A stretch of DNA of 64,000 bases from positions 23,870,001 through 23,934,000 of the forward strand of contig OY740819.1 in assembly GCA_963514005.1 (NCBI GenBank). The letters are read 5' to 3'. The position numbers and the translations under genes are program-made. This DNA comes from Raja brachyura. Its lineage: Eukaryota. Below the pieces are notes generated by a model. The model saw only the letters and a list, made by a program, of their open reading frames with translations. It did no database searches and was not told the DNA's origin. Shown here piece after piece: positions 1 through 64,000 of the stretch (its first letter is position 1; each line of letters opens with the position of its first letter).

Positions 1-26085: not shown

Positions 26086-27132
26086 CTCCTACGCTCCTTA
26101 GATGCTGCTGCACCCGCTGAGTTTCTCCAGCTTTTTGTGAACCCTCTACTATATCTGCCTCTTTCCTTGATCAGACTTTGCTGTCTTCACATTGCACTAA
26201 ACGTTATTTCCTTATCATGTATCTGTACATTGTAAATGGATCATGTAATCATGTATTGTCTTTCCGCTGGCTGGATAGCACGCAACAAAAGCTTTTCACT
26301 GTACCTCGGTACACGTGACACTAAACTAAACTCAAACTGAATTCTCCCAAAGCAGCATTGAATGTGGTCCCCTCTAACTGAATTACCAGCACTTGTGTGT
26401 TGTATCATAGAAACATAGAAAATAGGTGCCGGATTAGGCCATTTGGCCCTTTCAGCCAGCACCGCCATTCAATGTGATCATGGCTGATCATCCAAAATCA
26501 GTACCCCGTTCCTGCCTTTTCTCCATATCCCTTGATTTATTTAGCCCTAAGAGCTAAATCTAACACGCTTGAATACATTGTTGCCTGGCTGCTGATCCCA
26601 ACCAAGTCCCAAGCAATAATCAATATGGTTAAAGCTTGTGCATTAATTTCCCCTAAGGATGACCATCCACAGATTAAAGGCAGTTTGGGATCAGTCACTT
26701 CATTCCAAACTCCGAGATTACATTGTGAAGCCAGTTTTCATCCTGAAACGCACCATCATCACTGAGGGAGCAATGTGCACAACGTTGGGAAGCATTGCAT
26801 ACAGCCAGCTGTTTCACAACACATTGTAACAAGAAGGAAATGCCATTACACAGAGGTTGTTCATTTAGGATTATGTGGCAGTTCTGGCTAGCTGCACCTC
26901 CCTTGTTTAATTAGAAGGATTGGAGCCTTCAGCTTCACGTAATTAAATGCTGCAATGTTATTTCAAGATGTGTAGCGTGGTCCTGTGCCGAGCTACGAGA
27001 CCCAGAGTCACGTACAGTGCGAGAAGCAAGTGGGTGGTGCAGCGGGTAGAGCTGCTGCCTCACCACTCCAGTCTTTCACCCAGGGTATCTGAGCGATCAA
27101 GAACCAGAGAACATCGGCTTAAGATGAGAGGG

Positions 27133-27430
27133 TGGCACGGTGGCGCAGTGGTGGAGTTGCTGCCTCACAGCGCCAGAGACCTGAGTTCGATCCTGACTAC
27201 GGGTGCTGTCTGTGTGGAGTTTGTACGTTCTCCCAGTGACCTGCGTGGGTTTTCTCCAGGATCTCCGGTTTCCTCCCACACTCCAAAAACGTGCAGGTTT
27301 GTCAGTTAATTGGCTTGGTAGAAATTTAAGATTGTCCCTAATGTGTGTAGGATAGTGTTAGTGTGCGGGGATCGCTGGTTGGCGCGGACTCGGTGGGCCG
27401 AAGGGCCTGTTTTCATGCTGTATCTCTGAA
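27133..27430 (+). mobile_element. Full-length HE1-type V-SINE inserted into a CR1 fragment
   Basis: Complete SINE consensus interrupts '...AGAACATCGGCTTAAGATGAGAG | GAGGAAAGATTTATTAGGAACCTGAGG...' CR1 sequence. Confidence 0.85.
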
Positions 27431-28518
27431 CAAAAGAGGAAAGATTTATTAGGAACCTGAGGGGTAACCCTTTTTACACAATGGTGGTGGGTTTATGGAA
27501 CGAGCTGCCCGTGGAGGTAGTTGAAGTAGGTGCGATAACAACATTTAAAAGACATTTTGACCTGTTCATAGATAGGAAAGGTTTAGAATGAAACGGGCCA
27601 AATGCGGGCAGGTGGGACTGGTGTACATGGAGCATGTTGGTCAGCATGGGCAATCTGGGCTGAAGGGCCTGTTTCTGTGCTGTGTGACTCTGTGTGACCC
27701 CCCCCCCCCATGTGTTGTGTTGTGAGCTGGGCCTGTCTTTACAGTGAACTGGTTAGAGTATGTCCATCATCAGTAAAAGCTTGTCTTTTGCACCCAAGCA
27801 GGGATAACATCTCTGTACGGAGTTTGTATGTTCTTTTATGGGTTTTCTCCAAGATCTTCAGTTTCCTCCCACACTCCAAAGACGTTCAGGTTTGTAGGTT
27901 AATTGCCTAGGTTTCAATGTAAATTGTCTCTAGTGTGTGTAGGATAGTGTTAATGTGCGGTGATCGCTGGTCCGTGCAGACTCGATAGGCAAAAGGGCCC
28001 GTTTCCACGCTGTATCTCACAACTAAAATAAATCTCCCTCACCCCTCCTTCTGGGTGAAGACTGAACCCCACTCACTAATCCCCAGTCCCCTCCAACGAC
28101 GGAACTGTTTGATTGCTGACACTGGTTTATGTTCCACAAAGTCACCTCCATTACTCGAATGGGTTACTGCTTCATTAATTAGAGTTACATTCAAAATAAT
28201 TCACCAATCTCAATTACCATAAGCAAACTTGGAAAACTGTGATAAGGCAGGGATCTAATGTTTAAATTACCCTGCCTGCAAATTGAAAATGTCAAATATA
28301 TATTTTCAATTATACCAACGTTTGCTTGGCCTTACTGTTTTACATAAACGTTGTAATTCCGATGGGGATGATGTTGGGAATCAGGAGAATAGGAGCAATG
28401 CAAGTTTCCCCCACGTTGTCCATGTTGAGACCAGACAACATGAGCCGAGATGCTGCTAACTTCATCGATGGCATCACACCAAAGCAAGAGGGATATAGGG
28501 CGAACACTGGCCGAATGG

Positions 28519-28661
28519 GGGATGTGGAAGATTGCAACCTTCACGTGGTCCGCCCCGTGTCGACAAATGCAATCAACTCGACGTGCACAAACGGAAGATC
28601 AAATAGAACAAGTTGTCCTACAAGTTTAGGCCGTGCACGCCACACGCAAGAAGAAGAAGAA
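28519..28661 (+). mobile_element. ~140-nt short retroposon with HDV-like ribozyme fold, copy 2
   Basis: TSD GGCCGAATGG (28509-28518, 28662-28671); GATTGCA ACC TTCACGT GGT CCGCCCC GT GTCGA CAAA TGCAATC; 3' hairpin; (GAA)n tail. Confidence 0.85.
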
Positions 28662-29489
28662 GGCCGAATGGAATGGAATAAATGTAAATTCTCCCTAGTG
28701 TGCGTAGGATAGTGTTAATAGGGATCGCTGGTCAGTGCGGACAAACGGGCCGAAGGGCCTGTTTCAGAGCTGCATCTCTAAACTAAATTAGTATACAGGG
28801 GGATCGTCAGCCGGTGTAGACTCGATGGGCCGAAGGGCCTGTTTCGGTGCTGTTTTTCCAAGCTGGAATTTAACACGTTATTGTCACATGTGACAAGGCT
28901 TAGTGAGATTCTTTGCTTGCATGACCTTTACAAGTAGCGGCCACATAACCGGCACTTTTATTCTTCACCCCCCCACAGCGGTCCCCCCACGCTGGGTCCT
29001 TCATTGTTCTTCCCCCCCTCACTCACGCCAGTACCCCGACACTCTCATCGAGCGTAAACCGCGGGGCGCCCCGCGAGGTCTCACTGCCGCCGACGCCCCA
29101 CTTCACGTGTCCATCTCATTCATCACTCAGCGCCATTGTTGGCCACCACACAGACCTCCCCACAATGCTGGGAAAATGGGACCGGTTTAGAGGGGCCAGC
29201 ATGGACAAGCTGGGCCGAAGGGCCTGTTTCCATGCTGCACGACCCTATAATTGTTATATCTTTCTATTTCGTGTTCCCTTATTCCTTCCCTCCACCTTTC
29301 TTTATGTGTTTACCATTTCTGCCTTTCTCTCTTTAAATAGTACACACAATTATTTATTAAGTATATAAAATGATAAGAGGCATAGATCGAATAAACAGTC
29401 AGAATCTTGTTTCCCCAAGGTGGAAATGTCCGGCACTACAGGACGTAGCTTTAAGGTGAGAGGGGGAAAGTTTAAAGGAGATGTGCGGG

Positions 29490-29702
29490 GCAGATGCTGG
29501 TTGAAACCGAAGATAGACACAAAATGCTGGAGTAACTCAGCGGGACAGGCAGCATCTGTGGAGAGAAGGAATGGGCGATGTGTCGGGTCGAGACCGTTGT
29601 GCATGGCTGAAGAAGGGTCTCGACATGAAACGTCACCCATTCCTTCTCTCCAGAGATGCTCCCTGTCCCGCTGAGTTACTCCAGCATTTTGTGTCTGTCT
29701 TC
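29490..29702. mobile_element. Palindromic dimer of the Penelope-associated short element inserted in a CR1 fragment
   Basis: AGACACAAAATGCTGGAGTAACTCAGCGGGACAGG...mirrored by ...CCTGTCCCGCTGAGTTACTCCAGCATTTTGTGTCT, with a hammerhead-like core at the centre. Confidence 0.8.
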
Positions 29703-29803
29703 TGTGCTGTTCTATGTTCGATGTTCCTTCACACTAAGAGCAGCATTCTCTTCCACGAATGCAGATGCTATTATAAATTATTTTAATTTTTAATCAGTCA
29801 GTG

Positions 29804-29817
29804 GTTGCCTTGGTAAC
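29804..29817. promoter_or_regulatory. RFX X-box motif
   Basis: GTTGCCTTGGTAAC in a unique segment. Confidence 0.4.
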
Positions 29818-30099
29818 ACGATCATGCAGTAATATGGCCTGTCAGGTTGTGGCCCAGGTTCAGGCATGCTGTTGTGTAATAGACTCCTCCTGTATGGAGC
29901 CCAGCACTATTCACCAAGCTCCTCTCTGCAAAATAACCTGCTCTTGAATTATGCATGCTGAGCACTAGGCATGGAAAACATCCTGCAAATCCCCTCAGTC
30001 TCAAATTATTTTCATTTAGTGTTTACGTCCCTTGTTCCCGGGCAGCCCACACACTCGGGCACAGTGTGTGACCGCTACCCATTGCACTGAGGAACATTA

Positions 30100-30458
30100 C
30101 CTTAACGGATTGGACAGGGTAGATGCAGCAAAAATGTTCCCCATGTTGGGGGAGTCCAGAACCAGGGGTCACAGTTTAAGAACAAGGGGAGGGCCATTTA
30201 AGACTGAGATGAGGAGAAACTTTTTCACCCAGAGAGTTGTGAATCTGTGGAATTCTCTGACACAGAAGGCAGTGGAGGCCAATTCATTGGATGTTTTCAA
30301 GAGAGAGTTAGATTTAGCTCTTAGGACTCACGGAATCAAGGAATATGAGGAAAAATCAGGAACCGGGTACTGATTCTGGATGATCAGCCATCATCATATT
30401 GAATGGCAGTGCTGGCTCGAAGGGCTGAATGGCCTACTCCTGCACCTATTTTCTATAT
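30100..30458 (+). mobile_element. CR1/HER1-type LINE 3' fragment
   Basis: 'GLDRVDA.KMFPMLGESRTRGHSLR...RRNFFTQRVVNLWNSL' plus 3' UTR. Confidence 0.85.
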
Positions 30459-31764
30459 TTCTGTTTACTCTCATCCCGCGAGAGACGTGACTAGCACAGA
30501 GCAGCACGGTGGCACAGCGGGTAGAGCTGCTGCCTCACAGCGCGAGACCAGGGTTCGATCCCAACTACAGGTGCTATCTGTACGTTCTCCCCGTGACCTG
30601 CGTGGGTTTTCTCTGGGATTTCCGGTTTCCTCCCACACTCCAAATACATACAGATTTGGAGATTAATTGGCTTGGTATCAGTGTCAATTATCCCTAGTAG
30701 GATAGTGTTAGTGTGCGGGGACTCAGTGGGCCGAAGGGCCTGTTTCCGCGTTGTACCTCTAAATTAAACTAAAGCAACCGTGCAGCCTGCTAGCATCCTC
30801 CATGTTGCGGTCCGCATCAGGAACCTTTTCCCAGCGCAGTCTCTCTCTGCCCTCTGTCTCTCTTTGCAAGCTCATTGCCATTGAACTGCAGAAAGATTTG
30901 TAGAGTATAGAGTCATAGAATCTCACAGCACAGAAACAGGCCCTTCAGCCCATCTTGCCCGTGCCGACCAACATGCCCCATCTACACATGTCCCACCTGC
31001 CTGCGTTTGGCCCATATTCCTCTACACCTTTGTCCAGCAGTTCTGTTTTCCGTACCTGGACATCTAACAGTTCGGAAGGCAGTGTCATGTTTGTCTCAAA
31101 CGTGTTTTTGAAGGATTAACATGATTGTGTGAGTAGTTGGTGTTGCCAAGATATCAGAACACGGCTAGAAAGGTCATCTGTTGTTTCCATTGCAGTTTTA
31201 TTCTGAGCTGACACTCCAGTTTAATCACAAACCTGGTGGAATCTGATTTCACAGACATTGCAAGGGTCAGAACAAGCCTGTGGGTGAAGGCAAAGTTCCA
31301 CGTCTCCTGTCCACCTCTGCTGCCAATTACTGTAGATCCACCCCCTCTGCTCACTTGCCCATGACCCTGTTACACACCCGTTCCCCACACCTGCACTGCT
31401 GCCTCACAGCGCCAGAGACCCGGGTTCGATCCTGACTACGGGTGCTGTCTGTACGGAGTTTGTACGTTCTCCCCATGACCTGCATGGGTTTTCTCAGAGA
31501 TCTTCGATTTCCCCCCCACACTCTAAAGACATACAGGTTTGCAGGTTAATTGGCTCGGCAAAATTGTAAATTGTCCCTAGTGTGTGTAGGGTAGTGTTAG
31601 TGTGCGGGGATCGCTGGTCTGTGCGGCTCGGTGGGCTGAAGGACCCGTTTCCATGCTGTATCTCTAAACTGACCTAAACAAAAAAACCTCAGAGGCTGCT
31701 TTACCTGCAGAGTCCCCAAATACAGGTACCCGACACCATACAGGTGCTGCCCGCAGGTACACAA

Positions 31765-32650
31765 CACCACCCACAAGGGTCCACAGGGCTCGGTGCTGGG
31801 GCCTCTACTCTTCACGATTGTATATTAAGGATTTGGACGAGAGATTTGAAGGCATTGTTGCAAAGTTTGCAGATGATATGAAAATATGTGGAGGGGCAGG
31901 TAGTGCAGAGAAAGCAATATGATACTTCATACTTACTCCAGAAATCGGAGCTGCAAGGGTGGTGGTGCAGGATTCCCAAAAAGTTAATTTGCAAGTTGAA
32001 TTGGTAGTAAATAAAGCAAACTCAATGCTAGTATTTATTACAAGAAGGCCTGTCTCCACAATCAGCGATGTCATGCTGAGGCTCTATAAGGCGCTGGTCA
32101 GACCACATTTGGAATATTGTGAGCAGTTTTGGGCACCATATCTGAGGAAGGATGTGCCGGCTCTGGAGAGGGTCCAGAGGAGGTTTACAAGAATGATCCC
32201 AGGAATGAGTGGATTAACCTATGATGAGCGTTTGTCGGCACTGGGCCTGTACTCGCTGGAGTTTAGAAGAAAGAGGATGAACCTCATTGAAACGTACAGA
32301 ATAATGAAAGGCTTGGATGTGGAGAGGATGTTTCCACTAGTGGGAGAGTACAGGACTAAAGGTCATAGCCTCAGAATTAAAGGACGTCCTTTGAGGAAGG
32401 AGATGAGGAGAAATGTATTTAGTCAGAGGGTGGTGAATCTGTGGAATTCTTTGCCACAGAAGGCTGTGGAGGCCAAGTCAGTGGATATTCTTGGCAGAGA
32501 TGGATAGATTCTTGCTTAGTACATGTGTAGGAAGTTTTGGGGAGAAGGCAGGAGAATGGGGTTGGGAGGGAGAGATAGATCAGCCACGATTGAATGGCAG
32601 AGTAGATTTGACGGGCCAAATGGCCTAATTCGACTCCTATCACATGATCT
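31765..32650 (+). mobile_element. CR1/HER1-type LINE RT and C-terminal fragment (degenerate)
   Basis: 'PQGSVLGPLLF' (CCACAGGGCTCGGTGCTGGGGCCTCTACTC), 'KFADD', and ORF 31959-32507 'LYKALVRPHLEYC.QFWAP'. Confidence 0.9.
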
Positions 32651-33349
32651 AATGACCACACAGGGGGCCAGTGGAAGGTAAGGATTTCATTGGGTCATCC
32701 ATATTCAGGATCAATTGGAAAACTGAAGGGAAAACACAATGTAATTAAAACAGTCATTAACTTGCAATCTTTCTTTTATTCATGATTTAAAAAAATTTAA
32801 TTTGTTGACAACACCAATTTGTAAATAAGTTAGCATGATATCAGAGTGTAGGCGTGTAGGAGTAGAACAGAGACCATCGAACTCAGTGCAGCACAGGAAC
32901 AGGCCCTTCGGCCCACAATGTCCATACCAAACAAAGCCGTTAAACTAATCTCAGCCTGCACGTGATCCGTATCCCTCCATTCCCTGCATAGCCACGTGCC
33001 CGTTCTAAAAGCCTCTTAAACACCACTATCGTATCTGCCTCCACCACCAGCTCTGGCAGTGCGTTCCAGGCACCCACTATTCTTTGGGTAAAAACATACC
33101 CCGCACATCTCCATTAAACTTTCCCCCTCTCACCTTAAAGCTGTAATCTCTAGTCTTTGGCATTTCCTCCTCAGGGAAAAAGGTTCTGACTGTCTACCCT
33201 ATCTACGACTCTCATGATGTTATATATTTTTATCAGGTCTCCCCTCAGTCTCGAAAACAATCCAAGTTTGTCATTTCACCAGAGATGCTACCTGACCCGC
33301 TGAGTTACTCCAGCACTATGTCTTTTTTTGTAAACCAGCATCTGCTTCA

Positions 33350-33782
33350 TGTTATGGGAACAGAATTAGGCCATTCAGCCATTCAAGTCTACTCCATCAT
33401 TCAATCATGGCTGATCTATCTTTACCTCCCCACCCCATTCTCCTGCCTTCTCCCCATAACTCCTGACACCTGTACTGATCAAGAAACTGTCAATCCCTGC
33501 CTTAAAAATATCAATTGGTGGCCTCAAAAACCTTCTGTGGCAATGAATTCCATAAATTAACCACCCGTTTACTAAAATAAAATCCTCCTCATCTCGTTCC
33601 TAAAAGTAAGTAATTTTATTCTGAGGCTGAGACCTCTGGTCGTAGACACTTCACGAGTGGCAACATTCTTCTAAACTCCAGCAAGTACAGGCCCAGTGCT
33701 GACAAACACTCATCATATGTTAATCCAATCATTCCTGGGATCATTCTTGTAAACCTCCTCTGGACCCTCTCCAACGCCAGCG
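33350..33782 (-). mobile_element. CR1/HER1-type LINE 3' fragment
   Basis: Reverse complement of the same family as 32150-32640. Confidence 0.8.
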
Positions 33783-33817
33783 CAAGTTCCATGTTTCTAG
33801 ACAGAAACTGAGGCCTG

Positions 33818-34137
33818 GTTTAGTTTAGAGATACAGCGCGGAAACAGGCCATTCGGCCCACCAAGTCCGCACCGACCAGCGATCCCCGCACATTAACACT
33901 ATCTTATCGACACACACTAGGGACAACGTACATTTATACCAAACCAATGAACCTACAATCTTGTGTGCCTTTGGAGTGTGGGAGGAAAATGAAGATGTGG
34001 AAGAAAACCCACGCAGGTCATTAGGAGAACGTTCAAACTCCCCACAGACAGCTCCTGTAGTGGGGATTGAACCCTGGTCTCAGGTGCTGCAAGCGCTGTA
34101 AGGCAGCAGCTCTACCCGCTGCGCCACCATGCCGCCC
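33818..34137 (-). mobile_element. Full-length HE1-type V-SINE. Other copies: 10165-10455, 30504-30772, 31395-31680, 36845-37135, 38000-38240, 39040-39240, 45245-45505, 54432-54635
   Basis: Matches the V-SINE consensus seen at 5128-5433. Confidence 0.85.
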
Positions 34138-37100
34138 ACTTGAGGACAAGTTAATTTTTCTGGCCCTCACCCGATGTCAGGAAGACAAAGGAAGTCTGAA
34201 GATGCAAGAAATAATTGGTAAATCATTTCAATAAACAGCCTGTGCAGAGGACTTGACACCAGTTGACTGCCTTTAAGAATTAATTTATAGGCGATTAGAG
34301 ACATTAGCAGCAATTATGTGAAGGTACCCTGCTCCTCTCAGTCCCAACAGAAATCTTCAATGGTCTGAAGAAGGGTCTCAACCCATTCCTTCTCTCCACA
34401 GATGCTGCCTGCCCCGCTGAGTTACTCCAGCATTTTGTGTCTATCTTCGGTGTGAAGCAGCGTCTGCAGTTCCTTCCTACACACCCCGTCCGCTCCACTG
34501 CAAAATCTCCTCTAAGAATGTCTACTTTGAAGAAGTTCTCTTTGACGAGGGTTCAGCAACATCCTCTCTCGCTGCTCCCCTATGTGATTCCTCCTTCCTT
34601 CCGACTCTATGACCATGTTTTAACCCAGACGCGCTACTCTTCAATAATGTCTTGGACTAAAGCCACCCCCCCCCCCCCCCCCGCCCCGCCCCCCACTTCA
34701 TGTCACTGTCACCACAAACAAATGTCACCGAGCTCCAGATGAAGTTTATTTTACTTATTCATGCTCGGAACAGACAACATTAAACAGTACAGAACAGGAA
34801 CAGGCCCTTCGGCCCACAATGTCCATGCTAACCATGATGCCAAGTTAAACTAATCTCCTCTGAATGCAGTTTCCTCTCACAGTCCAAAGACATACAGGTT
34901 TGTAGGTTAATTGGCTTGGTATAAATATAGCAATGATATACATAAATATCAGAAATATAAATTATTTACCAATGTGCGGGGATCGCTGGTCGGTGCGGAC
35001 TCGGTGGGCCGAATGGCCAGTTTCCGCTGAGCATCTCAAAACTAAAAAAATCTGAATTGTTTGGATAGCTTACAAAACAATGCTTCTCATTGTACCTCAG
35101 TGCATGTGGCGACAATCAGCCGAAACCTACACCTTAAACCCAAAACATGTTGAACAAGGTGCTAATCATTTCCGGGCCCGGTGTCTCTCAGCCCATATAT
35201 CTGTCTCCAGGGTCAGGACTAGATATAGGGGAAAGGTCTGTGAACAGGAAGCAATCCCAACCCAACCTCAATACATCTCCAACACTGACATTTGTCAAGG
35301 TCACAGCTCCGTGCATTATCTGCTGCAATCACTGACAGCAACGCAGTAAAGATAATGCCAGGTGTTATTTATTATGGAGCGATCTAGCTTACAGACTCAT
35401 TGCTGTCACCTCTGGAGCATCTGTGATTGATTTGGTTCATAACTCTGAAATTATATGCTCCACCGTGCCGTGACATAAACCTTGCTGGAGCAGGTCCCAC
35501 AGCCCTGGCTCTGCGTACTGAGAGGGTGAAACTATCCGGTGTTCATTAGGGCATTAGTCAGGAGTAGAATTAGGCCACTCGGCCCATCAAGTCTACTCCA
35601 CCATTCAATCTTGGCTGATCTACCTCTCCCTCCTAACCCCATTCTCCTGCCTTCTCCCCATTCTTGTAAATCTCCTCTGACGTGGGAGGTTACTGACTCC
35701 CTGGTGCTTGCAGCAGTGGAGACACACTGGGGTTTTCCACAAACTAGGAGGTCTTGAGAAAACGTCCAAATTAATGTAAGAGTAATGGCCATTGATGCAA
35801 CATCAGAAATTTACTACTTAGTTCATATAAAGCTACCTCATCCAACTAATAATGGTTACATATCATTGCAGACAGCAGTCTGAATTAATTAATAATTGTT
35901 AAACCATTGTGAAAATTGGGCATAAATTGTCTTCCTTATTAAAGGAGGGAGTTTGGTGCAGGTGTCTTTAGTAAGGAGCAGGAATAAATGAGTTGAACAG
36001 ACACTTGTTCTTCACAGCAGAGTGTAAGGGTGGGTCACGGTTAGGTAAACCTTTCTATTCCCTGCCCTCAGTAATGCAGGAACATAAATAAAGCAAGCAG
36101 CCAGCTCCTGCTGCCCGTTTTGTCATTCAGTAAGCTCATGGCTGATCTTTGATCTGAGCACCATTTTCCCAGTTCCCATATCCTTTCATCATCTTAACGT
36201 GCAAAACTGATGCAGCTTTACAGGACTTTGGTGAGGCCACATTACAGTCCGGTTGACACAGCACAGAAACTGGCCCATCTTGACAAGCTGAACAAGATGC
36301 CCCAACTATACTCGTCTCACCTGTCCACGTTTGGCCCATAACTCTCTAAATCTTTAAAAACAAAAAAGTACTGGAGTAACTCAGTGGGTCAGGCAGCATC
36401 TGTGGGGAAGATGAATAGGTGACGTTTCACAGAGTGCTGGAGTAACTCAGTGGGTCAGGCAGCATCTATGGAGAACATGGATAGGTGACGTTTCAGGTTA
36501 GGACCTTTTTGTTCAGATGGATGCTAAGGGGAGGGGCCGCCACTAGTTTCCTCTAAAGTCCAAACCCTTTCAGTTTCTCCCCATCTAAAGAATAGTGCAC
36601 TCCAGTAGTCTGCACCTTTCCTACTGAGGACATAACTCCCCAGGAGTGTACATGCACCACCTTGCTCTATAACGGATGCTGTCTTCATTAACGTTTAAGA
36701 AAGAACTGCAGATGCTGGAAAAATCGAAGGTAGCCACTAATGCTGGAGAAACTCAGCGGGTGAGGCAGCATCAATGGAACAAAGGAAATAGGTGACCTTT
36801 CCAGGTCGAGACCTTTCTTCGTTTGTTTGTTACTTAGTTTAGTTTTGTTTTTAGTTTAGAGATACAGCACGGAAACAGGCCCTTCAGCCCATCAAGTCCG
36901 CACCGACCAGCGATCCCCACACGTTAACACTATCCTACACACACTAGGGACAATTTAACATTGACACAAAGCCAATCAACCTACAAACCTGCACGTCTTT
37001 AGAGTGTGGGAGGAAATCGAAGATCTCGGAGAAAACCCACGCAGGTCACTGGGAGAACGTACAAACTCGTAGTCGGGATCGAACCCGGGTCTTTGGAGCT

Positions 37101-39814
37101 ATGGCAGTAGCTCTACCTGCTGCGCCACCGTGCCACTATGTACTTATATGTATATTTCTTATTTCAGATAGATGTCCCCTTAGAGTAATGTTTCCATTGT
37201 CATTTTGTACCAGTAAATAATATTAATATATATATTATATATATTTTTGTTAAAGTAGTGTGGTCTGCCTGCTTGTACTGTTCTGTACATGGATGATATC
37301 TCAGTTCTTGTAGTCTGAACTCTCACAAGGGAAGGCAGGCATGTAAACACCATCTTTACCGGTCCCCAGTTGATGTGGAGAATTTCTGGCGCTTAGAGAA
37401 ATTTGGTTAACATTTACTAATCAAAATTGTGAGTCATGCTTCAAGGAGAAAGAGAAAGATGCTGACTCTACCAGTACTCTGTTGATTTCTGATGAGGATA
37501 AAACGCAAGGAACAGGCTCGGAAACTGAAACACAATGATTGTGGTTGTACAGAAACAGCCCACGTAACTGGATCTACATCAAGAGATTGATTAGCGCGCT
37601 GTCGGTGGTTATGGAGAGAAGGCAGAAGAATGGGGCTGAGATGGAAAGACAGGCGAGCCATGATTGAATGGTGAAGTAGACTTGATGGGCGGAATGGCCT
37701 ACTTGGAGTCATAGATTCATAGTGATACAGCATGGAAACAGGCCCTTCAGCCCAAAGTGCCCACGCAGACCAACATGCCCCATCTACACTAGTCCCACCT
37801 GCCCGCGTTTGGCCCGTATCCCTCCAAACCTGTCCTATCTATGCACTTCTGCTCCCAGAACTTTGAATACAGGCAGAAGCTAATGGATGGAGCCATTCCA
37901 ATCAGCTCCGAGCTCTGGAGACCACATTTCCACATAAATCTTCTGTATGCAACCGGTGATCTATTTTCCTATCTGCTTCCTGGTTTTGGTTTTTTACTTA
38001 GTTTAGTTTAGTGATACAGCACAGAAACAGGCCATTCGGCCCATCCAGTCTGCACCGACCAACAATCCCTGCACCTTAACATTATCCCACACACACCAGG
38101 GACAATTTACACTTATACCAAGCCAATTAAGCTACAGACCTGTACGTCTTTGGAGTGTGGGAGGAAATCAAAGATCTCGGAGAAAACGCACGCAGGTCAC
38201 GGGGAGAACGTACAAACTCCGTACAAACTCAGCACCCGTGGTCAGTATTTGCTCCTGACTAAGGCATACACAAGACATCCAGAACATCACTCCTTCAGGG
38301 TCCCAGTTCAGAATTATTGATTCCTTCTGATCAAAAATCAATCCAGTGATGCAGCCCTAAGCATGCAGCAGAATGCAATTTGAGTTTGCACCACCATCTT
38401 CCATTAGGGCCTAATAGAATTATGGAGGAAATGTATTAAAATTCCTGGTGCTCTCTGTGAGTGCGTCTCTTTAAAGCTGCAATTTGGCAGCATTATTCTG
38501 TGTTTAATTCACTGCTGCAGCTGCTGATGGATTAGCTGAAGTGGTTCTTTATCACTTCCCTGCCTGCTCCGTGGTGAGAAAATCTTCCATTTCTGCTCAC
38601 TATCTCACCTGCAGCCATTTAACTGGTAGTTATTCCCCTCCGCTGGCTGGCCCAAGGCTTTACTGTGCCCTCTCCTGATCTGTGTTAATCCTTCACAATC
38701 GTACAGCACGGAAACAGGCCCTTCAGCCCAACTCCTCAATGCTGACCAAGATGCCATATCTAAGCTTGTCCCATATGCCTACATTTGGCCCACATTGCTC
38801 GGAAGCTTTCCTATCCATGTACCTGTCCAAATGTTGTTATTGTCCCTGCCTCGACTACCTCCTCTGTCAGCTCGCTGCATACAACCACCACACTCTGTGT
38901 GAAAACGTTGCATTACTTAAACATTGGAATCAGATGTGAAGTTGTAATCGGGTCTTCACCCCAGAGCCCACACCTGTGCAATGGCCATTGTAGACCTACA
39001 GATGCTTGTGTAACAGGCTCATGTACAGTAACACTGTGAGACACAGCGTGGTAACAGGCCCTTCAGCCCATCGAGTCCACACCGACCAGCGATCCCCGCA
39101 CATTAACACTAGCTACACACACACACGGGAAAATATTTTACATTTACACCAAGCCAATTAACCTACAAACCTGTACGTCTTTGGAGTGTGGGAGGTAACC
39201 GAAGATTTCGGAGAAAACCTACGCAGGTCACGGGGAGAAGGTGTGAGCAGCATACACTGTGAGAAGTTTAAATAATATGTTCATAGAAAATCAAAGGTTG
39301 TCACATTGAGTTAGTGGATGTGTTGGAATGAAAGACTTAGTACTGCCACAGGGGTACAATAAATTTCAAATCTCTATAGTGCCGGACTATGTGGGTTTGG
39401 GTAGTAAACTCACAGCTGAAGCAGTGAATGATTCAGGCTAGGCTCAGGGAAGGGGAGCATGGGGACATGTCCTCAGATAGCCACAGGAGGTGGCTACACC
39501 TCTGGCACTCATTGGCCTGCTCCAGAGCAGGGAGTTGCCAAGTGACAGGAGACACAGAACTGGGGCAGAGAACAGACAATAAGACAGATACAGATCCAGG
39601 GAATAAAGTCCTCTCCTGCCCAACTCCTTCTACCTACGATACAATAGAACTTTATTCATCCCCAGATGGAAACTGGTCCGCCAACAGCCACAACACCAAC
39701 AAGGGAAAAAACTTGAACTTAAAATTAAATTATAAAGTTGAAAAAAATCACAACTGTTGTCTGGTTGCCATGTTCACAGCACCTTCACCAGAACGAACAA
39801 CCAAATGAATGAAT

Positions 39815-40640
39815 GAGGAGGATGCTATGAGAATGCAGGGCAACTTAGACAGGTTGGGGGAGTGGGCAGATGCAGTTTAATGCGGATAAATGTGAGGTTA
39901 TCCACTTTGGTAGCAAAAACAGGAAGGCAGATTACTACCTAAATGGCATCAAGTTAGGAAAAGGGGAAGTACTACGGGATCTGGGGATCCATATACATCA
40001 GTCCATGAAAGTAAGCATGCAGTTACAGCAGGCAGTGAAGAAAGCGAATGGCATGTTTGCCTTCATAACAAGAGGAATCGAGTATAGGAGCAAAGAGGTC
40101 CTTCTGCAGTTGTACAGAGCACTAGTGAGACCACACCTGGAGTATTGTGTGCAGTTTTGGTCCCCTAATTTGAGGAAGAACATTCTTGCTATTGAGGGCG
40201 TGCAGCGTAGGTTTACAAGATTAATTCCCAGGATGGAAGGACTGTCATATGCTGAGAGAATGGAGCAGCTGGACTTGTACACTCTGGAGTTTAGAAGGAT
40301 GAGGGGGGATCTCATTGAAACGTATAAGATTGTTAAGGGCTTGGAGTCCAGAACCAGGGGCCACAGTTTAAGAATAAGGAGTAGGCCATTTAGAACAGAG
40401 ACGAGGAAACACTTTTTCCTCACAGAGAGTGGCGAGTCTGTGGAATTCTCTGCCTCAGATGGCAGTGGAGGCAGGTTCTCTGGATGCTTTCAAGAGAAAA
40501 CTAGATAGGGCTTAAAAATACCAGGGAATGTGGGGAGAAGGCAGGAACGGGGTACTGATTGGTATGATCAGCCATGATCACATTGAATGGTGGTGCTGGT
40601 TCAAAGGGCCGAATGGCCTACTTCTGCACCTATTGTCAAT
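39815..40640 (+). mobile_element. CR1/HER1-type LINE 3' fragment
   Basis: ORF 39870-40508 'MQFNADKCEVIHFG...LYRALVRPHLEYCVQFWSP...RRMRGDLIETYKI'. Confidence 0.92.
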
Positions 40641-43600
40641 TGTCAAACAAACAAACAAACTCAGGCTCATCACTTGGGCAGAGGATTCTAAAACAAGAGT
40701 CCCCCCCCCCCACTCGAGTCCTGTGAATCTCCTCTGCCTCTTCTTAACTGAGTGATGTCCCTCCTATAGCCGAGTTTCCAGAACTGCCCACTGTACTCAG
40801 AGGACTGGTCTCACCAACGACTTGTACAGCTACATCACGATGTCCCAATGTTTGTACTCAATCCCCTTCCCAACGAAGACAGCCGTGCGAGCAGCAGAGG
40901 GTGGGGCGCTGGAGAACTAAGCATGACCCAGCATGGAGATGTGGTTGGACTTGCTCTGCAGGTTCTCCCTGTGACCTGCGTGGGTTCCTCCTGGAGCTCC
41001 AGTTTGCTCCCACGTCTCAAAGATGTGCGGGTTTGAAGGTTAATCAGCCCTCTGTAAATTGCCCCTAGTGTGTAGGAAGTGGATGAGAACGTAGAACTAC
41101 TGTGAACGGGTGATCGATGGTCGACGTGGACTTGAGTGGAGTTCAGTTTATTGTCACGCATACTGAGGTACAGTGAAAAGTTTTGGGCTGAAGAACCTGT
41201 TTTTATGCTGGATCTCATGTTTATAAGTGATAGGATATTTTATTTCTCCCTCCTAACCCCATTCTCCTGCCTTCTCCCCATAACCCCCGACACCTGTACG
41301 AATCAAGAATCTATCTATCTCTGCCGTAAAAATATCCATTGACTTGTGGCCTCCACAGCCTTCTGTAAACTTAACAGAAGTGAGCAATGCAGGGTAAGCT
41401 GAAGAAGGGTCCCGAAACAAAACGTCACCTTTCCATGTTTCCCAAAGATGCTGCCTGACCCGCTGAGTTACTCCGGCACTCTGTGAAACGTCACCTATCC
41501 ATGTTCTCCACAGATGCTGCCTGACCCGCTGAGTTACTCCAGCACTCTGTGTCCTATTTAGAGATGTTTAGCGATTTCGGGTGTGTCCATGTTAGTGTCT
41601 GTCCTGCACCCATCAGTGTGTGGGACAGCACTCTGCTATTCTCACTATAAGATGTATAAACTCTAGTGATGATAGGTCGCATGGGTGTTTGTGTTTCATT
41701 GCTTGCTTTATCTTCTTTCTTGGGCATGAGTGCTCCATCATGCCTTTCACTGTAACCAGGAAACTGCTTCAACAGCTCTAGGGCTGTGAGAATGAGACTA
41801 ACACCTCAGGTAGATGCTGATAATTAGGTGGAAATATGTGGCGAGATGAAGGTGGATGGAGCAGTAGGTGTGGGGGAGGGTAGAGGAAGATTTTAATGTT
41901 ATCTTCACTTATCTTCAATTGTTGGGAGCTTTCAGTTATTTGAAACCACATTGATGTGAAAGTGTCTGAATTCACTGAAATAATTTCTTCCCGTTCGAAG
42001 CTCTAGGGATTGGCGTGACATTGCCCACACTGAGAGCGAGTTTTCAATTATGTTTGGTCAAATCTCGCAATGCCCTCGTGTCAACAGTAAGCCTGCGATT
42101 CCGAGTCAACAGCACAGCAAGGGAATACAACACAGGGCTTTGCCATTGGCATCACTGTTGCAGTAGAGAGGGTGGGGATTCTGGCTAGTACCCCTGGCCA
42201 TCACGGTACTGACCTCCCCACCATCGAAGCAATCTACAGGACTGCCTCACAAAGGCAGCCAGCATCATCAGAGGCCCACACCACCCTGGCCACGCTCTCA
42301 TCTCACTGCTACCATCAGGAAGAAGGTACAGGAGCCTGAAAACCGTGACCTCCAGGTTCAGGAACAGCTTCTTCCCAACAACCTCAAATAAGCTCTGATC
42401 TACGTGGACTATTATTGTTTGTTTTGTTTTTTTATGTGTAGGTATGTGTTCATGTATATATGTATAATATACAGTATGTGTATATGTGAGTCTGTATATA
42501 CACACACACACACACACACACTGAACGGTTTTTTTCCTTCTCGTTTATTATATTGGTTACATCGGACTATATTCACATATTCTGTTGAGCTTCTGCAAAT
42601 AAGCGTTTCATTGTTCTATCTGGGACACATGACAATAAAACACTTGACCATTGGCCATCCATATCTGAGCACTTCCCCAAACTATCAGCTCTATTTATAG
42701 TTGTGGGCATTGGCTTATAGTCACGTGTATCGAGGTAGAGTGAAATGCTTTGTTTGCATGCTCTCCGATCAACTCATAATGTAGTTTAGTTTAGAGATAC
42801 AGAGCGGAAACAGGCCCTTCGGCCCACAGAGTCCGTGCCGACCAAGATGGAACCCGGGTCTCTGGCGCTGTGAGGCAGCAACTCCACCGCTGCACCACCT
42901 TGCCGCCCTAAACTCCACCACAAGTACAATCGAGACATACAAGAGTATAACTGGTAGTGTAGAGTATCTCGTCACAGCAAAAATGCAGCTTTAAATAATC
43001 ATCAGGTTTGCTGACCAGTACCTGAACAACTGATTCTTTCCAGCAGCCTCTCTTTATTACATATTTCCAGCAATGCTGTCTCTCACAGCCACAACTAGTC
43101 ACGGCTAGCTTCCTCTAACTCTCTGCATTCATCTATCAGTTTGTACGATACAACACGATACGATATGATAGAACTTTATTTATCTCAGGAGGGAAATTGG
43201 TCTGCCAACAGTCATAAAACACAAGATACATGAAATTAAAGTGACGTGGAAAGTCTTGGGGGGGGGAAGAGGGGGGGGGGGGGGGGGGAAGAGGGGGGGG
43301 GGCAGGGAGCCATCTCTCTACTATGGCAACATTTCTTATTTTAACAATGATCCCTTATCCTGTATCTGTACACTGGAAATGGTTCAATTGTAATCATGTA
43401 TTGGCTTTCCGCTGACTGGTTAGCACGCAACAAAGCTTTTTCACTGTACCTCAGTACACGTGACAATAAACTGAATTGAAACTGAAAGCGGTATCTCTGT
43501 CTTTCCATCCATATTTATTTCAGACTTCCAGCATCAGCCGTTTGTATTTATTTTACAATTGCATCACATGTAGAGGATAACAAGCTAAACCCAACTGCAA

Positions 43601-44084
43601 GATCTTAATACTGATTCACTTCATGTTATCTAATGGGCCCAATCAATAAAAAAATACAGTTACAATTGAATTGTAAACTAGCCTGACATTGAGAAATGGG
43701 CCAAATAGAATTATAAAATTGATCACATGCTTGAATTATATTCTTTCACAATCCTGATCTTATTCCAAAATCAAAACTTGTTCAAGAGGCTACCTGTCAG
43801 TGCTTCATTAACTTATTAGCCCACAAAGACAGATTGTGACATTATTTACTTAACGGCAGAACAGCCTATTGTAATATCATCACTCTGACTCTGTCTGGCG
43901 TACAGAGATATGACTGGTCTAGCTAAGAGTCTCTGGGCCACACTGCAAAAGGGGATGAGGTCCAGTGCTGCTCTTCAATGCATCTTGACAGAGGTTAAGT
44001 GAAAGTTATTGGAAACAGGCCTTTGGCCCACTCTGCCTATCGATCACCCGCTTACACCCACATTCTGGGCTATTCCACTTTCTC

Positions 44085-44715
44085 ATGTGGGATGTGGCTT
44101 CTGTACATCGGCAAGTTCAAGTGTAGACTTGCCGACCATAAGACTTGCACCCAGTCCTCCAAGACCAGCTGCATCTTCTGGTCGATAAACATTTTAGCCC
44201 CACATCCCATTTCCACACTGGCATCTCTGTCCTGGGCCTCCTCCATCATCCACACACAAACTGCCAGAACATCACCATACTTGGATAGTTTAAATCCCAA
44301 TAGTATGAACATCGAGTTTCTCCAATGTTATGCATCAATTCCTCCCCCCCCCCCCCCCCCCCCCCCCATGGCCCATTTTCTTTCCTACTCCCACCCTGAT
44401 ATGCATCCTCCCCCCTCCCTCTCCCCGCTTCCCCACCCCATCCCATCATCCGGCTTTAAATTTCACATCTCTTTATCTGACACCATCTTTTCACCTCTAT
44501 TCTTAGTCCACCCATCTGCCACTTAACCCACCCTCGCCTGTATCCGTCTATCACTTCCACGCTTTACCTCACCTTCACCTCTTTCCCAGTCCCCCCCCAC
44601 CCCCCCCCCCCCCCTCCCCTCACCACCACTCAATCAGTCTGAAGCAGGGTCCAAAATTAAAATGTCAACTATCCATGAGATGCTGCCTGATCCGCTGAGT
44701 TATTCCAACATTTTG
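44085..44715 (+). mobile_element. Degenerate Penelope-like fragment (GIY-YIG remnant, C-rich 3' region, terminal repeat)
   Basis: 'C.LLYIG..K.RLADH' and 'P.SMNIEF' remnants; ends in CTGAAGCAGGG...GATGCTGCCTGATCCGCTGAGTTA. Confidence 0.65.
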
Positions 44716-46769
44716 AGCGTTGTTTTTTTTTTTTTTAACTCAGCTGGTGCTCTTAATTCTTTCTCTTTGAATATCCAGGCTGACAGTGAAATCTCAAACC
44801 TGGAAGGATCGACATTACAAATCTCCGCCTCCTACAGCAACCGTTAATTCGAGTCGAGGTAGCCAACTTAACACCAATTGTGTTGAAGAACAGATGTTTA
44901 GTGCAATGATTTGAAAATGGGTCCAAGCTGACTTGAATTATCCAGCACACAGTCAGACGTGGATCAGAGGCTCCAACAGAACCTAGACCTGGCTCCTGTC
45001 CCACATTGCTGGGAATAAAAGACTATTCCTCTCAACCACTGTGTACCTCACACGGCTAGCTTGCATTAAATCAGAATCTCCTCCATTGCTTCCACTTATG
45101 GAATATTTTGCCAAGAAAAACAAGATAAACAAGGAGATAAATACCGTCACTGCAGCTTTGATTTCCCTCCAACCAGTATACGCGTGTATGAGCCTCCGTG
45201 GACACACACACACGCGAGTTGTTTACATGAGTGACATGTCCACCGAGTCTACACTGACCAGCGATTCCCCACACACTAACACTATCCTACACACGCCAAG
45301 GACAATTTACAATTTTACCAAAGCCAATTAACCTACAAACCTGCACGTCTTTGAGTGTTGGGGAAACCGGAGCGCCCGGAGAAAAACTCACGTGGCCACA
45401 GAGAGAACTTACAATCTCCGTACAGAAAGCACCTAAGGTCAGGATCGCACCCGGGTCTCTGGTGCAGTCAGGGAACAGCTCTACCGCTGCGGCACTGTGT
45501 CGCCTTTAGCTAAAAGGGTCCAGCTGAAGAATGTGAAATCTGAATGACCCTCAGAGGCCACATTCTGTACGACTCTGTCCAATAATATTCTGAATTGCAG
45601 TAAAACTTGCGGTTGATAACGTTCTCCCCATCACTGTAATTCTTCCTCAATGCTGTTCAAAAACCATAGCAACACATTATTGAGACAACATCGAATGTTG
45701 TGGCAACATAGGGGGGGGGAGAACCTTGTAGAACCCAGAGAGGAAAGGTGGTCATTTGGACACACAAATTGCAGGGCAGACAAATGAATCGTCAACAAGC
45801 CCAGACATGTTGTTGGGAATGGATGGTGGTCAACGTGGAACCGCTTCTCACTCCTGTAGCTACTTCCTTCAAAGGCCTCTCACCATCCTCATGCAAAGTG
45901 TTCCACCAGAGGCTGCCCTGAACACCTGCGAGGTTTGGGGAGCGATTAGAGAGGGGAAAGGGGGAGATGGGAAAGGGAAGCAGAGAAGGGCGGAAAGGGG
46001 GGGGGGGATGAGGGGGGGGAGGGAGAAGGGGATGAGGGGGGGGGGTGGGAGGGGGAAGAGGAGGAAGGGGTTGAGCGAAGAGAGTTTACAGGTAAAGCAG
46101 CATTCTAACAAACAGAGTATCAGCGTGCTGCACCTCTCCATGTTGCGTGCGTTTTACAACATGATCATTCACCGTGACCTTGTGTTTAATGGATTTACTA
46201 ATGATGGCTTCCTACACTCACGACGCGCGTTCATCAGCCAGCTGTCTGTTCCTCGTCCAACCCGGGTACATCGCTGCCGCGGGCCTCGTTACCCGAGCGG
46301 GGGGTGGGGTGGGGTGGGGTGGGGTGGGGTGGGGGAGGGCGAGTGTATTTGGACCCAGTGTCCGGTGATGCGGGTCGGCTCCGACTGCTCTAACTCTCTT
46401 TCGCGCCGCGTTACAGACTCGGCCTCGGTTTAAACTTGACTTTGGTGGATTTGGTTGTCAATATTGCGGGTTGTCAGTTTGTTGCAAATATTTCGAAACA
46501 GTTTGATCTCAAATATCTCGCGCCGAGTCCGAGTCAAACGAGAAAATCATTTCCCTTCAACATCATCCGGTTGGCTCATTGTTTCTGGAATGCGAGTACG
46601 GGGGGCGAGGAAACGGTCGGGCTGGTGACTGGGTGGGGATTCCGTAACGCGGGGACCGTGGGCGATGCCTCTTCAAATCGGCTTCACTCCTATATCTGGG
46701 AACCTTGCGCCGTTGGAGGCTGCAGGGTACAACTGGCTTTTACAGTGGCGGCCAGTCGGGACTCAAAGG

Positions 46770-46779
46770 CTATAAATAG
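46770..46779. promoter_or_regulatory. MEF2 site / TATA-like element
   Basis: CTATAAATAG is an exact match to the MEF2 consensus CTA(A/T)4TAG and also contains TATAAA. Confidence 0.5.
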
Positions 46780-47109
46780 TGCTTCAGGGAAAACAAGTCA
46801 ACTCTTTCAAATGAGGTGAAGGGCGGTAAGACCTAGAACAAGGTCTGAAGGAATTTGTATGCATATATTATTCATTAGCCCAGCCATATTGAAAAGTTGC
46901 ATGCAGAGACATTTTTTTTTTAAATCGCTGTAGAAAGTGCAAACACCTTTCTGGGTTCCACTGCAATGCTATCTGCTATGGGAGTTGCATTTTACAATCG
47001 GCCGCATTTCGCCCAGCTGCACGCGGCGCGGACCCTTTACTAAATGACCATTAGAGACATTGCAATAAACACGGTTCAGCTTGATGAAGGAAGAGGATTT
47101 GTAGAGCGG

Positions 47110-47119
47110 TTTTACCTTA
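47110..47119 (-). other. Candidate splice donor ending a non-coding first exon (exon ends at 47116)
   Basis: Minus strand CTAAG|GTAAAA at the edge of the GC-rich block. No ATG-initiated ORF reads through it, so it is presumably 5' UTR. Confidence 0.35.
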
Positions 47120-47365
47120 GGATGGAACCGGGCGGCGGAATCAGGCGGCTACTTGTCCGTGTGTGTTGCGGGGAGGCGAGGGGGGGGGGAGGGGTGGTCG
47201 ATATTCGGTCCCCCTTGTGTGGCGGGTGTTAGGGAAAGCCACGGTCTTCGGGGGGGGGGGGGGGAGCGGTTGTTGAGGGGTTACAGGCAGCTTTGCATCA
47301 GGAAGAATACTCGGCGCTGCAACTCCGGTCAAATCTTATAGTACTCCCTCCACGCTGGCGATATT

Positions 47366-47497
47366 TTCAGCACCGCGGCCACTGGAGGTGGTTTCAGCAC
47401 CGCGAACAGCTCCCTCCTCGTCAACGATGGTTTCAGCCCCACAGTCAGCTCCTGACTCCCGTCCACTGGAGAATATTTCAGCACCGCGGTCAGCTCC
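47366..47497 (+). promoter_or_regulatory. Cluster of four RE1/NRSE (REST-binding) motifs
   Basis: 47366 TTCAGCACCGCGGCCACTGGA; 47393 TTCAGCACCGCGAACAGCTCC; 47432 TTCAGCCCCACAGTCAGCTCC; 47477 TTCAGCACCGCGGTCAGCTCC; consensus is TTCAGCACCACGGACAGCGCC. Confidence 0.8.
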
Positions 47498-48498
47498 CGA
47501 GTCCCGCTCCGCCCGCACTTGCAGAGGCTCCGGCCCCGGCTCCGGCCGGGCGACCCCTTGTCCTTGGCGGTGGCCGGCGCTAGAAGGAACGGACTCCCCG
47601 CGCCGCCCGCCCGCTCTCCAGGGGAAATCTCGGGCTCGGGAAGGTTGCAGTGAATGGGAGAGGAACCAGGGGCATCCTCGCCGCCTTGTGCGTGTGTGGA
47701 GCAGCCGAGTCTCAGCGCAGCCCCGTGTAAACTGAGCCCAGCTCCCTCACTGCCCCCTCCCTGGCACACTCCCTGGCGCTCCCGCTGTCCTTGCAGGGGC
47801 TGGGGGCGATACAGATGTGGCAGCCCACAGCTGCAGCAACACCTGCAACAGCAGCCTCCCTTCTTCGCTGATCGCCTCTTTAAATCCCGGCTACATCAGA
47901 GTCTCCGCATTCTCCGCACAAGTGCAGCGACCGAGTCCTGTCTCTGCCCGTCTCTCCCTCCCTCAGTCTGCCGAGTGCCCACACTCCATACTCCGGCCAT
48001 CCAGCGCGCAGGAACACGGATAGCTGGAGGGAGAAGCGGGCTGTGAGAATCAACCAGGCAACTCTCTGGAGGAGTGGCCGTGCGTCTCATGCATATAAAT
48101 GAGGACAGGCGCAGTTAGCACAGTTGTAGCAGAGCGGACTCGAGAGGCACAGGGAGGGTTGACAGAGATAGAGCAGAGGAGGGGGGGGGGGGGGGGGTGA
48201 CAGAGAGAGCGCGCAGAGGGAGGGTGAACAAGAAATAGGGGGGAGAGCAGTGTGGGAAGATGCACAAGGACAGATGGACAGGTAATGCACGAAGGGAGAA
48301 GATGTACAACAAATCATTTCATTTTTAGAACCAAATCACAATTAGATCTGGGCATCAAAGATATTTATTCTGAATCTAATCAGGTTCCTCTTCTGATGAT
48401 GGTTCCTCGTTAGCTTCCGATTAGTTCTGGGGTTCAGTGGGCAAAGTGGGGACTCCAAAGTGGTGCAGGTGATGCCAGGTAGGATACGCACAAGGCTA

Positions 48499-49174
48499 GA
48501 GTTACTCCAGCACTCTGTGAAACGTCACCTATCCATGTTCTCCACAGATGCTGCCTGACCCGCTGAGTTACTCCAGCACTCTGTGAAACGTCACCTATCC
48601 ATGTTCTCCACAGATGCTGCCTGACCCGCTGAGTTACTCCAGCACTCTGTGAAATGTCACCTATCCATGTTCTCCACAGATGCTGCCTGACCCGCTGAGT
48701 TACTCCAGCACTCTGTGAAACGTCACCTATCCATGTTCTCCACAGATGCTGCCTGACCCGCTGAGTTACTCCAGCATTCTGTGAAACGTCACCTATCCAT
48801 GTTCTCCACAGATGCTGCCTGACCCGCTGAGTTACTCCAGCACTCTGTGAAATGTCACCTATCCATGTTCTCCACAGATGCTGCCTGACCCGCTGAGTTA
48901 CTCCAGCACTCTGTGAAACGCCACCTATCCATGTTCTCCACAGATGCTGCCTGACCCGCTGAGTTACTCCAGCACTCTGTGAAACGTCACCTATCCATGT
49001 TCTCCACAGATGCTGCCTGACCCGCTGAGTTACTCCAGCACTCTGTGAAACGTCACCTATCCATGTTCTCCACAGATGCTGCCTGACCCACTGAGTTACT
49101 CCAGCACTCTGTGAAACGTCACCTATCCATGTTCTCCACAGATGCAGCCTGACCCACTGAGTTATTCCAGCACT
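48499..49174 (+). repeat. 66-bp tandem array (~10 copies) derived from the Penelope-associated element
   Basis: Near-identical 66-bp units; the ORF track shows the resulting 22-aa period. Confidence 0.95.
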
Positions 49175-49320
49175 GCCTGATACGCTGTTACCTGCCAGGC
49201 TGCAGAACAGGGTTAATGAGAAGAATTCCTTTAGCAGCTGTTTAACCAACATAAGCATGAAGGTTACAATGTCTTCCTCCCCTGCCACAGACTCAGTGAT
49301 TCTCCAGTGCAATTGACCGT

Positions 49321-49420
49321 AACCCACCCCAATTTATGATTCTAAATTAAGGAATGGAAAACAAAATTTAAACCCACCCCAATTTATGATTCTAAATTAA
49401 GGAATGGAAAACAAAATTTA
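49321..49420. repeat. Perfect 50-bp tandem duplication
   Basis: AACCCACCCCAATTTATGATTCTAAATTAAGGAATGGAAAACAAAATTTA x2. Confidence 0.95.
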
Positions 49421-50089
49421 AATTGAAAGGCATAATTTTTGAATATTCAATCAATGTGAAGCATTGGAAGTTCATGGTTCTGCAGAAGATCCATCATTTG
49501 ACAATAGACAATAGGTGCAGGATTGACCTTCGACCCTTCGAGCCAGCACCACCATTCAATGTGATCATGGTGGTGAATACTATGGACCATGATCTGCATG
49601 ATCATTGCTGCTCCAGTCAGTTTGTTGCCTTGCCCCCAATGGGAGTGAGGGGCCAGAGCCAGTTACTTGGTCACCGTTCCCAATGGTGCTGCACCTAGGT
49701 TTTGTACAGAGGTCGAGGGGCTTGGGGCGGTAGAACGGGGTGGGGAAGAGGAGGTGGTGAGAAGCAGCATTCCTATTGGCTCTGCAAGCACTGAACTGGG
49801 AAGAGGAGATAGTTTCCCGACCATTGGCATGTCGGAATGTTTCAGTTCAATGCTTTTTAAGGACTTTGGAATGTGGGAGGAAAATGGAGCACCCAGAGAG
49901 AACCCACGCGGTCACAGGGAGAATGTGCAAACTCTATAAAGACAGCACCCATGGTCAGGATCGAAGCCGGCTGCAAGGCAGCAGCTCTACCCGCTGTGCC
50001 ACCCTCAAAATCTGATCTCACAAACTGGGCACATCTTGTTGCTTTTGCCCTTCTATTTCATTGTTAAAATCATAGAGTGATACAGTGTA

Positions 50090-50462
50090 AAAACAGGCCC
50101 TTCAGCCCAACTTGCCCACAACAGCCAACATGCCCCAGCTACACTAGTCACAGAAACAGGCCCTTCAGCCCAACTTGCCCACACTGGCCAACATGCCCCA
50201 GCTACACTAGTCACAGAAACAGGCCCTTCAGCCCAACTTGCCCACACCGGCCAACATGCCCCAGCTACACTAGTCACGGAAACAGGCCCTTCAGCCCAAC
50301 TTGCCCACACCGGCCAACATGCCCCAGCTATACTAGTCACGGAAACAGGCCCTTCAGCCCAACTTGCCCACACTGGCCAACATGCCCCAGCTACACTAGT
50401 CACGGAAACAGGCCCTTCAGCCCAACTTGCCCACAACGGCCAACATGCCCCAGCTACACTAG
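50090..50462. repeat. 63-bp minisatellite (~6 copies) amplified from a CR1 3' UTR
   Basis: GAAACAGGCCCTTCAGCCCAACTTGCCCACAC(T/C)GGCCAACATGCCCCAGCTACACTAGTCAC units embedded in a minus-strand CR1 tail. Confidence 0.93.
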
Positions 50463-51230
50463 CCCCACCCGTTTGGTCCATATCCCTCCAAACCTGTCCT
50501 ATCATACATGTACCTATCTAAATGTTATGTTTCTGTTCTAACCACCTCTTTGAATTAGTGCTTATTTGTGGGTAACTGGTTTGGTTGAGCCTCTGATGAG
50601 GAGGATTATAACATTCTTAGGACAGTGCATCGGACAGTGACGTGTGACAAGCAATGATCATCAATAACTAGCATCACCTTCATCAATAACATTCCATCCT
50701 AGTGCTGGCTCGAAGGGCCGAATGGCTTACTCCTGCACCCATTGTCTATGTACGTATAATTATTTCAAATTATTATTTATGCTAAACTTGGCTGGGTTGG
50801 ACTTTGAATAGCCAGGCTTGGGGTAGTTTCAATAACCATCTGCTCCTGGGCTAACTGAACACAGAGATAAAGGCACTGAGGTTAAAATAAAAGTGCCTTG
50901 AGCAATATTCGAGATCAGAAGGATTTTTTGTCTGCAGCACGGCTCGTGACGATGTGTAGCTTACTCCGAGATGAAGCTGTGGAGCCGTGCTAATTAACAT
51001 CCGATCTCCCAGCAAAATGAATAACACATCGGGCTGGTGGAAAAATGATCAAATGCTTGAAACCTGGTGATGTCTCGACAGCGAGGGCCAGTGGCAGCAG
51101 GGTTCACAGTGTAGGATTGAGAAGTGGAAAACGTACGCAAAGTGAATGATGCGGTGGAGGGAGAGGGGGAGAGAAAGACAGGGAGGGGGAGCTCCTGTAC
51201 CTTCAATGAGAAGAGAGCGCGACCAGGGTG

Positions 51231-51831
51231 CAGCGCCGGATTTAGATGAAGAGAGGCCCTAAGCTATTTCACTGGTGAAGCACCCCCCCCCCACCCCCTC
51301 CCAATCCATCACCCCCATTGGGATTGGGAGGACCATGACTACGCCACAGTGACAGTGTGACACTTTGAGATCCTACTGTATGTTGTCATTAAACAGTTGG
51401 TTTTAAAATACATATTGGATTCACCGCGGAGCAGGCGATGCTTTACCTGGATCACCGTTTGAAGCTCTGGAGCATTGGGCCTGCTGCTTCAACATCATGG
51501 AGCTGTGGTTTGTGGAGCTCCCAGCCTCGGGCCGCGCTGATTTTAATATCGTGGGGCCCTGAGAACCCTTTGCCGAGGGCCGCCAGCGTGAATCTCCACC
51601 CAGCTCAGCCGCGGTCTCCGGTAGGAAGTGGCCGATTCGGAAGTCCAAGCCGCTGAGAATGTTCTCCCGTTCCGACGTTGGATGGTGACCCCCAAATTTC
51701 ATTGTACCAATGGCAAAGAGTAGGAGGTCCCGGTGGGCGGATGGTCGGTGGGGCAGCGAGGTGAGTGGGGGCCCCCTAGATCTCAAGGCCCTAAGCTTAA
51801 GATGTCTAGCTTATACGCAAATCCGGCTCTG
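51231..51831 (+). mobile_element. hAT-like MITE, complete (601 bp)
   Basis: TIRs CAGCGCCGGATTT / AAATCCGGCTCTG and a perfect 8-bp TSD CCAGGGTG (51223-51230, 51832-51839). Confidence 0.9.
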
Positions 51832-54695
51832 CCAGGGTGGTGTGGGTCTGGCTGCCTTTGAATCAGTGCCTCCTGTAGATCCCTTCACTGGTGTGGAGGT
51901 CAGTAGCTGTGATGGACCTTCGATGGTGTGGTCACTCAGAGGGTAGTGGGTGTATGGAACGAGCTACCAGGGGGTAGTCGATGCAGGTACAATAACATTT
52001 AAAAGACATTACAGGCACCTGTACATGGATGGGAAAGGTTTAGAGGGATATGGACTAAATATGGGCAGACGGGCGTGGTATAGATGGGACAGTGCGAGTT
52101 AGAGTCATAGAGTGACACAGCGCAGAAACAGGCCCTTCGGCCCAACCAGCCCACATGTCCCAGCTCCACTAGTCCCACCTGCCTGCCTTTGGTCCATATC
52201 CCTACAAAGTTGTCCTATCCATGTGCCCGGCCAACAGCTTCTTAAATGTTGGGACAGTCCCGGCCTCAACAACCTCGTCTGGCAGCTCGTTCCATACACC
52301 CACCAACATGGAGTTTTGCCGAAGGGCCTGTTTCCGTGCTGCATGAAGCAGAATGAAATCTTTATGGGTTGAGAAACAGACTGATGACACATGTGTGCAG
52401 AAACAGATGGAAAGGCAGAAAGCAGAATGGGTCGATAGCTGTGTAAGGTGGATAAGATGGCAGCTAATGTACTCGGCTATTATCCAGAGGCCTGGGCTAA
52501 TGAACCAAAGTCAAGAGTTTGTACTTCACCATTGGAGCTAGGGAATTTACGTTCAGTTAATTAAATAATCTGGAATAACAAAAACTGGTATTAGTAACCG
52601 CGACCGACTTGTCATTAAACTCTTCTATCTGATTACTGGTCTTTAGGTAGGAGATTAGCTGCCCTTACCTGCTCCCCCACCCCCGTGAGAAGCATCAGGC
52701 TGAGCCTTAACTGCAATGGCTCAGCAAGGCACAGGCGTAATTATGGACGGGTAATAAATGATCTCATGGAGACAAGAGATTACAAATGCTGGAAACTTGG
52801 TCTGTAAGAGGCTTTTAGACAGGCACATGGGAATGCAGGGAACAGCAGGTTATTGATCATGTACAGACATATGGGATCAGTTTAAATTGGCTTCATGTTT
52901 GGCACACACATTGTGGGCCGAAGGGCCCGTTACTGTGCTGTTTCTGTCCTGTTCTAAAACACAAAGTGCTGGAGTAACTCAGTGGGTCAGGCAGCATCTG
53001 TGGAGAACATGGATAGGTGACGTTTCACAGAGTGCTGGAGTAACTCAGCGGGTCAGGCAGCATCTGTGGGGAACGTGGATAGGTGACGTTTCACAGAGTG
53101 CTGGAGTAACTCAGCGGGTCAGTTTGCACGTTCTCCCCGTGACCTGTGTGGGTTTTCTCCGGGTGCTCCGGTTTCCACCCACACTCCAAAGACGTGCGGG
53201 TGTGTAGCTTAATTTGCTTCATTAAATTGTCCTTAGTGTGCGTAGGATAGAACTGATCATTGGTCAGCGTGGACTGGATGGGCCGAAGGGTCTGTTTCCA
53301 CGTTGTATCTCCAAACTAAACATTAGGACGACTGAGCAGGAATGCCGAATCCCAGATCTCATGCAATATTCCTGGTCTCTTATCTGCACCATAGAACAGA
53401 GTGCAGCACAGGAACAGACCCTTCAGCCCACAAGGCCATGCTGAACATGATGCTAAATTGAACTAATCTCCTCTGCCTGCATATAAACCTTTCTCTGCAT
53501 TTCCATCTGCCTATCCAAAGGCCTCATAAATGCCGCTATTGTATCCGGCTCCACCACCACCCCTGGCAGCGTGTTCCAGGCACCCACCACCCTCTGTGTA
53601 AAATATTTGCCCTACACACTTTAATTTCCATCCTGGCAAGAGGTTCTGATTGTCTAGCCTATCTATGCCTCTCATAATTACATATACCTCTATCACATCT
53701 CCCCTTATCCTCCACCATCCAGAGAAAACAATACAAGTTTCTCCAACCTCTCCTTGTAGTTAATGCCCCCTAATCCAGGTAGCGGTTTGGTAAATATCTG
53801 CCCCCTCTCAAAGCCCCCATATGTTCCTGGAGGTTTTACCTGAGATCTTTGGTTTCCTCCGACTCACCAAAGACATACAGGTTTGTAAGTTAATTGGCTT
53901 GGTATAAATGTAAATATTGTCCCTAGTGTGTGCAAAGTAGTGTCAATGTGCAGGGATTGCTGGTCGCTGCGCACTCGATGGGCCGAAGGGCCGGTTTCTG
54001 CGCTGTGTTTCTAAACTAAACTGCACACAATCCTGCAAATATGTCTCGACCAAAGTCCTACAGAGTTGCAACACTGTCACTCCGGCAGATGTGTAGAAGG
54101 TAAATTGTTCAGTAATTACTACACAGTCTATGACTTATTAATACTCTGTTAATGTAATGAAATATTGAAAAAACATTGCAGTTGTCTACAAAGTGTTTAC
54201 ACAGTGAGCTCTTGTTAAGTATGAAACCGAGATGCAGCAATTTGCCTGAGTATCCACTTAAACAGCCGGTGTGATGCATACTACTATACTGGAAGCCAAT
54301 TTGTGCAGAAAAACATTATTTTCCATTTATACTGATATTTCAGAACTCACTAAAGCAAGGCTGGTATTGTTCAGAAATCCTTATCCCCACCTCTGGAAGT
54401 CAACAGATCGTGAGATCAAACCCACACATCGACACGGTGACGCAGCGGTAGAGTTGCTGCCTTACAGCGCCAGAGACTTGGGTTCAATCCTGACTGCGGG
54501 TACTGTCTGTACGGAGTTTGTACGTTCTCCACGTGACCACAAGTATTTTCTCCGAGATCTTCGGTTTCCTCCCACACACCAAAGATGTACAATTTTGTAG
54601 ATAAATTGGCTTGGTGTCAATGCAAATTGTCCCTCGTGTACGGAGTAATCCGAAAGCCCATAAAGAAAGTTTACAGAGAGTGGTGGATACTGCCC

Positions 54696-54836
54696 GGTCC
54701 ATCACAGGTACTGACCTCCCCACCATCGAAGGTCCATCACAGGTACTGACCTCCCCACCATCGAAGGTCCATCACAGGTACTGACCTCCCCACCATCGAA
54801 GGTCCATCACAAGTACTGACCTCCCCACCATCGAAG
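54696..54836 (+). repeat. 35-bp tandem repeat (4 copies) inside a Rex1/Babar-type LINE fragment
   Basis: GGTCCATCACAGGTACTGACCTCCCCACCATCGAA x4. Confidence 0.9.
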
Positions 54837-56166
54837 GGATCTACAGGACTCGCTGCCTCAGAAAGGCAGCCAGCATCATCAGAGACCCACACCACCATGG
54901 CCACACTCTCATCTCACTGCTACCATCGGCAAGAAGGTACAGGAGCCTGAAAACCGTGACCTTCAGGTTCAAGAACAGCTTCTTCCCAACAACCATCAGG
55001 CTGTTGAACACTGCACAACACTAACCTCAGCAACTGTGATCTTCTATGGACTGTGTCGCTGGTTACACTACGGACTTTGGTTTTGGCATTACTATGGTCT
55101 GGTTACTTCGTCTTACTGATTGTTCATTTATTGTAATGGAACATGGAGCATGGAACAGTACAGCACATGAACAAGCCCTTCACCCCACAATGTCTGTGCC
55201 AAACATGATGCCAACATAAACTAATCTCATCTGCCTGCATTTAATCCATATCTCTCCATTATTGATTATTCAATGTATGTGTGTTATTGTATTTATGGCC
55301 TGTTAAACTGCAGCAAATTAGAATTCATTGTAGGAACTGCTGCCTGAAGAAGGCAGCTAACAGCATCAGATCCTGGGCAGGTTCGTATCAGAGGCCCACA
55401 CCACCCTGGCCACACTCTCATCTCACTGCTACCATCAGGAAGAAGGTACAGGAGCCTGAAAACCGTGACCTCCAGGTTCAAGAACAGCTTCTTCCCAACA
55501 ACCATCAGGCTCTTGAACACCACACAACACTGACCTCAGCAACTGTGATCCTCTACGGACTGAGTCTTTGGTTGCACCTCAGACTGATGTTTTTGCACGA
55601 TTATAGTTGTCTAGTATCGTGCTTACTAAGTTACTTTGTTTTTGATTATTATATATGCATATGTGTGTCATTGTAAACCTGCAGCAAGTAAGAATTTCAT
55701 TGTTCTGTTGCTGCTACATAAGATAATTAAACACTATTCACTCTTGCAGACTCACAGCAGGAGAATTTGAAGGCTCCGTCTGTAATTGTACTTGTCCAGG
55801 ATGATCAGACCCTTACACACTGCGATCTAGACAGTTTCTTCCCAGCTGTTGTCAGGCAACTGAATCATCCTACAACAACCAGTGAGAAGTGCTGAACTAC
55901 TATCTACCTCATTGGTGACCCTCGGACTATCCTTGTTTGGAGTTTGCTGGCTTTACCTTGCACTAAAAGTAAATCCCTTATCATGTATCTATATACTAAA
56001 AGGCTCAATGGTAATCACATCTTGTCTTTCAACTGACTGGTTAGCGCGCAACAAAAGCTTCACACTGTATCTTGGTACACGGGACGATAAACTGAACTGC
56101 CAACTACGCCAGCTCTGGCCAACACTGCAGGAAGCCATCAATAGTTGTAACCCAGTCCGTGGGGAC

Positions 56167-56578
56167 ACCATTGTAGATGTAGCCCAGTCCGTCACACAGA
56201 CCACACTCCCCACCATTGTAGATGTAGCCCAGTCCCACACACAGACCACACTCCCCACCATTGTAGATGTAGCCCAGTCCCACACACAGACCACACTCCC
56301 CACCATTGTAGATGTAGCCCAGTCCCACACACAGACCACACTCCCCACCATTGTAGATGTAGCCCAGTCCCACACACAGACCACACTCCCCACCATTGTA
56401 GATGTAGCCCAGTCCGTCACACAGACCACACTCCCCACCATTGTAGATGTAGCCCAGTCCGTCACACAGACCACACTCCCCACCATTGTAGATGTAGCCC
56501 AGTCCCACACACAGACCACACTCCCCACCATTGTAGATGTAGCCCAGTCCCACACACAGACCACACTCCCCACCATTG
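56167..56578 (+). repeat. 45-bp minisatellite (~9 copies) inside a Rex1/Babar-type LINE fragment (~56125-56960)
   Basis: ACCATTGTAGATGTAGCCCAGTCC(CA/GT)CACACAGACCACACTCCCC units, followed by 'IDSIYTSRCLRKA' and LINE 3' UTR. Confidence 0.92.
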
Positions 56579-57041
56579 ACTCCATCTACACTTCACGCTG
56601 TCTCAGGAAAGCAGCGACATCATCAAATACTTGTCCCTGCCCCACCCTGGTCATTCCTTCTTCTCCCCGCTCCCGTCCGGCAGAAGGTACAGAAGCTTGA
56701 AAGCTCGCACCACCAGACCAGGAACAGCTGCTTCCCCTCTGTTCTCAGGCTTCTGAACGGCCCTTCCGTAAGCTAGGGGACTGTCCGATTCACCTCTACC
56801 CCATTGCAGACATTGGACTTTGTCTCTGGGACTGATGCGCTACAATGCTGAGACTATGTCCCACCTACAGTACTTGGGTTTGAACCGATTGTATTTAAGG
56901 ACGGTACATCTGACATTATTCAAAAGCATGCGAAACAAAGCCGTTCAATGTGCCTCGGTATACAGCGGCTTGCAAAAGTATTCATACCCCTTGAACTTTT
57001 CCACATTTTGTCACGTTACAACCACAAACGTAAATGTATTT

Positions 57042-60000
57042 CATTTCGGAATCACGCGAGTGACTTTGTGAAGACCCTGCCAGGCACGCATGCGCGACAT
57101 ATCGTCGACCGCATGCGAGCGACGGGCAGTGAAGAGCGTTGCTCCTCTACTGCTGGGACCGGCAGGTAAGGAAAACACTAACCTGCCGTCCTTTTTTCAT
57201 TTCAGAGACTCTGTGTTCAGAGTGCTCCAGGCCGCTTCGGCACTGACTGCGGACCGCGGGATGCGGGCAGTCAGCGGCGGCTCTAATTGTATGGAGTCGG
57301 GAAGAGCCCGTCGACCCAGGTGGGTCCGGGTTCACACTCGCTGGCGGATGACGGCAGAGGCAGCCGACTCTACACCACAGACAGCGGGCTGGCGGCATGA
57401 ATAAGTGAGTGGGGTTGCAGGCTCGCCGTGTGCAGTGAGCGACGGCAGAGCAGCAGCCCGACTCTACACCGCAGCCCGCAAGGATACTGCGGGCTGACGG
57501 CATTAACAAAGGAGTGAGGGCTAGCCCCAACTCAACTCTACTCCACAGCCTGCAGTATCCCAGGCTGTATTAAACAGGGAATGGAGCTTGCAGGCAACAG
57601 CTGAGCGCTGAGGACTTTATTTATGCTGTTGCCCCGACTTTATTTTTACAACGGGGCAGCTCGTTGACCCGGTAAGGTCCGGGCTCACACTCGCCGTTCG
57701 CAGGCAGCGACGGCAGAGCGGCAGCACGAATCTACACCACGGGCTGACGGCAACGCTACCCGGAAGTTGGACAAGCCCGTGGACCAGGAGGGTCCGGGCT
57801 CGGAGAGTGCCATTCGCGGGCAGCGAAGGCAGAGCAGGAGCTCCAACTTGACGCCACAGGCCGCAGGTATACCGCAGACTAACGGCTATGCTACCCTATA
57901 GAGGTAGTAGACAGAACCAGGGGCCCGACTCACACATAGGCGGGAGCCTTGCCGTTAGTGGCCGTCTATGTCCCGCATGAGGCGCTGGTCACCATTGGAG
58001 CTAGGGGAAGAGAGTACGCTCCTCCACCGGAAGCTCATAAAGACCCTCAGGTAAGATACTAACCTTGAGTTGTTTAGCTTCTGTACTAGACTTTGCTTAC
58101 AGAAACAATGGATGGGAGACCAGAATGAAGGCATCGAAGTATGCTTCCAGGGCCATGCGACTTCGGATGCGAATACCACGCTTCGGCAGCCGGGACCGAC
58201 TCATCACAGCTTATGTCTTATCAGACTAGCTGGCCGCCTCCGTCCGGAGAATGACGGATTAGCGGCAGGTCCGCGCGGGAGTCGCTTAGCCATGCAGAAG
58301 CGGCAGGCAGCGACATCCTGTCTAGGCACCCTTGTTATCACCTCAACGAGGTGCAGGGCGATGACAGAAGCCTCGGAGATTCTCCAGAACCTGAGGAAGT
58401 CGACTTGTCGTCCGTAGATGCGGCAGCAGTCGCATGGCCTGGATGGAGCGCATGATGGAGCGTATCCTAGAGCACAATTTGCAGCTGGACCAGATGTTCT
58501 CCAGTCCTGGAGACATGAGGCTGGGCCACCCAGCATGTTCCCGTCATTGGTGAGGAAACTACGAATCAGCAGCTGGCTGGCTGACACGTAAGTAGGGTGG
58601 AGCAGGAACCTATAGTACCTAAGACAACCCAGGAGGAACTGCTGAATGTGGTCTCCAAGTTCGCCCAGCCGAAGCACAGGTCAGCCTGTTGCAGCCCAAT
58701 TATGGGGCTAGCGGACTACCTCACTACACACCAGCTGCAGGACCAGGTCCTTACCAAGGCGGTCAACAAATACAAGGCCCAAACAACTGCACATCGGTCA
58801 ATGATGCCCATCTACGACAACAACAGTCCCGGGATCGGGCACAGGAGCTGAGATTACATAGATCCTGAAATTGCTGACGTCGGGGATTACTGCCTTTGCC
58901 AGTTCGGTTAACGGTATGGAAATGACAGTAGAGCAGGAGGATGCGCTTGCGATATTAGTCATGAAGTTAACGCTTCCCGGTATATCGCCATTTAACCGAC
59001 TCCTAAACCCCATATTTGCGGGGTTGTACAAGGCATCTGCGACGCCACCACCGAGACAGCTGTTCGGTGAGGACCTGCCCATACAGGTCAAGGACCTGGA
59101 TTAGGAGACGGAGGCAGTCGGGTTGATAACCCACCTCCCTCCAGCAGGCCGGCAGTGCGCAGGCAAACATCATATGCAAGACCTCGGGGGCCACCTGAAA
59201 GACCAGTAAGGACCTACACATCAGCAGCACCTCAACACAATCCAATGGAACACCAGGAACCAGAATGTCAGGCCCACAGGTAATCATGGAGGTAAGGGGT
59301 CTGGTTCTCCAGAGAGTGCTGCATGTATAACCTCACAGGTAGGAGAGAGGTTACATACATTATGGGATACATGGGTCTGATTGTCACTATCCCAGGGAAC
59401 AAAGCAATAGAGAAGCATGTAATAGCCTTGCTTGCGCCAGGAAACCAACTATTAGACATGCTGTTAAGGTAATTGGTAAACATGTAGCTACATTCTAGCT
59501 ACATAATTGGGCCGTTACACTATCAAAGCTTGCAAAGAGAAAAATCTTGGCATTAATAGCGAATGCTGGACAATTTACGGGCCTATGCAGCCGCCAATCA
59601 AGGCATAAATTGAACTACAGTGGTGGATTAGCAATGTTTGTGATTGTTAAATCCCATCATTACATAAAACCCATTAGTCATGTTACAAACCGGCGCAAGC
59701 ACCAATGGCTGGGACTGTTCAGATATGCTGGGAGCATGTCACGGGCTGCGGGCTTAATGCACTAATCTGCAGCATACGCATGTCCATCTTCAAAATAATA
59801 CCACTGAGGTGGCATATTCAAACCTGATGGGTGGTATCAAGTCAATATCTTGTGATGAGTTGGAAAATAAATTTGGCTCTGGTGCATTGAAAGAAATATT
59901 TGGATATCAGCTATGTACCTTCTGGTTAGCTCAATACAGTGGCGGACACAGGTCACAAGTATCTAATAACGACACCAAGTGGATGTTGAACCTCCAAATA

Positions 60001-61492
60001 TTGCTAAAATTATAGCCTAATATGGAACACCAGATATCGACCTCCTTGCGTCCAGGTGAACCATTATATACTTATATGTGTCTCTTGAGAACCAGATCCT
60101 GCGGGACTGGCGATGGACGAGTTCTCGCTACATTGGGGGAAATGGATTTCTATGCTTTCCCCATTCTGCCTCATCAGACAGGTGTTGCACAAAACGTACC
60201 CAGATTCTGGAACATAAAGGACCATGGAGGTCATATAGCATCGTGCAGAGAAGTCCACTGGGAAGCAGTACCTCACCTACATAGGATATGGGAGGTTTCT
60301 GTAGTTGGACCAAGACCACCTACATATCTGCTACGATTTCCAATGTGCTGGCATCCTCACGGGTCTTTATTATGAGTCCCTCAGTTACAGTGCTGTGTAC
60401 AGTGCCAGGAGTGCACTGTCATCCTATGTCAACAAGTGATATCCTAACTATGAGGGATATGTTCTATCCATCCCTCCCCGACCACGATATTATAATAACC
60501 AAGAGATAAGGGTGGTGTTGACCCTACTCAGGAGCTGGTCGACTATGACGGATTTACCACTGGACTTACTCACCTTTAAAATGGTGATGGCAATAGCACT
60601 GAATACAGCACAACGGGTCCAGACTCTACAGGAATTAAACCCATAATAAAGTAACTTCTTCATGAAAGAGTTGTTTAAACTACACAGACCTGTGACTACA
60701 GGTCTAAAAATGGCCATCAGGAATATGGAGGTGGATCTGTTGTCAGCCATGGAAACCCACGTCACAGGGTGACGGTGCAGACTATCTCCAGATGGCTCAA
60801 GGTGGTATTCGGTGCAGCAGGTAAGACACTAAACATTTTAAATGTCATTCTACCAAGGCTTCCTCCACATCAGCGGAAGGACCATGGAGGTGTTCATGGA
60901 GCATGTCCTCGCAATAGCGGGCTGGGCCAGTGAAACTACATTTCAGCAGTTTCATAACTAACCTGTGGCCGTTTCCCGCAACGTTTGCGGAGTCAGTTTA
61001 AGTGCTGTCCCTAAACGTTTGTCCCCGAGTTCAGGGGTTTATTGTTGTATTAACAATAATGTTATTATTGTTCAGCTTGTTCAAGTCTGAAATATGTTAA
61101 CATACTTCCTCCATCAGTATTACAGCAGTGTGTGCGCGTGGACATGATCCAGGGCATGTAATCACAGAGCTTTGAAATCTTCACGAAGTCACTCACGTGA
61201 CTCCGAAATGAAATAGTAAGATTAAACGAGAACTTACCAGTTTGAAGTTTGATCTTTATTTTATGATGAGTTGCGATGAGGGATTTCGTACCCTCCACTC
61301 CCAACCCTCTACTATAAGGTCAACTGGTATATAGTCTCTTCAATCTTACTATAACAAGTCATTTCTGTTGTTGGTTCTGTGATTCCACACCATGCGTGCC
61401 TGACGGGGTCTTCACGAAATCCCTCATCGCAACTCCTCATAAAATAAAGATTAAACTTCAAACTGGTAAGTTCTCATTTAATCTTACTATTT
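57042..61492 (+). mobile_element. DIRS1-like tyrosine-recombinase retrotransposon, degenerate with RT largely deleted
   Basis: Short inverted termini (57066-57092 vs 61391-61417), internal complementary region 61178-61289, 'GTPDIDLLASR' and 'FYAFP' remnants (~60024-60165) and YR remnants. Confidence 0.88.
60505..60960 (+). pseudogene. DIRS tyrosine recombinase remnant
   Basis: 'LRSWS...LLTFKMVMAIALNTAQRVQTL', 'TISRWLK', 'HST', 'AGWASETTFQQFHN' are typical DIRS YR motifs; frame disrupted. Confidence 0.8.
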
Positions 61493-61792
61493 TATTGGGA
61501 TTTTATGTGATAGACCAACACAAAGTGGTGCATAATTGTGAAGTGGAAGGAATATGATACATCGTTTTCACATTTTTTTCCAAATAAAAAACTGAAAAGT
61601 GTGGCATGCAGACGTATTCAGCCCCCTTTACTCTGATACCCCTAAATAAAATCCAGTGCAACCAATTGCCTTCAGAAGTCACCTAATTAGTAAATAGAGT
61701 CCACTTGTGTGTAATCTAATCTCAGTATAAATACAGCTGTTCTGTGAAGGCCTCAGAGGTTTGTTAGAGAACATTAGTGAACAAACGGCATC

Positions 61793-62807
61793 ATGAAGCC
61801 CAAGGAACACACCAGACACGTCAGGGATAAAGTTGTGGAGATGTTTAAAGCAGGGTTAGGTTATAAAAAAATATCCCAAGCTTTGAACATCTCACAGAGC
61901 ACTGTTCATTCCATCACCCGAAAATGAAAAGAGTATGGCACAACTGCAAACCTACCAAGACATGGCCGTCCACCTGAACTGACAGGCTGGTCAAGGAGAA
62001 CATTGATCAGAGCAGCAGCCAAGAGGCCCATGGTAACTCTGGAGGAGCTGCAGAGATCCACAGTTCAGGTGGGAGAATCTGTCCACAGGACAACTATTAG
62101 TCGTGCACTCCACAAATCGGGCCTTTATGGAAGAGTGGCAAGAAGAAAGCCATTGTTGAAACAAAGCCATAAGAAGTCCTGTTTGCAGTTTGCCACAAGC
62201 CATGTGGGAACACAGCAAACATGTGGAGGAAGGTGCTCTGGTCTGATGAGACCAAAATTGAAGTTTTTGGCCTAAATGCAAAACGCTATGCGTGGCAGAA
62301 AACTAACACTGCACATCACCCTGAACACACCATCCCCACTGTGAAACATGGTGGTGGCAGCATCATGCTGTGGGGATGCTTTTCTTCAGCAGGGACAGGG
62401 AAGCTGGTCAGAGTTGATGGGAAGATGGAGCCGAATACAGGGCAATCTTGGAAGAAAACCTGTTAGAGTCTGCAAAAGACTTGAGACTGGGGCGGAGGTT
62501 CACCTTCCAGCAGGACAACAACCCTAAACATACAGCCAGAGCAACAATGGAATGGTTTAGATCAAAGCATATTCTTGTGTTAGAATGGCCCAGTCAAAGT
62601 CCAGACCTAAATCCAATTTAGAATCTCTTGCAAGACTTGAAAATTGCTGTTCACAGACGCTCTCCATCCAATCTGACTGAGTTCCAGTTATTTTGCAAAG
62701 AAGAATGGGCAAAAATGTCAGTCTCTAGATGTGCAAAGCTGGTAGAGACATACCCCAAAAGACTTGTAGCTGTAATTGCAGCGAAAGATGGTTCTACAAA
62801 GTATTGA
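61793..62807 (+). pseudogene. Tc1 transposase pseudogene
   Basis: MKPKEH...[52 protein letters not shown]. Stop at ~61925, frameshifts, and the catalytic Glu codon is changed to TAG. Confidence 0.93.
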
Positions 62808-64000
62808 CTCAGGGGGGGCTGAATACTTCTGCACGCCACACTTTTCAGTTTTTTATTTGTCATAAAAATTTGGAAACCATGTATCATTTTCCTTCCACTT
62901 CACAATTATGCGCCACTTTGTGTTGGTCTATCACATAAAATCCCAATAAAATACATTTACGTTTGTGGTTGTAACGTGACAAAATGTGGAAAAGTTCAAG
63001 GGGTATGAATACATTTGCAAGCCACTGTATGTAAGAATAATAAAGCTAAACTTCAAACTGAAATCATTTACACCCGACGCTTTAGTCAACTGAGAGTTAT
63101 TTTTACACATATTAACATGCAAAAACTTTAAATACTCAATCTCTCAAGCTTGTAGGAATTTAAAGTAATTGCATTCAATTGCCATTCTCAACATTTTCCT
63201 ACACCGGCACTCTGTACCGACCGACCCGACAACCCCCCCCCCCCCCCCCCCCAAACTCACCTTCCCCCTTCCCCCAACCTCCCCAATCCCTGCAACCCTC
63301 CACCCCCATCGTCAGCTTCGTACAGTGGCTGATTCAGGTTAATAACCGTTGCCAAAGCCTTGCTGGCCAGGGCAAGAGGGAAGCTTTGTGCCTGGTCCAA
63401 TGACGAAGAGTTTGGGGCAAGGCAGGAATGTTGACATGAAGCATCTATTGAGTAGGGGAATCGGGGACCAGAAGACATAGGTTCGTCGAAGGGGAAAAGA
63501 TTAAATCGGAATCTGAGGGAAACAGGCCCTTCGGCCCACTGAGCCCAGACCGACCATCGATTACCCATTCACAATAATTCTGCACCTGGAATGAGGTGCC
63601 AGGGGTGGTGGTGGAGGCAGGTGTGATAGTGGTGTTTAAGAGGCTTCTGGATTTGCCTCATCCATGCACCTCTATGAAGGCAGCGGCCCCGTTGGAAAAA
63701 GTGCGTTGCCAGCACTTGCCATCTGGGAGGACGCTCTGTATAGGTATCTCTGCAGGGTCTTGTTAGTGTGCGGGGATCGCTGGTCGGCACAGAATCGGTG
63801 GGCCGAAGGGGCCCGGTTCCGCACTGTAACCCTAAACTAAACTCATAACTGAAAGCTGGAAAGGAATTTGTGCAGCTAGATTGTATTAAGGTTTGTGACA
63901 ACAGGATACAAACTGGTCCCAATCTACTGCCGGAGGCGAAGGATGGGTTGACATCCATGGATGTGCTGCTGATTTTTGATATTGCCCAGGCACCACACAC

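Follow-up and report, generated by a model that had tools for sequence, protein, structure and literature searches.

A damaged copy of an abundant short retroposon with a predicted HDV-like ribozyme head and both ends of a Vingi-like LINE

Introduction

A short element at 28519-28661 of the window (the whole 64-kb stretch of DNA analysed) raises the question whether it is a mobile unit in its own right, headed by a self-cutting RNA, or a fragment of a longer LINE. We consider it highly probable (about 0.85) that this element, here copy 2, is a damaged member of an abundant family of 135-140 bases derived from both ends of a 3.1-kb Vingi-like LINE. On this reading the head, predicted to form a self-cutting HDV-like ribozyme, likely determined the fixed start, and the LINE protein likely did the copying.

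Two insertions from different subfamilies

Copy 2 and a second copy of the element in the window, copy 1, were delimited as follows:

28509-28518, plus strand: 5' target-site duplication of copy 2, 10 bp, a repeat match (GGCCGAATGG)
28519-28661, plus strand: copy 2
28648-28661, plus strand: (AAG)n tail of copy 2, common to the LINE, read from the sequence
28662-28671, plus strand: 3' target-site duplication of copy 2, 10 bp, a repeat match (GGCCGAATGG)
18535-18673, minus strand: copy 1, of an older, more LINE-like subfamily, with P1.1 broken by a G37 to A change
18674-18685 and 18523-18534: 12-bp duplications of copy 1, different from those of copy 2; 18523-18534 overlaps the tail

An earlier note on this DNA had described the same element in opposite orientation with its own duplication, which proved correct: copy 1 (minus strand, 12 bp) and copy 2 (plus strand, 10 bp) were 88.6% identical over 140 columns (E 2.5e-46). 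No third copy of the short element was found by sequence comparison within the 64-kb window. As that note had it, P2 (GATTGCA/TGCAATC), P3 (ACC/GGT), L3 and CAAA were identical in the two copies, and copy 2 read CCGCCCC-GT where copy 1 read CTGCCCC-AT. Because CCGCCCC-GT and CAAA occur in the older, LINE-like subfamily to which copy 1 belongs, the proposed CpG decay holds relative to that subfamily and explains the differences of copy 1. Copy 2 has a young body with C36 and A45. Since the copies belong to different subfamilies, they came from different sources, and the derivation of one from the other was ruled out; independent insertion, a fixed unit length and mobility, all claimed earlier, were borne out.

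The reported damage to the 5' strand of P1 in copy 2 was also real: the strand reads GGGATGTGG, compared with GGGGTGG in the family, leaving two mismatches or a 2-nt bulge, and the fold of 28519-28574 is thus not intact. Copy 2 fails at P1 and copy 1 at P1.1, where the C24-G37 pair is lost. The two extra bases in P1 of copy 2 are sporadic. That its altered 5' end marks a mobile subfamily was considered and ruled out, the extended start giving 29 matches and the letters of copy 2 only 2. Copy 2 itself is ordinary and probably inactive; lying antisense to an LRFN gene, it is most likely a passenger that is dead or cuts slowly.

An abundant family with a fixed start

Exact matches to a 23-base tail motif and a 26-base head motif numbered 4,038 and 7,999, respectively, in the 2.7-Gb genome, and the reversed control gave 0 in both cases. 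The exact head motif was present in 27 of 76 tail-selected short copies, which scales to ~22,500 copies genome-wide, and 5 copies in 552,525 flank bases gave ~24,000, with a wide margin. The short family is therefore estimated at ~22,000-24,000 copies. The suggestion of a high-copy family was right, and the family is not limited to these two copies. The pair in the window is unremarkable: the mean density predicts 0.5 copies per 64 kb, so that two copies are, by this arithmetic estimate, a ~10% event.

Start positions were read at 90 sites drawn from the first 100 matches to the tail motif on contig C1. After 13 were dropped as duplicates of two loci, 77 independent copies remained, a sample selected by a 3' motif and thus biased towards copies with a young-type tail. 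The start was at G1 in 62 copies, at positions 2-4 in nine and at position 12 in one, while four copies were truncated and one was a LINE. The preferred 5' end that had been proposed is accordingly present, and the family does not consist of 3' LINE fragments with variable starts. Duplications of at least 7 bp (one mismatch allowed) flanked 67 of 71 full-length copies, whereas 20 shuffled pairings gave 6.65 on average. In 51 copies the duplication abutted the first aligned base, and 12-13 bp was the commonest length. Non-CpG change in the short copies was ~3%, with similar decay rates in head (2.6%) and body (3.4%).

Several loci had a more complex history. A single insertion was multiplied 13 times inside a large tandem or segmental repeat (L045-L057, G000:C1 14.57-14.95 Mb). 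Short elements were also inserted into further copies of their own family or of the LINE (L038/L039, L301, L150); two such nested inserts had entered the 3' end of another copy in antisense, their insertion sites nearly coinciding. At 14 kb to the right of the window, two copies, one per subfamily, were arranged head to head 270 bases apart (L396:3851-3987 and 4254-4386).

The parent LINE

The first reading of this DNA had not included a parent LINE. Locus L043 shared only the last ~30 bases and the tail with the short element, and its upstream sequence was the end of a Cys/His-rich ORF. Walking upstream led to a 3.1-kb element (L122:2671-5775) that begins with the head in sense orientation and finishes with the shared tail. 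Positions 11-74 of copy 2 were 90.6% identical to L122, and positions 100-141 were 83.3% identical. The short element is thus what an internal deletion leaves of a 3.1-kb single-ORF Vingi-like LINE: ~86 bases from its 5' end, then a linker of 18 bases, then its 3' end, in total 135-140 bases. Comparison with the LINE divided the part of copy 2 between the ribozyme head and the tail as follows:

28575-28599, plus strand: remaining sequence of LINE 5' UTR origin, which has diverged in the young subfamily
28600-28617, plus strand: linker at the deletion junction, present only in the short element
28618-28647, plus strand: LINE 3' end, comprising the last ORF codons and the 3' UTR

The LINE protein probably recognises the last of these segments. 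One older short copy (L158:20-154) still had LINE letters, and three other internal deletions of the LINE were found (L139, L144, L153). LINE copies were 85-92% identical to one another, and the short copies, at the ~3% non-CpG change given above, look younger.

The ORF of L122 is broken and contained APE (PF14529, 7e-9) and RT pieces; no intact LINE ORF was present among 134 scored candidates, in which the longest open frame was 507 aa. An intact relative (P0001), with APE and RT, had 1019 aa on a 3,344-base contig and 69% identity over 162 aa; its own relatives were mostly ~1000 aa long on contigs of 3.1-3.9 kb. RNase H gave no Pfam match at E 0.1 in P0001, P0002, P0004 or seven pieces of L122. 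A compact single-ORF APE-RT element without RNase H agrees with Vingi as characterised in the accessible text of PMC13708176, and the parent LINE fits this description. The placement was made by architecture rather than by a named reference: no named Vingi, Ingi or RTE sequence was among the matches, and we therefore use only the name "Vingi-like". RTE elements likewise are not known to have an RNase H. In a quick RT tree, all ribozyme-headed LINEs fell in one 75-row group (SH-aLRT 99), within which the LINEs with CPEB3-like heads formed one 8-row subgroup (100; two rows short).

Other features of the LINE copies were recorded. The 5' segment was inverted relative to the 3' segment in 13 of 29 distinct LINE loci, colinear in 13 and unclear in 3 (LINE copies with a 5' region at L130-L159, and L094, L102, L104, L117, L184, L229, L243, L253). 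The ribozyme head lay at the inner junction of the inverted loci, and the pattern recurred in sister families; we assume that 5' inversions at this high rate resemble the twin priming of L1. P0002, annotated from the eel Synaphobranchus kaupii, matched part of the parent LINE at 82% identity, which hints at horizontal transfer if the host is a cartilaginous fish. A 10-bp inverted repeat paired the LINE-derived 5' and 3' parts as a hairpin (28580-28641 and 18550-18613), strong in copy 1 (z -3.49) but not in copy 2 (z 0.46).

The predicted ribozyme head

The head of the element was assigned by descriptor, alignment and covariation, and in copy 2 it comprises:

28519-28574, plus strand: predicted P4-less HDV-like ribozyme head
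28519-28527, plus strand: P1 5' strand, with two extra bases
28530-28536/28568-28574, plus strand: P2 strands
28537-28539/28547-28549, plus strand: P3 strands
28540-28546, plus strand: L3
28550-28556, plus strand: P1 3' strand
28557-28558, plus strand: P1.1
28564, plus strand: presumed catalytic C

The 54-nt head of the family consists of a 7-bp P1, a 2-nt J1/2, a 7-bp P2, a 3-bp P3, a 7-nt L3 and a 2-bp P1.1, with a 5-nt link in place of P4 followed by C-x-A-A. The HDV-like fold proposed earlier is supported at the level of the family. An unguided alignment of 16 natural heads fell in register, with 92.1% of cells paired compared to 69.5% in shuffles and 39-49% when slid; the rows are related, so these statistics are not probabilities. 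P1, P2 and P3 covary across related elements: two-sided changes occurred in 13 of 19 pairs, including all 7 of P2. P1.1 showed no two-sided change in the 16 heads and was paired in 75% of cells, and two of five whole-structure measures failed to exceed the shuffle (47/500 and 227/500). A complete set of 19 pairs together with C44 was retained in 28 of 71 copies.

Family counts (n = 71) were 71 for T5, 66 for T36, 63 for T45 and 70 for C44. The ancestral P1 suggested earlier, GGGG(C/T)GG/CCGCCCC, has to be revised given the T5 (71/71) and T36 (66/71) counts, the mere 140 exact matches of the C36 form, and the LINE heads, which read CCACCCT; the ancestral P1 therefore ended in a G1-U36 wobble. 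The CAAA shared by both window copies is a minority state (the TAA form was found in 63/71), and copy 2 has a G-C pair instead of the G1 wobble while keeping the C of J4/2. The G1-U36 pair and the numbering are those given for the CPEB3 ribozyme in the available text of PMC8233481, and a C first in J4/2 is a feature described for minimal HDV-like ribozymes (PMC10879173, in part). Neither window copy had an Rfam ribozyme match at E up to 1, the Rfam scan of the window gave only microsatellite-driven miRNA matches below the cut-off, and the nested fold of copy 2 was no better than shuffles (z -0.04) by a method that does not model pseudoknots. From the covarying fold and the position of the starts, the head is predicted to cut itself 5' of G1.

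Likely host gene

A coding exon of LRFN (SALM), whose best PDB match was LRFN1 (E 4e-166), was located 38 kb to the left of the window, on the minus strand. Within the window, no convincing Pfam match to a coding exon was obtained from 300 repeat-filtered ORFs (150 of 158 on the minus and 150 of 171 on the plus strand) and 60 of 68 candidate exons. One further feature bears on the gene:

47100-48100, minus strand: GC-rich candidate promoter/first exon, presumably of LRFN

The GC-rich stretch near 47-48 kb contained three motifs in tandem within 47366-47493 (at 47366, 47393 and 47477), which we take to be RE1/NRSE-like, and is likely the LRFN promoter. If so, both copies would lie in the 5' intron, copy 1 in sense and copy 2 antisense. 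The earlier note had placed the copies in an intron of a minus-strand neuronal gene; the minus-strand gene is there, while the intron placement and the sense orientation of copy 1 depend on this candidate promoter. A sense copy in a neuronal intron would be no sign of function, because both copies hold fold-breaking changes.

Elsewhere in the window, 57150-60800 was a long non-repeat-masked stretch with broken ORFs, which look to us like a DIRS-type retrotransposon.

Proposed mechanism and alternative explanations

A source copy would be transcribed by read-through or from an internal promoter. Its head would then cut just 5' of G1 and release a unit-length RNA, by analogy with L1Tc/NARTc and R2 SIDEs. 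As in those systems, the LINE endonuclease/reverse transcriptase may bind the 3' end and the (AAG)n tail and insert the RNA by target-primed reverse transcription, leaving duplications of 7-16 bp. The shared ends suggest that the short element was mobilised in trans by the LINE protein.

It is unlikely, in our judgement, that the head is mainly an internal promoter, with the 5' end set by the transcription start and a P4-less fold that has ceased to cut. Such a dual nature has a precedent in L1Tc, where the same 77 nt are promoter and ribozyme (PMC3383444, in part), some well-folded SIDER heads of trypanosomes are inactive according to the available text of PMC4035085, and cutting by the heads described here is a prediction. 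Against this reading stand compensatory changes in P1, P2 and P3, the near-invariant C of J4/2, a start exactly at the G of P1, and a core that stayed paired while P4 was lost in at least two families. The position of both copies between the candidate promoter and the first LRFN coding exon, with copy 1 possibly in sense, could also suggest that one or both were co-opted to cut or tune LRFN pre-mRNA, as the CPEB3 ribozyme in mammals. This is very improbable: copy 1 has no C24-G37 pair in P1.1, copy 2 is antisense with a damaged P1, the local copy number is within chance, and head and body decay alike (2.6% and 3.4% non-CpG).

Least credible of all are the views that the window copies are ordinary 5'-truncated LINE 3' fragments or a tRNA-type SINE. 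The last ~30 bases and the tail are indeed those of the LINE 3' end, but the head is the LINE 5' end, located 3 kb away in the parent, and the starts are fixed, which refutes the 3'-fragment view; against a SINE, no tRNA gene was called and the head is LINE-derived. A ribozyme-headed unit copied by the LINE protein thus remains our preferred reading.

Comparison with known elements

Ribozyme-headed, internally deleted LINE derivatives are an already known kind, represented by NARTc, RIME and R2 SIDEs. According to the accessible parts of PMC3383444 and PMC4035085, NARTc (from L1Tc) and RIME (from ingi) of trypanosomes are short and non-coding, consist of the first stretch and last ~30 bases of a LINE as here, and likewise have an HDV-like ribozyme at +1 and 11-12-bp duplications. 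They differ in length, 263 nt compared to 138 here (about half), whereas the present element has a vertebrate host, a parent without RNase H and a predicted ribozyme without P4. R2 SIDEs also arose by an internal deletion that kept the ribozyme and the 3' end and move in trans, as is probable for the element here; they are rDNA-specific with a parent encoding a restriction-like endonuclease, whereas the present element is dispersed and has an APE parent (PMC6765202, in part). The Vingi clade, including the internal-deletion derivatives of Vingi-1_EE, gives rise to bipartite non-autonomous copies, as here (PMC5786205 and PMC13708176, in part). Minimal (P4-less) HDV-like and theta ribozymes similarly have no P4 and a catalytic C first in J4/2, but the available text places them in metagenomes and phages, beside tRNAs, whereas here the fold heads a vertebrate retroposon and a LINE (PMC10879173).

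In the available part of Kojima 2018, Vingi is listed among the clades that make bipartite elements and not among the ribozyme-bearing ones. A Vingi-type ribozyme was not found in the literature searched, partly accessible and exclusive of Repbase and Dfam, which does not establish its absence from print. Through this family, a Vingi-type LINE would join the clades that bear ribozymes. The family would also provide a natural role in a vertebrate for minimal P4-less HDV-like ribozymes; the origin and function of such ribozymes were called undetermined in 2024 (PMC10879173, in part). Vingi UTRs have been used for RNA-only gene insertion (PMC13708176, in part). With thousands of natural variants, one could ask across the genome whether copies that cleave are eliminated from intron sense strands. 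As a very weak proxy for orientation, one that uses no gene annotation, strand skew in the flanks of 87 copies gave p 0.25 for T/A and p 0.69 for G/C.

Sister families and the CPEB3 ribozyme

A search of the genome with RF00622 gave 41 matches among 59 scored candidates, 32 of them over the 35-bit cut-off (best 65.8 bits); the window copies had no RF00622 match. Inspected by eye, the 30 candidates fetched made up four sister families, of which three have P4 and the fourth is a P4-less short element. At least two different families lost P4 while keeping the core paired. Among 20 metagenomic relatives scanned, one (L174) had a 55.6-bit RF00622 head upstream of its ORF, and descriptors found 3 heads (L174, L184, L229) in 80 metagenomic loci, many of which have no 5' end. 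Of 18 metagenomic relatives for which upstream DNA was available, only one had a sense head.

The CPEB3 ribozyme (RF00622) has the same register, a 7-bp P1, a 7-bp P2, a 3-bp P3, a 7-nt L3 and G1-U36 (PMC8233481 and PMC10919898, in part). The short family differs from it in the sequences of P2 and P3 and has no P4, and the CPEB3 ribozyme is single-copy and conserved (PMC8233481 and PMC10919898, in part), whereas the elements here are mobile. Relatives of the CPEB3 ribozyme outside mammals had not been found as of 2021 according to the accessible text of PMC8233481, and a retrotransposon origin was not found in the literature searched, including the available parts of PMC8233481 and PMC10919898. 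The sister elements are non-mammalian relatives of this ribozyme and a possible clue to its origin, which thereby becomes testable. Tentatively, and with slightly less than even confidence, we propose that the ribozymes of Vingi-like LINEs span a range from near-copies of CPEB3 to the 54-nt P4-less form, that the CPEB3 ribozyme is a tamed 5' end of such an element, and that the 138-nt element is a working minimal RNA parasite of a vertebrate, made of a ribozyme and a protein-binding tail.

In one LINE family (L243, L245, L251, L253, L256) the head includes P4, and its RF00622 scores reached 60 bits. Another short element with a P4-less ribozyme head (L261, L263-L269), ~170-200 bases long, had its own tail and target duplications and a CPEB3-like P3.
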